From Nitrososphaerota archaeon (lineage in GTDB: Archaea > Thermoproteota > Nitrososphaeria_A > Caldarchaeales > Calditenuaceae), in NCBI GenBank assembly GCA_033581555.1, contig JAVQSZ010000007.1:1-64000 (forward strand): 64,000 bases of DNA, given 5' to 3'. Within the stretch, counting starts at the first letter, position 1, and each line of letters starts with the position of its first letter. A program made the translations under genes and the position numbers. The notes below the pieces were generated by a model, which had not been told where the DNA came from, made no database searches, and saw only the letters and a list, made by a program, of their open reading frames with translations. Positions 1 through 64,000 of this stretch are shown here, piece by piece.

Positions 1-862
1 CCTCGATCTTCACCTGCTGAAGGCTTCTTACGAAGTCGATCGTGCTGACCGGTGCAGCGACGTAGAACGGGACGCCGAAGTAGTTCGCCGCGAGGGCGAG
101 GGAGAGCGTCCCTATCTTGTTGATCACGTGGCCAGAGGTCGCGAGGACCCTGTCGGCCCCCACCACCACGAGGTCCACTTCTCCCCTGCTCATCAGGAAC
201 GGCGCCGTGTTGTCGGCGATCACCCTGTGCTCGATCCCTGCGGCCTTCAGCTCGAAGGAGGTCAGCCTCGCTCCCTGGAGCTTCGGCCTCGTCTCGGGGA
301 CGTAGACGAAGACCCTCTTACCCTGTTCGACCGCGGCCCTGATCACGCCGAGGGCCGTGCCGTAACCCACAGTCGCGAGGGCCCCGGCGTTACAGTAGGT
401 CATCACGCGGGCTCCGTCCCTGACGAGCTGGGCTCCGTTCCTCCCGATCGCCCTGTTCACCTCGACGTCCTCCTCGGCCATCCTGTGGGCCTCGTCCAGC
501 ACCGCGTCCGCGATCGACTCGCCGTTCGCTGCGGCCCTCTCCGCCCTCCCCATCACCCTGTCAATGGCCCAGAAGAGGTTGACCGCGGTCGGCCTAGTCG
601 ACCTGAGGACCTCCGCGGCCCTCTGGAGTCTCTCGAGGGCCCTCTGGGGGCTGAGCCTCTTGGTCCCGCGCGCGGCCAGCGCGAGCCCGTACGCCGCAGC
701 CACACCGATCGCCGGAGCTCCCCTCACCGTCATGTCCTTGATCGCCCTCGCGACCTCCCTGTAGTCGCTCACGACGACGTACCTCACTCTGTGCGGGAGG
801 GCCCTCTGGTCCAGGATGTAGAGCTTTGAGCCCTTCCAGTAGAGCGTCCTCAGCTCCCTCAC
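1..862 (-). CDS. mtnA: Methylthioribose-1-phosphate isomerase (eIF-2B family), 3' end outside window
   Basis: Manual translation from GTG at 862: MRELRTLYWKGSKLYILDQRALP...MTVRGAPAIG...RPTAVNLFWA...THCNAGALAT.GYGTALGV..ETRP.LQG. Absent from the ORF track because no stop lies in the window. Confidence 0.92.
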   Translation of the reverse strand, partial: MRELRTLYWKGSKLYILDQRALPHRVRYVVVSDYREVARAIKDMTVRGAPAIGVAAAYGLALAARGTKRLSPQRALERLQRAAEVLRSTRPTAVNLFWAIDRVMGRAERAAANGESIADAVLDEAHRMAEEDVEVNRAIGRNGAQLVRDGARVMTYCNAGALATVGYGTALGVIRAAVEQGKRVFVYVPETRPKLQGARLTSFELKAAGIEHRVIADNTAPFLMSRGEVDLVVVGADRVLATSGHVINKIGTLSLALAANYFGVPFYVAAPVSTIDFVRSLQQVKIE

Positions 863-959
863 GGCAGCCCTTCGACGCCGCCGCGATATCAGCGTTACAG
901 GAGCGGTCGTCGCGGAGCTTGAACGGGTCCTCGGTCCGCCGGACCGCGTTTGGGCCAGT

Positions 960-1958
960 TCAGGGCCTGAGTGATTTCAGGCTCACGCCGTGCTCGTCGA
1001 GGAACTCCTCCAGACCGACCACTCTCCCGTTCCTGATTGAGAGGAGGACCGCGTCTGCGACCGCGACCGAGATCAGGCCGTCCAGGTGGTTCGGGACTGG
1101 CTCCTTCCCCTCCGCGACCGACCTCACGAACGCCTCCAGCTCGGCCCTGAGAGGTTCCGTCTGCTCGACCATCGGCGAGTAGGAGCCCTCGCTCTTCTCT
1201 ATCACCACCTCCCTCGTGAGGAACTCGAGCCTGATCACGCCCTGCGTCCCCGTGATGTACATCTCCCTCTTCTTCCTCGGTGTGAGCCAGTTCGACTCGA
1301 GGACCGCAGACCTCCCGGTGTCGAACCTCAGCGTGACCTGGACGTGGTCCTCCTTCGCGTGAATCAGGGAGCCTCCGACAGCGAAGACGCCCGAAGGCGG
1401 CGAGCCGAAGACGCAGTAGGCCAGGTCTATGTCGTGGATCGTGGTGTCGTGGACCACACCCACGTCGCCTATCCTCTCCGGCCAGGGCCCGATCCTCCTC
1501 CCGTAGATCAGGAGGGGCTCGCCGATCGTCCCCGACCCGATCTCCCTCATCGCCCTGACGACCGCGGGGTTGAAGCGCTCGATGTGCCCAACCATCACCT
1601 TCGTCCCCGAAGACCTCTGGGCCTCGACGACCTCTAGCGCCTCCCGGACGCTCGAGGCCATCGGCTTCTCCACTAGGACGTGCTTCCCCGAGCTCAGGAA
1701 GTCCACGGCGATCCTCGCGTGGGTCGTCGAGGGTGTGCAGACCGTGACCGCGTCGACGTCTCCGTCCCTCAGGAGCTCCCTGTAGTCCGTGAGGTACCTC
1801 TCGACCCTGAACCTCCTCGCGACCTCCTTCGCCCTCACCAGGTCGACGTCGCAGACCGCGGTCACCTCGCAACCCTTGAGCTCGGTCAGCACCCTGACGT
1901 GGTTCCTCCCCCAGAACCCCGCGCCGACGACTGCTACCCTCACCGGTTCCGCTTCCAT
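960..1958 (-). CDS. Gfo/Idh/MocA family NAD-dependent oxidoreductase (possible UDP-sugar 3-dehydrogenase)
   Basis: GAGFWG Rossmann motif, EKPM, GHIERFNP, IHDID. Start placed at ATG 1958 (MEAEPV), about 25 nt from an AT-rich box; the ORF track start is 1970. Confidence 0.88.
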   Translation of the reverse strand: MEAEPVRVAVVGAGFWGRNHVRVLTELKGCEVTAVCDVDLVRAKEVARRFRVERYLTDYRELLRDGDVDAVTVCTPSTTHARIAVDFLSSGKHVLVEKPMASSVREALEVVEAQRSSGTKVMVGHIERFNPAVVRAMREIGSGTIGEPLLIYGRRIGPWPERIGDVGVVHDTTIHDIDLAYCVFGSPPSGVFAVGGSLIHAKEDHVQVTLRFDTGRSAVLESNWLTPRKKREMYITGTQGVIRLEFLTREVVIEKSEGSYSPMVEQTEPLRAELEAFVRSVAEGKEPVPNHLDGLISVAVADAVLLSIRNGRVVGLEEFLDEHGVSLKSLRP

Positions 1959-2135
1959 TCGAGGCCGCATTCGGCCGCATCCGTATTAAGCCGTGACCGC
2001 ACCCTCGAGCGCCGAGGCCAGGCCTACCCAGGCCCATCTACGGTCATCACTCCCGGATTAGGCACGAAATACCCACGCAGACTTCACGGGGAATCCGCAT
2101 AAATACCTCCGGCGGCCAGCAGGTCCGGAGAGGTC

Positions 2136-2747
2136 GTGATCAGGGTCTCTGGCGAGGCCCTCGCGAAGGTGCTCAGGCACGGGCTAAGCCACCCTAGGAG
2201 GGAGGTCGCGGGGCTCCTCGTGGGGAGGGAGAGGAAGGAGGAGCTCCTCGTGACGGACGCGGTGACCGGCCGGCAGAGGGGCTCCGCGGGGCACGTCTCC
2301 CTCGACGACTCGCTGATGGTCACGCTCTCAGAGCTGCTGGAGGGCCAGAGGGGGCACCTCTACATCGTCGGGTGGTACCACACCCACCCCGGGATGGGCG
2401 TCTTCCTGTCCGCGGTCGACTACGCGACCCAGCTGAACTACCAGAGGCTCTACCCGAAGGCCGTCGCCCTGGTCGTGGACCCGTGGGAGTTCGCGAAGTC
2501 CAGCGGCCTCTCGCCCTCGTGCTTCAGGTTCTACAGGGTGCTCGAGGACAGCGGCCTCGTCGTCGAGGTCCCGACGCTCGTCGAGGGCGAGGTGAGGGTC
2601 CCGTCCTTCCTCCGCCAGCAGCCGCCTCAGATGCCGTTCTCTGACGATCCCGCGTACTCCTTCGTGGACCCGGAGGGGCGCGTGGGGAGGGGGTTGCTCT
2701 ATTACATAAACGAGCTCATCAGCAGGATATCCTGGTGGAGGCAGTGA
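2136..2747 (+). CDS. rpn11: JAMM/MPN+ metalloprotease, Rpn11-like deubiquitylase
   Basis: E-x(n)-HTHPGMGVFLSAVD JAMM motif. VGWYHTHPG..FLS.VD..TQ..YQ.L...AVALVVDP closely matches eukaryotic Rpn11/Csn5. Confidence 0.88.
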   Translation: MIRVSGEALAKVLRHGLSHPRREVAGLLVGRERKEELLVTDAVTGRQRGSAGHVSLDDSLMVTLSELLEGQRGHLYIVGWYHTHPGMGVFLSAVDYATQLNYQRLYPKAVALVVDPWEFAKSSGLSPSCFRFYRVLEDSGLVVEVPTLVEGEVRVPSFLRQQPPQMPFSDDPAYSFVDPEGRVGRGLLYYINELISRISWWRQ

Positions 2748-3595
2748 CGTTCGACCAGCGCCGCAGGGTCATCATCAGGAGGCGTCCCCTCGACCAGCCC
2801 CAACAGCAGGACACGTTGGCGCAGTCCCCCGCCGTCCAAGCCCCTCCGTCAGGGTTACAGGAGAGGCAGCCCGTCGGGGAGTTCCCGCAGGTCCAACCGG
2901 TCCCCGAGCAGCCTCGTCAGGGATCGGTGGGCCCCGAGGTCGAGGAGCTGGTCAGAAGGGCAGAGGAGGGCGCGAGGAGGGCTAAGGCGAGGTTCGAGGA
3001 GCTCCTCGCGAGGATGGAGGAGATCAAGACGCTGGACAAGTCGATCCAGCGGGTCTTCGTCGAGAAGTATCCCACGCCGAACCTGGCAGTCGTGAAGAGG
3101 AAGCTGAGCGAGCTCGAGGCCGAGAGGAGCAGGGTCCTCGCGACCGCCGGCGACGTCGAGGCGGTGATCCAGCAGGCCGTCAACGAGATAGACTCGGTGA
3201 TCTCGGAGCTCGAGCAGGTTCTCTTCGACAAGTCCGTCGATCTCGAGTACCTCTATGAGGCGAAGGCTGGGGGCAAGCCTGAGAGTCAGGCCAAGATAGC
3301 CGAGCTCGAGGCCGAGTGCAGCAGGATCAGGGACGAGATAGCCCGGATCATGTCAGCGAGGGGAGAGCTGCTCCAGAGGCTAGAGCTCCTCAAGAACCTC
3401 CCGAACCTGATCTACAAGCTGACGACCTATGCCGACCTCGCCCCGGAGTACCTGAAGAGGCTAAAGGAGTCGAAGCCCCTCGACGAGTCCAAGCTCCAGC
3501 ACGCGATCGCGAGGGTCGTCCAGGACGAGCAGGTCCCGAGGGAGTACGCGATCCTCTACCTGTACAAGAAGCTCATGTCCCAGAAGCAGGCGTGA
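2735..3595 (+). CDS. Hypothetical long coiled-coil protein with Pro/Gln-rich N-terminus
   Basis: 286-aa ORF with genome-typical codon usage and heptad pattern; overlaps both flanking genes. Confidence 0.7.
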   Translation: MEAVTFDQRRRVIIRRRPLDQPQQQDTLAQSPAVQAPPSGLQERQPVGEFPQVQPVPEQPRQGSVGPEVEELVRRAEEGARRAKARFEELLARMEEIKTLDKSIQRVFVEKYPTPNLAVVKRKLSELEAERSRVLATAGDVEAVIQQAVNEIDSVISELEQVLFDKSVDLEYLYEAKAGGKPESQAKIAELEAECSRIRDEIARIMSARGELLQRLELLKNLPNLIYKLTTYADLAPEYLKRLKESKPLDESKLQHAIARVVQDEQVPREYAILYLYKKLMSQKQA

Positions 3596-4758
3596 CGCTC
3601 TCCGACCGCGCCCAGAGGCAGGGGGCCGACGAGTTCGCCTTCGAGCTCCGCTACGACCTCTGGAGGCTCCCGACTTTCGAGCCGAACTTCGCTTACCCCG
3701 TCCACAGGTGGTTCCACTTCAAGGAGGGCTTCTCGAGGGACCTCGTCGAGCTGTTGGCTAAGAGGATGGGCCTGCGAGAGGGCGACGTGGTCCTGGACCC
3801 GTTCGTAGGTTCGGGGACGACGCCGCTCACCTGCATGGAGTTGGGCCTCGGGGCCGTCGGCGTGGACGCCTCGCCGCTGATGGTCCTGATCAGCTTCGCG
3901 AAGACCAGGATGTACGACCCCGAGAGGCTCAGGGCGGAGGCGGAGCGATTGTCCTCGGTCAGGTTGAGGACGCATGACCTCTCCGGCCTCAGCCCGCTCG
4001 TGAGGAGGGCCTTCAGGTCCGAGACGCTCCACCAGCTCCTCTCGCTGAGGGAGGAAGTGGAGGGCATCGGGGACCGCGACGTCAGGGCGTTCTTCACGCT
4101 GGCCCTCATGTCGGCGGCGATGAGGTGCTCCTACGCGGTCAAGGACGGCTCGGTCATCAGAATGGAGAGGCGGCCGGTCCCAGAGCTGCCTAAGGCCTTC
4201 AGGTCCAAGGTCAGACAGATGATCGACGACGTCGAGAGGATCGCCCTGAAGTCAGGGCCCGCGGAGATCTACCTCGGGGACGCGAGGGAGCTGGCCTTCC
4301 TCGGGGACGGGTCGGTGGACGCGGTCATCACCTCGCCGCCCTACCTGAACAAGATCGAGTACACTAAGGTCTACGAGATCGAGATGGAGCTTTTCCTCGG
4401 TGGCCGGAAGCCCGACCTGGTCAGGTCCTACATCGGGCTCTCCCCGAGGCCCGGCAGGGTCCCCCCGGAGGTCGAAGGCCTCCCCGACTCCGCGGTCGCC
4501 TACTTCGTTGACATCGAGCAGTCCCTCTCGGAGGTCCTGAGGGTCCTGAGGAGGGGAGGGAGGGCGGCCTTCGTCGTCTCCGGCGGCGTCTACCCGGGGC
4601 TTGTCGTCGAGGTGGACCTGGTCCTCGCGAGGATCGCGAGGAGGCTAGGCTTCGAGGTGGAGCGGGTGATCGCGCTGGGGAAGAGGGTCGCGACCTACGA
4701 GAGGGTGAAGAAGATCGGCGAGACGAGGGAGAGCGCGGTCCTGCTAAGGAAGGCCTGA
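3592..4758 (+). CDS. Amino (probably N4-cytosine) DNA methyltransferase, alpha-type motif order
   Basis: VLDPFVGSGTT (motif I) precedes ITSPPY (motif IV); HRWFHFKEGFS. GTG start at 3592 overlaps the upstream stop (GTGA). Confidence 0.82.
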   Translation: MTLSDRAQRQGADEFAFELRYDLWRLPTFEPNFAYPVHRWFHFKEGFSRDLVELLAKRMGLREGDVVLDPFVGSGTTPLTCMELGLGAVGVDASPLMVLISFAKTRMYDPERLRAEAERLSSVRLRTHDLSGLSPLVRRAFRSETLHQLLSLREEVEGIGDRDVRAFFTLALMSAAMRCSYAVKDGSVIRMERRPVPELPKAFRSKVRQMIDDVERIALKSGPAEIYLGDARELAFLGDGSVDAVITSPPYLNKIEYTKVYEIEMELFLGGRKPDLVRSYIGLSPRPGRVPPEVEGLPDSAVAYFVDIEQSLSEVLRVLRRGGRAAFVVSGGVYPGLVVEVDLVLARIARRLGFEVERVIALGKRVATYERVKKIGETRESAVLLRKA

Positions 4759-4802
4759 GGTCCAGCTAACTTTCTTATGATGCCCGACCTCTGTGGGCCC
4801 GG

Positions 4803-5483
4803 ATGTCGGTCGCCTTCGGAGGGGGTTACCTGAGGACGAGGCTTGAGCTGCTGAGGCTGAGGAGGTCCCTCAGGACGGCGGAGAGGGTCTACAGGATCCT
4901 CGAGGACAAGAGGGACGTGCTGGTGAGGAGGATCAACGAGCTCATCGACGAGGCCCAGGAGCTGAGGGAGGCGCTCTCCGCGAAGCTCTCCGAGGCCTAC
5001 CAGGACCTGATCGTCGCTTACCTGAAGTCCGGGCCGGGCGCGATCCAGACGATCACCTCCACGCTCCCTGAGACCGTGAGGGTGAAGGTCGGGTCCTATA
5101 CGATGATGGGGATCCAGGTCCCGACGGTAGAGCTGGAGCAGGCCTCCTTCCCGCTTCCCTACGGGTTCCTCGAGACCTCCGCGCACCTCGACGAGGCCTC
5201 CAGGAAGCTGAGGTCGGTCATAGGCGACGTCTGCAGGGCCGCGGCCGTCGAGAACGCGATCTTCAGGATCGCGGAGGAGCTGAAGAGGACCCAGAGGCTC
5301 CTGAACGCCCTCGAGTACGTCATCATGCCGAGGTACAGGAGCGCGATAAAGGAGATCGCCATGTCCCTCGAGGAGTCCGACAGGGACTACTTCGTCAAGC
5401 TCAAGCACATCAAGAGGGTCCTCGAGAGGAGGAAGGCCCCAGAGGCGCGAGCCCGACCTGTTCGGCCCGCATCTGCTTATTAG
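4803..5483 (+). CDS. atpD: A/V-type ATP synthase subunit D
   Basis: TRLELLRLRR..L..KRD, ELKRTQRLLNALEYVIMP, LEE.DR..F.KLK. Confidence 0.92.
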   Translation: MSVAFGGGYLRTRLELLRLRRSLRTAERVYRILEDKRDVLVRRINELIDEAQELREALSAKLSEAYQDLIVAYLKSGPGAIQTITSTLPETVRVKVGSYTMMGIQVPTVELEQASFPLPYGFLETSAHLDEASRKLRSVIGDVCRAAAVENAIFRIAEELKRTQRLLNALEYVIMPRYRSAIKEIAMSLEESDRDYFVKLKHIKRVLERRKAPEARARPVRPASAY

Positions 5484-5505
5484 CCGGGAAACCGAGCTTA
5501 GTCCC

Positions 5506-7785
5506 GTGAGGTATTCCGGTATCCTCGTCGGCTCCCTCGTCGTAGCGTTCCTGATCTCCCTGCTTCCGCCGACCTTCTCTGGCGAGGTCGAGGCCGCGAA
5601 CCCCATGCCGCCGCCGGTGCCGCACAAGTTCAACGCGTTCAGGCTCATCGCGCCTATGCTGACAGGGAGGTCGCCGCTGATCGCGGAGGGCATAGACCCA
5701 GTCACCAGCCTTCCCACCGGCGAAGTCGAGCGGGAGAAGAGGGCCCCTGAGGACGGGGGACAGCAAGGACCGAGGCTCACACCGACGCCCGCACTCCAGG
5801 CGCCCGGAGCGGCAGGAGTCCTGATACCCTTCAGGAGCCCGGCGCCGGCGTTCTCCAGGAACGTCCTGATAACTAGGGACTTCAGCCCCTTCCCCTACCA
5901 GACCGAGCCCCACATCGCGGTCAACCCGAAGAACCCCGACCACATACTCGTGGGCGTGATCGATTACAACTTCCCCAGCGTATCGGCCTACGTCTCGATC
6001 GATGGCGGCGAGACCTGGGAGGGCCCGAAGATCGTCAAGTACCTGGGCAGGGACCTGGCGACCGGAGGAGACCCGGTGGTAGGCTTCGACAGGAACGGCG
6101 TGGCCTACTACGTGATGCTCTCGCTGGGGATCGAGGACGTCAGGGTAGGCCCCTTCGTGATCGAGGAGGTCGTGTCGAGCGCGGCCGTCGCCGTCAGCAC
6201 CGACGGGGGCTTCACCTGGTCGGAGCCCGTCTCGTCGGCGAGGAGCAGGATCTTCCTCCGGAGAGAATACGTCGACGAGCTCGGAAGGCTCAGAGGTCAG
6301 CTGGTGTTCGGGTTCATCGACAAGCCTTGGATGGCCGTCGGGCCCGACAGGGACGACCCGCGGCGGGACGCGGTCTACGTCACGTACACCGAGTTCGCAA
6401 TCGTCTACGACCTGCTCTACGTGGGTGAGCTCGTGTTCCTTGCTAATCCCGTTCTCGAGACCACGATAAAACTCGTGAAGGGCACCAACGAGGGCAGGAC
6501 ATGGAGCGCGCCGATCAGCGTCAGCCCGACCGTGATCAGGTGGTTCGGGCCGGGAGGGCCAAAGAGGGTCCTTCAGGGCTCCAACGTCGCGGTGGCTCCT
6601 GACGGGACCGTCTACGTCGTGTACCTCGACTCCCTCGACGACGGTGAGATGAAAGGGTTGGCGGAGATCAAGCTTGTCAGGAGCACCGACGGCGGAAGGA
6701 CCTGGAGCGGGCCCGTGACGGCCGCGGTCTTCAACGAGATCCCGTTCACGCCGAGGAACGCCAACTTCAGGTACTGGGGCTCCGCGTTCCCGCAGATGGC
6801 CCTCGGCCCCAGGGGCGAGATCTACGTCGTCTTCGTGGGCAGGCCGGGTGACAGGGCACTCGACGACGGCGACGTCTACTTCGTCTCGAGCACCGACGGG
6901 GGCGCGACCTGGTCGAGGCCTTTGAGGCTGAACGACGACGACACCAACAGGCTCCAGTTCTTCCCCGCGATCGCGACCGACCCGAGGGGCGTGATACACG
7001 TGATCTGGGGCGACTTCAGGGACGACCCCAGCGAGACCCGTTACCACATCTACTACACCAGGAGCGAGGACGGCGGTAGGACCTGGGGCTTCCTGATCAG
7101 GGAGATAGGCCAGAGGGTCGTAAACACCAGGGTCACCGACGCCTTCTCCAACCCGAACTTCTGCTTCCCGCGAGGGGCCTTCATAGGCGACTACTTCGCG
7201 ATCAAGGCGACCGAGAACGACGTCTACGCGGTCTGGGCCGACTGCAGGCTCGGTGAGTTCGTGGGCCTGAACCAGAAGATCGGGTTCGCGAGGGTGAGGC
7301 CGATGAGGGCTCCGAGCGTCTTCATCTCGCCGCCGGTCGGAGCGAGCGGTCAGAGCGTCACGATCAGGGGAACCAACTTCCAGCCCGACTCCAACATCTA
7401 CATCGAGGTCTCCGGGTCGGTGATCGCGACCACCAAGTCCGGCCCCGACGGGAGCTTCACGGTCAGGCTCTTCATGCCTGTCACCACCGAGGGCACCCAG
7501 ACGGTCGTCGTCTACGACCAGACGGGGAACTTCGCCTCCGCCTCCTTTTACACGCAGGTCGGCGTCGACACGCTCTGGAAGGGCTTCGAGTCCCTCAGGT
7601 CCCTCACCGGACAGGTTTTCGACTCCCTTAAGCTCCTCAACAGGACGCTCTCCAACCCCAGCGAGCTCAGGGGAGGCAGCTCGGGGAGCGACTGGATGGT
7701 GCCGGTCCTAGTCGTGGTCTCGATAGTCGCTGCCGCCAACACGGCCTTGCTAGTGGCGCTCCTGGTCAGGTCCAGGAGGAGGTGA
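5506..7785 (+). CDS. Membrane-anchored BNR/Asp-box (sialidase-like beta-propeller) protein
   Basis: Signal peptide, six S/T-x-D/E-G-G-x-T-W Asp boxes, Ig-like domain, C-terminal TM followed by RSRRR. Confidence 0.82.
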   Translation: MRYSGILVGSLVVAFLISLLPPTFSGEVEAANPMPPPVPHKFNAFRLIAPMLTGRSPLIAEGIDPVTSLPTGEVEREKRAPEDGGQQGPRLTPTPALQAPGAAGVLIPFRSPAPAFSRNVLITRDFSPFPYQTEPHIAVNPKNPDHILVGVIDYNFPSVSAYVSIDGGETWEGPKIVKYLGRDLATGGDPVVGFDRNGVAYYVMLSLGIEDVRVGPFVIEEVVSSAAVAVSTDGGFTWSEPVSSARSRIFLRREYVDELGRLRGQLVFGFIDKPWMAVGPDRDDPRRDAVYVTYTEFAIVYDLLYVGELVFLANPVLETTIKLVKGTNEGRTWSAPISVSPTVIRWFGPGGPKRVLQGSNVAVAPDGTVYVVYLDSLDDGEMKGLAEIKLVRSTDGGRTWSGPVTAAVFNEIPFTPRNANFRYWGSAFPQMALGPRGEIYVVFVGRPGDRALDDGDVYFVSSTDGGATWSRPLRLNDDDTNRLQFFPAIATDPRGVIHVIWGDFRDDPSETRYHIYYTRSEDGGRTWGFLIREIGQRVVNTRVTDAFSNPNFCFPRGAFIGDYFAIKATENDVYAVWADCRLGEFVGLNQKIGFARVRPMRAPSVFISPPVGASGQSVTIRGTNFQPDSNIYIEVSGSVIATTKSGPDGSFTVRLFMPVTTEGTQTVVVYDQTGNFASASFYTQVGVDTLWKGFESLRSLTGQVFDSLKLLNRTLSNPSELRGGSSGSDWMVPVLVVVSIVAAANTALLVALLVRSRRR

Positions 7786-7893
7786 GCTGACTCGAGGTGC
7801 CTCGCCGTCGCGCTGGCCGTCGCCTTCCTCGCCGTACTCGCGCTGCCCCCGCTGGCGCTCGCGCAGGAGGTCAAGGGTCCCGCGGCCGAGAAG

Positions 7894-10338
7894 GTGATCT
7901 TCAAGGGCCTCGGGTCTCAGGACATCGCGGAGCTCGAGATCAGGGCCGGGAACATCGACCTCTTCTTCTACAACCTGAAGACCGAGGCTGCGAGGGCGCT
8001 CAGGGCCCGGGGCGACATCAGGCTGGTGGAGGTCCCGTCATCGATGGTCTCGATCGTCCTCAACCCCGCTCCCGCCCCTCCGGGGGAGCTCAACCCGTTC
8101 TCGATTAGGGAGGTGAGGTACGCGATGCAGTTCGTCGTCGACAGGGAGACGATCGCTTCTAGGTTCTATGGAGGCATGGCGGTCCCGATGTACTCGCACG
8201 TCTCGCCGGTGGACTTGGACCACCTCACGGTCGAGGACGCGGTCGCTAGGCGCGGGATAAGGTACGACCCAGAGTACGCGAGGCAGGTCGTCGGAGAGGC
8301 GATGAGGAGGGCAGGGGCTGAGCTGAGGGAAGGCGTCTGGCACTACGGGGGGAAGCCCGTGACGGTCAGGGTGATCGTTAGGCCCGAGGACGAGAGGAGG
8401 GAGATAGGCCTGGCCTTCGCTGCTGAGCTGAGGAGGCTCGGGTTCAACGTCGAGGAGATCCTGCTCGAGTTCGGGCCCGCGATCCAAAGGGTCTACTCGA
8501 CCGACCCGAGGACGTTCGCGTGGCACGCCTACACGGAGGGCTGGGGGAGGGGCGCGGTGGGCAGGTACGACTCTGCGGGGATCAACCAGTTCTGCGCTCC
8601 GTGGTTGGGCAACATGCCCGGCTGGAGGGAGGTGGGCTTCTGGCAGTACGAGAACCCGAGGCTCGACGAGCTCGGCCAGAGGATCTTCAGGGGCGAGTTC
8701 AGGGACTTCGGGGAGCGGAACGAGCTCTACAGGGCCGCGACCGACCTCTGCCTCGAGGAGTCGGTGAGGGTCTGGGTCGTGACGGTGATCAACTCCCACC
8801 CGGTCGCGCCCGGCGTCAGGAACCTGATCACGGACCTGGTAGCTGGCGTCAGGTCGGTCTTCAGCCTCAGGGAGGCCTCCGTCGAGGGCAGGAACGTCAT
8901 CAGGGTCGGGCACCTCTGGGTCGACACGGAGAGGACCACCTGGAACCCGGTCGGGGGCTTCGGGGACGTCTACAGCGTCGACATCTGGAGGTACCTGGTC
9001 GACCCGCCGCTGGTCAGGGACCCCGTCTCCGGCAGGACCGTGCCCTTCAGGTCCGACTTCAAGGTCGAGACCGCAGGCCCGACTGGTACCCTAGCCGTGC
9101 CTCCCGACGCCTTAACTTGGAACGCCGACGCCGCCGGCTGGAGGAGGGTGATGCCGGGAACGACCGCGAGGAGCAAAGTTACTTTCGACATGTCCAAGTA
9201 CATCGGGGCCAAGTGGCACCACGGCCAGACCATAACGTGGGCGGACGTCCTCTATTCCATCTACCAGGCCTTCGACATATCATACAATCCCAACAAGAAC
9301 AGAATAGAGACGGCGATTGCGGTGACCAGCAGGCCCTACCTCGAGACCATTAAGGGGATAAGGATCGTGGGAGACAGGTACCTCGAGGTCTACGTCGACT
9401 ACTGGGACTTCGAGACTGACAAGATCGCGGAGTACGCGGCCATCGGGTTCCCGTCGATGCCCTGGGAGGTCCTCGCGGCCATGGACGAGCTCGTCTTCGG
9501 CAGGAGGAGGGCCGCGTACAGCGACACAGCCGCGTTCAGGTTCAACGTCGTCTGGATCAACCTGGTGAAGGAGCTCCACGGCCGGATGCTCGTCGACGCG
9601 CTCAGGTCCTTCGCTGAGAGGAGGTACGTCCCCGCAAACGTCTTCACGCTCGAGGGCAGAACCCTCGTGTCCCCCGACGAGGCCCTCCGCAGGTACGAGG
9701 CCGCTGTCTCCTGGTTCAACGCGAGGAGGCACTTGGTGATCAGCAACGGCCCCTTCTACCTCGAGAGGTTCGACGGCGCCGCCCAGACCGCGGAGATCTC
9801 GGCCTTCAGGGACGCCACGTACCCGTTCTCGAGGGGGAGCTTCCTGGGCTTCGCGAAGGAGGCGAGGCTTCCGACCGCCTCACCTGAGGGTCGGCTCGAG
9901 ATCCCGATAGGGGCAGAGGCTGTGATCGCATTCAGGGTGACCGGAGACCCAGGGACGAAGGCGAGCGTCAGAGTCTACGAGGCTGGGACCGGGAAGGTCG
10001 TCTTCAGGTCCGCAGACCTGCCGGTCGTCGACGGGAGGCTCCGCGTCTCGCTCCCTGCGGCGGCGACGTCCCAGCTCAGGAGGGGTCTGGTCGTGGTCGA
10101 CGTCAGCCTCTACAACCCCGAGACGCTAGGCGTCGTGAGGACCCTTAGGTTCACCACGGAGGCCCTGCCCGCGGGAGCCCAGCCTCCCCAAGTGGTCCAG
10201 ACGCCGACGGCCCCTGCCCCTGCAACCCAGCAGCCTCAGCAGCTCCCGCTGACCCTCGTCGCGGTCGTGGCCGCGGTCGCGGTCGCGGCGGTCTCGGCGG
10301 CCCTCGTGGTAGTCGTCATGAGGAGGAGGAAGGGCTAG
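7894..10338 (+). CDS. ABC transporter family-5 (Opp/Dpp-like) substrate-binding protein with C-terminal anchor; true start uncertain
   Basis: NPFSIREVRYAM, WHHGQTITWADV, ISNGPFYL, Pro/Thr/Gln linker plus TM. An in-frame signal-like segment lies upstream at 7786-7893. Confidence 0.88.
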   Translation: MIFKGLGSQDIAELEIRAGNIDLFFYNLKTEAARALRARGDIRLVEVPSSMVSIVLNPAPAPPGELNPFSIREVRYAMQFVVDRETIASRFYGGMAVPMYSHVSPVDLDHLTVEDAVARRGIRYDPEYARQVVGEAMRRAGAELREGVWHYGGKPVTVRVIVRPEDERREIGLAFAAELRRLGFNVEEILLEFGPAIQRVYSTDPRTFAWHAYTEGWGRGAVGRYDSAGINQFCAPWLGNMPGWREVGFWQYENPRLDELGQRIFRGEFRDFGERNELYRAATDLCLEESVRVWVVTVINSHPVAPGVRNLITDLVAGVRSVFSLREASVEGRNVIRVGHLWVDTERTTWNPVGGFGDVYSVDIWRYLVDPPLVRDPVSGRTVPFRSDFKVETAGPTGTLAVPPDALTWNADAAGWRRVMPGTTARSKVTFDMSKYIGAKWHHGQTITWADVLYSIYQAFDISYNPNKNRIETAIAVTSRPYLETIKGIRIVGDRYLEVYVDYWDFETDKIAEYAAIGFPSMPWEVLAAMDELVFGRRRAAYSDTAAFRFNVVWINLVKELHGRMLVDALRSFAERRYVPANVFTLEGRTLVSPDEALRRYEAAVSWFNARRHLVISNGPFYLERFDGAAQTAEISAFRDATYPFSRGSFLGFAKEARLPTASPEGRLEIPIGAEAVIAFRVTGDPGTKASVRVYEAGTGKVVFRSADLPVVDGRLRVSLPAAATSQLRRGLVVVDVSLYNPETLGVVRTLRFTTEALPAGAQPPQVVQTPTAPAPATQQPQQLPLTLVAVVAAVAVAAVSAALVVVVMRRRKG

Positions 10339-10345
10339 CGGGCGG

Positions 10346-11386
10346 ATGATCAGGAGGCTCCTCGCACGCGCCCTGACGCTCACAGCTGTCCTCCTAGTGG
10401 TCCTTGTCCTGCTGACCGTGGTCCTCGGCGCCACCGGCTACTCGGACAGGATCGTCCAGTCGATCATCGGGGAGCAGCTCAGGTCGATGAGGGAGGGCTT
10501 GGCCCAGAGGATCAGGGACCCGGAGGAGCTGGAGAGGGCGCTCGCGGAGCTGAAGTCGGAGATGGAGCGGGCCTACGGGCTCGACAGGCCCTGGTACGCC
10601 AGGATCCCGGAGACCGTCCTCAGGGTGATGACCCTGGACCTAGGGGACGCGAGGACCGCGAGGAGCACCTCGGGTAGCACGAAGGTCGTCGACATCCTCT
10701 CCGAGAGAATCCCGAACACCGTGGTCCTGGTAACGACTTCGCTCCTGATCTCGGCGCTGCTGGGCCTCTACATCGGCGCATCGCTCGCGAAGAGGGTCGG
10801 GAGCAGGCTCGAGAGGCTCGTGACTTACCTCTCCGCGGTCTCGAACAGCCTCCCTAGCTGGTGGACGGGGATCCTGCTGCTGATAGTCTTCGCGTACCAG
10901 CTCAGGTTCTTCCCGGGTTCCGGGATGCTGAGCAGCCCTCCGCCCGAGGGCGCCCTCGAGAGGGCCCTGGACGTCCTCTGGCACTCGGTCCTCCCGGTCA
11001 CGACGCTGGTGCTGATCTCGATAGGGCCCTCGATCTACGCCAGCAGGACCCTCCTCCTCAACGTAGCCCAGGAGGACTTCGTCTCGGTCGCGAGGTCCAA
11101 GGGCCTCCCGGAGAGGGTCGTCTCGGTCAGGTACGTCCTCAGGCCGGCCTCGCCCCCCATCGTCACGGGCCTCGCCCTCTCGCTCCCGGCGTCGCTCGGC
11201 GGCGCGATACTCACCGAGACCGTCTTCAACTGGCCAGGGATGGGGAGGCTCTACTACAACGCGGTCGTCATGGGGGACGAGGTCCTGATCGTCGCGCTGA
11301 CGTACCTCTTCACGCTGATGTACGTCGCCGCCAGGTTCGTCCTCGAGGTCCTCTACCAGTTCCTCGACCCGAGGGTGAGAATCTAG
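10346..11386 (+). CDS. ABC transporter permease (OppB/DppB-like)
   Basis: QEDFVSVARSKGLPE, GGAILTETVFNWPGMG, LDPRVR. Confidence 0.92.
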   Translation: MIRRLLARALTLTAVLLVVLVLLTVVLGATGYSDRIVQSIIGEQLRSMREGLAQRIRDPEELERALAELKSEMERAYGLDRPWYARIPETVLRVMTLDLGDARTARSTSGSTKVVDILSERIPNTVVLVTTSLLISALLGLYIGASLAKRVGSRLERLVTYLSAVSNSLPSWWTGILLLIVFAYQLRFFPGSGMLSSPPPEGALERALDVLWHSVLPVTTLVLISIGPSIYASRTLLLNVAQEDFVSVARSKGLPERVVSVRYVLRPASPPIVTGLALSLPASLGGAILTETVFNWPGMGRLYYNAVVMGDEVLIVALTYLFTLMYVAARFVLEVLYQFLDPRVRI

Positions 11387-12775
11387 TTGTCCCCAGAGAG
11401 CCCCTGGAGGCTCCTGATATCGACGTGGTCAGGGAGAGTAGGGGTCTCCCTCCTGATCGCGATGGTCTCGATCTCGGCGCTCGTCCTGCTCCTGATGCCC
11501 CTCGACTTCGGGACCCGCTACTGGAACGACCCAGCCCACTGGGTGGAGCTGCCGAGGGCCGTCCCGCCGGAGTGGCAAGCGTGGGTCACCGGTTCCCCCT
11601 ACTTCCCTCAGACCGAGGTCCGGCTCGCGAAGGTCTCGGAGGACGCCGGGCTGGTCACCTACGCTGCCAGGTTCAGGTACGACCGTGACGCGCTCCCCTC
11701 CCATGCGGTCGTCGTGCTGCGGGGCCTCAGGTTCTCCGGCGACCCGCCTACGGTCGCGGTCGACGTTTACAGGCCCGACGGCCTCCGGCTGCCGCTCGCG
11801 AGGGTCTCGGTCCCACGGCCCTCTCCCTTCGAGGCCCCGCCGTACGTCAGGTGGTCAGACCAGCCCCTGAGGGTAGCACCCGAGGGCTCCCAGGACTTCG
11901 CCGCTGCGCTGAGGGACTGGTTCGCGACCGCTTACCGCGCCGAACTAACCTCTGCCTCCTCGAGGCTCGCCTTCGCGATACCCGCTCCTGAGGGCCCTGC
12001 CCCGCTGAAGGGGGAGTACGTCTTCGTCGCGAGGCTCTTCGGTTCGCCGGGAGACGGGATCGACTCGGTCTCGGTGGTGCTGGGGGGCTCGCACTACGGG
12101 CTCGTCGGGACCGACGTGGTCGGAAGAGACCTCTTCCTCGGGCTCCTCTACGGCTTTCCCGTCGCCCTCGGGATAGGCGCCTTCGCCTCGGTGCTGGTGA
12201 CCTCGATCGGGACGCTCCTCGGCCTCCTCAGCGGTTACTACAGGGGCCTCCTCGAGGAGGCGATCCAGAGAGTCGCTGACGTGATCGCGAACGTCCCCCT
12301 CCTCCCGATTCTCGTCTTCCTCTCCTTCCTCCTCAGGCCGAACATCCTCACGATCATGGCGATCCTGGTGGCCTTCTCGTGGCCGGGGCTCGCGATCGTC
12401 GTCAGGTCGATGGTCCTCCAGGTGGTCGAGATGCCCTTCGTCGAGGCCGCGAAGGCAGGGGGCGCGAGCGACTCGAGGGTGATCCTCCTCCACGTCCTCC
12501 CCCAGATCGCCCCCTATGTCGCTGCACAGATGGTCTTCTTCGTGCCGTCGGCGATCCTCGCAGAGGCCGGTCTCAGCTTCCTAGGGCTCGGTGACCCGAC
12601 TATTCCAACGTGGGGTCAGATACTAGAGCTCGGGTTCAGGACCGGTGCGGTCTTCACGGGGTACTGGTGGTGGGTCATACCTCCGGGCATCCTGCTGATG
12701 GTGACTGGGGTCGCGTTCGCGTCTCTGGCGCTCGGACTCGAGCCGCTAGTAAACCCGAGGCTCAGGAAGATTTAA
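11387..12775 (+). CDS. ABC transporter permease (OppC/DppC-like) with large extracellular loop
   Basis: GTDVVGRDL, FVEAAKAGGAS, AEAGLSFLGLG, PTWGQIL, WWWVIPPG. Confidence 0.92.
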   Translation: MSPESPWRLLISTWSGRVGVSLLIAMVSISALVLLLMPLDFGTRYWNDPAHWVELPRAVPPEWQAWVTGSPYFPQTEVRLAKVSEDAGLVTYAARFRYDRDALPSHAVVVLRGLRFSGDPPTVAVDVYRPDGLRLPLARVSVPRPSPFEAPPYVRWSDQPLRVAPEGSQDFAAALRDWFATAYRAELTSASSRLAFAIPAPEGPAPLKGEYVFVARLFGSPGDGIDSVSVVLGGSHYGLVGTDVVGRDLFLGLLYGFPVALGIGAFASVLVTSIGTLLGLLSGYYRGLLEEAIQRVADVIANVPLLPILVFLSFLLRPNILTIMAILVAFSWPGLAIVVRSMVLQVVEMPFVEAAKAGGASDSRVILLHVLPQIAPYVAAQMVFFVPSAILAEAGLSFLGLGDPTIPTWGQILELGFRTGAVFTGYWWWVIPPGILLMVTGVAFASLALGLEPLVNPRLRKI

Positions 12776-12803
12776 CGAAGCGCTTTGTGCTGGTCTTCTG
12801 TTA

Positions 12804-14981
12804 TCAGAGCGTTATTATAGAATAGATGAACAGCGGAATGAATACTAAGCTCAGGGTGTTCAGCAGCTTGATGAGGATGTGTAGCGATGGGGCATAGGTG
12901 TCCTTCATCGGGTCCCCGACCGTGTCCCCGACGACCGCGGCCTTGTGGGCGTCGGAACCCTTCCTACCCGCGATCTCGAGGTACTTCTTCGCGTTGTCCA
13001 TCGCCGCGCCCCCATAGAACCCGACGATCGCGAGCGGTATCGCGGAGACCGTAGCGCCGATCACCAGCGCTCCCACGGCCCTCCACCCGAGAAGCGCGCC
13101 CACCAGTATCGGGGCGAGCGTGACGACGAGCGTCGGGGTGACCATTAGCCTGAGCGCGGTCTTCGTGGAGATGTCGACGCACCTGCCGTACTCGGGCCTC
13201 GCGGCGCCGTTGAGGAGTCCCGGTATAGTCCGGAACTGCCTCCTGACCTCCTCGACCATCTGGAAGGCCCCAGTAGCGACGGCGTTGACCGCGTACCCCG
13301 AGAAGAGGAACGGGATCATCGCGCCCACGAAGAGTCCTATCAGGACGGTCGGGGAGTTGAGCTGGAGCTGGTTCGAGAGCTGCTCGATCTGGATTAGGAG
13401 GTTCCGGGACTGGGCCGGCGTCAGGTGGCTGAGCTCGATGATCCCCGCGAGGTACCTCCCGACCTCGAGCAGGAACGCCTGGAACAGCAAGAGGGCCGCG
13501 AGGGCCGCCGAACCCATCGCGTAGGACTTCGTTAGGGCCTTCGTCGTGTTGCCCAGCGCGTCCAGGGGCTCGAGCCTGTCTCTGATCTCCTTCGGCGCGT
13601 TCGCCATCTCAGCTATCCCACCCGCGTTGTCGACGATCGGCCCTACACCGTCCATCGTCAGGACGAAGCCCGCGGTCGAGAGCATACCCATCGTGGCCAT
13701 CGTGGTCCCGAAGACTCCGCCCAGGAAGAGGTCCGGGAGGCCGGCAGCCCTAGCCCACTCGACGCCGAGCAAGTAGGAGACGATGATAGCGATCACGACC
13801 GTTATCACGGGAAGCGCGGTGGAGATCATCCCGACCGCGAGGCCGGAGACCACGGTGAGGGCTGGCCCGGACTCGCTGTTGCTGGCGATCGCGCCCACGT
13901 ACCTGGACTTCAGGCTGGTGTAGATCTCGCTGTAGAACATGATGAGGATACCGGCGATCAGCCCGACGATCATCGAGGCGTAGAGCGGTATGAAGTGCGG
14001 CCCGAATATGATCGAGGAGATCACGTACATCAGCGCGGCCGCGACGACCGACGTTACGATCAGCCCGTTCCTGAGGGGTTCGATCGCGTCCCTGAAGCCC
14101 CTCTGGAAGACCGCCCACCCGACTCCCGCTAGCGTCGCGACTACGCCGACGGCCCTTACCAAGAGCGGCATCACGACGTAGTCCTCGTTGATCTTCTGGA
14201 AGAGGACTATCGAGACCATCAGCGCGATGATCATGCCTCCGAGGTTCTCTGCGGTCACGGACTCGAAGAGGTCGGCTCCCCTACCCGCCTCGTCGCCGAC
14301 GTTGTCGCCCACCTGGTCCGCGATCACCGCCGGGTTCCTCGGGTCGTCCTCGGGTATCCCGACCTCGACCTTGCCGACGAGGTCTGCGCCGATGTCGGCG
14401 CTCTTCGTGTAGATCCCGCCCCCGAGCTGCGCGAAGAGGGCCGCGAGGCTCGCCCCGAACCCGAAGCCCGCCAGGATGCCGGGGTCCCTGAAGACCCAGT
14501 AGAGGATTGAGAGGCCCAGCAGGCTCATCGCGATGACCGCGAGCCCGAGAGCCGCGCCCCCGAGCGTCGCGACCCTGAGCGAGGAGACCGAGTCCTTGGA
14601 GGCGGCGTAGGCGGTCCTGACGTTGGCCCTAGTCGCGGAGTCCATCGCGATGCTCGCGGCTATCAGCGAGAAGGTCACGCCGAGCAGGAAGCTGCCGCCG
14701 ATCGAGAGGCCGTACCAGAGCCCACCCATCGCGGGGAAGGCGCTGAAGCTCCCGACTATCAAGAGGAAGATGAAAGCCGCGATGACGTAGATCGTCTTGT
14801 ACTGCCTCTTCAGGTAGGCGGCCGAGCCCTCCCTGATCGCGGCCCAGACGGAGACGAAGGGCTCGGGGCCCTTCGGGTACCTCTCGACAAGCATCACGAA
14901 CGCGACCGCCGTCAGCGCTCCGAGGGCTCCAAGGGCCGTGGTGAGGACCATCGGGTCTATCCACATCGCTTTCGGACTCAC
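12804..14981 (-). CDS. hppA: Membrane H+-translocating pyrophosphatase, predicted K+-independent
   Basis: ADIGADLVGKVE, EDDPRNP, DNAGGIAEM, GDTVGDPMKD. GNTTK carries Lys at the K+-dependence position. Confidence 0.95.
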   Translation of the reverse strand: MSPKAMWIDPMVLTTALGALGALTAVAFVMLVERYPKGPEPFVSVWAAIREGSAAYLKRQYKTIYVIAAFIFLLIVGSFSAFPAMGGLWYGLSIGGSFLLGVTFSLIAASIAMDSATRANVRTAYAASKDSVSSLRVATLGGAALGLAVIAMSLLGLSILYWVFRDPGILAGFGFGASLAALFAQLGGGIYTKSADIGADLVGKVEVGIPEDDPRNPAVIADQVGDNVGDEAGRGADLFESVTAENLGGMIIALMVSIVLFQKINEDYVVMPLLVRAVGVVATLAGVGWAVFQRGFRDAIEPLRNGLIVTSVVAAALMYVISSIIFGPHFIPLYASMIVGLIAGILIMFYSEIYTSLKSRYVGAIASNSESGPALTVVSGLAVGMISTALPVITVVIAIIVSYLLGVEWARAAGLPDLFLGGVFGTTMATMGMLSTAGFVLTMDGVGPIVDNAGGIAEMANAPKEIRDRLEPLDALGNTTKALTKSYAMGSAALAALLLFQAFLLEVGRYLAGIIELSHLTPAQSRNLLIQIEQLSNQLQLNSPTVLIGLFVGAMIPFLFSGYAVNAVATGAFQMVEEVRRQFRTIPGLLNGAARPEYGRCVDISTKTALRLMVTPTLVVTLAPILVGALLGWRAVGALVIGATVSAIPLAIVGFYGGAAMDNAKKYLEIAGRKGSDAHKAAVVGDTVGDPMKDTYAPSLHILIKLLNTLSLVFIPLFIYSIITL

Positions 14982-15103
14982 GTTTCGCAGAGATTTAAAC
15001 CGAACCCGGCACGGTTATCGGTAGTTAAATGGCGGGCACGCGTCCGCGGAAAGCGGGTCCCACCGCGGAGCGAAAAAGGGTCCCCGGCGAAGGGTTGGCT
15101 CGG

Positions 15104-15529
15104 TTACGGCGGATAGATCTTGATCGCGAGCACCGGGCAGGCGGACTCGCAGGCCATGCAGAAGATGCAGTCGGACTCCCTGACCGGGTCGGACTTGTCG
15201 GTCCTGTACTTCTCCCAGAGCTCCCTGTCGTTGTTCGGGTCGATCACCTTGTCCTTGCCGGAGCCCGACTGGCCGGGGTTGAGGAACCACTCGAAGACGT
15301 TGACCGGACAGACGTCCATGCAGGCCCCGTCGGCGACGCACGAGTCCCAGTCGACCGCGACGACCGATCCGTGTATCCCTAACTTCGTCGGGTAGGGCTT
15401 GCCCTCCGCGTCCAACCTCTGGACGCCCTCGCCCCAGACGTCGTGGTTGTGGTGCGTCCCGGTCTTGGTGAGCTTGTTCTTGAAGTCAGGGTCGATCGGC
15501 GCCGACTTGAAGTCTACCTGCCTGACCAT
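15104..15529 (-). CDS. zfx: Zinc-containing dicluster ferredoxin
   Basis: His-rich N-terminal extension (HHNHDVWG..LGIHG), CVADGAC...CP and CIFCMAC...CP, as in Sulfolobus/Thermoplasma Zn ferredoxins. Confidence 0.9.
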   Translation of the reverse strand: MVRQVDFKSAPIDPDFKNKLTKTGTHHNHDVWGEGVQRLDAEGKPYPTKLGIHGSVVAVDWDSCVADGACMDVCPVNVFEWFLNPGQSGSGKDKVIDPNNDRELWEKYRTDKSDPVRESDCIFCMACESACPVLAIKIYPP

Positions 15530-15645
15530 GTCACGACTCGCTCTCTAACGCTCCGTGATATAGTTTACATCAGAGAGCGCCCGTGGAGCTTCCACAAACG
15601 GCCCTGGCGAAAGGCGGATAAGATCGGCGCTGCGACCCACATCGG

Positions 15646-16218
15646 ATGAGGATAGCCCTGGACCTCGACGGCGTGCTGGCGAACACGATGAAGGTCTGGC
15701 TGGAGATCTGGAACGCGGAGCGGTTCCCCAGGCTCGAGTACGAGTCGGTCGACGAGTGGGACTTCTGGAAGAGGCTCGGGATAACGGAGGCCGAGTTCGG
15801 GGCGATGTTCTCCAGGGCGTGGAGCAGGTGGCCCGAGATACCTCCGGCCGAGGACCGGCTGGCCGAGAAGGTCAGGGCGCTCTCGGAGCTCGGGAAGGTC
15901 GACGTTGTCACGGGGAGACCGAAGGAGGACGAGCGTCACATCAGGTCGTGGCTGGAGCTCCACTCGGTCGAGTACAGGGCCCTGGTGATAGGCGTGGCGA
16001 GGAAGGCGGAGCTCGGTTACGACGTCTACATCGACGACTCGCCGAGGCTCGCGGAGGACCTGGTCGGGAGGAGGGGGGTGCTGCTCCTCAGGGACCAGCC
16101 CTGGAACAAGAGCGTGCGTGATGACTCCAAGGTCAGGAGGATAAGGGGCCTCGAGGACGCGATCGGAATCCTCGGCGGCGAGGGAGTCACCGGGCCGCGG
16201 CGACGGCGTACGCCTTGA
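15646..16218 (+). CDS. HAD superfamily 5'(3')-nucleotidase-like protein
   Basis: DLDGVLA, VTGR, YIDDSP, QPWN. Confidence 0.85.
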   Translation: MRIALDLDGVLANTMKVWLEIWNAERFPRLEYESVDEWDFWKRLGITEAEFGAMFSRAWSRWPEIPPAEDRLAEKVRALSELGKVDVVTGRPKEDERHIRSWLELHSVEYRALVIGVARKAELGYDVYIDDSPRLAEDLVGRRGVLLLRDQPWNKSVRDDSKVRRIRGLEDAIGILGGEGVTGPRRRRTP

Positions 16219-18322
16219 TCCTCTCCGCGAGCCTCGGGCCTATGCCCGGTACGGCCTGGAGCCTCTCGACGGGCGCCTCGGCGATCTCCCTGAGGGACCT
16301 GAAGCCGTTCCTCCAGAGCTCCCTCCCCCTCACCCTTCCGACCTCGGGGATCGAGACAAGCTCCAGTATGTCGGGCTTGACGCCGTGCTTGATCCGCTCC
16401 GCCAGCTCCGCGAACCTCGAGGCGAGTCCCCTCCTCCCCGCGACCCTGAGCACTTGGCCAGCGGAGTACGCGATCCACTCTGCCCTCTCCCTCAGGACCG
16501 CGAAGTCCCCGGGCTCGATCCTCATCCTCTCGTAGATCTCCCTCTCCCTGGTCTCCTCGATCCACTCCGCGAGCGTCAAGGCGATCGCGAGGCCATCGAG
16601 GTAGAGCTCGTAGTCGTCGGGCGAGTCATCGGGGTCGGGGAGCTGAGGCAGGACTCGTCGGTTCTCCTCAGCGACCTTCGAGAGGACCGACCTGGGGACG
16701 CCGGGCACCGGGACGTCCTGCATGTCCGGGACGATCGAGACGACCGCGAGCATGGCGAGCTCCTCGGGGACGAAGTCGCCGGACGTCAGCTCCAGCGTCC
16801 TCACCGCGGTCATCGGGTCGATGTAGAGCTCCGAGACCCTCTTGCCCAATGGGGTCACTTCGATCCCCGCGCCCCTCCTGATCATCCCGTTCTCCTCGAG
16901 GAACTCGAGGACGGGCCCGACCCTGTTCCGGAGGACGCCAGGCCCGTACTGGTGCGCGAAGAAGGTCCTCCCGAGGATCCTGTGGAGCGAGGGCTCGTCG
17001 GTCGCGATCCCCGACGCCACGAGGGAGAGGACGTGCGACCTGAGGTGCCTCTCGCTGGCCAGGGCCGACCAGACCCTCTCGGGCTCGCCGAGGACGTACG
17101 CGTTCATCAGCTCCCGGGCAGCGCTGGGCGTCCTCGCGATGAGGACCGCGTAACCGACCCTGTCGTACTTCGGCCTCCCGGCCCTCCCGCAGAGCTGCTT
17201 GTACTCCATCACGCTCAGCTCATCGTACCTCCCACCACCGGCGTACTTCCGGTACTCGGGGATCACGACCGTCCTCGCGGGGAGGTTCACGCCTGCCGCC
17301 AGCGTCGTGGTCGCGCAGAGCACTCTGAGGGCCCTAGACCTGAAGGCCTCCTCGACTAAGGACCTGTGGTGGAAGCTGAGGCCCGCGTGGTGGAACGCGA
17401 CGCCCCTCGAGATGAGCGCGGCCAGCTGCTCGCTGAAGGGCGAGTCCCGGTCCTCGAGAGCCCTCGCGACGTACCGGCTCAGCTCCTCGCCGTCGCCGAG
17501 CTCGACCAGGGACCCAGCGATCCTCTTCGCGTAGGCTTCAGCCTTCCTCCTGGTCATCGCGAAGACGAGGACTTGGCCGTTGTCCCTGAGCCCCTCCCTC
17601 ACCGCAGCCAGCAGCCCGTCGCCGCCCTCCCCGACCTGCTTCGAGGTGCCGTCGGAGAAGAGGACCCTTCCATCGCTCTCGACGAGGACGCCCTCCCTCA
17701 ACGGGACCGGCCTGAAGTCGGACCTGACGAGCTCCGCGCCGAGCCATCGAGCCAACTCATCTGCGTTCCGAATCGTCGCGCTCAGGCAGAGGACCTGCGG
17801 CTCTCCGAGGACCTCGAGGAGCTTCGCGACCGTCATCTCCAGCGTCGGGCCCCTCTCCCCGTCGCCGATCATGTGGACCTCGTCGACCACTACCAGCCTG
17901 ACCTTCCCGAGCCAGGGCGCACCGTGCCTGACCAGACTGTCCGCCTTCTCGTAGGTCGCTACGATCAGGTCGCTGTCGGAGAGCCAGTCGCCCCTGTCCT
18001 CGTAGTCGCCGGACGCAGCTCTGACCCTCACCCTCATCCCAGCCTCGCCGAAGAGGCGCGAGAACTCGGCGACCTTCTCGGTCGTGAGGGCCCTGAGGGG
18101 CGTAAGGTAGAGGACCTTCCACCCCTCCGAGAGGTGCCTGTAGGCCGCGAGGAGCGCGAGGAGCGTCTTCCCGGAGGCGGTGGGCGCGGAGACGACCATG
18201 CTCTTCCCCTCCATCAGCCCACGCTCGATCGCGACTACCTGGTGGGGGTAAAGCCGCTCGACGCCCTCCGACCTGAGCGCCCTCTTCATCCCCTCGGAGA
18301 CCTGAAGGGCCTCGACTTCCAA
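16187..18322 (-). CDS. hel308: Ski2-like DNA helicase Hel308/Hjm
   Basis: APTASGKT, DEVH, LSAT, HHAGL, TLAAGVNLPA, GRAGRP, C-terminal HhH. Confidence 0.95.
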   Translation of the reverse strand: MEVEALQVSEGMKRALRSEGVERLYPHQVVAIERGLMEGKSMVVSAPTASGKTLLALLAAYRHLSEGWKVLYLTPLRALTTEKVAEFSRLFGEAGMRVRVRAASGDYEDRGDWLSDSDLIVATYEKADSLVRHGAPWLGKVRLVVVDEVHMIGDGERGPTLEMTVAKLLEVLGEPQVLCLSATIRNADELARWLGAELVRSDFRPVPLREGVLVESDGRVLFSDGTSKQVGEGGDGLLAAVREGLRDNGQVLVFAMTRRKAEAYAKRIAGSLVELGDGEELSRYVARALEDRDSPFSEQLAALISRGVAFHHAGLSFHHRSLVEEAFRSRALRVLCATTTLAAGVNLPARTVVIPEYRKYAGGGRYDELSVMEYKQLCGRAGRPKYDRVGYAVLIARTPSAARELMNAYVLGEPERVWSALASERHLRSHVLSLVASGIATDEPSLHRILGRTFFAHQYGPGVLRNRVGPVLEFLEENGMIRRGAGIEVTPLGKRVSELYIDPMTAVRTLELTSGDFVPEELAMLAVVSIVPDMQDVPVPGVPRSVLSKVAEENRRVLPQLPDPDDSPDDYELYLDGLAIALTLAEWIEETREREIYERMRIEPGDFAVLRERAEWIAYSAGQVLRVAGRRGLASRFAELAERIKHGVKPDILELVSIPEVGRVRGRELWRNGFRSLREIAEAPVERLQAVPGIGPRLAERIKAYAVAAAR

Positions 18323-18335
18323 GCCCCGAGCACCA

Positions 18336-20342
18336 TCAGGTTACCCTGTAGGTCCCGGGCTTCGGCGAGTAGATCCTGCCGTCTGAGATCATCCTGCTCA
18401 GTATCCTGTCGATCTCGGACCTGCTCAGCCCCTTCTCGGCCAGCTCCTGCCTGAGCGCGTTGTCGTCGGCGTAGCCGTGCTGCTGCTGGAGCCTCTTGAT
18501 CGCGTCCAGGACCATCGTCAGCTTCTCCCTCACGCTCAGCGGCTTCCCGGACATGATCACGTCGATGTCGGGCTTCCCGGTCTCCACGTCGATCCCCACC
18601 TCCGACAGACTCCTCTTCATCAGCCGTATCGCGACCTGCGCGTCCTCCTTCGTCACGGATTCCCTCAGGAGGGCCCTCGCCCTGGCCTCGGCGAGCCTCA
18701 CCAGCGACTCGAGCTGCCTCGCGGTGATCGCGACCGTCGAGGTCCTCTCGTAGACCGACCTCATCTGGAGGTAGAACTGCTGGATCTCCTTGGCCGCCTC
18801 TTCGGTCAGGACCGGGTTGAACTTCTTCGCGAAGGCGATGTACCTCTTCAGCGTGTCCGGGGGTATCGGGGCGGCCTCGGCAGGGGCCCTGTTCAGGTGG
18901 AGGGAGATCATGTGAGAGGAGACCCTCCTGTCGACCTCGGGGTTCGGCTCGTCCCTCAGGACGAAGATCAAGTCGAACCTGCTGAGGAGCGTCACGGGCA
19001 GGTTCACGTTCTCGTTGAAGGGCCTGTAGGGGTCGTACCTCCCGAGCTCCGGGTTCGCCGCGGCCAGTATGCTGCACCTCGCGTTCAGGGTCGCGACTAT
19101 TCCGCCCTTCGCGATGCTCACGGTCTGGTTGGCCATCACCTCGTGCATCGCGACCCTGTCCTCCGGCCTCATCTTGTCGATCTCGTCGACGACGCAGACG
19201 CCCATGTCCGCGAGGACCGTCGCGCCCGCCTCCAGCACCATCCCGCCTCCCTGCTCCCTGATCACGGCGGCCGTGAGGCCGGCGGCCGTCGAGCCCCTTC
19301 CGGTGGTGTAGACGCCCCTCGGAGCGATCTGGGCGGCGTGGAGCAGCAGCGTCGACTTCGCGGTCCCAGGGTCTCCCACGAGGAGCAAATGGACGTCGCC
19401 TCTGACCCTCACGCCGTCGGGGAAGACCTTCTGCCTCGCGCCGACCAGCGCAAGCAGTATCGCCTCCTTGATCGCCTCGTGGCCGTAGATCGAGGGGGCT
19501 ATCGAGGCGATCAGCCTCTCGTAGAACCCGGGCTCCGACGCCATCCTCTTGAACTCCTTCTCGTCCTCGGGTGAGACGGCGAGCGACTCGAGCTCCTTCC
19601 CCCTCGTCTCCAGCGAGACCGCCTCGATCCTCATCTTCAGCTGCCCGGTGGGCGCGCCTCCCCTGCTCTCCGCGACCGCCCTCACGACGCCGCAGACCGT
19701 CACCCTGTCGCCGGGCGCGGCCGTGTCGACGATGTCCTCGGTCAGCGAGACCTCGATCGTCCTGGGGAGCTGGCCGGGCGGGAGCTCCTCGGGCTTCTCC
19801 TGGAGGCCGAGCAGCTGGGAGTCGGTGTACTCGGTCTTCTCCTCGAGCCTCTCCATAGCGGGCCTCCTCTCGGCGCACCGGGGGTTCGAGCACCTAGGGG
19901 CTCCCCTCCAGCCCTCGACGTCGTACTCCCTCCCGCAGTTCCTGCACCTGTAAAAGGCCCTGACCACCACAGGCCTGACCGTCGTCGCCCTGACGACGAT
20001 CCCGTCGACCATGACGAGCCTCCCGAGGTGCGCGGACCTGATCGCCCTGACGCTGAGCGCCTCCGGGAGCCCCCTGACCCTAGCCCTGAACCGTTTCCCG
20101 AACTGCTCGGGGAACTCGATCCTGACCTGCTCGGTGAGCGCCGCGTCCAGCACCGCAAGGTGTCTGTCTGGGTGCTCGAGGAGGGCCGAAGCGAACCCCG
20201 AGTCGAAGACCGCGATGTCCGGGAAGTCCACCGGGACCGATCTCCTGTTGGAGAGGACGGCCCTCGCTATCAGGTCCCTGTACTTATCCCGCTTGAAGAG
20301 CTCGACGAGCCTCTCCTCGACCGGCTGTCCGCCCACTGCCAT
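18336..20342 (-). CDS. mcm: Replicative helicase MCM (no intein)
   Basis: Zn finger CRNC..C....C, GDPGTAKS, DEIDKM, LSRFDL, C-terminal winged helix. Confidence 0.97.
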   Translation of the reverse strand: MAVGGQPVEERLVELFKRDKYRDLIARAVLSNRRSVPVDFPDIAVFDSGFASALLEHPDRHLAVLDAALTEQVRIEFPEQFGKRFRARVRGLPEALSVRAIRSAHLGRLVMVDGIVVRATTVRPVVVRAFYRCRNCGREYDVEGWRGAPRCSNPRCAERRPAMERLEEKTEYTDSQLLGLQEKPEELPPGQLPRTIEVSLTEDIVDTAAPGDRVTVCGVVRAVAESRGGAPTGQLKMRIEAVSLETRGKELESLAVSPEDEKEFKRMASEPGFYERLIASIAPSIYGHEAIKEAILLALVGARQKVFPDGVRVRGDVHLLLVGDPGTAKSTLLLHAAQIAPRGVYTTGRGSTAAGLTAAVIREQGGGMVLEAGATVLADMGVCVVDEIDKMRPEDRVAMHEVMANQTVSIAKGGIVATLNARCSILAAANPELGRYDPYRPFNENVNLPVTLLSRFDLIFVLRDEPNPEVDRRVSSHMISLHLNRAPAEAAPIPPDTLKRYIAFAKKFNPVLTEEAAKEIQQFYLQMRSVYERTSTVAITARQLESLVRLAEARARALLRESVTKEDAQVAIRLMKRSLSEVGIDVETGKPDIDVIMSGKPLSVREKLTMVLDAIKRLQQQHGYADDNALRQELAEKGLSRSEIDRILSRMISDGRIYSPKPGTYRVT

Positions 20343-20822
20343 CTACCTCAGCACCTCCGAGACGAACTCCTCGACCAGCTCCCTTACCCTCACGTAGAGC
20401 CTCCTCTCCTCCGGCGTGAGGCTCCCCAGCCAGGTGGGCTCGGCGGCCTTCGAGGCCGCGACGCAGACCTTGACGACTCTCGCGGTGATCACGTCCCTCA
20501 GGGCCTCCTCGAACCTCCTCGCCTCCTCCCCCGAGGACTCCCTCGCCCTCCTCAGCGCGTGCCTCGCCCTCCCGTAGAAGTCCTCCCTGAGCGTGACCGG
20601 CTCGACCTGGCTCCTCGTCTCCCTGAGCGAGATCTGGCGGAGCTGCTGGACGTTCAGCTCGTCTACCACCTCTGCGACCCTCGCCCTGGCCATCGCCTCT
20701 GCGGCCCAGACCGGGACCTCGATCACCGCCCCCGACCTAAGGCCCTCGTACGTCCTGCCAGCGACCTCCAGCCTGGGCAGGTCCGATGTCAGCCTCACCC
20801 TCGCCCTCGCGAGCTCCTCCAT
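20343..20822 (-). CDS. gins23: GINS subunit Gins23 (Psf2/Psf3-like)
   Basis: B-domain first (IEVPVWAA), helical A-domain, LTPEERRLY; abuts mcm, the conserved archaeal arrangement. Confidence 0.8.
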   Translation of the reverse strand: MEELARARVRLTSDLPRLEVAGRTYEGLRSGAVIEVPVWAAEAMARARVAEVVDELNVQQLRQISLRETRSQVEPVTLREDFYGRARHALRRARESSGEEARRFEEALRDVITARVVKVCVAASKAAEPTWLGSLTPEERRLYVRVRELVEEFVSEVLR

Positions 20823-20956
20823 CCGGCCCTCGGGTGGCCAGCCCACGTAAAACGTTGTCCCCGTGGACTCCTGGCCGTAAGTGCGGGGAATACGTCGCGT
20901 CTGACGGGGTCACGTTCCGGAGGACCCTAAAATCCGGCCTCCTGGGAGATCCGTTG

Positions 20957-21044
20957 GCCGGGGTGCCCGAGCGGACCAAGGGGCAGGCCTTGAGAGCCTG
21001 TGGCCTCGCACGAGGCCGCGCGGGTTCGAATCCCGCCCCCGGCG
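20957..21044 (+). tRNA. tRNA-Ser(UGA), long variable arm, no intron
   Basis: GCCGGGG/CCCCGGC acceptor stem, CAGGC-CT-TGA-GA-GCCTG anticodon arm, GGTTCGAATCC. Confidence 0.95.
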
Positions 21045-21136
21045 TTCTGTATCGACGGACGTACCGCGATGCTCGACCGTCCGTACAGGACGGACGAGGA
21101 CGGCCTCCACCAGCCGAACCACTGGCGCAAGATTAC

Positions 21137-21146
21137 CTTATTTAGC
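21137..21146 (+). promoter_or_regulatory. Putative TATA box of the ubiquitin operon (leaderless transcript likely)
   Basis: TTATTTA about 25-30 nt upstream of ATG 21170 in an otherwise GC-rich background. Confidence 0.55.
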
Positions 21147-21169
21147 CGAGGAGAGGCGCTAGGGTAGCG

Positions 21170-21406
21170 ATGAGGGTGAGGATAGTCCCCGCAGTGGGAG
21201 GAGGGCCGCCCCTCGAGATCGACGTCCCGTCGAACACGACCGTGGGCGCGATCAAGCTGAGGGTCTGCGCGATGAAGAAGCTAAGGCCCGACGACGCGAA
21301 GCTCACCTATAAGGGCAGGGCGCTGGGGGACACTGAGACGCTGGAGTCGGCGGGTGTCGCGGAGGGGGACAAATTGGTCCTGGTCACCAGGACGGTCGGC
21401 GGGTGA
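21170..21406 (+). CDS. ubl: Eukaryote-type ubiquitin homologue, exposed C-terminal GG
   Basis: 78 aa, aligns by eye to ubiquitin (TVGAIK..., KLTYKGRAL.D.ETL...GV.EG..L.LV.R.VGG); first gene of an E2-E1 operon. Confidence 0.93.
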   Translation: MRVRIVPAVGGGPPLEIDVPSNTTVGAIKLRVCAMKKLRPDDAKLTYKGRALGDTETLESAGVAEGDKLVLVTRTVGG

Positions 21407-21410
21407 GAGG

Positions 21411-21902
21411 TTGTACAGCGAAGAGGTTGGCCTCCTCCCCGAGCACCTCTGGTACAGGAGGTTGGCCCAGGAGTACCAGCTGGTGAGGAACTACGAGCCG
21501 ACCTTCGACACGGTTAGGGGGGACCTGACCCACTATAGGGGCGTGATAGTCGGGACCGGGCTCTACGAGGGCGGGATGTTCCTCGTCGAGGTCTTCCTGG
21601 ACAGGACCTTCCCCTACACTCCCCCTAAGGTCCTATGGCTCACGAGGATCTGGCACCCGAACTTCACCGACGAGGTCCCCGCGAGGATCTGCGAGTCGAT
21701 CCTCACGAAGGACTGGTACCCGAACATCCACCTGGTCGCGGTAATCGAGGCCCTGAAGAACCTCCTCTCGAACCCGAACCCGGACGACCCGCTAAACGCT
21801 TGGGCCGCGTACGAGATGAAGAACTCCTTCCACACGTTCGTCGCTAGGGTTAGGCAGTACATCGAGCTCTATGCTGCCCCGGAGAAGGTCCTAAGGGGCT
21901 GA
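21411..21902 (+). CDS. Ubiquitin-conjugating enzyme E2
   Basis: YEGG.F, FP.TPPKV, WHPN...ICESIL (catalytic Cys), PNPDDPLN; TTG start at 21411. Confidence 0.95.
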   Translation: MYSEEVGLLPEHLWYRRLAQEYQLVRNYEPTFDTVRGDLTHYRGVIVGTGLYEGGMFLVEVFLDRTFPYTPPKVLWLTRIWHPNFTDEVPARICESILTKDWYPNIHLVAVIEALKNLLSNPNPDDPLNAWAAYEMKNSFHTFVARVRQYIELYAAPEKVLRG

Positions 21903-21905
21903 TTC

Positions 21906-23126
21906 ATGGGGACGCCGGACCTGGAGCGCTACGACAGGCAGATGCGTATCGAGGGCTGGGACCAGGAGCTCGTGATGCGCTCGACGGTCCTGATCGCGGG
22001 CGTCGGCGCCCTAGGGTGCGAGGTCGCGAAGAACCTGGCCCTGGCCGGCGTCGGGAGGTTGATACTCGTTGACAGGGACGTAGTGGAGCTGAGCAACCTG
22101 AACAGGCAGATGCTCTTCCTCGAGGAGGACGTAGGGAAGCCTAAGGCGATCGTTGCAGCCGAGAGGCTGAAGGCGCTGAACCCGCACGTGAAGGTCGAGG
22201 CCTACCACTCGGACCTGAGGGACTTGAGGGAGGATGTCTTCGCGGAGGCCGACGTCATCTGCTCTTGCCTCGACAGCTGGGGCATCAGGAGGTGGCTGAA
22301 CTCGGTCGCGGTCATGCTCTCGAAGCCCCTGGTCGACGGCGCGATGGAGGGGATGGTCGGGAACGTCCAGGTCGTGGTCCCGTTCAGGACCGCCTGCCTC
22401 GAGTGCCACAGCATGACCCTGATACCCCGGGAGGAGAGGCTCGCGGAGTGCACGCTGAGGAAGAGGACGCCGGAGGAGCTGATGAAGGAGCTGGAGGAGC
22501 AGGGGATACAGCTTCCCCTAGAGACCGTGGGGAGGCTCTTCGCCCACAACGTCAAGACCGTCTACGACATCAAGTACTCCAACCCTGCCGACTTCACCGA
22601 CCCAGTCGTCGGCTCTGTGATCGTCTCGCTGAGGGAGAGGCTCAGACCGAAGCTCCCGGCCCTCCAGAGCGTCTCGGCGGTCGTCGCGGGTATAGCCTCC
22701 ACCGAGGTACTCAAACTGATCCACAGGGGGAAGATCGGGAGGCCAAGGAGGGGCCTCTTGGTCTACGACGCTAGGTCCTGCAGGTTCACGGTCGTCCAGC
22801 TCCGCAAGGTCGAGGGCTGCGTCGTCTGTGGGGACAGCGAGACGCCACCCGTGATGGAGGTCGAGCCTGACGGCTCCGTCTCGAGACTCCGCGAGGCGAT
22901 AGCGGAGAGGTTCGGCTTCCCCGACGTCGAGGTCCTCTCCGGGGCAAGGGTCCTCCAGAACGAGGATCGGCTCTCGGACGTCCTCGGAGTGAGGGGCTCG
23001 GCGCTCGTCTACGTCGTGACCTCCAGGCGCTACTCGCCGCTACCGCTCAAGCTGGTCGCTATCGATCGGTCCGGGTCGAAAGACCCATATCCCCCGGGCG
23101 GGAAACGGGCCCGAGTGGAGGGCTGA
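21906..23126 (+). CDS. Ubiquitin-activating enzyme E1 (Uba3-like)
   Basis: RYDRQ, GVGALG, SNLNRQ, Zn CxxC pairs (CLEC, CVVC), putative catalytic Cys in ECTL, probable C-terminal ubiquitin-fold domain. Confidence 0.93.
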   Translation: MGTPDLERYDRQMRIEGWDQELVMRSTVLIAGVGALGCEVAKNLALAGVGRLILVDRDVVELSNLNRQMLFLEEDVGKPKAIVAAERLKALNPHVKVEAYHSDLRDLREDVFAEADVICSCLDSWGIRRWLNSVAVMLSKPLVDGAMEGMVGNVQVVVPFRTACLECHSMTLIPREERLAECTLRKRTPEELMKELEEQGIQLPLETVGRLFAHNVKTVYDIKYSNPADFTDPVVGSVIVSLRERLRPKLPALQSVSAVVAGIASTEVLKLIHRGKIGRPRRGLLVYDARSCRFTVVQLRKVEGCVVCGDSETPPVMEVEPDGSVSRLREAIAERFGFPDVEVLSGARVLQNEDRLSDVLGVRGSALVYVVTSRRYSPLPLKLVAIDRSGSKDPYPPGGKRARVEG

Positions 23127-23686
23127 TGGGTTACTCCGAGGAGGGCGAGAGGGCCCAGGAGCTCGCGGAGCTGAAGGCCTGGCTCGAGAGGAGGATCTCG
23201 GAGCTCCAGTCGGAACTCGAGAGGTTGAGGGCGATGGTGAGGTTCGTCGACGAGGCCCTCGCGAGGACCAGCTTCAAGAGGGCTGACACGCTGATGGCCA
23301 AGAAAGCCCCGGAGCAGCGGCCGGAGCCGGAGGCCGAGGAGAGGCCGACCCTGAGGACGGTCAGGAGCAGGTCAGGGAAGACGCTGGCTACGGTGACGTA
23401 CACCGCGAACGAGGCGAGGTTCGTCCTGAGCCCCGACGTCCAGCTCACGAGGGACCACAGGCCCTTCTCCTCCTTCCTGGTGAGGAAGGTGCTGGACGGG
23501 TTCGTCGCGCAGGACCAAGAGATGGTCAGCAAGGGCTACCTCGACCAGGACCAGGCCTTCTCCTACGAGGTGACCTACGAGGGCGACCTGGTCAAGGAGA
23601 TCGAGGTCAGGAACTACAGGAACGAGGCGAGGCTCAGGGAGATCATCAGCGCGCTCAGGTGGACCCTCGAGACGACTCCCGCCTGA
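23126..23686 (+). CDS. Hypothetical protein with N-terminal coiled coil
   Basis: 186 aa, typical codon usage, TGATG overlap with the E1 stop. Confidence 0.75.
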   Translation: MGYSEEGERAQELAELKAWLERRISELQSELERLRAMVRFVDEALARTSFKRADTLMAKKAPEQRPEPEAEERPTLRTVRSRSGKTLATVTYTANEARFVLSPDVQLTRDHRPFSSFLVRKVLDGFVAQDQEMVSKGYLDQDQAFSYEVTYEGDLVKEIEVRNYRNEARLREIISALRWTLETTPA

Positions 23687-23687
23687 G

Positions 23688-24533
23688 CTACCCGGTCGCC
23701 GGCTCCGTCCACCTGTCGCCGATCGACTCCCTCAGCGTCCTCCTCAACTTCGAGGCCACGCTCCTCGAGACCTCAACGATCTCCTCGAAGACCTCGATAG
23801 GGAGGAGGCCCGGCGTGTTCTTCTGGATCGCCGCGAGCTCGTCGTCGGTCCCCCAGCCCATCACGACCGACGTCTCCAGCGCCGCCTCCTCGATCGCGTT
23901 CGGGTCCACGATCACCCTCTCCCTCAGGACGCCCATCGTCACCGCGGTCGGGAGCTTCACCACAGGGAGCGGGACCCTCTCGCCCTCCGCCTTCGTCAGG
24001 ACTCCGTTCTTGACCTCGTACCTCGGGACGCTGGCGGTCGCGACGGCCGCCGTCGCCGCGAGGACCGCGGGGGTGAAGTAGTTGCCGTCGTAGTCGAGGA
24101 CGTAGACGTCGACGTAGACGACGCCCACCTTCTGGCCCGGGACGAAGGCCAGCTGGTCCAGCCTGAGGGCCTGGGACTCCCTGAGGCACCTGTCGACGAA
24201 CCTCGAGAGCTCGATCGCCCTCTCGTCCGGAGGGCCGGGCTCGAAGGAGGCCGAGGCGAGCGGGAGGAGCTCCGCGTTCACGGTCAGGTTTCCCTTGTCG
24301 GGCGTGTCGGGGTACGGAGAACTCAGGTCGAACTTCACACCCGCGATCACCTTGGTCCCTCCCATCGAGACCATCGCTGAGCCCTCGGCCTTCTGGACGA
24401 CGTCGACCTCGACCTTCACGGGCCTCTGCTGGTGCGGGGCCCTTCCGTCGATCCTGCGGCCGGCCGAGATCAGCTCGTAGAGCTTCTGCTGGACGATCTG
24501 GGTGGGATAGGGCTTCTCCCCGAGCCTGTACAA
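23688..24533 (-). CDS. rrp42: Exosome subunit Rrp42
   Basis: RIDGR, PYPDTPDKG, FEPGPPDE.AIELSR.VDR. Confidence 0.95.
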   Translation of the reverse strand: MYRLGEKPYPTQIVQQKLYELISAGRRIDGRAPHQQRPVKVEVDVVQKAEGSAMVSMGGTKVIAGVKFDLSSPYPDTPDKGNLTVNAELLPLASASFEPGPPDERAIELSRFVDRCLRESQALRLDQLAFVPGQKVGVVYVDVYVLDYDGNYFTPAVLAATAAVATASVPRYEVKNGVLTKAEGERVPLPVVKLPTAVTMGVLRERVIVDPNAIEEAALETSVVMGWGTDDELAAIQKNTPGLLPIEVFEEIVEVSRSVASKLRRTLRESIGDRWTEPATG

Positions 24534-24534
24534 C

Positions 24535-25266
24535 TCACTCCGGGACCTCCCCGTAGGACGCGAACCTCTTCCTGAGGGCCTTCCTCTGGAGGTCGTAAAG
24601 GACGTCGGTCCCCTTCCTCGCCAGCTGCAGCGCCTCCCTCAGCTCCTCCCTCGTGAGCCTGCCGTTGAGCTGTAGGAGCACGATCGAGTTCAGGGCAGGG
24701 GCCATCGCGACCGGCAGGTCGGCCTCGCAGTGCTTGTCCTCGTCCTCGCTCAGGTCTAGCACCAACCTCCCCGCGACCTTCCCGACCGCGACGCCCGCGA
24801 CCAGGTCGGCCATCGGCATCCCCGCGTCCGCGAGAGCGAGTGAAGCGGCTGTGAGCCCGGCCGTCCTCGTCCCAGCGTCGGCCTGGATCACCTCCACGAA
24901 GACGTCGATCACCGACCTCGGGTACTCCTCGAGGAAGACGACGCTCTCCAGTGCCTCCTTGATCACCTTCGAGAGCTCGTGCTCCCTCCTCGTCATCCCC
25001 GGCGACTTCCTCTCGGTGACGCTGAATGAGGTCATGTGGTACCTGCACTGGATGATCGCCCTGTGGGGCTGGGCCAGGTGCCTCGGGTGGGCCTCCCTCG
25101 GCCCGAAGACCGCGGCGTAAATCTTCGTCTTGCCCATCTGGATGTACGCGGAGCCCTCGGCGTTCTCGAGGACACCAGCCTCCATGTAGACGGGCCTCAT
25201 CTCGTCGGGCCTCCGTCCGTCGATCCTGGTCCCGTCCTCCCTGATCAGGGCAAGCTCGCTGGTCAC
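24535..25266 (-). CDS. rrp41: Exosome catalytic subunit Rrp41
   Basis: [30 protein letters not shown]; GTG start at 25266 overlaps the rrp4 stop. Confidence 0.95.
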
Positions 25267-25937
25267 TGGGCGCTCACCTCCTCCCAGAGGTGCCTCCTGA
25301 TAAGTCCCGTCACCTTCTCCTTCAATCCCTCCAGCGCCGGCTCCCTCTCTACTAAGTTTATCGCCGCGACGGCCGCGTACTCCTTCACCGAGGACTGGCC
25401 GACGACCGCGATCAGGCCGTTGAGGCCGACGAAGAGCTTGCACCCGGTCTCCTTCTCGATCGTCTCCTGGAGCTCCCTGTTCCTGACGATGAGCCTCGGG
25501 ACCCTCGCGGGCGACATCCTCACAAGTATCCCCCTCTGAACCCTCGTCGCGTCCTTCCCGGACCTGAGCATCACGCCCTTGACGCCGGCGAAACCTATCG
25601 AGGCGTAGACGACGTCGCCGATTGCGAGGGCCTGCCTTGACCCTCCCTTCTTCTGCTTCGCCCTCAGTATCCCTAAGATGCCCCAGCCCAAGTCGAGCTC
25701 GTAGTGGCTCGGCTTGACGTCCACCACGATACCGACGACCTTGTCGCCTTCTCGGGGCTTATAGGGACCCCTCGCGGGGATCACTTCGATCCTCTGGCCG
25801 ACGACCCTCGCGATCCCCGGGACCGCCGAGTAGACCTTCCCTCCCTGGACGTACGTGTGCTTCCCGGCCCTTCCGGCCTCGTCCGAGAGTGGTTGACCGG
25901 GCACCACGAACTCTTTGTCATTCACGAAATCGACCAT
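25263..25937 (-). CDS. rrp4: Exosome RNA-binding cap subunit Rrp4
   Basis: VVPG N-domain, Y.P..GD.VVG S1 domain, KH-like VPRLI...VGLNG; upstream of rrp41. Confidence 0.88.
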
Positions 25938-26088
25938 CGCTGCACCTGCCGATCCCCCTCCCCGCCGGGATATTAATCCGTTTGAGACGTGTAACGGTGA
26001 AATTTCGGACCGTTCGGGCTATTGTCGAGGATGAGGAGAGCGGGTATTTCCGACCGGGAGGGATGAGGTGAGATGCCCGATCTGACGC

Positions 26089-26811
26089 TCAGATCAGCTC
26101 GACCCGGTCTCCGACCGACACCGTTCCCTCCCGGAGGACCGAGCACATCACGCCCAAGCAGCCCCCGTTGAACTCGGCGACGGCCTCGAGGACGCCGGGC
26201 TCCCTAGGGACGAAGCGCTGCGGCAGCGTCGTCACCTCGCACCGGGGGTTCCTCGACTCGACCTTCAGGACGACCCCGCTGCCGAGGGCCAGTCTCCTCC
26301 CTACCCAGAGGTCTTCGGGGAACTCGGCAGCGTCGTCGACCACGACGAGGACGTTCGGCCTGAACCTCGCGACCCTGATGTCTAGGTCCTTCCTTCTCGA
26401 CCTGAGCGACTCGACGCTCCTGTCCGTGAGCAGGTGGACCGCCCTCCCCGCGGAGGCCCTCGACCTCATCAGCCACGGCGCCCTCACTACCTCCACCTCC
26501 CTCCCCAGGAACTCCGAGAGGGTCGCGTTCGCGTCGTCACCGGAGGCGGTCGTCCCGTCGGGCAGCTCCACCTCGAGTTCCCCTCCGCGGAGCCTCGCGG
26601 CGACGAAGAGGAGCCTCGGCTCACTGGCGGTCCTGCCCCAGCCGTAGGTCCTTCCCACCGGCTCGAGGACCAACCCTGTATCCCTCTCGACCAGCGCGAA
26701 GGCCCTGTCGCCCTCGACGCCCGTCTCGGTGAGCCTCACCCCCGGGAGCTCCTCGCCGCCGCACCCCAGCAGCGGGTACCGCGCCACCGACCCGACCCGT
26801 CCGACGGCCAC
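26089..26811 (-). CDS. MOSC domain protein
   Basis: RYP, GDR, RFRPN, ED.W, RC..T, G.V.VGD. Confidence 0.88.
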   Translation of the reverse strand: MAVGRVGSVARYPLLGCGGEELPGVRLTETGVEGDRAFALVERDTGLVLEPVGRTYGWGRTASEPRLLFVAARLRGGELEVELPDGTTASGDDANATLSEFLGREVEVVRAPWLMRSRASAGRAVHLLTDRSVESLRSRRKDLDIRVARFRPNVLVVVDDAAEFPEDLWVGRRLALGSGVVLKVESRNPRCEVTTLPQRFVPREPGVLEAVAEFNGGCLGVMCSVLREGTVSVGDRVELI

Positions 26812-26930
26812 GTCGCGAGGACGCCATCGCCCGAATAAGCCTTCCCCGGCAACCTATGGTGCGCGGCGCATAAGTCGATCGTTTCACGTTTATTTCCCGG
26901 ATAGAGAGAGGGGTGGTGAGGGGCTGTGTT

Positions 26931-28157
26931 ATGGCATCGAATCTCGAAGTCCTGACTATCGACGACTTCGATCTCGCCGGGAGGACGGTCTTCGTGAGGG
27001 CCGACATGAACAGCGCCGTCGACCCGAAGACCGGGAGGCTGCTCGACCACTCGAGGATCTCGGAGGCCGCCGTCACGGTCAGGGAGCTCTCGAGGTCCAA
27101 GGTCGTGGTCGGGTCCCACCAGGGCAGGGTCGGGGGGTACGACTACGTCTCGCTCCACGAGCACGCGAAGGCGCTGGAGGAGTACGTCGGGAGGAGGGTG
27201 AAGTTCGTCGAGGACGTCATAGGAAGGGCCGCGATGGAAGAGATCAGGTCTCTCAGGGACGGTGACGTGCTGCTCCTCGACAACCTGCGGCTGGCCGCGG
27301 AGGAGAACTTCGAGTTCACGATCGAGGCCGCGGGCAACACCCACTTCGTCAGGAGGCTCTCATCGGTGATCGACTACTGCGTCCTCGACTCCTTCCCCAC
27401 CGCCCATAGGGCCCATCCGTCGATCGTGGGCTTCGCGAAGGTGAGGCCGACTCTCGCGGGCAGGCTGGTCGTCAAGGAGTTGAAGGCCCTCAGGAACGTC
27501 CAGCAGGTGATGAAGGCTCCCTTCGTCACGGTCCTTGGGGGCGCGAAGGTCAGCGACAGGCTCGAGGCGATCGAGGCCCTGATCGAGGGAGGTAAGGCCG
27601 ACAGGATACTGCTGACGGGGCTGATCGCGCTGGTCTTCCTCAGGGCCGTGGGGAAGATCAAGAGGCCGCTCAACGTCAAGGACGAAGCCAAGCTGGTCGA
27701 GAAGGCCGGGAGCATCTACTCCAAGTACGACGAGCGGTTCGAGCTGCCTGAGGACCTCGCGGTCTTGGTCGACGACCGGAGGGCCGAAGTTCCGCCCGAA
27801 CAGGTCGAGGACCCGGGCCAGGTCAGGGACATAGGGACGAACACGATCAGGAAGTACGTGAAGGTGATCAAGAGCGCGGGCACGGTCTTCGTCAGCGGTC
27901 CCCCGGGCGTCTTCGAGGACGACAGGTTCTCCCTCGGGACCTACGAGATCCTGCAAGCGGTCGCGAACTCGCTGGGCGTCACGATCGTCAGCGGCGGCCA
28001 CCTCAGCGCCGCCCTCCAGAAGCTCAACGTCAAGGACTGGGTCGACTACGTCAGCACCGCAGGTGGAGCCCTGGTCATGTACCTAGCCGGGAAGAGGCTC
28101 CCGATGTTCGAGGCCCTGAAGGCCTCCTACGAGCACTGGAGGGAGAGGAAGGCTTGA
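26931..28157 (+). CDS. pgk: Phosphoglycerate kinase
   Basis: RADMN, SHQGR, AHRAHPS, GGAKVSD, GGGH-like SGGH, STAGGA. Confidence 0.96.
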   Translation: MASNLEVLTIDDFDLAGRTVFVRADMNSAVDPKTGRLLDHSRISEAAVTVRELSRSKVVVGSHQGRVGGYDYVSLHEHAKALEEYVGRRVKFVEDVIGRAAMEEIRSLRDGDVLLLDNLRLAAEENFEFTIEAAGNTHFVRRLSSVIDYCVLDSFPTAHRAHPSIVGFAKVRPTLAGRLVVKELKALRNVQQVMKAPFVTVLGGAKVSDRLEAIEALIEGGKADRILLTGLIALVFLRAVGKIKRPLNVKDEAKLVEKAGSIYSKYDERFELPEDLAVLVDDRRAEVPPEQVEDPGQVRDIGTNTIRKYVKVIKSAGTVFVSGPPGVFEDDRFSLGTYEILQAVANSLGVTIVSGGHLSAALQKLNVKDWVDYVSTAGGALVMYLAGKRLPMFEALKASYEHWRERKA

Positions 28158-29173
28158 GGGTCTTCGTGAACGGTTACGGCACGATCGGCAGGAGGGTCGC
28201 GGACGCGGTGAGGAGGCAGCGGGACATGGAGCTGGTGGGGGTCGGGAAGACCAAACCCGACTACAAGGCGAAGATGGCCGCGTCGAGGGGCATCAGGGTC
28301 TACGTCCCCTCGGAGAAGGAGGTCGAGGCGTTCTCTAGGGCCGGGGTCGAGGTCGCGGGGACCATCAAGGAGGGGATAACGTCCGCGGACCTCGTGATAG
28401 ACGCGACCACGGACGGGATGGGCGCGAAGAACGCCGCGCTCTACAAGGAGGCGGGGAAGCCCGCGGTCTTCCAAGGAGGGGAAAAGCCCGAAGTCGCAGA
28501 GGTCTCCTTCGTAGCCGAGTGCAACTACGACGCGTCCGCGGGCAGGAGGTACGTAAGGGTCGTCTCGTGCAACACGACCGGCCTCTGCAGGGTGATCATC
28601 GCGCTGAGGAAGGGTTTGGAGCTGGAGGCCGCGAGGGTCGTGATAGCCAGGAGGGCCGCGGACCCGGAGGAGGTCTCGAAGGGCCCGATCAACGCGGTCG
28701 TCCCCGATCCCATAGCCGTGCCCTCCCACCACGCCGATGACGTCAGGACCGTGATCCCGGACTTCGACGTCGTCACGATGGCCTACAAGGTCCCGAACAC
28801 CCAGGTCCACCTCCACACTTTCATCGGGAGGTCTAGGCGCGGCGGCCTGAAGAGGGACGACGTGATCGAGGCGCTGGCCTCCTCAGAGAGGATACTGCTC
28901 GTCGAGGGCTCGCACGGCGTCAAGTCCACCGCCAGCGTCCTCGAGCTCGCGAGGGAGGCCGGAAGGCCCAGGAGCGACCTCTACGAGGTGGCGGTCTGGA
29001 GGGACTCGATCTACACCTCCGGGAACGAGGTGATGTTCTTCATGGCGGTCCACCAGGAGGCGATCGTCGTCCCTGAGAACGTAGACGCGGTCAGGGCGGT
29101 CCTCAGGGCCGCATCGGCGCGTGAGAGCATAAGGGCCACCAACGCGAGCCTGGGGATCCCGCTGCGGATTTAA
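28154..29173 (+). CDS. gap: Archaeal (type II) glyceraldehyde-3-phosphate dehydrogenase
   Basis: NGYGTIG, FQGGE, VVSCNTTG, PSHH, HQEAIVVPEN. Confidence 0.96.
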   Translation: MRVFVNGYGTIGRRVADAVRRQRDMELVGVGKTKPDYKAKMAASRGIRVYVPSEKEVEAFSRAGVEVAGTIKEGITSADLVIDATTDGMGAKNAALYKEAGKPAVFQGGEKPEVAEVSFVAECNYDASAGRRYVRVVSCNTTGLCRVIIALRKGLELEAARVVIARRAADPEEVSKGPINAVVPDPIAVPSHHADDVRTVIPDFDVVTMAYKVPNTQVHLHTFIGRSRRGGLKRDDVIEALASSERILLVEGSHGVKSTASVLELAREAGRPRSDLYEVAVWRDSIYTSGNEVMFFMAVHQEAIVVPENVDAVRAVLRAASARESIRATNASLGIPLRI

Positions 29174-29211
29174 ATTAAGTCGGCGGGCTGTTCCATCGGG
29201 GGTGGTCAGGG

Positions 29212-29307
29212 GTGCCCCGGTGCGAGCTCTGCGGCAGGAAGACCGAGAAGCTCTTCATGGTGAAGGGGAAGAGGGTCTGCGACAAGTGCCAGACGAAGGT
29301 CGGGTAG
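29212..29307 (+). CDS. 31-aa zinc-finger micro-protein
   Basis: Manual translation MPRCELCGRKTEKLFMVKGKRVCDKCQTKVG*; two CxxC, AT-rich box at about 29169-29178 and GGTGG upstream. Confidence 0.72.
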   Translation: MPRCELCGRKTEKLFMVKGKRVCDKCQTKVG

Positions 29308-29308
29308 C

Positions 29309-30079
29309 TCAGCGGACCAGCCTAGTCCCGAGGACCGGGAGCCCGAGGACCGCGTTCGCGACCCGCTCCGGGAAGAGCCCGTTCACGATCAGGACCTCGA
29401 CGCCCGCCTCGACCGCCTCGAAGGCCTCCTCGACCTTCGTCGCCATCCCGCCGGTAGCGTCCGCCACATCGGCGTACTGCGTCCTCCTGTGGCCCTCGTA
29501 GTCGAGGACGTCCGCGACCCTAGTCCCTCCGCCGGGCTCCCTGACCAGCACACCGTCGACGTCGGTCGCGTAGACGAGCCTCTTCGCCCTGAGCCTAACC
29601 GCGAGGTGGACCGCGATCGAGTCGCCCGAGAGGACCGTGAAGCCCAGCTCCCTGTCGAAGACGACGTCGCCCATCGTGACCGGGACCAGCCCCTCCCCGA
29701 GGCACCCGAGGAACGGCTCGAGGTTGACCGACCTGACCTTCCCTCCGGACGTCCTGAAGGTCACCGAGGCCGGGACCGAGAAGGCCGGTATCCCCTCCTC
29801 CGCGAGGACCTCGGTAACCCTCTGGTTCAGCCTCCTGACGACCAGAGCGGTCCTCACCAGGCCCTCGACCGTCCCGCCAGACCTCCCGAGCCTGACCCTG
29901 CCCTCCAGCGCGGTCCTGTGGACCTCGTGGCCCCCTCCGTGGACGAGGATCAGGCCTTCCCTGACCCACTCCCTCAGGAGCCTTGCGGTCTCCCTCAGGA
30001 GCTGCTCCCTTAGCTCGGAGCTCCCGGCCCTCTTGTCCGTCAGCACCGAACCTCCGATCTTCACGACCGAGAGCGGCAT
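29309..30079 (-). CDS. Isopentenyl phosphate kinase (amino-acid kinase family)
   Basis: KIGGSVLTDK, VHGGG..H, PV..GDV, LSGD, TDVDG, DATGGM..K. Confidence 0.85.
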   Translation of the reverse strand: MPLSVVKIGGSVLTDKRAGSSELREQLLRETARLLREWVREGLILVHGGGHEVHRTALEGRVRLGRSGGTVEGLVRTALVVRRLNQRVTEVLAEEGIPAFSVPASVTFRTSGGKVRSVNLEPFLGCLGEGLVPVTMGDVVFDRELGFTVLSGDSIAVHLAVRLRAKRLVYATDVDGVLVREPGGGTRVADVLDYEGHRRTQYADVADATGGMATKVEEAFEAVEAGVEVLIVNGLFPERVANAVLGLPVLGTRLVR

Positions 30080-30186
30080 CCGGCCCCACCCCTCCCGAGC
30101 TCCCGAAAAGTTTTGCACGCCGCCCTCCCCAGCGATCGGCCGAGTTACCTCTGAGCGCTTAAATGCGACCGGGCGCGGAGTCGGAC

Positions 30187-31695
30187 GTGAGCTCCGTCGA
30201 CGCCGACCTTCTGGAGACGCTGAAGGAGCTGGCCAACGCGTACGGGCCGCCTGCTTGGGAGGAGGACGTCGTGGGGAGGCTCAAGTCGATGACTTCGGGG
30301 CTCGCGGAGAGGACCTGGAGGGACAACTTGGGGAACCTCTTCGTGAAGGTGAGGTCCGGGAGGGGACCGAGGGTGATGCTGGTCGCCCACATGGACGAGG
30401 TCGCGATGATCGTGAGGCACGTCGACGACTCCGGGTTCCTCCACGTCGCGCCCCTCGGCGGCCTCGACCCCAGGGTCCTGATCGGGCAGAGGGTCGTCGT
30501 CCACGGGAGCGCTCCCGTCGAGGGGTGCGTCGGTGCGAAGCCGCCCCACGTGATGACGCCTGAGGAGATGAAGTCCGTCCCGAGCGTGAAGGAGCTCTAC
30601 GTCGACATCGGGGCATCGAGCAGGGAGGAGGCGAAGGCCCTCGGGATCAGGGTCGGGAGCTTCGTCACGTTCCCACCCAACTTCTCGGTCTCCTCGGGGA
30701 CCAGGGTGATCTCGAAGGCCCTTGACGACAGGGCGGGCTGCGCGGCAGCGGTCGAGGTCTCGAGGAGGCTACAGGGCCTCGAGTCCGGCCCGGAGCTCTA
30801 CGCGGTCTTCACGGTCCAGGAGGAGCTCGGCCTGAGGGGCGCCTCGGTGATCGTCGAGCAGGTCGAGCCCGACCTCGCGGTGGTGCTGGAGTGCACGGTG
30901 GCCGCCGACGTCCCCGGAACTCCACCTCAGGACCACGTGACCAGACTGGGGCATGGAGCTGCGGTCAGAATGATGGACTCGACGATGCTGACCAACCCGA
31001 GGCTCGTCGGCTGGCTCGCAGGGATCGCGGAGAGGGAGGGCATACCCTACCAGCTCCAGGTGATGACGGGAGGAGGGACCGACGCCGGCAGGATACACAT
31101 CCAGCGGAGGGGCGTCCCGACGGTCGTGATCTCCACGCCGTGCAGGTACCTCCACACGCCGAACCTGATGCTCGACCTGAGGGACCTGGAGGCCGTGGTG
31201 AGGCTGACGGTCGCGGCCGCGATGGAGGCGCGGAGGCGCTCAGAGACCCCTCGACCTGAGGAGCCTCTCGATCCTCCTCGCCAGCTTGAAGTCCCGGTCG
31301 GTGAGGCCGCCCTCGTCGTGGGTGGTGAGGGAGATCCTCATCCTCCCGTATCCGAGGGAGACGTCGGGGTGGTGGTTCATCTCGTCCGCGATCTCCGCGA
31401 TCCTGCGCAGCAGCCTGACGCCGTCCGTGAAGCCCTCGAGCTTAACGACCCTGTAGATCCTCTTCCCGGTCCTCCTCCAGTTCCTCAGCGGCCTGAGCCT
31501 CCGCTCGACCTCGGCCTCGGAGAGCCTCAACCCGCGGCGATAGGTCGCTCGGCGCACTTAACGGTTCCCCCTGAACAAGGTACCGGAGTCAGGAGGCTCC
31601 CCTCATCCTCTCGCCGATCTGGCGCTCGAGCTCGTGGAGCTGCTCGTAGAGCCTCCTCAGTCTCGGGTCCGAGTCCGGGGGCGTCACGACCCTGA
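30187..31695 (+). CDS. M42 (TET) aminopeptidase; homology ends near 31235 while the ORF runs on
   Basis: [31 protein letters not shown]. Confidence 0.88.
31240..31557 (-). CDS. Pterin-4-alpha-carbinolamine dehydratase
   Basis: [22 protein letters not shown]. Confidence 0.9.
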   Translation of the reverse strand: MRRATYRRGLRLSEAEVERRLRPLRNWRRTGKRIYRVVKLEGFTDGVRLLRRIAEIADEMNHHPDVSLGYGRMRISLTTHDEGGLTDRDFKLARRIERLLRSRGL

Positions 31696-32671
31696 AGTGG
31701 ATCACCATGTCGCCGCGGCCCCTCAGGCCCTTCCCCTTCAGCCTCACCTCGCCGAGGCCTTGCGGCACCCTGACCTCGATCTGTTCGCCGAGGAACCTGA
31801 ACCTCACCATCGAGCCGAGGAAGGCCTCGCTGGGCGTGACCGGGACCTCGACGTGGACGTCTCCCCCCTCGAGCCTGACGTTCTCCGGGAGCCTCACCCT
31901 CAGCCTGACGTAGACGTCACCTCCGCCCCGGGTCCAGAGCCTCAAGACGTCGCCGTCCGCAGCCTCGGGGGGCACCTCGAACTCGACCTCCTCGAGGACC
32001 CTCGACCTCCCGGTCCCTCCGCACGCGCCGCAGGCCTTCTCCGCGACCTTGCCCCGCCCGCCGCAGGAACCGCAGGTCGTCGCGACCGTCATGAAGACCG
32101 GTCCGGACCTCCTCCTAGTCACGACGTGGCCGCTCCCGCCGCAGACGCCGCAGACCCTCAACCTCCCTCCCTCGGCCCCGGTTCCGTGGCAGGCGCCGCA
32201 GACCCCTGTCCTCGGGACCCGGACCCTCTTCCTCCCTCCGCGGTAGAGGTCTTGGATGTCGACGTCAACCTCGACCACCGGCCGCTCCTCGGGCTCCGGC
32301 CCGAACCCGAACCCCAGGCCCCAGTCCCTGAAGAACTTCTCGAAGATCGAGCCGATGTCCCCGAACCCCAGGTCCCTCAGGACCTCCTCGAAGTCCGCCT
32401 CCCTCCCCCTGAAGATGTCCTCAGTCCTCGCGTAGGCCTGGGAGAGTCCCTCGTGGCCGTAGAGGTCGTAGAGCCTCCGCTTCTCGTCGTCCATCAGGAC
32501 CGCATAGGCCTCGCTGATCTCCTTGAACTTCTCCTCCGCATCGGGTGACTTGTTCCTGTCGGGGTGATACTGGAGCGCGAGCCTCCTGTAGGCCCTCTTG
32601 ATCTCCTCCTTCGTCGCGTTCCTCGGGACCCCCAGCACCTCGTAGTAGTCCCTCTTCGGCCTGCTGGACAT
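31589..32671 (-). CDS. dnaJ: Chaperone DnaJ
   Basis: J-domain [13 protein letters not shown] region, four CxxCxGxG. Confidence 0.96.
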
Positions 32672-32708
32672 TATTCCGGAGCGACGTTCCCCGGTGAGCT
32701 AATATAAC

Positions 32709-34517
32709 TTAACCCGACGCGGGACCGCTCTTCTCTCCCTTCTCCCCGGAAGCCGACGGCGCTGTGCTCTGGTAGATCACCATGCCGATCTCCTGTGCCA
32801 CCTTCCGCAAGCTCTCGACCTTCGACTTGATCGCACCAACGTCGTCGCCCTTCGCCGCCTCCCTCAGCTCCCTGACCGCCGCCTCGACCCGTGACCTCAG
32901 GTCCGATGGGACCCTCTCGCCGTACTCCTTGAGGGCCCTCTCGACCGAGTAGATCAGGGACTCGGCCTCGTTCCTCACCTCGGCCAGCTCCTTCTTCCTC
33001 CTGTCCTGCTCCGCGTACGTCTCGGCCTCCTTGATCATCCTCTCGATCTGCTCCCTCGAGAGCCTGTGGGGCGCGGTTATCTTCGCGCTGATCTCCTTCC
33101 CGGTCCCCAGGTCCTTCGCGGTCACGGTGAGTATCCCGTCGACGTTGATGTCGAAGGTCACCTCGATCCTCGGGACCCCCCTCGGGGCCGGAGGTATTCC
33201 GTCCAGGAGGAGCTTCCCGAGCGAGACGTTGTCCGCGGCCATCGGCCTCTCTCCCTGGACGACGTGGACCACGACCGAGGTCTGGAAGTCCTCTGCGGTC
33301 GTGAAGACCTTGCTCCTCCTCACCGGTATCGTCGTGTTCCTCTCGATGATCGGCTCGACGAGACCTCCGAGGACCTCGACGCCCAGCGTGAGGGGCGTGA
33401 CGTCGAGCAGCACTATGTCCTTCCCCTTCAGCTCCCCGGAGATTATCGCTGCCTGGATCGCCGCGCCGATCGCGACCGCCTCCATCGGGTCGACGCCCCT
33501 CTCGGGCTCTTTCCCGATCACCGACTTGATGAACTCCCTGACGATCGGCATCCTCGTCGGGCCCCCGATCAGTATCACCTTGTCGATGTCCTCGGGCCTC
33601 ATCTTGGCGTCCGCGAGCGCCTGCATCATCGGGCCCCTGCACCTCTCGATGATCGGCCTCACCAGCTCCTCGAGCTTCGCCCGCGTGAGGGTCATCACGA
33701 GGTGCTTCGGGCCCGTGGAGTCGCTGGCTATGAAGGGCAGGTTGATCTCGGTCTCGTAGACCGTCGAGAGCTCGATCTTGGCCTTCTCCGCGGCCTCCCT
33801 CACCCTGTGCATCGCCATCGGGTCCCTGGTCAGGTCGATCCCGGTCTCAGCCCTGAACCTGCCGACGATGTAGTTGACGATCGCGTCGTCCATGTCCCTC
33901 CCCCCCAACTGCGTGTCTCCGGACGTCGCCCTGACCTCGAAGACGCCTCCTCCCATCTCCATTATCGTCACGTCGAGCGTCCCTCCTCCCAGGTCGAAGA
34001 CCATGATCCTGAGGTCCTGCTCGGCCTTGTCGAGCCCGTAGGCGAGGGCGGCCGCGGTCGGCTCGTTGATGATCCTCACGGCCTCGAGGCCCGCGATCGT
34101 GGCCGCGTCCTTCGTCGCCTGCCTCTGGTTGTCGTTGAAGTAGGCCGGGACCGTTATCACCGCCTTCCTGACCGGTTCGCCGAGGAAGGCCTCCGCGTCC
34201 CTCTTTATCTTCTGGAGGAGGAAGGCCGAGAGCTGCTGGGGCGTATACTCCTTGCCGTGGAGGACGTACCTGTAATCCGTCCCCATCTTCCTCTTGAAGC
34301 CCGTGACCGTGCCCTCGGGGTTTGTCACCGCCTGCCTCCTCGCAGGTTCCCCGACCAGCAGCTGTCCGTCCTTGGTCACCGCGACGTAGGACGGGAACGC
34401 CTTCCCGTACATCGTGAAGCCCTCGCTGGCGGGTATCATCACCGGCTTCCCGTCGATCACCACCGCCGCGGCCGAGTTGCTGGTCCCCAGGTCTATTCCA
34501 ATGACCCGCTCTGGCAC
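32709..34517 (-). CDS. dnaK: Chaperone DnaK (Hsp70)
   Basis: [32 protein letters not shown]. Confidence 0.98.
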
Positions 34518-34607
34518 GGCAATCCCCCGTTTCCGCATTTGTCAGCCGGGTTCATTTAGGGTTAGCCCGGCGCCTCCTTAAAGCGAGGGCGTGCGCTCGT
34601 CGCGGGG

Positions 34608-35105
34608 ATGAAGTTCCACCCGCTCAGCAAGTCGGACCTGAAGAGGTTGAGGGAGGAGCTCCGGAGCAGGGGGTTCGCGGTCGAGGGGAGGACCGGTGCG
34701 GTGCTCGAGGAGGGGGGAGTGAAGGTGGTCCTGGTCGACGGGAACGCGTTCTTCGAGGAGGCGGGGAGGCTCCTCCCGGTCGCCGACGACAGGATCAACG
34801 GCTCCCTCCTCGCGGCGATGCCCTCGGTCTTCGTCGACGTCGGCGCGGTCAAGCACGTGATCAACGGCGCCTCGGTGATGAGGCCGGGGATCGTGAGGGT
34901 CGAGGGCGAGTTCTCGAAGGGCGACTACGTGGTAGTAAGGGAGGAGAGGGCAGGTCAAGCGATCGCGATCGGCGAGGCGCTGCTCTCGTCCTCGGAGCTG
35001 GCTACCGTCACGAAGGGGAAGGTGGTCAGGAACGTCCAGCACCACGGCGACGAGGTCCACGAGAGGGCGAAGGAGGCGCTATCCCTTCTCCCCAGAGGGC
35101 GCTGA
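34608..35105 (+). CDS. PUA-domain RNA-binding protein (MCT-1/Tma20-like)
   Basis: VDVGAVKHVINGASVMRPGI, KGK.V.N.HH.GD. Confidence 0.88.
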   Translation: MKFHPLSKSDLKRLREELRSRGFAVEGRTGAVLEEGGVKVVLVDGNAFFEEAGRLLPVADDRINGSLLAAMPSVFVDVGAVKHVINGASVMRPGIVRVEGEFSKGDYVVVREERAGQAIAIGEALLSSSELATVTKGKVVRNVQHHGDEVHERAKEALSLLPRGR

Positions 35106-35229
35106 CCTCAGCCTCCTCAGCTCCTCCATCAGCTCGACGTAGGAGGACTTGACGTCGTCGAGGTCCTCGGTCGCCAGAGCCCTCAGGTAGGTGATCGTGA
35201 GGCGGTGGTCCGATGCCCCCGGCCTCAGG

Positions 35230-37540
35230 AGGGCCTCAAGCAGGCGCCTCCTCAAGGGCCCTCTCGACCCCGATCGAGGACGCGGGGGTATGGCCCCGAA
35301 GACCTCCCTGCAGTCGAAGACCTCGAGCTCTATCAGCCTCCTGAGGGGCTGGCCCTCATCTCCAGCTCCCTTTAGATCCTCCTGATCTCCCTCCGGAGAT
35401 GCACCTCATCTTCGCGATCTTCTCCTCCAATAAGTAGCTCGTCCCCAGCCCCTGAACCCGTGGGCGTCGTAAACAGGGTTCCAGTTGAAGACCTAGACGT
35501 AGTTCACCCCCTCCGCTTCCGAGTCGACCCCGAGGATCTCGTTGACGCTGATCACCCTCATCTCCAGCTTCATCGTCACGGGGTGGAGGACCGCGCTCTG
35601 GAGGACGGCGCAGTTCAGGTCGTCGATGAAGGCCTTCGGGACGTCGATCGGGTCGCTCATCAGCCTCTGTATCAGTTTCTGGACGCTCCCCGCGTGGAAG
35701 GTCGAGAGACGCCGTGGCCCGTGTCCATGATTGGAAGCGCCGGCCCGGTCCCTCCGACGTAGTAGCTCGCGCCCCTTAGGACGAGGTCGTAGACTTCCGC
35801 GGGCCCGTCGGGCGAGACGTCGTTCACCCACTCGAACCCTCCGCTGGGATAGCAGTAGGCCTCGGTTCCCTCGACGAAGGCCCTCAGGTTCAGCCCTTCC
35901 CTCCAGCCCTCGAAGACGAACCTGACCAGCGAGACGCTCGGCACCCTCCAGTACCTCAGGTACTCGGTCACGCCCCGTCCGAGGAGCTCAGCTTCAACCT
36001 CGAGGTCGACCCGCAGCTCCACCGCCCTCCCCGACCCCACGGAGAACTCCACGCCCGATGCCCTCAGCACCGCCTCGAGCCCGCTCCACCTCAGCGCCTC
36101 GCTCCCGGCCCTGACCCTGAGGGCCCCATTCAGCCCGAGCCTCGAGATGGACCAGACAGCCCAAGCGGCCCTGTTGACGCCGAAGGGGCCCTGGAACCTC
36201 TGGCCCCAGCCCTCCAGCGCGTCCAGTAGGCCCCTGAGGAGCGCGGACCCGTCGCCGACGTCTGTGGAGAGGAGCGCGCCCCAGGCTCTGTGCCCATCGG
36301 AGACGAGGAACCCGGAGGACCTGAGGTGGTGGACGAGCTCGGGCCTTATCCCCCTGAAGACCAGCTGCGTCCTCGCACCCCTCGCTCTCGCGGAAGTCCT
36401 CCCGTCGCAGGCCATCACCGAGTTCACGATCGACCCCAGCTCCGCCGCCTCGCCGGGCCCCCTGACCCTCGAGACCAGCTCGTGCCTCCCGCCCCTCGAG
36501 GCGATGTAGTCGCCTCCGATCAGCCTCCCGACCAGGTACCAGAACGAGCCGAGCCCGACCGGAGGAGCGCGATCGACGAGGGCCCCAACTGGCCTCCCCC
36601 CGCCGGTGACCTGAGCTCGAGCCTGATGTCCCTGTAGCCGGACATCCAGAGGCTGAGCAGCTCGGAGGCTTCGACCTCGCGGCCGTCAGGGTGGAGGATG
36701 AACCTGTGGTTCGAGGTGACCCTGAGGACCTGGCCGCTCGAGAGCGTGAGCCTCACCGTCTCGGCGGAGCGGAGCCTCCTCAGCCCCACCGCTTCTGCCA
36801 GCCAGACCTCCCTCGTCCCCGGAGCGGTCGCGTAGACCCCGATCGGATAAGGGAACTCCACGTAGGTCGAGCCGTCGCCCTCCTTCGCCTCGAGGGGCCT
36901 GTGCTGGGCGTAGAGCTCCGAGAGCCAGACAGGACCCCTCTCCGCGAAGACGACCGCGTCCTCGACGCACTGCATCGCCTGGAACGCCACCGACGCCTCC
37001 AGGCCCCTGATCTCGCCGACGATGATGCAGTTGGGCCTCTGCCTAGGCGCGGCCTTTAGGAGGTCGAAGAGCTCGACGCCGCTCGTGCGGGCCTCGCCCT
37101 TCCTCGTCACCTCGCTGACCCAGTTCTCGCTGGGGACGACGATCTCCGGGACGTCCTCGATCGAGACGATCTTCGCGGTCGGCCTGATGAAGACGGCCGC
37201 GGCCCTGAGCAGGGTCGTCTTCCCTGAAGCGGTCTCGCCGCGGAACCAGACGTTCATGTCGCTCTCGAGGAGCGTCCAAAGGTAGGCCGCGTTCTCCGCG
37301 CTCAGGACGTTCCACTTGATCAGCTGAGTTGTGCTGATCGGCGTGTCGGAGAGCTCCCTGATGGTGAAGTTCGAGCACCTCCTGCTGACGTCGGACCCGT
37401 AGACGATGTTGACCCTGGACCCGTCGGGGAGCTGGGCGTCGACGATGGGGTTTCTTAAGCTGACCGGCCTCCCGCCCCTTATCGAGAGCCTCGGAACGAA
37501 CCGGTCGAGCGGGCCCTGCTCTACGCCCGCCACCGACTCA
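35230..37540 (-). pseudogene. Degraded FlaI/ArlI/PilB-type secretion ATPase containing an intein
   Basis: PIVDAQLPDGSR, GETASGKTT, IED, RQRP..IIVGEIRG.EA..AFQAMQ, then TGHG..STFHAGSVQKLIQRL..DPIDVP. 5'-truncated, with frameshifts and an internal stop at 35493. Boundaries approximate. Confidence 0.82.
35723..36969 (-). mobile_element. Intein with degenerate LAGLIDADG homing endonuclease, frameshifted
   Basis: Interrupts conserved QAMQ|TGH; N-terminal Cys, block B VTSNH, FWYLVGRLIGGD and LLRGLLDALEG motifs, block F VYDL, ends PIMD|T. Confidence 0.82.
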
Positions 37541-37764
37541 CCCCCGGTCCTACCGGAGCGGCCTCGCGATCGCAAGAATGGGTCGCCGAGAGCTGTGCGA
37601 CGACGTCCTCAAGCCAATATCCTATAGATAGTCTATTCATATCATCTCCTGATAGAAAATATTGAGTATTTTACTTTATCCTCGCGATCGCAGCGACCGT
37701 TGCCTCTAATATTTAAGTTAGATTTCGCGTCTAAGTCAAAAACGGCCCCTGATGCATAGATTAT

Positions 37765-38919
37765 CTATGAAATCATGTTTTTAATAACTTCTCTTATCGC
37801 TCGGACGATTCCGAGCGCCCCCTCGGCATCGGTGAGCAGCGCGTGGTGCGGGATCCAGAGGACGTCCCGGGTGACGGCCTCCGCGTTAGGTAGCGGTTTC
37901 AGCTCCGCTCCCACGGACTCGCAATACTTCACGACGCCCCTATGTTGGTGGAGGGGCACGGTGTAGCCCGGCGACGCGGGGACGCCGCGGGACCTGAGCG
38001 TCTCGACGACCCGGGCCTTCTCGACGTTCCTGAGCCTCCTCCTGTCGATCCTCAGCGGGACCATGTAGACGTTGAACCTAGTCGTGCCCTCCGGCGGCCT
38101 CACCGGCTCCAACCCGTCGACGCCCTCCAGCTCCTCGAGGAGGAGCGCGTAGTTCCTCTGCCTGACCTCGATCTGGCGGTCGAGCCTCGAGAGCTGCGCC
38201 GAGAGGACCGCGGCCTGGAACTCCGTCATCCTGTAGTTGTACGCGAGCAGGTCGCTCTCGAACCAGTCCTTCCCGGAAGTGCGACCGCAGTTAATCAGGG
38301 ACCAGCAGAGCTCCGCGAGCTCGTCGCTGTCGGTTGTGATGCACCCTCCCTCACCTGCGGTCATCACCTTGCTCGACTGAAAGCTGAAACATCCCATCGT
38401 ACCCAGTGAGCCGGTTCTCCTGCCCCTCCACTCGGAGCCGTGGGCCTGGGCCGCGTCCTCCACTACCGCTACCCCCGCATCCCCGCTGAGCCTCTGGAGC
38501 TCGTCCATGGGGTTGGGCATCCCGGCGATGTGGACCGGGATTACCGCCTTCGCACCGACCCTCTCAGCGACGTCCGCGGCCTCGGCGGGGTCCATGTGGA
38601 GTCCTCCATCGATCAGGTCGACGAGGACTGGGACCGCCCCCAGTTCCGCGATCACCGAGACGGTCGCGACGAACGTGTATGGCGACGTCACGACCCTGTC
38701 GCCCCTCCCGACGCCCGCGGCCCTGAGGGCGACCTTGAGCGCGACGGTCCCGTTGGCGCACGGGACGCCCCTCCTGCACCCGCAGTACCTCGCGAAGTCG
38801 TCCGCGAACCTGAACGCCCAGGTCCCTCCTAGCCCCCAGAGGCCGGACCTCAGGACCTCGAGGAGGTTCCTCTCCTCTTCCTCTCCCCAGACGGGCCAGG
38901 CCCTCCTCCCTGAGCTCAA
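37765..38919 (-). CDS. DegT/DnrJ/EryC1/StrS PLP-dependent aminotransferase
   Basis: NGT, TFVAT, EDAAQAHG, SFQSSKVMTAGEGG, NYRMTE.QAA. Confidence 0.92.
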   Translation of the reverse strand: MSSGRRAWPVWGEEEERNLLEVLRSGLWGLGGTWAFRFADDFARYCGCRRGVPCANGTVALKVALRAAGVGRGDRVVTSPYTFVATVSVIAELGAVPVLVDLIDGGLHMDPAEAADVAERVGAKAVIPVHIAGMPNPMDELQRLSGDAGVAVVEDAAQAHGSEWRGRRTGSLGTMGCFSFQSSKVMTAGEGGCITTDSDELAELCWSLINCGRTSGKDWFESDLLAYNYRMTEFQAAVLSAQLSRLDRQIEVRQRNYALLLEELEGVDGLEPVRPPEGTTRFNVYMVPLRIDRRRLRNVEKARVVETLRSRGVPASPGYTVPLHQHRGVVKYCESVGAELKPLPNAEAVTRDVLWIPHHALLTDAEGALGIVRAIREVIKNMIS

Positions 38920-38998
38920 GTCATCCCACGCGGGCTCCGCGGGGTATTAAGTTGGTCGTGGCGGCTTGAGAGAACGGAGACTCGGGAAGCGGGGAGGC

Positions 38999-41041
38999 TT
39001 AGCGGATCAGGATCCTGACCAGCCTGCTGTCCAGCCTGAGGGGCTCGAAGGGCTTCCCGGAGCCCTCGTAGAACTTGCTGAAGAACTCGTAGAGGTGGAG
39101 CCTGAGGGCCTGGATGAAGGCTAGCGTTCCCTCGAGCGCCATCACGCCGAGGTTCCCTATGACGAGGATCGGGAGGGCCGCGAGCCCGAGGCCGGCGTAG
39201 GTCGAGTTCACGAGGAGCATCAAGGACGCGTGGATCACCATCAGTATAGGGACCCGGAGGTAGCTGAGGGTGTTGGACATGAAGTGGATGATGTTCTCGA
39301 GGATCTCGAGGAGCCCAGCGCCTATCCCGCTGACCAGTGAGGTCTTCGGGCCTATGCCGAGCGCCGAGGAGAGCGGCCTCCCCACCACCAACAGGACCAG
39401 GCAGGCGACGATCCCGTAGAGCGCGACGGTTCCGACTGTGGCGACCGGCAGGCCTATGATGGGGGCGGGCTCGTTCAGCGTAGTCAGTCCCTCGAAGCCT
39501 CCCGCGCCGATGAACGCGATCGCGAAGAGTATCCCCATGAGGTACATGACCATCGTGACGCCCTTGGAGAAGACGGCCTCCCCGAGCTCGCCCTGCTTCG
39601 CGTACTTGACCGCGCCGAGGAGCATCCCGAGCAGGATGTGGACCGCTCCGAGGAAGGGCGCGAAGGTGAAGAGGGTGAGGACCGCGGCCTGGCTCAGCGT
39701 CTTGGTCCCACCGTGCTTCTCCATCAGCTCTACGACCGGTTTGATACCGGTGTACTCGTAGATCCCGAACCCGAAGGCCTCCTGTATCAAGAAGCCGACC
39801 GAGGCCGCACCCGCGCCGAGGAACGTCAGGAGCTTCCCCCAGGTCCTGAGGTACCCCCTGGCCTTCCTCCAGAGCAGCAGGCCGAGCGTCATGATGACGA
39901 GGCCCTGTCCGAGGTCAGCGAACATGATCCCATAGAAGACGACGATGAAGACCGAGACGAATGGCGTCGGGTCGACCTCGTTGTACCCCGGGACGCCCTG
40001 CATCTTGGTGACGGGGCTGAAGGACTCGACGAGCCTGCCGTGTCTCACCAGCGTCGGGACTTGGTGGCCCGAGTGCCCGCCGTGGTGGCCGTGGACCTCG
40101 ACCTCCTCCAGCTCGACGTAGGCCTTCCCCCCCACCGTCCTCAGGAACTCCTCCCTCCTCTCCTCTGGAAGGTAGCCCTCGATCACCACGACCCTCCTCA
40201 ACCCCTGCTCCCTCAGCTTGTCCAGGCCCGACCTGAGGCTCTGGGCCAGGTCCCTCAACGCCGCTATCCTCGGCCCTCTCTCGAGCCTGATCTCTGCCAT
40301 CCGCCTCTCGACTTCGGCCCTCCTCGACTCGAGGGACTCGATCTCGGCCCGCAGCTTAGCGGCCTCCTCCGCAGGGTCCTCCGGGACCGTCTCGAGCCTC
40401 AGGTGCGCGAGGTTCATCCCCCTAGCTATCCTGAGGACCCTGTCGGCGTCCTGGACCCTCGAGAGCACGAGGACTACCGACTTGCCCTCGCCGATCGGCT
40501 GGTCCGTCACCACGAAGTCCTGAAAGGCCTTCCTGACCTCCTCAACCGCGGAGCTGGGGACGACGAAGACGTTAGCCCTGAGCCTCTTCAGGCCCCTCAG
40601 GTGCCTCGCCTCCCGTCCGAGGACCGTGAGGGCCTCCAGGTCGTCGAGCCTCCTCCTCAGCTCCCTGATCCTCGCGGAGACCTCTTCCTGCTCCTTCCTG
40701 AGCCCCCTCAGCTCCTCGAGCGTCGGCCGGGACTCGGACTCGAGCCTCTCGAGGGCCTCCCTGACCCTGCTCACCTCGACGACCTCCGGGTCAGGCAGGT
40801 CGCCCTTCGTCAGCACCTCCAGCGGCCCCCTTTCCGCGGAGACGTTAAGCTCCCTGACCGCGGCCTCGAGCTCTAGGTAGAGCTCCCTGGCCGTGGCGTA
40901 GAGGTCCTCGAAGTCCTTCAACCTCTCGCCCTCGGACTCCTCGACGTGGAACTCCCCGAACCTGTAGAGCTCGTTGAGGACATCTTCGGCCTTACGTCTC
41001 GTCGTCAATACCCTCGCCTTGACCAGCTTGACTATCCCCAT
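38999..41041 (-). CDS. atpI: A/V-type ATP synthase subunit I (a)
   Basis: EVDPTPF, YGIMFAD.GQG, SNTLSYLR, IQALRLHLYEFFSKFYEG.G. Confidence 0.94.
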   Translation of the reverse strand: MGIVKLVKARVLTTRRKAEDVLNELYRFGEFHVEESEGERLKDFEDLYATARELYLELEAAVRELNVSAERGPLEVLTKGDLPDPEVVEVSRVREALERLESESRPTLEELRGLRKEQEEVSARIRELRRRLDDLEALTVLGREARHLRGLKRLRANVFVVPSSAVEEVRKAFQDFVVTDQPIGEGKSVVLVLSRVQDADRVLRIARGMNLAHLRLETVPEDPAEEAAKLRAEIESLESRRAEVERRMAEIRLERGPRIAALRDLAQSLRSGLDKLREQGLRRVVVIEGYLPEERREEFLRTVGGKAYVELEEVEVHGHHGGHSGHQVPTLVRHGRLVESFSPVTKMQGVPGYNEVDPTPFVSVFIVVFYGIMFADLGQGLVIMTLGLLLWRKARGYLRTWGKLLTFLGAGAASVGFLIQEAFGFGIYEYTGIKPVVELMEKHGGTKTLSQAAVLTLFTFAPFLGAVHILLGMLLGAVKYAKQGELGEAVFSKGVTMVMYLMGILFAIAFIGAGGFEGLTTLNEPAPIIGLPVATVGTVALYGIVACLVLLVVGRPLSSALGIGPKTSLVSGIGAGLLEILENIIHFMSNTLSYLRVPILMVIHASLMLLVNSTYAGLGLAALPILVIGNLGVMALEGTLAFIQALRLHLYEFFSKFYEGSGKPFEPLRLDSRLVRILIR

Positions 41042-41157
41042 CGCGTCGGCCGGACTTGACGCTCCGTTCACTTAAACCCGAGCCGCTCGGGTAGGTCGCG
41101 CCCCACGAGCCATCCGATCGAGGAAGCGCTAATACCGGGCAGGTCGACTCTCCGGAC

Positions 41158-42858
41158 ATGGAGGCTGAACTCGGGCAGAGGTCGCTCCCCAGCCAGCGGA
41201 GGTACCACGGCGTCCTGAACGCGAGCCACAGGGCCTTCCTGAGGGCGGTCGGGCTCACCGACGCCGAGATCGCGAGGCCCCTCGGGTGCATCGTGGTCGC
41301 GTGGAGCGAGGCGGGTCCATGCAACTTCCACACGCTCGAGCTGGTGAGGCACGTGAGGGGCGGGATGGAGGCGGCCGGCGTGACGGGGCTCGCGGTCCCG
41401 ACGATCGTGGTCAACGACAACATCAGCATGGGAACCGACGGGATGAGGTACAGCCTCGTGAGCAGGGAGGTGATCGCGGACACGATCGAGGCCCAAGTGC
41501 TGGCCCACGCCTTCGACGGGTTCGTGGGCATCGGGGGCTGCGACAAGACCCAGCCGGGCATCATGATGGCGATGGTCAGGCTGAACCTCCCCTCGGTCTT
41601 CGTCTACGGAGGCTCCGCTGAGCCCGGTTACCTCGGCGAGAGGAAGCTCACGATCGAGGAGATCTACGAGGGCGTGGGCGCCTACCTAAGGGGGAAGATC
41701 ACTGAGGACGAGCTCTACGAGATCGAGCGGAGGGCCCATCCGACCGTCGGGACGTGCGCGGGCCTTTTCACCGCGAACACGATGGCCAGCATCAGCGAGG
41801 CGATGGGGATCGCGCTCCTCGGGTCATCGACACCGGTCGCGACGTCCGCGAGGAGGGCCCAGTACTGCTACATGAGCGGGAAGGCCCTGGGTCATTTGAT
41901 CGAGAACGGGATAAAGGCCAGGGACATCGTGACCTACGACGCGCTCTACAACGCGACCGTGCTCCTGATGGCCACCGCGGGTTCGACCAACGCGATCCTC
42001 CACCTCCTGGCGATCGCCCACGAGGCCGGCGTGCGCTTCACCATCAGGGACATCGACGAGGTCTCGAGGAGGGTCCCGTACATAGCCAGCATGAAGCCCG
42101 CAGGGGAGTACGTGATGGCGGACCTCGACGCGGTCGGGGGAGTGCCCGTGGTGCTGAAGAAGCTCCTCGAGAGAGGGTACTTGAGGGGAGAAGCCCTGAC
42201 GGTGACCGGGAAGACGCTAGCGCAGAGCCTCAGGGAGTACAGGCACGCGGAGGTGCCCCACGAGCACATCGTCCGGGACCCGGCGAGGCCCTTCAAGCCC
42301 ACCGGCGGCATCAGGATCCTATGGGGGAACCTGGCTCCCGATGGCGCGGTCCTCAAGGTCGCGGCGACAGGGCTCAAGCGGTTCGAGGGGAGGGCCAAGG
42401 TCTTCGACGACGAGGACTCCGCCTTCGAGGCCATCAGGAGGGACGAGGTCTCTGAGGGCGACGTCATCGTGATCAGGTACGTCGGGCCGAAGGGCGCTCC
42501 GGGCATGCCCGAGATGCTCAGGGTGACAGCCGCGGTCGTCGGGGCCGGGCTTGGGGACTCGGTCGCGATGGTCACCGACGGGAGGTTCAGCGGCGCTACG
42601 AGGGGGATGATGGTTGGTCACGTCTCGCCGGAGGCGGCGTCTGGCGGGCCCATCGCTGCGCTCCAGGACGGTGACAAGGTCCTGATAGACGCGGAGGCCG
42701 GGAGGCTCGAGGCCCTGATGCCCGAGGCCGAGCTCAGGAGGAGGATGGAGGAGTGGAGGCCGAAGCCCCCGAGGGCGAGGGCGGGGCTCTTGGCGAAGTA
42801 CGCGGCGCTCGTCCAGTCGGCCAGCAGGGGAGCTGTCACCTCACCCGGTCCCCTCTGA
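41158..42858 (+). CDS. ilvD: Dihydroxy-acid dehydratase
   Basis: [40 protein letters not shown]. Confidence 0.96.
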
Positions 42859-43860
42859 GAGCCTCCTGAGGACCTCGTCGGTGAACCTCGAGGCGGTAGC
42901 GTTCCCTCCCATGTCCCTCGTCCTCACCCTTCCCTCCTCCAGCGTGAGCTCCACCGCTCTCTCCACCTCCCTCCCCGCAGCCGCGGCCCTTTCGTCGCCC
43001 CTGCTCTCCCCCAGCCAGCTCAGCATCATCGCGGCCGCGAGGATCATCGCGGTGGGGTTCGCGGTCTCGGGCTCTATGTCGGGCGCGGAGCCGTGGACGG
43101 GCTCGAAGAGGCCGTATCGGTCCCCGACGTTCGCGGAGGGCGCGATCCCCAGCGTCCCGCAGATCCCGGCCGCCTCGTCGCTGAGGATGTCGCCGAACAT
43201 GTTGGTCGTCAGGATAACGTCGAACCTCTCCGGCCTCACGACGAGCTGGTAGGCGGCGTTGTCGACGTACATGAACTCGCAGGAGATTTCCGGGTGGGAC
43301 CTGATCACCTCCGCGGCCACCTCCCTGAAGAACCTGTGGGAGAGGAGGACGTTCGCCTTATCGACTACCGTTATCCTCCTCGACCTCCTCATCGCCTGCA
43401 CGCAGGCCATCCTCGCTATCCTCTCGGTCTCCCTCCTGGTGTAGACCGCGAGGGAGACCGCGTGGTCCGGGCCGACGTCCTCGACCCCCTTGTAGACATC
43501 CTCGACGTTCTCCCTGACGATCAGGACGTCCACGTTCCCGTACCTCGAGGGGACGCCCCTCATCGTCCTGGCCGGCCGCAGGTTCGCGTAGAGGTCGAGC
43601 TCCCTCCTCAGGAAGACGATCACGTCCCTCGCCGTCTCGCCCACGGGGCCCTTCAGGCACGCGTCAGCTCCCCTGATCCTCTCGAGCGAGTCCCCAGGCA
43701 GCGCGACCCCCGTCTCGTCCCTGACCGCGTCGCCCGCCGGAGCCTCGACGAACTCGAGCGAAAGGGACCTCCTCTCCGAGGCGAGCTCCAGGACCCTCCT
43801 CGCCTCCCTCACGACCACCGGGCCTATTCCGTCTCCCGGTATCACCGCGATCCTGTACAT
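42841..43860 (-). CDS. Isopropylmalate/homoisocitrate dehydrogenase family protein
   Basis: [43 protein letters not shown]; substrate not resolvable by eye. Confidence 0.9.
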
Positions 43861-43929
43861 GCTTCGCCGGGCGGGTGGCCTCAGCCGCTAGATAGAGCTT
43901 GGTCTCCGGGCTTATGTGGATTCCCGGAG

Positions 43930-45222
43930 CTAGAGGTCTCCCTGCGGGATCACCGCGAACCCCTTTCCCCTTGCGAGGGCCCTGACCCTCTCGGCGAGAT
44001 GGGAGGGCGCCTCCGCGAGCACCCTGACGCCGTCGCTCAGGTACTCGACGCTCTCGACCCTCCCGTGGGAATAGAGCTCTCCGAGGATCTCGTTGACCGA
44101 GTCGCCGTAGTCGAGCTTCGCTTCGAACCTCACGAGACCCGGGAGGTGTCTCAGGACCTCAGCGATCAGCGCATCGATCCCCTCTCCGGTGACAGCCGAG
44201 ACCGGGACGGCCGGAAGCCCTCCGATGTCGAGCTCCGCCATCCGCTCCCCCAGCTCCTCCTCGCTCAGCAGGTCGACCTTGTTCAGCGCCACGACCGTCG
44301 GGAGGCCGGCGGCGCCGATCTGCCTGAGCGTGTTCAGGGAGACCTCCAGCTTCGTCCTGACCACCTCGACCGGCTCGGAGACGTCCAGGACCAGGAGCAC
44401 GAGGTCCGAGTCCGATATCTCCATCAGCGTCGACATGAATGCGGAGATCAGCAGCGTCGGCACGTTCCTGATGAACCCGACCGTGTCCGAGACGTAGACC
44501 GGCCTCCCGTCGAGCCTCGTGAGCCTCCTCTTCGTCGAGAGGGTCGTGAACATCGCGTCCGAGATCTCCGTCGGGACCGACGTCAGCCTCGTGAAGAGCG
44601 TCGACTTCCCGGCGTTGGTGTACCCAGCCAGCGAGACGGTCGGTATCCCAGACCTCCTCCTCTGCCTACCCTCCCACTCCTTCCTCCTCTTGATCTCCTC
44701 GAGCTTCTTCGAGATCGCCACCACCTGTCTCTTGACCTCCTCGTAGTAGACGTCTGCCTCATAGGCTCCTAGCCCGTGGAATCCGGGCTGCTCTCCCTGC
44801 TTCGCGAGCCTCACCTTCTCCTTAGCCCTGGGCAGCTCGTACTTCAGCGTCGCGAGCTTGATCTGGAGGTGCGACTCGAGGCTCGTCGCGTGCATCGCGA
44901 AGATCTCCAGTATCAGCCTGATCCTCGTGATCACGTCGACGTTCAGCTCCTTCGCGAGGTTGTACTCTTGGACGGGCTTCAGCTCGTTCTCGAAGACCAC
45001 CTTCGATATCCCGAGCCTCCTGACGGCCTCCTTCAGCTCCCTGACCTTCGAGGGCCCGATGTTGTAGACGGGGTGAGGGAACCGATGCTGGACGAGCCTG
45101 TAGACCACCTCGTACTCAGCGGTCCTGCAGAGCTCCTCGAGCTCGTCGAGGTTGTCGTCTTCCTCCCAGGGATAGAGCCTTTGGACGATTGCGACCCTCC
45201 TGCTCCCCGCTAAGCCCACCAC
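43930..45222 (-). CDS. hflX: GTPase HflX
   Basis: LILEIF..HA, GYTNAGKS, FTTL, DTVGF, NKVD. Confidence 0.95.
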   Translation of the reverse strand: MVGLAGSRRVAIVQRLYPWEEDDNLDELEELCRTAEYEVVYRLVQHRFPHPVYNIGPSKVRELKEAVRRLGISKVVFENELKPVQEYNLAKELNVDVITRIRLILEIFAMHATSLESHLQIKLATLKYELPRAKEKVRLAKQGEQPGFHGLGAYEADVYYEEVKRQVVAISKKLEEIKRRKEWEGRQRRRSGIPTVSLAGYTNAGKSTLFTRLTSVPTEISDAMFTTLSTKRRLTRLDGRPVYVSDTVGFIRNVPTLLISAFMSTLMEISDSDLVLLVLDVSEPVEVVRTKLEVSLNTLRQIGAAGLPTVVALNKVDLLSEEELGERMAELDIGGLPAVPVSAVTGEGIDALIAEVLRHLPGLVRFEAKLDYGDSVNEILGELYSHGRVESVEYLSDGVRVLAEAPSHLAERVRALARGKGFAVIPQGDL

Positions 45223-45280
45223 CCGCCGCGAGGGGCTCCGCCCAACTCTTAAGAATATGCAAGCGCGATCGCCGGCTTGC

Positions 45281-45724
45281 TCAACCCTCCTTCGAGCCCC
45301 GCTCGGGGCCTAGGTGGTCCTCCCCTCCCAGCATGTCGCCGAGCGTCGGTGCCTGCCTCGAGGCCTTCCTGAGGGCCTTCTCGAGGACCTCGTCGGTCGA
45401 CTCTACCAGCAGCTTGACCTTCAGAGCCTTCTCGAGCTTCCTCGCCAGCTCGATCGATGGCCTCAGCTCGCCGTTCTCTATCCTCCTGATCGTCGAGGCC
45501 TTCTCGCCCACGAGTTCCGCAAGCTGCTCCCTGGTCAGGAACCTCGCCTCCCTCGCTCTCCTCACGACCTCTCCGTAGCCCTCCACGAGCTCGTACCTCT
45601 CGACCCGGTCGACGATGCTCCCGTACCTCTCGAGCCTCGTGCCCCTCGGCTGCCTGCTCACGCCGCGTCGATCTCCTCCGCCCGAGATAAATCGTCCGGC
45701 CCTCCTCGCCCTTCGGGCCTCCAC
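45281..45724 (-). CDS. mbf1: Multiprotein bridging factor aMBF1 (HTH)
   Basis: ELVEGYG..VRRARE..LT.EQLA....IRRIENG.L.P....A.KLEKAL, C-terminal TLGD; adjacent to hflX. Confidence 0.85.
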   Translation of the reverse strand: MEARRARRAGRFISGGGDRRGVSRQPRGTRLERYGSIVDRVERYELVEGYGEVVRRAREARFLTREQLAELVGEKASTIRRIENGELRPSIELARKLEKALKVKLLVESTDEVLEKALRKASRQAPTLGDMLGGEDHLGPERGSKEG

Positions 45725-45763
45725 GGAAACGCTTAACTAACACGCACGGGTCGTCTAGATCGC

Positions 45764-46660
45764 ATGATTCCCGCGTCCTTCCAGTACGTCGCACCGAAGA
45801 CTCTCCAGGAGGCCGTCAAGGTCCTCAGGCGGTACAAGGGCGAGGCGAAGCTCCTCGCGGGCGGACACAGCCTAGTCCCGCTGATGAAGCTCAGGCTCTC
45901 GACGCCGCAGGTGGTCGTGGACATGAGGAACCTCAGGCCGAAGCTCGCGTACATCAAGGTCGACGGCAGGACCGTCAGAATCGGCGCGCTCACGAGGCAT
46001 GCGGAGATCGAGCACTCCTCGGAGCTGAAGCGGGCCCTCCCGATAATGCCGGCCGCGGCCGAGCACATCGGCGACATGCAGGTCAGGAACATGGGCACGA
46101 TAGGAGGCTCCCTTGCCCACGCTGACCCCGCCTCCGACTGGCCGGTGGTGGCCCTGGCGACGGACGCGACGCTCGTGGCCTACGGAGGCAGGACGCGCAG
46201 GATCCCGGCCTCGAAGTTCTTCCAGGAGCCCTTCACCACCGCCCTGAAGTACTACGAGGTCCTGACCGAGGTCGTGATCCCGAGGCCTCCGCCGAATCAC
46301 GGCTGGTCCTGGAAGAAGTTCGAGAGGAAGGCGGGCGACTACGCGACGGTCAACGCGGCGGTCATCGTCGTCCCGGGTAATGACGGCCGGATAGGAAGGG
46401 CGTCGATCGCTGTGGGCGCGGTCCACACGAGGCCCTACAGAGCGACCGAGTCCGAGCGGATGCTGACGGGGAAGGTCCCGACGATGGACCTGCTCAGGAG
46501 CGCTGCCGAGAAGGCCGCGGAGCTCGCGGAGCCGACATCCGACCTGAGGGGGAGCGCCGAGTACAAGCGTGAGATGGTCAAAGTCTTCGTCAAGAGGGCG
46601 CTGGTCGAGGCCTGCGAGCGCGCGAACCTCATTAAGCCCCAGGTCGCGGAGGTGAGGTGA
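45764..46660 (+). CDS. coxM: Molybdenum hydroxylase FAD subunit (CoxM/CutB-like)
   Basis: [33 protein letters not shown]. Confidence 0.9.
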
Positions 46661-46661
46661 T

Positions 46662-47216
46662 ATGGCGAGGAGGACCGCGAGGGCAGGAGCGCGCAGGGCA
46701 GCGGTCCCGCTCTCGAAGGTACCAGTGCGGGTCAAGGTCAACGGCGTCGAGTACTCCCACGAGGTCGAGCCTAGGCTCCTCCTGGTCCACTACATCAGGG
46801 ACGTCCTGGGATTGACCGGGACGCACATCGGCTGCGACACCTCCAACTGCGGCGCCTGCACCGTGCTGATGAAGGGCCCGTGGGGTGACGAGTGGAGGGC
46901 GGTGAAGTCCTGCACGCTCTTCGCCCCGCAGGCCGATGGCGCGGAGATAATCACGGTCGAGGGCCTCGCGAGGGACGGCGAGCTCCACCCGCTCCAGAAG
47001 GCCTTCTGGGAGCACCACGCGCTCCAGTGCGGCTACTGCACTCCCGGGATGATACTCGCAGCGCTGGGCTTCCTCAAGATCAACCCGAACCCGACAAGGG
47101 ACGAGATAAAGAGGGGGATCGCAGGCAACCTCTGTAGGTGCACGGGTTACGTGAACATCGTCAAGGCGGTCGAGGCCGCAGCGAAGGAGATGCGGGAGAA
47201 GGGGAGCTGGATCTAG
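46662..47216 (+). CDS. coxS: Molybdenum hydroxylase 2Fe-2S subunit (CoxS/CutC-like)
   Basis: [30 protein letters not shown]. Confidence 0.92.
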
Positions 47217-47327
47217 TCTGGACTCGGAGCGGACTCGTCGACCGATACCCCGACTTTTCAGTTCCGCTTTCTCCTCCTGGGAAGCGTAAACGTCTAAATT
47301 GATCCGTTCGGAACCCAATGGTGCGGC

Positions 47328-47437
47328 AGCCCGGTCGTCTAGCGGCCAAACTGGCCAGAGGGCCAAGGATTCCGGGCTCTGGATCCCCGCTCGGGAGGGG
47401 AGCCCCGGAGACGGCGGTTCGAATCCGCCCCGGGCTA
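47328..47437 (+). tRNA. tRNA-Gln(CUG) with two introns (about 47350-47366 in the D-arm and 47383-47402 at 37/38)
   Basis: AGCCCGG/CCGGGCT acceptor, CCGGG-CT-CTG-G^C-CCCGG, GGTTCGAATCC; removing both inserts gives a normal cloverleaf. Confidence 0.88.
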
Positions 47438-47503
47438 CCTTCTGACACAGCGAGTCCTTCACCGAGAACGCTTTATCTCGAGGGCGCTCGGTCCTGCACA
47501 GGG

Positions 47504-47869
47504 TTGTCGAAGGCGAAGAAGGAGCAGGTCAGGGAGAAGGTGGTGAGGGGGATCGAGGCGCCGGCCGCGAAGGAGCTCGAGGAGTTCCTGAGGTCGCTGA
47601 GCTACGTCACGCCCTCCATGCTCGCGGAGAGGTTCAGGGTGAGGCTCTCGGTCGCGAAGGACCTGCTCTCAGAGATGGCCTCGAGGGGGCTCCTGAGGCT
47701 CGTCAGCGGGACCAACAGGTTCAGGGTTTACGCGGTCGTGGGAGGGAAGGCCCCGGCGAGGATACAGGCGGCCCAGTCGGCCGAGCTACAGGTCGAAGCC
47801 GCCGGCGAGGTCGCTGCGGCCGCGAAGGGGAAGAAGGCGAAGAAGGCCCAGGAGAAAAAGAAGAAGTGA
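47504..47869 (+). CDS. rps25e: 30S ribosomal protein S25e
   Basis: YVTPS.LAERF.V.LSVAK.LL.E....G...LV.....RVY winged helix; TTG start at 47504. Confidence 0.88.
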   Translation: MSKAKKEQVREKVVRGIEAPAAKELEEFLRSLSYVTPSMLAERFRVRLSVAKDLLSEMASRGLLRLVSGTNRFRVYAVVGGKAPARIQAAQSAELQVEAAGEVAAAAKGKKAKKAQEKKKK

Positions 47870-47919
47870 GACGAACGCTCAGGGCGCGGTCGGGCCGACG
47901 CGCTGATGGAGGGCTCACT

Positions 47920-48017
47920 TGGGGCCGGTGGGATTTGAACCCACGACATCCAGCGATCCGTCTAGCTCAGGCGCTCGTCCCCAGGCTGGCGTCCACTCCA
48001 TGCTGGACCACGGCCCC
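47920..48017 (-). tRNA. tRNA-Pro(GGG) with about 23-nt intron (47956-47978)
   Basis: GGGGCCG/CGGCCCC acceptor, CCAGC-CT-GGG-G...GCTGG, GGTTCAAATCC. Confidence 0.88.
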
Positions 48018-48228
48018 CGAGCTCTCTCGGCCCCGGTCTGACTATTAACCTTCCGGACGGCAAGAGGCGTAAGGCCAGGGGTCGCGATCCGTCCGCCCTC
48101 GTCAGGAGAGAGCGTACTCCGGAGGCCTGCGAGGGCCTCAGAGTGGTCGTTCCCGGGAATTGCTTATAGGTCCGCGGTGGTCCGAGGTAGAGGTTAAGGC
48201 CGACGTCGAGCGACGACTCGGTGAGCCG

Positions 48229-48324
<96 letters not shown>

Positions 48325-48378
48325 CCTCCCACTGGTCCGAGCTAAGACTAAATTCGGATCGAATCGCGAGATCTACCG

Positions 48379-48600
48379 ATGTTCGGAGGTCAAAGGGAAG
48401 AGCTTCCCAAGCAGGTCGCGGTGCCCGTGACCGTGATGAGGTGCGAGGCCTGCGGGACCTTCCACTCCAGGCCCCACCAGGTCCAGGACTACGTCTTCAA
48501 GAGGCTGAAGTCCTTCTGCCCGAAGTGCAACTCCGAGACCGAGATGCTGATCGTGAGCATTCACGTCGAGGAGAAGAAGCCGCAGCAGCAGACTGCCTGA
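48379..48600 (+). CDS. Small zinc-ribbon protein
   Basis: CEAC...R...DYVFK...CPKC, 73 aa. Confidence 0.72.
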   Translation: MFGGQREELPKQVAVPVTVMRCEACGTFHSRPHQVQDYVFKRLKSFCPKCNSETEMLIVSIHVEEKKPQQQTA

Positions 48601-48615
48601 AGGCCCCAGGACTCC

Positions 48616-49506
48616 TCACGTGATGACCTCTGCTCCGTCCTCCCACACGACGACCGTGTGCTCGGCCTGCGCGACCGGGGCGCCCGACCTCTCGACGAGG
48701 ACCGCGTACCCGTGAACGTAACCTCTCCTGTAGAGCGATCCGTGCAGCTCCAGGTCGATGTCCTTGAACCACCTGACCGCGTATGGCAGACCTCCTGTCG
48801 CCTCGTGGATCCTGAGGAGGAGCTCCCTCTGCTCCTTCGCGAGCCTCCCTGCCCTCTCGACCGAGGTCCTCGGGACCCTGAAGATCTCGACCGAGTCCGA
48901 GTCGACGACCCTTCCGGACGCGTCGGACCTCGTGACGAAGGGTTCGATCGCGTAGACCTTCCCCCTCTCCAGCCTCCCCTCGCCGGCCCTGACGTTAGGT
49001 ATCGAGAGGCCCGCGTGGAGGTCGTACCGCTCGATCTGGTGTCCGGAGAGGTTGCTGATCGGCCTGTAGCCCAACGACGTTATCGCGTCCCCGATCGCGC
49101 CCCCCACCACAGAGACTGGGACTCCGGCCCTCGCGGCCTTTAGGGCCGCCTGCAGGGCCCTCTCCGCGGCGATCATCATCACTTCGTCCGAGCCCGGGAG
49201 CGGTACGGTCACCGCGGTGTCGGCGATGTAGCCGTCCATCGAGACGCCCAGGTCCACCTTGACCAGCGAGCCCCTCCTGAGGACGTAGTCCGTGACCGGA
49301 CTCGGGGTAGAGTGGGCTGCGACCGCGTCGACGCCGACGTTGCACGGGAACGCCGGTTTTCCTCCCAGCTCGACGATCCTCGACTCGACCCACTCGGCGA
49401 CCTCCAGCGCGCTGACGCCCTCCTTGACCCTGGACCTCACCTCCTCCCTCACCCTCCTCGCGATCTCGCCTGCAGACCTGAGCAGCTCGTACCGTTCCTC
49501 GTCCAT
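48616..49506 (-). CDS. map: Methionine aminopeptidase type II
   Basis: AFPCN, AAH, KVDLG..DGYIADTA, NLSGH, LHAG, AIEPF, QAEHT. Confidence 0.95.
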   Translation of the reverse strand: MDEERYELLRSAGEIARRVREEVRSRVKEGVSALEVAEWVESRIVELGGKPAFPCNVGVDAVAAHSTPSPVTDYVLRRGSLVKVDLGVSMDGYIADTAVTVPLPGSDEVMMIAAERALQAALKAARAGVPVSVVGGAIGDAITSLGYRPISNLSGHQIERYDLHAGLSIPNVRAGEGRLERGKVYAIEPFVTRSDASGRVVDSDSVEIFRVPRTSVERAGRLAKEQRELLLRIHEATGGLPYAVRWFKDIDLELHGSLYRRGYVHGYAVLVERSGAPVAQAEHTVVVWEDGAEVIT

Positions 49507-49519
49507 GACTCCGGTTAGC

Positions 49520-49684
49520 TCACCTGCGTGCGATCTCCCTCTTCTTCCACCTCAGGTTGTAGCTCCTGCACTTCCTGCACTTCTCAGCGCTCGCCGGGTT
49601 CCTCGAGCCGCACTTCCTGCAGATCTTGTAGTGGAGCCTCTTCCTCTGGGCCAGCTGTATCAGCGTCGCGTCGAGGACGGGCAT
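49520..49684 (-). CDS. rpl40e: 50S ribosomal protein L40e
   Basis: Manual translation MPVLDATLIQLAQRKRLHYKICRKCGSRNPASAEKCRKCRSYNLRWKKREIARR*; below the ORF track cutoff. Confidence 0.93.
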   Translation of the reverse strand: MPVLDATLIQLAQRKRLHYKICRKCGSRNPASAEKCRKCRSYNLRWKKREIARR

Positions 49685-49719
49685 GCCTTCCCGTCACCCG
49701 CCTGGCCCTCAATTAATGC

Positions 49720-50808
49720 CTATTCCGGCTCCTCGAAGACCCAGCTGAGGTCCGGGCCCTTCCTGCCCTCGGGGACCCTCTCGGCGAGCGCGTGGGCGAT
49801 CAGCGGGAGGGCGATCGTCGCGTCGGCGAAGCACTGGACCTTGTGGCTGTCCCTCGACTCCTTTCCCCAGCTCACCGCCTCCTCCAACGTCGCCCCGGAG
49901 AGCCCTCCCCAGTGAGGGCTGTCGGTGGTCACCTGCATCGCGAACCTGTGCGGTCTGGTCTTCGTCAGGTCGCCGCTGGTCAGCACGTCGACCGAGACCG
50001 CGACCAGCTGAATGATGTCCTTTGGGACTCCGCCTCCGATGAAGACCGCAGCGCCGTCCCTGAACTTCGACCTGATCATCACCATCTGCTCGAAGTCCCT
50101 GAAGTGGTCGATCAGTAGCCTGAAGGACCTGTCCCTCCACCTGTTGATGAGGTACGCGACGCCGTAACCGCTGTCGACCAGGGCCGGGACGAAGACCGGG
50201 ACGCCGGACCTGTACGCGGACGCGAGTATCCCGTCTATTCCCCTCCCGTCGAGCCAGCGGCCGAAGAGGTGGAGGAACTGGGCGGAGCTGTAGGTCCTGG
50301 ACCTGTCGACCTCTCGCATGAACTCCGCGATCTCCTCCTCCATCCTGAGGTAGTCGTCCTCCCTGACAAGGACGTCGTGGAACCTGTAGATCCTCTGGGA
50401 CCTCAGCTCGGCGTCGTCGAGCCATGGGGACCCCTGCCAGTACCTCATCCCCATCGCCTCGATCAGGTCCTCGGAGACGTTCGCGCCAGTCGAGACCAGC
50501 ACGTCGACGAACCTCCTCTCTATCAGCCACTTGACGATCTTCCACTGGCCGGTCGTGCTCATCGACCCTGCTAAGCCCATGAAGATCACCGTGTCCTCGG
50601 CCCTGATCGCCCTCTCCCAGACCCTCACGGCCTCGCCGAGCGTCCTGCCCTGGAACCCGGTCCCCGACATCTCCTCGAGGACCTCGGAGACGCGCTTCCC
50701 CGCGCTCACCTCGATCGGCCTGAGGGGGCGACTGAGCAAGCCCTCGCGCACCTTTTCGGCACCTTGCGGATCGATTCGGCCAGTCCACTCATAAGGGTTA
50801 AGCTGCAC
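49720..50808 (-). CDS. dys: Deoxyhypusine synthase
   Basis: TGFQG, STGAN, GGGVPK, GGLSGATLEEAVSWGK, DATIALP. Confidence 0.93.
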   Translation of the reverse strand: MQLNPYEWTGRIDPQGAEKVREGLLSRPLRPIEVSAGKRVSEVLEEMSGTGFQGRTLGEAVRVWERAIRAEDTVIFMGLAGSMSTTGQWKIVKWLIERRFVDVLVSTGANVSEDLIEAMGMRYWQGSPWLDDAELRSQRIYRFHDVLVREDDYLRMEEEIAEFMREVDRSRTYSSAQFLHLFGRWLDGRGIDGILASAYRSGVPVFVPALVDSGYGVAYLINRWRDRSFRLLIDHFRDFEQMVMIRSKFRDGAAVFIGGGVPKDIIQLVAVSVDVLTSGDLTKTRPHRFAMQVTTDSPHWGGLSGATLEEAVSWGKESRDSHKVQCFADATIALPLIAHALAERVPEGRKGPDLSWVFEEPE

Positions 50809-50922
50809 CCGAAACCGTGATTACCCCCTCTCGCGCCAATTCAGTCCAAAACGAGATTTCAGTTCCGTAGACCGACTCCATGAGCCAATCTTGATAAGCA
50901 CCTTCTGGTCTGTAGCGCCGGA

Positions 50923-53112
50923 ATGAACGAGGAGCAGCAGCCGGTGAAGGAGCTGAGGTTGCGGGTCGCGGAGGCGCGCCAGAGGGACGTCGGATACGGA
51001 ATAGCCAGGATCGACAGAGAGGTAGGGTCATCTGCAGGTCTAGCGACTGGTGACATAATAGAGATACGTGGCAGGAAGCTCGCTGCTGCGACGCTCTGGC
51101 TCGGCTACTTGGAGGAGGAGAAGGACGTCGTGAGGATCGACGGCTACATCAGGAGCAACGCGGGCGTCTCGCTAAACGAGTACGTCATCGTGAGGAAGGC
51201 CAACGTTAAGGAGGCCCAGCTCGTGGTCCTCGCGCCCGTGAACAACACCATCAAGCCCGACGAGAACTTCATAAAGCTCGTCAAGAGCAGGCTGATCGAG
51301 TACCCGCTGGTCCAGAAGAACGTCATCCCCGTCCTCTTCTTCGGGAACCTCTTCAACTTCGCGGTCCTCCAGACCAGGCCGACCGGGATAGTCAAGATCA
51401 CTCCGAAGACCAAGATCGTCATCCACAGCAGGCCAGTCCAGGAGAAGACTCTCAGCACCAACGTCACCTACGAGGACATCGGCGGCCTCCATGAGCAGAT
51501 CCAGAAGATCAGGGAGATGGTCGAGCTCCCGCTTAGGTACCCTGAGCTCTTCCAGAAGCTCGGAATAGACCCGCCGAAGGGCGTGCTGCTCTACGGCCCG
51601 CCCGGCTGCGGTAAGACGCTCCTCGCGAAGGCGGTCGCCACAGAGGCAGAGGCCAACTTCTTCCTCATCAACGGCCCTGAGATCATGAACAAGTACTACG
51701 GCGAGACCGAGGCGAAGCTCAGGGAGGTCTTCAGGAAGGCCGAAGAGGAGGCCCCGAGCATCATCTTCATCGACGAGCTCGACGCGATCGCCCCGAAGAG
51801 GAGCGAGGTCACCGGGGAGGTCGAGAAGAGGGTCGTGGCCCAGCTGCTGGCCCTAATGGACGGCCTCGAGGGCAGGGGCCAGGTGATCGTGATAGGCGCG
51901 ACGAACAGGCCCAACGCGCTGGACCCGGCCCTGAGGAGGCCCGGGAGGTTTGACAGGGAGATCGAGATCGGGATACCGGACAAGCGCGGCCGGAAGGAGA
52001 TCCTCCAGATCCACACCAGGGGGATGCCTCTGGCCCCGGACGTCGACGTCGACAAGCTCGCGGACGTGACGAAGGGTTACACCGGCGCGGACCTCGCGGC
52101 CCTCTGCAGGGAGGCGGCCATGAAGTGCATCAGGAGGATCCTCCCGAGCATCGACTTCAACGAGGAGCGCCTCTCCCCGGAGATCCTGGACCAGCTGGTC
52201 GTCACGATGAAGGACTTCATGGACGCCTACAGGGAGATCACTCCGACCGCGCTGAGGGAGGTCGAGATCGAGACCCCGATGGTCCGGTGGGACGACATCG
52301 GAGGCCTCGAGGACGTCAAGCAGAGGCTGATCGAGTCGATCGAGTGGCCGATCAAGTACGCTGACAAGTTCGAGAGGTTGGGCATCAAGCCCCCGAGGGG
52401 CGTGCTGCTCTACGGCCCGCCCGGCTGCGGTAAGACGCTCCTCGCGAAGGCGGTCGCTACAGAGGCAGAGGCCAACTTCGTCACGATCAAGGGCCCGGAG
52501 ATCTACTCGAAGTGGGTCGGCGAGTCGGAGAGGGCCGTGAGGGAGGTCTTCAGGAAGGCGAGGCAGGCGGCGCCATGTGTCGTCTTCCTCGACGAGGTCG
52601 AGACCCTGATACCGAGGAGGGACATGCTGGACGACAGCTCCGGCGTCACCCACAGGGTCACCAGCACGCTGCTCGCGGAGATGGACGGGATCGAGGAGCT
52701 CAGGGACGTCATAATCATCGGGGCCACGAACAGGCCGGACCTGCTAGACCCGTCGGCCCTGAGGCCAGGCAGGTTCGACAGGCTGATCTACGTCCCGCCG
52801 CCCGACGAGAGGGGCAGGCATCAAATCCTGAAGATCTACACGAAGAGGATGCAGCTGGCGCCCGACGTGGACCTAGAGAGGCTTGCGGCGATGACCGAGG
52901 GCTACTCCGGTGCCGACATCGAGGCGCTCTGCAGGGAGGCTGGCCTCAACGCCCTGAGGAGGAATCCGGACACAGAGTACGTCACCTGGACCGACTTCCA
53001 GGAGGCGCTGAAGCTCGTGAGGCCGAGCATCACGCCCCAGACGCTCAAGGAGTACGAGAAGATTTCCGAGGTGCTGAGGGCCTCGGACAGGCCGCTGCCG
53101 ATGTTCGGTTAG
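50923..53112 (+). CDS. cdc48: Cdc48/p97/VAT AAA+ ATPase
   Basis: N-domain plus two AAA modules (GPPGCGKT twice, DE, RPGRFDR); C-terminal MFG resembles HbYX. Confidence 0.97.
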   Translation: MNEEQQPVKELRLRVAEARQRDVGYGIARIDREVGSSAGLATGDIIEIRGRKLAAATLWLGYLEEEKDVVRIDGYIRSNAGVSLNEYVIVRKANVKEAQLVVLAPVNNTIKPDENFIKLVKSRLIEYPLVQKNVIPVLFFGNLFNFAVLQTRPTGIVKITPKTKIVIHSRPVQEKTLSTNVTYEDIGGLHEQIQKIREMVELPLRYPELFQKLGIDPPKGVLLYGPPGCGKTLLAKAVATEAEANFFLINGPEIMNKYYGETEAKLREVFRKAEEEAPSIIFIDELDAIAPKRSEVTGEVEKRVVAQLLALMDGLEGRGQVIVIGATNRPNALDPALRRPGRFDREIEIGIPDKRGRKEILQIHTRGMPLAPDVDVDKLADVTKGYTGADLAALCREAAMKCIRRILPSIDFNEERLSPEILDQLVVTMKDFMDAYREITPTALREVEIETPMVRWDDIGGLEDVKQRLIESIEWPIKYADKFERLGIKPPRGVLLYGPPGCGKTLLAKAVATEAEANFVTIKGPEIYSKWVGESERAVREVFRKARQAAPCVVFLDEVETLIPRRDMLDDSSGVTHRVTSTLLAEMDGIEELRDVIIIGATNRPDLLDPSALRPGRFDRLIYVPPPDERGRHQILKIYTKRMQLAPDVDLERLAAMTEGYSGADIEALCREAGLNALRRNPDTEYVTWTDFQEALKLVRPSITPQTLKEYEKISEVLRASDRPLPMFG
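51579..52479 (+). repeat. 82-nt near-perfect direct repeat (51579-51660 and 52398-52479) within cdc48
   Basis: GGGCGTGCTGCTCTACGGCCCGCCCGGCTGCGGTAAG...GAGGCCAACTTC identical except one synonymous C/T. Confidence 0.9.
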
Positions 53113-53117
53113 AGGTC

Positions 53118-53339
53118 ATGGGGAGGACGGAGCTTATCCAAGCGGTTCTGGACGTCCTTAAGAGGAACAGCGGGAAGATGATGGAGTCGAGCCTGCTGAA
53201 GTCGCTCCAGAGCAGGTACAAGGACGTCACGCTCTCCGAGCTGAGGAAGGCCCTGCTCGTGATGGAGCTGAACGGGGTCATCAGGGTCCACAGCCTCGAC
53301 GAGGAGCGGAAGCTCATCAGCGTCGTGGGCGTCAAGTGA
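53118..53339 (+). CDS. Small winged-helix protein
   Basis: MGRTELIQAVLDVLKRN...SELRKALLVMELNGVIRV; ATG 5 nt after the cdc48 stop. Confidence 0.75.
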   Translation: MGRTELIQAVLDVLKRNSGKMMESSLLKSLQSRYKDVTLSELRKALLVMELNGVIRVHSLDEERKLISVVGVK

Positions 53340-53341
53340 GT

Positions 53342-54376
53342 TCAGTACCACTGGTCCAGGCTCGTTATCCCCGAGATCCTCCTCTGCTGCTCCAAGAGCT
53401 CCTTCAGCGCCTTCTCCACCCTATCCTCACTGAAGTCGTGCTCGTCGCAGAGGACCCGCTTCACCCGCTCCGGGTCCAAGGGCCTCCACTCGAGCTTGAC
53501 GTCGTGGGTCACAGCCGGCTCCAGGAAGAGCCTTCTGACCTCACCTATGTCCACCGGGGGCTCCACCTTGAGGTGCCTTAGAGCCGCCTCCGCGGTCCCG
53601 TGCTCCCTGATCAGCTGCAGGGCCCTCTTCGGACCGACGCCTTTGACGCCCTCGAAGTAGTCGGTGCCGATGAGTATCGCGACGTCGATCAGCTGCTGCC
53701 TCGTGACGTTGAGGGCGCTGAAGAGCCGCTCTGCGTAGACTACCTCCGGCCTCACCTCGACGTACTCCCTCCTCCCAGGCAGCTTCCTCCTCCCGATGAC
53801 CGAGAGGTTCCTGACGAGCCTCGGCGACCCGAAGAGTATCGAGTCGTAGTCCTGCGAGGCCGACCCCCAGACCCTGCCACTTCTAGCCATGTGGGCCGCC
53901 TGAGCCTCCCCCTCCGAGGGCGCGAAGACGTAGGGCACGCCCATCGCGTCCAGCAGCCTGGTCGCGGACTCAAGCATGTACCTCTCGAGGGTCGCGGTCT
54001 GCGCGGCGTACTTCCTCGCGGCCTCCAGGTCGCCGGACTTCAGGGCCTCTTCGTACTTCGCGGCCGCCTCCCTTTTCGCCTCGAGCCTCTTCCTGATCGT
54101 CTCGAGCTTCTGCTGGGGCGGCTCGCCGTCGAAGACGTATACGACCTTTGCCCCCACCTCGAGCAGGTTCACGGTCCTGAAGAAGAGGCCGCTGAGGTGG
54201 CTGGTGACCCGGCCCTTCGAGTCCATCAGTGGCCTCCCGTCGGGTCCCCTGATGATCGAGAGGAACTGGTAGAGGGTGTTGTACCCGTCGATCGCGATCG
54301 ACTTCCCCCTGAAGAACTCCAGCTCGACCTCCTCGACCGCCTCAGGAGGGATGATGTCCCCCAGCTTGACCCCCAA
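53342..54376 (-). CDS. fen: Flap endonuclease 1
   Basis: MGV, YQFLS.IR, TSHLSG, SEGEAQA, SQDYD, GTDY, C-terminal PIP box SLDQWY. Confidence 0.97.
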   Translation of the reverse strand: MGVKLGDIIPPEAVEEVELEFFRGKSIAIDGYNTLYQFLSIIRGPDGRPLMDSKGRVTSHLSGLFFRTVNLLEVGAKVVYVFDGEPPQQKLETIRKRLEAKREAAAKYEEALKSGDLEAARKYAAQTATLERYMLESATRLLDAMGVPYVFAPSEGEAQAAHMARSGRVWGSASQDYDSILFGSPRLVRNLSVIGRRKLPGRREYVEVRPEVVYAERLFSALNVTRQQLIDVAILIGTDYFEGVKGVGPKRALQLIREHGTAEAALRHLKVEPPVDIGEVRRLFLEPAVTHDVKLEWRPLDPERVKRVLCDEHDFSEDRVEKALKELLEQQRRISGITSLDQWY

Positions 54377-54424
54377 CTTCTCCCCCTTCTCCTGCCCGAG
54401 CCCCGCGATAACGGTTTCCTCCGC

Positions 54425-54949
54425 TCACCTGAGGGCCCTGAGGTTCGCCTCGAGCTCGACCTCCCTCGCCAGCGTCCTGAGGACCGGGGACCTCCTCAAA
54501 GACTCCGTGAAGACCTCCCGGAGGACGGACTCGTCGGCGTCGGACCTGACGTAGCAGGTCAGCGATATCCTGACGAAGCCCGGGTCGCCCTCGTCGGAGA
54601 GCCCCAGGTACGCGAGCAAGTCCCCGAGCTCGCCCTCCACGGCCACCTCGACGTCCTCGATCATCACGTTCCTCCTCGTCGCCAGATAAACGAACGTCAG
54701 GAGGAGGCATGCGCCCAGCGACCCCAACAGGTACTCCACGGACGTGGGGGTGCTGACGGGCCCGCTAGGGTCCTCGTCGACCTCGAACCTCCCGGCTCCG
54801 GCCCGCACGACCGACCTCATCCCTCCCCTCCACGAGGCCCTCGACCTCCTCGAGTTCATCTGCCTCCTCTTCGCGGGGTCAGCGTACTGCTCCGAGACCA
54901 GCCTCAGGGCCCTCTCCAGCGACTCCACGTTGATCCCGTTGACCTCCAC
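54425..54949 (-). CDS. OsmC/Ohr family protein
   Basis: VNGINV N-terminus, DED...P..VEYLLGSLGAC, G..PGF..I, SPV. Confidence 0.8.
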   Translation of the reverse strand: MEVNGINVESLERALRLVSEQYADPAKRRQMNSRRSRASWRGGMRSVVRAGAGRFEVDEDPSGPVSTPTSVEYLLGSLGACLLLTFVYLATRRNVMIEDVEVAVEGELGDLLAYLGLSDEGDPGFVRISLTCYVRSDADESVLREVFTESLRRSPVLRTLAREVELEANLRALR

Positions 54950-55058
54950 CAACCCAGGGCACGGCCCTTTCTCCCGCACAAAACCCTTCCCGGCTCCTCT
55001 CCAAGAGGCCGGACGACCGGGGAGAACCTTTATCCGGCCTAAGGGCTCGGGGCCGCGG

Positions 55059-56003
55059 ATGAGGAGGAGGGTGCTGCTCAACGCGGGCGAAGAGTGGCCG
55101 TCGGACCTGATCGCGGAGATCTCGAAGCACGCCGAGGTCGTGAGGTACGGCTCGGCCACGCTCGAGGACCTGAGGGAGGCCGAAGTCTTGGTGACGTTCA
55201 ACCTCAACGCCGACGACCTGAAGCTGATGCGGAACCTCAGGCTGATACAGGTCCTCTCCGCGGGCGTCGACCACCTCGACTGGTCCGCAATACCCGAGGA
55301 CGTGACCGTCTGCTCGAACTCCGGCTCCAACGCCGAGCCCGTCGCGGAGCACGCGATCGCGCTCCTCTTAGCTGCGGCGAAGAGGGTCGCCTACTACGAC
55401 AGCAGGTGCAGGTCGGGCGACTTCAAGCGGACCGTCAGGACCGTCCTCCTCAGGGGCTCCACCCTTGCCGTACTAGGGCTCGGGCCCATAGGGCTCAGGG
55501 TTGCGGAGATCGCGAAGGCTATGGGCATCTCAGTCAGGGGCTACGCGAGGAGGCGGAGGGAATACCCCTTCGTCGACGAGCTCTTCCTCCACCCGGACGT
55601 CAAGGGGGCGCTCCGGGGCGCCGATGCCGCGGTGATAGCGCTGCCGCTCAACAAGCACACGAGGGGCCTGATCGACTACGCAGCCCTCGGCTCGATGAGG
55701 AGGAACGGGATCCTGGTGAACGTCGCGAGGGGACCGATAGTCGTGAAGGAGGACCTGATCAGGTTCCTGAGGGAGAACCCTGACTTCGTCTACGCGACCG
55801 ACGTCTGGTGGAACTCGCAGGACCTCTCGAAGGACTGGGACGTTGCCTCGCTCCCGAACGTCGTCTCGACGCCGTGGGTCGCCGGGGCCTTCGGGAACCC
55901 CGCGGTCTTCGGTGAGATGGTGAGGCACGCGCTGCTGAACGTCCTCAGGTATTTCAGGGGGGAGGAGCTCCTCAACAAGGTCGAGAGGTCCGACTACGTC
56001 TAG
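55059..56003 (+). CDS. D-isomer-specific 2-hydroxyacid dehydrogenase family protein
   Basis: SAGVDH, VAEHA, GLGPIG, LPL...T, VNVARG, TPWVAG; ATG 55059. Confidence 0.88.
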   Translation: MRRRVLLNAGEEWPSDLIAEISKHAEVVRYGSATLEDLREAEVLVTFNLNADDLKLMRNLRLIQVLSAGVDHLDWSAIPEDVTVCSNSGSNAEPVAEHAIALLLAAAKRVAYYDSRCRSGDFKRTVRTVLLRGSTLAVLGLGPIGLRVAEIAKAMGISVRGYARRRREYPFVDELFLHPDVKGALRGADAAVIALPLNKHTRGLIDYAALGSMRRNGILVNVARGPIVVKEDLIRFLRENPDFVYATDVWWNSQDLSKDWDVASLPNVVSTPWVAGAFGNPAVFGEMVRHALLNVLRYFRGEELLNKVERSDYV

Positions 56004-56020
56004 CGGCCTCCGATCCCGTC

Positions 56021-57226
56021 CTACAGCAGCAGGAGCTCCGGGCTCTCCAGGTACCTCACCACGGTCCTCAGGAACCGGGTCGCGGGCTCCCCGTCGACTA
56101 CCCTGTGGTCGAATGTGAGGGAGAGGGGCATCACGTGCCTCGGGACTATCTGGCCCTCGAAGACCCTCGGCATCAGGGATATCCTCCCGGTCCCCAGTAT
56201 CGCGGTCTCCGGGTAGTTCGGGATCGGGTTGCCGCTGAGCCCCTCGACCGCGCCGTAGTTCGTGATGCCGATCGTCCCTCCCCTCACGTCCTCCAGCCTC
56301 AGGGCCCTCTTCCTCGCCTTCTCGACCAGCTCCTCGAGCCTCCCGGCCAGCTCGAAGAGGTTCAACGAGTCCGCGCCGTGCAGAATTGGCACGACCAGGC
56401 CGTCTTGAGTATGGACCGCGACGCTCACGTTCACCCTCTTGTGGTATCTGATGACCTGCCTCTCGTCGTCGACGGTCGAGTTCAGCTCGGGGTGCTCCTT
56501 GGCCGCGAGCACCAGCGCCCTCACGAGGAACGGGAGGTAAGTCAGCCTCACGCCCCTCTTCTCCGCGACCTGCTTCAGGGACTCCCTCAGCTCCACGAGC
56601 CTCGTGACGTCGGCCTCGTCGAAGACCGTGACGTAGACCGCGTTCCTCGCTGCCCTGATCAGGTGCTCCGCGACCGCCCTCCTAATGCCCCTGAACGGAA
56701 CCTCCTCGTACTCGGCCTCCGCGGTCACCGCAGGAGTCGCCTCGACCTGCACCCTCCTCATCGACTCAGCGTGCCTCCTCACGTCATCCTCGGTTATCCT
56801 CCCTCCAGGGCCGGTGCCCTTCACCTCCTCGATCGGGACGCCGAGCTCCCTCGCGAGCCTCCTGACCATCGGCGATGCCAGGACCTCCCTCTGGGATGGG
56901 CGCTCGGCCCTCTGCTGGACGACCTCCTGGGGCTGGGCGGGGACTTCCGCGGCCCTAGGAATAGGCCTCGGCTCCTCCGCGACCGCGGCTGCGACCTCCT
57001 CTATCACCGCGATCACCTGACCCACTTTGACGACCTCGCCCTCCCGCGCGAGGATCCTCGTCAACCTCCCCTCGACCGGCGAGGGGACCTCGATGTTCAC
57101 CTTGACCGTCGTGACCTCGACGATCGGCTGGAACTTCCTGACGTGGTCGCCCTCCTTCACCAGCCACCTGACGACCTCGGCCTCGGTCACGCCTTCGCCG
57201 ATCTCCGGGAGCTTGACCTCCGCCAA
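56021..57226 (-). CDS. 2-oxoacid dehydrogenase E2 dihydrolipoamide acyltransferase
   Basis: Lipoyl domain, ASP.VRRLA..GTGPGGRI E3-binding domain, DHRVVDG. Confidence 0.93.
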   Translation of the reverse strand: MAEVKLPEIGEGVTEAEVVRWLVKEGDHVRKFQPIVEVTTVKVNIEVPSPVEGRLTRILAREGEVVKVGQVIAVIEEVAAAVAEEPRPIPRAAEVPAQPQEVVQQRAERPSQREVLASPMVRRLARELGVPIEEVKGTGPGGRITEDDVRRHAESMRRVQVEATPAVTAEAEYEEVPFRGIRRAVAEHLIRAARNAVYVTVFDEADVTRLVELRESLKQVAEKRGVRLTYLPFLVRALVLAAKEHPELNSTVDDERQVIRYHKRVNVSVAVHTQDGLVVPILHGADSLNLFELAGRLEELVEKARKRALRLEDVRGGTIGITNYGAVEGLSGNPIPNYPETAILGTGRISLMPRVFEGQIVPRHVMPLSLTFDHRVVDGEPATRFLRTVVRYLESPELLLL

Positions 57227-57364
57227 CTCACGACTTGGGAGCCCGCCCTGCAGAAAACCTTTCCCCGCCGACTGCAGCCGACATGCTCCACCACATCGGG
57301 TGCTCGTCGACGTCGGGGTCCTCGGTGAGAGCGGACTCAGAGGCGTCGAGTGGCCGAACCCACG

Positions 57365-57468
57365 CGGGCCCGGCGGGATTTGAACCCGCGACCTCTCCCG
57401 GGGAACGGACCGACCTCGTCCCCAACCGGTTAAGAGCCGGCCGCTCTACCTGACTGAGCTACGGGCCC
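57365..57468 (-). tRNA. tRNA-Lys(CUU) with about 30-nt non-canonical intron at the anticodon-stem/variable-loop junction (about 57395-57424)
   Basis: GGGCCCG/CGGGCCC acceptor, GCCGG-CT-CTT-AA-CCGGT, insert, AGGTC-GCGGGTTCAAATCCCGC. Confidence 0.88.
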
Positions 57469-57605
57469 TCGGGCACTACCGAGCCCAGCCGGTATATTTG
57501 GGTGATCGGGCTCCATCGACCTCTCAACGGACCTGCCTCGTTCGACGTGCGTCTTAACATAGATTGATTTGTTGGCTAATCCTCGGGCCGTCAAAGGTGC
57601 GGTGC

Positions 57606-59009
57606 TTGCCGACGCTGCTCGACTCGACGCTCAGGGAGGGCGAGCTCTTCAAGTTCCTCACTCCGGAGAGGAAGCTGAGGGTCGCGGAGGTCCTCGCGGA
57701 GCTCGGGCTGAGGAGGGTCGAGGTGACCGTGGACTACCCGCCGAAGACGACCGAAGCCGACGTCAGGCCGGTCGTCGAGCTCCTGAGGGACAGGGGAGTC
57801 GAGGTGGTGATGCACGGCAGGGCCTACCGGGCGGACGTCGAGGCCTTCGCGAAGTACGACGTCGACGGCGTCGCAGTCTACGTCGCGGTCTCGAGGGTCC
57901 ACAGGGAGCACAAGCTGAAGGGCATCTCGGAGGAGGAGGTAATGGCGAGGTTCCTCGAGGCGGCAGAGCTCTGCAGGTCCCAGGGCTACAGGTACGTCAG
58001 GGCGACGCTGGAGGACGTCTCACGGCTCTTCGTCGAGGGGCAGTTCGGGGAGCTGGACAGGCTGCTGGAGTTCACGAGGGAGCTCCGGAGCGCGGGCGCC
58101 ACGATGGTCAGCCTCCCCGACACCAGCGGCCTCATGACTCCCCCGATCGCGGCCTCCTTCGTCAGGTACTGCAGGGAGAGGTCAGCCCTCCCGATCGCCT
58201 GCCACTTCCACAACGACTACGGCATGGCCTCCGCCAACACGGTGACCGCGGTGCTGGAGGGCGCGGAGGAGGCCCACGTCACGCTCTTCGGGATCGGCGA
58301 CAGGAACGGGATCGCGGACCTCTACGAGGTGGTCGCGACGCTCCACGACGTCCACGGCATCGACCTCGGAGTGAGGAGGGAGAGGCTGGCCTGGGCCTAC
58401 GCGGAGTTCTCGAGGGTCGCGGGGATCAGGCACTATTGGAGGCACCCGTTGGCCCCCGAGTCGAGGACGGTCAGGGCCGGAGTCCACCAGTCGATGGTGA
58501 TCAAGAGGCCCGACGGCTACATACCCCTCGGGAAGCTGAGGTTCGACTTCGACGGGGTCGCCCTGGCCCCGACGCCGTACATCAGCCACAAGGTCTTCCT
58601 CGACATCGCGTCGAGGCTGAACGCTTCGCTCGACGAGGAGACCGCGAGGAGGGCGGCGGAGTTCGTCGCGGCCCACTACGTCGCCAACGGCGGGAAGGTC
58701 AGGTTCCAGGAGCTGAAGGAGGGGCTGGAGGCGGTGCTCGGGCTCCGGATCCCGGAGGACCTCCTCAGGGCCTACTTCGGGATCGAGAAGGTCTACATCA
58801 TGGTCAAGCTGAGGCCCCAGTCCGACGTCTCGAGGGTCGTCTCGGAGGTCTCGGGGTGGCAGGACGTCGAGGCGGTCGACGAGGTCTACGGCGACATGGA
58901 CCTCGTGATCGTCGGGAGGGCGGCCTCGGGGCCCAACAACCTCGTCGAGAGGGTCAGGAGGGCGCTCCTCGGTATCGCGGAGGAGATGAAGGTCCTGGTG
59001 ACCGACTGA
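57606..59009 (+). CDS. Homocitrate synthase-like DRE-TIM enzyme with C-terminal RAM (Lrp/AsnC) domain
   Basis: DSTLREGE, PDTSG, HFHND.G.A.AN, GIGDRNG, AGVH; C-terminal EVYGDMDLVI. Architecture as in Sulfolobus homocitrate synthase. Confidence 0.8.
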   Translation: MPTLLDSTLREGELFKFLTPERKLRVAEVLAELGLRRVEVTVDYPPKTTEADVRPVVELLRDRGVEVVMHGRAYRADVEAFAKYDVDGVAVYVAVSRVHREHKLKGISEEEVMARFLEAAELCRSQGYRYVRATLEDVSRLFVEGQFGELDRLLEFTRELRSAGATMVSLPDTSGLMTPPIAASFVRYCRERSALPIACHFHNDYGMASANTVTAVLEGAEEAHVTLFGIGDRNGIADLYEVVATLHDVHGIDLGVRRERLAWAYAEFSRVAGIRHYWRHPLAPESRTVRAGVHQSMVIKRPDGYIPLGKLRFDFDGVALAPTPYISHKVFLDIASRLNASLDEETARRAAEFVAAHYVANGGKVRFQELKEGLEAVLGLRIPEDLLRAYFGIEKVYIMVKLRPQSDVSRVVSEVSGWQDVEAVDEVYGDMDLVIVGRAASGPNNLVERVRRALLGIAEEMKVLVTD

Positions 59010-59045
59010 GCCCGGCTACGGTTTATTGACGGGGCGGGACGCGGA

Positions 59046-60071
59046 GTGCCGATGATCGAGCTGAAGGGCAAGGACCTGATCTCGAGCCAGGACTGGTCCC
59101 TTGAGGAGATCGGCGCGGTCATGGACCTAGCGAGGGAGCTCAAGGTGATGAGGTACGCCGGGAACGTCCCGGAGCTCTTCAAGAACAGGACCTTCTTCAT
59201 GATCTTCTACAACACCTCCACGAGGACTAGGGCGAGCTTCGAGGCCGCTGCGACGATGCTTGGAGGGCATGCGCAGTTCATCGACTTCGCCACCACCAGG
59301 GGCGCGGAGGGCGAGTCGGTCAAGGACATGGCGAAGATGTACGAGAGGTTCGGGCACGCACTTGGGGTGAGGATATTGGAGTCAGCGGTCGACTACGTCT
59401 ACGGGAGGGGGAACGCGGTGGTGAGGGAGTACGCGGAACACGCGAGGATCCCCGTGGTCAACATGGCCGACGACATGTTCCACCCCTCCCAGGCGATCGC
59501 TGACCTCTACACGATTTCGGAGAGGTTCAACTGGAGGCCGGAGGGGAAGAGGTACGTCATCATGTGGGCCTACAGCGACCGGATAAGGAGCTGGGGTAGC
59601 GTCCAGGACGAAATGCTCCTCGCGACACGCTACGGGATGGACGTCGTCCTCTGCTACCCGCCGGGCTTCGACCTCGACGAGAGGCTCGTGAAGGTCGCGG
59701 AGCAGAACGCCAAGGACTCCGGCGGCTCGCTCGAGGTCTCCCACGACCCCAAAGAGGCGCTGAGGGGGGCCCACGTCGTCTTCCCGAGGAGCTGGGCGAG
59801 CCACGCCTGTGTCGTCGAGGGGCTGAACAGGTTCGGGAGGGAGAGGGAGCTGGAGCTCCACAAGAGGTACCAGGACTGGAGGCTGACGAGGGAGCTGACC
59901 GACCTGATGGACAGGCACGGGATCGTGACCCACGTCCTCCCGGTCTTCAGGGGCCAAGAGGCCGACGACGACGTCATGGACGGCCCCAGGAGCGTCATCT
60001 ACGACCAGGCCGAGAACCTGCTCTACGTCAGGGCAGCGATCCTCGCCCTGATCGCGGGCACAGGGCCCTAA
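59046..60071 (+). CDS. Transcarbamylase (OTCase superfamily; AOTCase/YgeW-like)
   Basis: STRTR, HPSQ, WAYS, HVLP, DQAEN. Confidence 0.85.
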   Translation: MPMIELKGKDLISSQDWSLEEIGAVMDLARELKVMRYAGNVPELFKNRTFFMIFYNTSTRTRASFEAAATMLGGHAQFIDFATTRGAEGESVKDMAKMYERFGHALGVRILESAVDYVYGRGNAVVREYAEHARIPVVNMADDMFHPSQAIADLYTISERFNWRPEGKRYVIMWAYSDRIRSWGSVQDEMLLATRYGMDVVLCYPPGFDLDERLVKVAEQNAKDSGGSLEVSHDPKEALRGAHVVFPRSWASHACVVEGLNRFGRERELELHKRYQDWRLTRELTDLMDRHGIVTHVLPVFRGQEADDDVMDGPRSVIYDQAENLLYVRAAILALIAGTGP

Positions 60072-60120
60072 GGGGTTCCGGCGATTCCGTTATCTCCGGG
60101 TCCAGGGGGCTCTCCGGGGA

Positions 60121-60804
60121 ATGGTGCTGACCGCGAAGGTCTTCGACGTCAGGGCGAAGTCGAACCTCGGTGCGATAGCCCAGAAGCTGAAGGACTTCAG
60201 GAGCGTCGAGGTCGTGAAGGAGGACGACACCGATGTCGAGCTGGTCACGGACGTCCACGACGTCAGGGGCGAGAGGGACAGGGTCTCCGGGGTATTCAGC
60301 AGGGACAAGCTGATCAGGGTCCGGCAGAGGGGGAAGGTGGTCCCGATCGTGAAGACGATCGACGCGTACATCGAGTTCAGGGACAGGGGCGACAAGCTGC
60401 TGCTCGTGGTGATGCAGGAGAAGCACTTCGCCAACTACGTCGCGACCACCCTCAGCAACGCCCTCTTCCTCGACTTCAAGTCGATCGTCGAGGCGAGGAT
60501 CCCCCACGAGAGGCTGGTGGAGCTCCACAACCGTAACCCTGAGTCGACGCGGCTGATCTGGTTCGACCAAGTCGACTACCCGGGGGTCGACAAGCTGGCC
60601 CTCGCGGGGCCCTCGCTGATGGACACCTCGATGTACGATGAGGCCCTCAGGCACGGGAAGATCTGGTACATCGTCTACGCCACGAGGGAGGGCGGGATGA
60701 TCTACGGGCTGACTAGGAACTGCGTCGTCACTGCCTTCAGCAGGATCTCCGAGTCCGACTTCCTCGACTACGTGGTCAGGGAGGTACTGCCGCTGATAGA
60801 GTAA
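60121..60804 (+). CDS. Hypothetical protein
   Basis: 227-aa ORF with typical codon usage; no motif recognised. Confidence 0.7.
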   Translation: MVLTAKVFDVRAKSNLGAIAQKLKDFRSVEVVKEDDTDVELVTDVHDVRGERDRVSGVFSRDKLIRVRQRGKVVPIVKTIDAYIEFRDRGDKLLLVVMQEKHFANYVATTLSNALFLDFKSIVEARIPHERLVELHNRNPESTRLIWFDQVDYPGVDKLALAGPSLMDTSMYDEALRHGKIWYIVYATREGGMIYGLTRNCVVTAFSRISESDFLDYVVREVLPLIE

Positions 60805-60829
60805 AAAATCTGGGCATGTCCGGCCGGCT

Positions 60830-62506
60830 TCAGAACGGGTACCTTCTCCTCCTGCCCACCACGATCGCAGCGCCTAGCAGGGCCGCTATCACCGCGAGGA
60901 GCGCGGGTATGATGTAGGTCGTGATGGGTTCAGCGAAGATTTGCGTGGTCGTGAAGGTCTGAGTGGTCTGGAGAGTCTGCGTGGTCATGAAGGTCTGAGT
61001 GGTCTGGAGAGTCTGCGTGGTCATGAAGGTCAGGGTCGTCGACTCCGTTCTGGTCGTGGTCGTGAGGCTCGAGATTGTGGTAGTGGTGCTCGTGGTCCCG
61101 GTGAGCGTCGTCCTTTCGGTCTGCGTGATGGTGGTCGTCCTGATGTCGTAGGCCGTGGTCGTTGTCCCCACCACCGAGGTGACCGTGGTAGAGAAGGTCG
61201 TTGTCGTGGATGTAGTAACGGTCGTGGTGGTCGAGACCACTAACGCGTCGGGGCAGAACCTCGAGTAGAAGGCATCCATGACCCCTGGGTTGTTGATTGT
61301 CGGCGTGAACGACGTCAGCGCCGGCGTGGAGGCGATATCGCCTGGCGAAGGAGTCGCGATTGACAAGCTCGGGGACGAAATGCTGAAGCTGATCGGTCCC
61401 ATGGTGAGGTCAGGAACTGCGTAAAAGATCGGCCAGCTATCGGTATCGCCGCCGAAGACGACGCAGGATCCCAGCGGCGCTGAGTCGATGGCCCTCTGCT
61501 GTGACATCTCCCTCGCGACGACGAACGCGAAGGCGAAGCTGCCGTCGGACTTGAGCGCGACCATCAGGGCGTCCTGGGTGCCGAAGAGTGTCGTCGTCCC
61601 GAGAGAGTATACGATGCCGCCCACGACGGAGACTGACTGCGTGATCGCCGCACCAGGCGACATGTCGATCACTCTAACCCAGTCGGGGTTGAGGTTCCCC
61701 GGGTCGAGTCTCATGACCAGCATCCTCTGGCTAGCGGGGGTCGCATGTGTACCCGACACATAAACCCGTCCGCCGGATATCGCGATGTCCCTCCCCTCCT
61801 CGAAGTCCGGTGTCGCGAATGTCCTCGATGACTCGTGGTTGCCGTTGGAGTCGAAGCGTGACACGAAGAGGTCGCCGTTTGAGGTCCTGCCGGTTACGTA
61901 TAGCTTCCCTCCGTCAAAGGCCACGGACTGTGCGAGGTCTCCTCCCCCGAAGACCTTGAACTCCCTGACCCACACGACGGCGAGGTCCGATGTTCGCACG
62001 GCCATCAGCAGCGCGCCGAGCTGCGTGGCGCCGGCGACGTAGATGGTATTGCCGTCTCCGCTGATCGCCAGCCCTTCGGCTTGGTCCGAGGGGCCGAAGT
62101 CGTAGACCTTCAGTCCCGCTAAATTACAGCTCGCGTCCATCCTCGCGATGAAGACGTTCGGCGGGTTCGGGCCGTAGTCAGTCAGTCCTACGATGTAGAC
62201 TCGTCCAGCGTGCACAACGACCTTCTTCGCGAGGTCCCTCGGACCTCCGCTGATGTCTACCGCAGAGCTGCACAGGTGCGAGTTGTCTGAGAGCCTGAAG
62301 ACGGAGAGGAAGAAGTTCATCGGGTTAAGGCCGAAGCTCTGCGTTGCCCCGACGGCGTAGAGGTTGGTCCCGTCGACCGCTATGCCGCCGAAAAGCTCCG
62401 GCTGAGGTCCGCCGAAGCTCTGCCGGAACGTCACGACCTCCGCGTGAGCAGCTCCGAACGCCGTCAGCAGCATCCCCACCGTCAGGAGGAGTATGCTTGC
62501 CCTCAC
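60830..62506 (-). CDS. Surface-anchored beta-propeller protein with Thr-rich stalk
   Basis: Signal peptide, repeated G..YV.G.T blades, poly-Thr linker, C-terminal TM plus RRRR. Confidence 0.8.
   Translation of the reverse strand: MRASILLLTVGMLLTAFGAAHAEVVTFRQSFGGPQPELFGGIAVDGTNLYAVGATQSFGLNPMNFFLSVFRLSDNSHLCSSAVDISGGPRDLAKKVVVHAGRVYIVGLTDYGPNPPNVFIARMDASCNLAGLKVYDFGPSDQAEGLAISGDGNTIYVAGATQLGALLMAVRTSDLAVVWVREFKVFGGGDLAQSVAFDGGKLYVTGRTSNGDLFVSRFDSNGNHESSRTFATPDFEEGRDIAISGGRVYVSGTHATPASQRMLVMRLDPGNLNPDWVRVIDMSPGAAITQSVSVVGGIVYSLGTTTLFGTQDALMVALKSDGSFAFAFVVAREMSQQRAIDSAPLGSCVVFGGDTDSWPIFYAVPDLTMGPISFSISSPSLSIATPSPGDIASTPALTSFTPTINNPGVMDAFYSRFCPDALVVSTTTTVTTSTTTTFSTTVTSVVGTTTTAYDIRTTTITQTERTTLTGTTSTTTTISSLTTTTRTESTTLTFMTTQTLQTTQTFMTTQTLQTTQTFTTTQIFAEPITTYIIPALLAVIAALLGAAIVVGRRRRYPF
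60942..61031. repeat. 36-nt tandem repeat (about 2.5 copies) encoding MTTQTLQTTQTF
   Basis: TGCGTGGTC(A/G)TGAAGGTCTGAGTGGTCTGGAGAGTC repeated head to tail. Confidence 0.88.
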
Positions 62507-62632
62507 GCCGCGAGGGTCAGGCGTGTTAAAGTTATTTCTTTTCCCGATCGAGTGAGTAGAAGCGCTGACGTAGTGAATACGGGAGATCGCGCACGCAATA
62601 CGCGGGTCAGATCCTGGGATTATCGGCTCTAC

Positions 62633-63841
62633 TCAGTACCTGGGCATGCTGGGGTCGATCCTCTCCGCGTAGGCGTCTATCCCCCCGGCGAGGTTGTAGG
62701 CCCGGGTTATCCCGATGTCCCTGAGTAGCTTGACCGCGAGCGCGCTCCTCTGGCCGGTGTGGCAGTAGACCACGACCCTCTTCGTCTGGTCGATCTCGTG
62801 GAGCCTCGAGGTGAGCTGGCCCAGGGGTATCAGCTTCGCGCCCGGGATGTGGCAGATCTCCCACTCCACGGGTTCCCTCACGTCGATCAGCTCGACCCTC
62901 TCGCCCCGTTCCACCATCTCCTTGAACTGCTCCGGCGTCACGCTGAAGCCCGCGCCCATCTCCTCGCCGGTGACCCTGACGCCGCAGAAGGCCTCGTAGT
63001 CGATCAGCTCCCTGATGGTCGGGTTGTCGCCGCAGACCGGGCAGTTCCTGTCCCTCTGGAAGGAGAGCTCCCTGAAGGTTATCGAGAGCGCGTCGACCAG
63101 CAGGAGCTTCCCTATCAGCGGCCTCCCGACCCCGAGGATCAGCTTGATCGCCTCGTTCGCCTGGAGCGAGCCTATGATCCCCGGAAGGACTCCGAGGACT
63201 CCGCCTTCTGCGCAGGAGGGGACGAGGCCCGGAGGTGGAGGCTCTGGATAGAGGCACCTGTAGCACGGCCCCTTCCCCGCGTAAAAGACCGAGACCTGGC
63301 CGTCGAACCTGAAGATGCTCCCGTAGACCAGCGGCTTGCCGAGGAGGACGCAGGCGTCGTTCAGGAGGTACCTCGTCGGGAAGTTGTCGGTCGCGTCGAT
63401 CACGACGTCGTAGTCCCTGATGACCTCGATGGCGTTCGAGGAGTTGATCGTCGAGTTGTAGGTCGTCACCTCGACGTAGGGGTTGAGCCTCTCGAGCCTC
63501 TCCTTCGCGGCCTCGACCTTCGGCCTCCCGACGTCCTCGGTGGTGAAGAGGACCTGGCGCTGGAGGTTGGTCTCGTCGACCGCGTCGAAGTCGACGATCC
63601 CGATCCTCCCGACGCCCGCGGCCGCGAGGTAGAGCGCCACCGGAGACCCGAGGCCTCCGGCCCCGACCACCAGGACCTTCGCAGCCTTCAGCCTCCTCTG
63701 CCCCTTCATCCCGACCTCCGGCATGATCAGGTGTCTCCCGTACCTCCTGATCTCCGGGAAGCTCAGCGCGACCTCCTCCCATCCCCTAACGACCGGTTCG
63801 ATCGACGCTAGCTCGACCACCTCGCCGCCCCTGAAGTCCAT
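62633..63841 (-). CDS. moeB: MoeB/MoeZ-type adenylyltransferase-rhodanese fusion
   Basis: RYGRH, GAGGLG, TNLQRQ, CYRC, SCAEGGVLG, CPVC, rhodanese DVRE..E and CHTGQRS. Confidence 0.93.
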   Translation of the reverse strand: MDFRGGEVVELASIEPVVRGWEEVALSFPEIRRYGRHLIMPEVGMKGQRRLKAAKVLVVGAGGLGSPVALYLAAAGVGRIGIVDFDAVDETNLQRQVLFTTEDVGRPKVEAAKERLERLNPYVEVTTYNSTINSSNAIEVIRDYDVVIDATDNFPTRYLLNDACVLLGKPLVYGSIFRFDGQVSVFYAGKGPCYRCLYPEPPPPGLVPSCAEGGVLGVLPGIIGSLQANEAIKLILGVGRPLIGKLLLVDALSITFRELSFQRDRNCPVCGDNPTIRELIDYEAFCGVRVTGEEMGAGFSVTPEQFKEMVERGERVELIDVREPVEWEICHIPGAKLIPLGQLTSRLHEIDQTKRVVVYCHTGQRSALAVKLLRDIGITRAYNLAGGIDAYAERIDPSMPRY

Positions 63842-64000
63842 CCGTATTTAATTCTGAGCGGCCCTCGCGCTCCGCCGCTAGACCGTTCCCCACGTCAGGC
63901 TTGCTTCCAGTTCCCGAGAGAGCGGTTCCGCTATTCGCAGCCGAGCTCGGATTTGCCGCAAAAACATATTTTTACCCCGTACAGAATGTGTACCGCAATT

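Follow-up and report, generated by a model that had tools for sequence, protein, structure and literature searches.

A ubiquitin–E2–E1 cluster from the Calditenuaceae with RING and Rpn11-like genes encoded elsewhere in the genome

In Candidatus Caldiarchaeum subterraneum, the genes for Rpn11, ubiquitin, an E2-like protein, an E1-like protein and the small RING protein srfp form a single cluster (Nunoura 2011, PMC3082918; Hennell James 2017, PMC5654768). A 64,000-nt stretch of the genome of a hot-spring Nitrososphaerota archaeon from the Calditenuaceae (GCA_033581555.1, contig JAVQSZ010000007.1, positions 1 to 64,000; hereafter, the window) carries genes for ubiquitin, an E2 and an E1 with neither a RING gene nor Rpn11 beside them, which raises the question of whether the system does without these components or has merely had its parts dispersed. 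A sequence-only reading of the window had entertained E3s encoded elsewhere, E3-independent conjugation or a new type of ligase. We consider it highly probable that the locus is the orthologue of the C. subterraneum ubiquitylation system in another family of the same order, with accessory genes that have drifted away from the ubiquitin–E2–E1 core. As judged by sequence comparison, it is a rearranged form of a known system rather than an incomplete one, with both a RING protein and Rpn11 encoded elsewhere in the genome.

The core cluster and its dispersed partners

The core genes recognized by the sequence-only reading, namely, ubiquitin, an E2 with an HPN motif and a catalytic Cys, and an E1 with adenylation, zinc-binding and ECTL Cys motifs, were confirmed by Pfam matches (Table 1) and by invariant motifs. 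H82-P83-N84 and C94 of the E2 are invariant in an alignment with five or six orthologues, in which its loop 4 reads FPY and its loop 7 WYPN. Among the seven aligned E1 sequences, the same holds for G32-x-G34-x-x-G37, C164/C167, C305/C308 and E181-C182 within AECTL; the C-terminal ubiquitin-like domain of this protein gives a weak PF00240 match (residues 317–373). Ubiquitin is encoded in the mature form, its translation ending in TRTVGG directly before the stop codon. At full length, the E2 ORF spans 21354–21902 and opens at GTG 21354, with TTG 21411 being the likely start. Counted from this codon, the ubiquitin and E2 genes are 4 nt apart and the E2 stop precedes the E1 ATG by 3 nt, whereas the TGA of E1 and the ATG of the fourth ORF (ORF4) share one nucleotide (TGATG, a gap of −1). 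The described tight packing behind one TATA-like box is thus borne out, and this box is the putative promoter of the cluster. GC3 ranges from 0.88 to 0.96 across the four ORFs.

Table 1. Features of the ubiquitylation system in the studied genome (coordinates refer to the window unless a contig is given)
Feature	Position	Strand	Remarks
Rpn11-like JAMM/MPN (JAB) metalloprotease	2136..2747	+	PF01398, 64.6–66.8 bits
Coiled-coil partner gene, start codon uncertain	2744..3583	+	Downstream neighbour of Rpn11-like genes throughout the order
TATA-like box, TTATTTA	21139..21145	+	Read from sequence, 25 nt before the ubiquitin ATG
Ubiquitin, 78 aa	21170..21406	+	PF00240, 47 bits, E 2.2e-12
E2 ubiquitin-conjugating enzyme, 163 aa from TTG 21411	21411..21902	+	UQ_con, 91.6 bits, E 4.3e-26
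E1 ubiquitin-activating enzyme, 406 aa	21906..23126	+	ThiF, 207 bits, E 3e-61
ORF4, 186 aa, coiled-coil helix and alpha/beta domain	23126..23686	+	Start overlaps the E1 stop
srfp-type small RING	C7:97698-97946 (same contig, outside the window)		Eight Zn ligands, N-terminal G-x-W
Membrane-anchored RING protein, four-helix	C1:25808-26680 (another contig)		Second RING type of the order

Rpn11 had been reported as not adjacent to the cluster, and this is correct; what escaped notice is a JAB gene in the same window, 19 kb upstream of the core. Its translation carries the HxHx7Sx2D motif and is 42–48% identical to the operon-adjacent JAB proteins found in 17 of 20 loci from related genomes. Of seven loci mapped onto the studied genome, five have a JAB gene, and for each of these the best match is this protein. 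The gene that follows it yielded no Pfam family at E 1e-5, but its homologues lie directly 3′ of JAB in L040, L041, L043, L046 and L052. On the strength of the best match and the shared partner gene, the protease is assigned as the orthologue of the operon-adjacent protease of the other families.

The absence of a RING motif from the 64 kb likewise holds. A classical RING regular expression applied to six-frame ORFs of the whole genome produced no real matches, because archaeal srfp has C4HC3 spacing; PF13639 gave five matches in the genome, none of them within C7:1-64000, and a C4HC3 expression gave four, none inside the window. Searched as a whole, the genome nevertheless contains two RING proteins related to this system. 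The first, the putative srfp orthologue that was to be looked for outside the window, is located 74 kb downstream of the core cluster. It retains G30, W32, all eight zinc ligands, E43, P54 and P76 in a 12-sequence alignment and matches the operon srfp of another family (f2) with a tblastn E of about 2e-10. Its PF13639 score (26.3–26.9 bits) is slightly below the 27.3 cut-off, and its 80 bits against our profile A1 are partly circular, the profile having been built from 12 rows that include this very sequence. Homologues of the genes surrounding it (C7:96.9-99 kb) are found 1.3–4.4 kb from E1 in G008, which hints at a local rearrangement. The second RING protein is membrane-anchored and keeps its canonical neighbours alongside.

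Genes, motifs, orthology and positions are established directly, and the biochemical steps are carried over from the reconstituted system by orthology. Translated with a terminal Gly-Gly, ubiquitin should need no processing by Rpn11. The E1 would adenylate it and then bind it as a thioester on Cys182, from which it would be handed to Cys94 of the E2. Transfer to substrate lysines would be promoted by the RING E3s encoded elsewhere, that is, srfp and/or the membrane RING, and the Rpn11-like JAMM protease would take ubiquitin off again.

Gene order among relatives

The E2 orthologue is present in all 41 genomes sampled from the order and an srfp-type small RING in 39 of them, the two genomes without it being 84% and 73% complete. 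E2 identity falls with distance, from 86–98% within the genus to 67–79% within the family and 58–68% within the order, which fits vertical descent. It is the linkage that differs by family and genus. In the 20 fetched loci, the small RING follows E1 in 14, JAB lies beside ubiquitin in 17 and the membrane RING is encoded ~1.5–2 kb further on in 12, with several of the misses being due to loci truncated by contig ends. The three other families of the order (f2, f3 and f4) possess ubiquitin, E2, E1, JAB, small RING and membrane RING, as does the studied genome, but unlike its family they retain the full cluster and pro-ubiquitin: all 18 genomes inspected from the family, including the studied one, encode a GG-stop ubiquitin without a propeptide, whereas 16 genomes of the other families have a ubiquitin tail of 2–20 residues. 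In G024, this tail is the same nine-residue propeptide as that published for C. subterraneum (PMC5654768).

Three other genera of the family (g2, g3 and g4) likewise possess all six genes. In g3 and g4, JAB is beside ubiquitin–E2–E1, and srfp lies with the membrane RING some 85 kb off; g2 has JAB beside ubiquitin, with E2–E1 about 10 kb off. Only the genus studied here, among those compared, separates all the accessory genes from the core and adds ORF4. As far as the alignments and gene maps go, the differences at the family level are a ready-made ubiquitin, an unlinked srfp and altered E2-contact residues in srfp.

The host genome is a 72-contig assembly with a completeness of 90.6%, and linkage has eroded in several ways across the family, so that the separation of the genes could in principle have been introduced during assembly or binning, or else mark a decaying, inactive cassette. 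The local layout is, however, real and no assembly artefact, because contigs from independent hot-spring metagenome runs span it (X5 record 32, 21284-24600; X4 record 22, 21811-23627; X3 record 15, 22689-23931); these contigs, which come from three other studies, bridge E2–E1–ORF4–Rrp42. The same ubiquitin–E2–E1–ORF4–exosome order is also found in G001, a three-contig assembly from the same genus. Decay is hard to reconcile with the catalytic residues, which are all invariant, or with the GC3 of the four ORFs. Taken together, artefact or decay appears extremely improbable.

RING contact residues and the fourth ORF

The small RING of the studied genome has Ser at the position of I30 (CDSC) and Leu at that of W58 and thus departs from the canonical hydrophobic and Trp residues of E2-binding RING domains. 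The changes are family-wide: all eight further loci of the family have CD[AS]C or CEVC for CVIC, Leu for Trp58 and GAVFH for GAVGH. In srfp of C. subterraneum, the I30Q substitution abolished activity and W58A impaired chain formation (PMC5654768). Both C-[VIM]-I-C and the Trp are preserved in the membrane RING of the studied genome and in that of five of the eight loci, the five being those in which this protein was found. Such a pattern would be expected if the small RING of this family had diverged from the E2 and were no longer its ligase, the membrane RING with its canonical E2-contact residues being the working E3. We regard this as unlikely, given that the small RING retains its zinc ligands, its G-x-W and the linchpin Arg/Lys that comes after the final Cys, and that the gene persists in nearly every sampled genome of the order. 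Furthermore, loop 7 of the E2 is altered in the family as well (WYPN versus WSPS or WRPG), which could be compensation for the changes in srfp.

Structure prediction also bears on this point. The complex of the E2 with its own srfp and two zinc ions was modelled with a score of 0.78, against 0.00 for the best of three controls. Among solved complexes, 58 of 80 attain this mark; among mismatched pairs, 2 of 110 do. The three runs share at least 93% of contacts, and the pLDDT of the partner is at least 67. The model sets the small RING on the canonical E2 surface, where helix 1, loop 4 (68–69) and loop 7 (103–106) of the E2 make contact; on the RING side, the contacts involve the central helix and the first of the zinc loops. 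This argues against divergence of srfp from the E2, but the result may stem from likeness to solved E2–RING complexes, as a form of memory, rather than from binding by this particular copy.

The remaining gene of the cluster, ORF4, offers few clues by homology. Comparison with Pfam, NCBIfam, PADLOC and the sequences of the PDB gave no match. Its AF2 model is confident (pLDDT 92), yet Foldseek with the full-length model returned nothing from the PDB under E 0.03, and the best hit in a wide VIA-align comparison was a designed protein (Z 6.6), the rest being coiled-coil matches to residues 1–60. A protein atlas lists only unnamed archaeal clusters for it. GC3 of the gene is 0.96, and it is probably co-transcribed with ubiquitin, E2 and E1. 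In all seven genomes of the genus, ORF4 sits directly 3′ of E1 with overlapping stop and start codons.

ORF4 therefore takes the slot after E1 that srfp occupies in the other families, and its fixed position, its overlap with E1 and its lack of a recognizable family or fold could all be read as signs of a new ligase or adaptor. Dispensing with an E3 altogether is also conceivable, considering that E1 and E2 of C. subterraneum auto-ubiquitylate without one (PMC5654768). Nothing in our data calls for either option of the sequence-only reading, and we consider both very improbable. Modification of Rad50 in C. subterraneum needed srfp (PMC5654768), and two RING proteins are kept in the studied genome. 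The ORF4 family is found in 172 of 201 genomes sampled from the phylum, compared with 28 of 201 for the E2 in the same sample. In six genomes outside the genus, ORF4 is well separated from the genes for ubiquitin and its enzymes; it neighbours a DNA-ligase-like gene in four of them and a large surface protein in five. Because its family is so much more widespread than the E2, ORF4 is best described, on comparative grounds, as a relocated phylum-wide gene that landed beside E1 in this genus, and not as a dedicated ubiquitin component or a ligase candidate. Relocation explains the fixity of the E1–ORF4 pair across the genus only as chance followed by inheritance, which counts against it.

A bolder interpretation is that the system of the family has been rewired and not only scattered, with ready-to-use ubiquitin freeing Rpn11 from maturation, the contacts of the small RING and E2 loop 7 changing together, and, in the genus studied here, E1 becoming translationally coupled to an ORF4 that could have been recruited as a dedicated substrate, adaptor or regulator of conjugation. 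This seems distinctly unlikely. By the evidence at hand, E3s encoded elsewhere, the first of the three options of the sequence-only reading, are supported by the two RING genes; its description of the local layout stands. It had named an srfp orthologue elsewhere as the finding that would make the system less novel, and as far as sequence can show, such a gene is present, as is Rpn11.

Relation to known systems

The five protein families are those of C. subterraneum, and identity to G024, the relative with the published propeptide, is 72% for ubiquitin, 60% for E2, 47% for E1 and 47% for JAB. Shared are the ubiquitin–E2–E1 order, the catalytic motifs, the ubiquitin-like domain at the C-terminus of E1 and a small RING that has C4HC3 spacing and carries an N-terminal G-x-W. 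The hallmarks of the type system that recur here are a beta-grasp ubiquitin ending in GG, an E1 with its motifs and ubiquitin-like domain, a UBC-fold E2, an srfp in the genome and a JAMM-type Rpn11. By contrast, the five genes are not united in one cluster with Rpn11 divergent from ubiquitin–E2–E1–srfp. Rpn11 is 19 kb off instead of adjacent and divergent; srfp, in which Ser stands in for I30 and Leu for W58, is 74 kb off instead of directly after E1, a place taken by the unrelated but conserved ORF4; and the membrane RING is encoded on a different contig. Nor is there a pro-ubiquitin that needs cleavage by Rpn11: the gene stops after GG, where C. subterraneum ubiquitin has nine further residues. 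Linkage is a property of the type locus and not of the biochemistry. We found no description of the dispersed layout or of ready-made ubiquitin in the passages of the literature consulted, although Supplementary Fig. 1 of PMC5654768 (clusters I–III) may already show such layouts.

With the eukaryotic E1–E2–RING cascade and Rpn11/CSN5, the system has in common its domain families, the HPN/Cys and adenylation/Cys motifs and the JAMM motif, as well as the use of helix 1 and loops 4 and 7 of the E2 in the predicted E2–RING interface. Different from eukaryotes are the single-domain, homodimer-type E1 (406 aa), the single E2, the two to four RING-like proteins and the stand-alone Rpn11 (PMC5654768). 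Likeness to bacterial CBASS Cap2/Cap3 and Bil-type operons (PMC10557695) is weak: PADLOC E1–E2 models reach at most 84.7 bits, in matches confined to the adenylation domain, and JAB 23 bits; E1 and E2 are unfused, neither E2 nor ORF4 has a PADLOC match, and within the order the system is universal, with vertical inheritance, rather than patchy. A defence-system assignment was rejected, since PADLOC detected only generic E1 and JAB similarity. A second, separate locus of the same genome (C1:93416-96282) is closer to bacterial-style E1/E2/JAB operons.

SAMP/Urm1-type systems with a UbaA/MoeB-like E1 have the ThiF-family E1 in common with the studied locus; to our knowledge, they include no E2 and no RING. 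The studied E1 scores 120 bits against a cut-off of 450 for SAMP-activating E1, far below it. The window also carries a SAMP/Urm1-type E1 with a rhodanese domain (62633-63841).

Overall, the locus reveals no new mechanism. Among prokaryotic models for how eukaryotic ubiquitylation arose, the Caldiarchaeum-type cluster is the best studied, and the present comparison indicates that the compact five-gene operon is no fixed feature of this lineage: in one family, the ubiquitin–E2–E1 core stays together while the ligase and protease genes drift off and the propeptide is lost. For annotation, it follows that an operon seemingly devoid of a RING does not imply a genome devoid of an E3. The family also offers a natural comparison for the purpose of the propeptide and of the linkage to Rpn11.

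The Ub-E2-E1 cluster and its surroundings

Genes for ubiquitin (Ub), E2 and E1 and a fourth ORF (ORF4) form a tightly packed array of four ORFs on the + strand, between a tRNA-Ser gene and oppositely oriented exosome genes. The window (C7:1-64000), part of an archaeal contig with a G+C content of 65%, comes from a genome of 1.43 Mb in 72 contigs that is 90.6% complete. The intergenic gaps from Ub to ORF4 are 4, 3 and -1 nt (E1 and ORF4 overlap at TGATG), and a TTATTTA box lies 25 nt upstream of the Ub ATG. All four ORFs have GC3 values of 0.88-0.96, the strong third-position G+C bias of the real genes of this genome. In alignments with orthologues, the HPN triad and Cys94 of E2 are invariant, as are the glycine loop, the two CxxC pairs and Cys182 (in AECTL) of E1. 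Because domains, GC3, packing, upstream box and invariant motifs all agree, the cluster as first described in the sequence-only reading is right in every sequence detail. The order E2-E1-ORF4-Rrp42 is, in addition, bridged by hot-spring metagenomes that three other studies assembled independently. Metagenome contig depth peaks at the tRNA-Ser gene, where many contigs stop, because this tRNA is common to other organisms. Near the far end of the window, another gene encodes a MoeB/ThiF-type E1 that includes a rhodanese domain; separate from the ubiquitin E1, it represents this genome's E1 of the sulfur-carrier or SAMP type.

Genes of the ubiquitin cluster, RING-like and JAB genes, and neighbouring features (C1, C3 and C7, contigs of the same genome; positions lacking a contig name are those of the window)
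Feature	Position	Strand	Characteristics
JAB (Rpn11-like)	2136-2747		PF01398 66.8 bits
Coiled-coil protein	2744-3583	+	No Pfam family; directly after the Rpn11-like gene
tRNA-Ser(TGA)	20957-21044	+	Directly upstream of Ub promoter region
Ub	21170-21406	+	78 aa; PF00240 47 bits; C-terminus TRTVGG-stop
E2	ORF from 21354, probable TTG start 21411, to 21902	+	UQ_con 91.6 bits
E1	21906-23126	+	ThiF 207 bits; weak ubiquitin-like match, residues 317-373
ORF4	23126-23686	+	186 aa; GC3 in real-gene range
Rrp42, Rrp41, Rrp4 (exosome)	23688-25937	-	Downstream of ORF4
MoeB/ThiF-type E1 with rhodanese domain	62633-63841	-	ThiF 297.7 bits; Rhodanese 77.8 bits
Small RING (srfp)	C7:97698-97946		About 83 aa; PF13639 26.9 bits
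Membrane RING protein (locus L006)	C1:25808-26680		291-aa ORF, C-terminal RING; PF13639 32.7 bits
Second ubiquitin-like system (loci L005, L016)	C1:93416-96282		E1-like (ThiF 157.6 bits); pilin-like protein (137 aa); ubiquitin-like domain (ends PRPVGG) fused to E2-like domain (276 aa; UQ_con 31 bits; HPN present); JAB (160 aa)
RING-like finger (locus L009)	C1:98489-98815		108 aa; weaker PF13639 match
RING-like finger	C3:76737-77321		Weaker PF13639 match

RING and Rpn11-like proteins encoded elsewhere

The observation that the window lacks a RING and that no Rpn11 adjoins the cluster is true locally: searches of the 64 kb with a classical RING regular expression, a C4HC3 expression and PF13639 found no RING, although the best of three JAB proteins that PF01398 detects in the genome, the Rpn11-like JAMM/MPN protease, lies within the window. 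The suggestion that the E3s are encoded elsewhere was borne out by a genome-wide PF13639 search, which recovered a small RING protein and a membrane RING protein, the latter with about four hydrophobic segments in its N-terminal 160 residues. Given these RING proteins, the other proposals, E3-independent conjugation or a new type of ligase, are not needed; the Ub-E2-E1 cluster is a known system with rearranged gene order.

By its sequence, the small RING is an orthologue of srfp, the small RING finger protein E3 of the Candidatus Caldiarchaeum subterraneum ubiquitylation cluster. In a 12-sequence alignment, it keeps every invariant column, namely, G30 and W32 of an N-terminal G-x-W, the eight zinc ligands in C4HC3 arrangement, E43, P54 and P76. 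A profile from this alignment detects srfp-type small RINGs in 39 of 41 related genomes; the two misses belong to the present genus and have a completeness of 84% and 73%. The profile also recovers RINGs of the membrane type from almost all 41. When the E2 and srfp of this genome were modelled together with two zinc ions, the complex prediction reached 0.78, whereas none of three controls exceeded 0.00. Among solved complexes, 58 of 80 attained this mark; among mismatched pairs, 2 of 110 did. Agreement between runs covered at least 93% of contacts, partner pLDDT was at least 67, and the predicted contacts are of the textbook type, pairing helix 1, loop 4 and loop 7 of E2 with the first zinc loop and central helix of the RING. 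Because E2-RING complexes have already been solved, the model is a sign of likeness to them rather than of binding between these two proteins.

At the position of I30 in the C. subterraneum srfp, where I30Q abolished activity, srfps of this family carry Ala, Ser or Val, and Leu replaces W58, where W58A impaired activity (PMC5654768). E2 loop 7 in the family reads WYPN, as opposed to WSPS or WRPG. The two changes go together but represent a single evolutionary event and hence cannot serve to test co-evolution. In the membrane RING protein, the Ile and Trp canonical for E2 contact are retained. This protein is conserved order-wide (homologues in loci L043-L057), lying 1.5-2 kb past srfp; the main text of PMC5654768 does not contain the word 'transmembrane'.

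Two further proteins carry RING-like motifs. One is a degenerate RING/PHD-like finger (CxxD...CxxC...H..C...CxxC; Prok-RING_1 E 0.0016) that adjoins pilin-like and coiled-coil genes, 2.2 kb from a second, separate ubiquitin-like system. The other, a C-terminal C4HC3 finger in a putative CBS-domain protein (read by eye), brings the RING-like motifs of the genome to four. Genes of the second system have GC3 values of 0.76-0.86, below those typical of the window (mostly 0.9 or more), and its E2-like match is confined to the genus (six of seven genomes).

Gene order across the order and the fourth ORF

All 41 related genomes, which span four families, have E2, its identity falling smoothly with distance. 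We fetched about 14 kb around E2 in 20 of these. In the other three families, a coiled-coil gene and JAB lie divergently from Ub-E2-E1-small RING, and the membrane RING follows about 1.5-2 kb further. A small RING directly after E1 was present in 14 of the 20 loci, a JAB flanking Ub in 17 and the membrane RING in 12, some of the misses being loci cut by contig ends. When canonical loci were mapped to the present genome, JAB and its coiled-coil partner fell at C7:2136-3583, the membrane RING and both its canonical neighbours together at C1:25.3-28.2 kb, and the best match of srfp from one family (f2) at C7:97773-97943. The coiled-coil gene directly follows JAB in all five JAB-containing loci of the seven mapped, and moved with it in this genus. 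Outside the order, the only E2-like matches in a 201-genome phylum sample are partial UQ_con matches (66-67 bits, profile positions 47-119) in another family, f22 (G108:C16:41457-41678 and G136:C11:22135-22356).

Within the family, srfp never adjoins E1. In genera g2, g3 and g4, srfp and the membrane RING remain neighbours at a distance of about 2 kb, and a long stretch separates srfp from the Ub genes (85 kb in G008, for instance); in the present genus, srfp and the membrane RING have parted as well. In genome G037 of family f3, no E1 match was found in roughly 7 kb fetched beyond E2 (locus L050, G037:C23:142500-155597), and srfp and the membrane RING are on another contig than E2; thus, the cluster can also break up outside this family.

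ORF4 matches no Pfam or NCBIfam family. It directly follows E1 in all seven genomes of the genus and lies elsewhere, far from the Ub genes, in six inspected genomes of other genera, beside a large surface protein in five and a putative ATP-dependent DNA ligase gene (read by eye, KYDGER motif) in four. Homologues occur in 39 of the 41 genomes sampled from the order, 69 of 76 in a larger class sample and 172 of the 201 in the phylum sample, in which only 28 have the E2 family. The best reading of ORF4 is that of a widespread gene of housekeeping type, brought beside E1 when a rearrangement moved Ub-E2-E1 next to the exosome genes. The ORF4 family (profile A4) accounts for 339 clusters at E ≤0.001 among 1.84 billion library representatives. 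It is nowhere annotated and, quite apart from its place beside E1 here, constitutes a widespread, uncharacterised protein family of archaea. The confident structural model, a helix (residues 3-47), a linker and a domain of three strands, helix, two strands and helix, has no convincing match among solved structures.

Ubiquitin encoded in mature form

Linkage within the cluster has decayed in a different way from genus to genus. JAB remains beside Ub in g3 and g4; in g2, JAB-Ub is about 10 kb from E2-E1; and in the present genus, JAB is 19 kb away (this genome and G002), 69 kb away (G001) or on another contig. Ub ends in GG-stop here, as it does in 17 further genomes of this family, and carries 2-20 extra residues after GG in 16 of 16 inspected genomes of the other three families. 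In G024, one of the 20 genomes whose E2 loci were fetched, the propeptide is exactly the nine residues given for C. subterraneum by Hennell James et al. (PMC5654768), which identifies the cluster as the characterised system. Neither ready-made Ub nor the dispersed layout is described in the consulted text of PMC5654768, PMC6053391 and PMC10547907 or in the abstracts of PMC3082918 and PMC10557695. The propeptide of C. subterraneum Ub blocks activation by E1 until Rpn11 removes it (PMC5654768), whereas Ub of this family is encoded mature; judging from the encoded C-terminus, Rpn11 would thus be dispensable for Ub maturation in this family.
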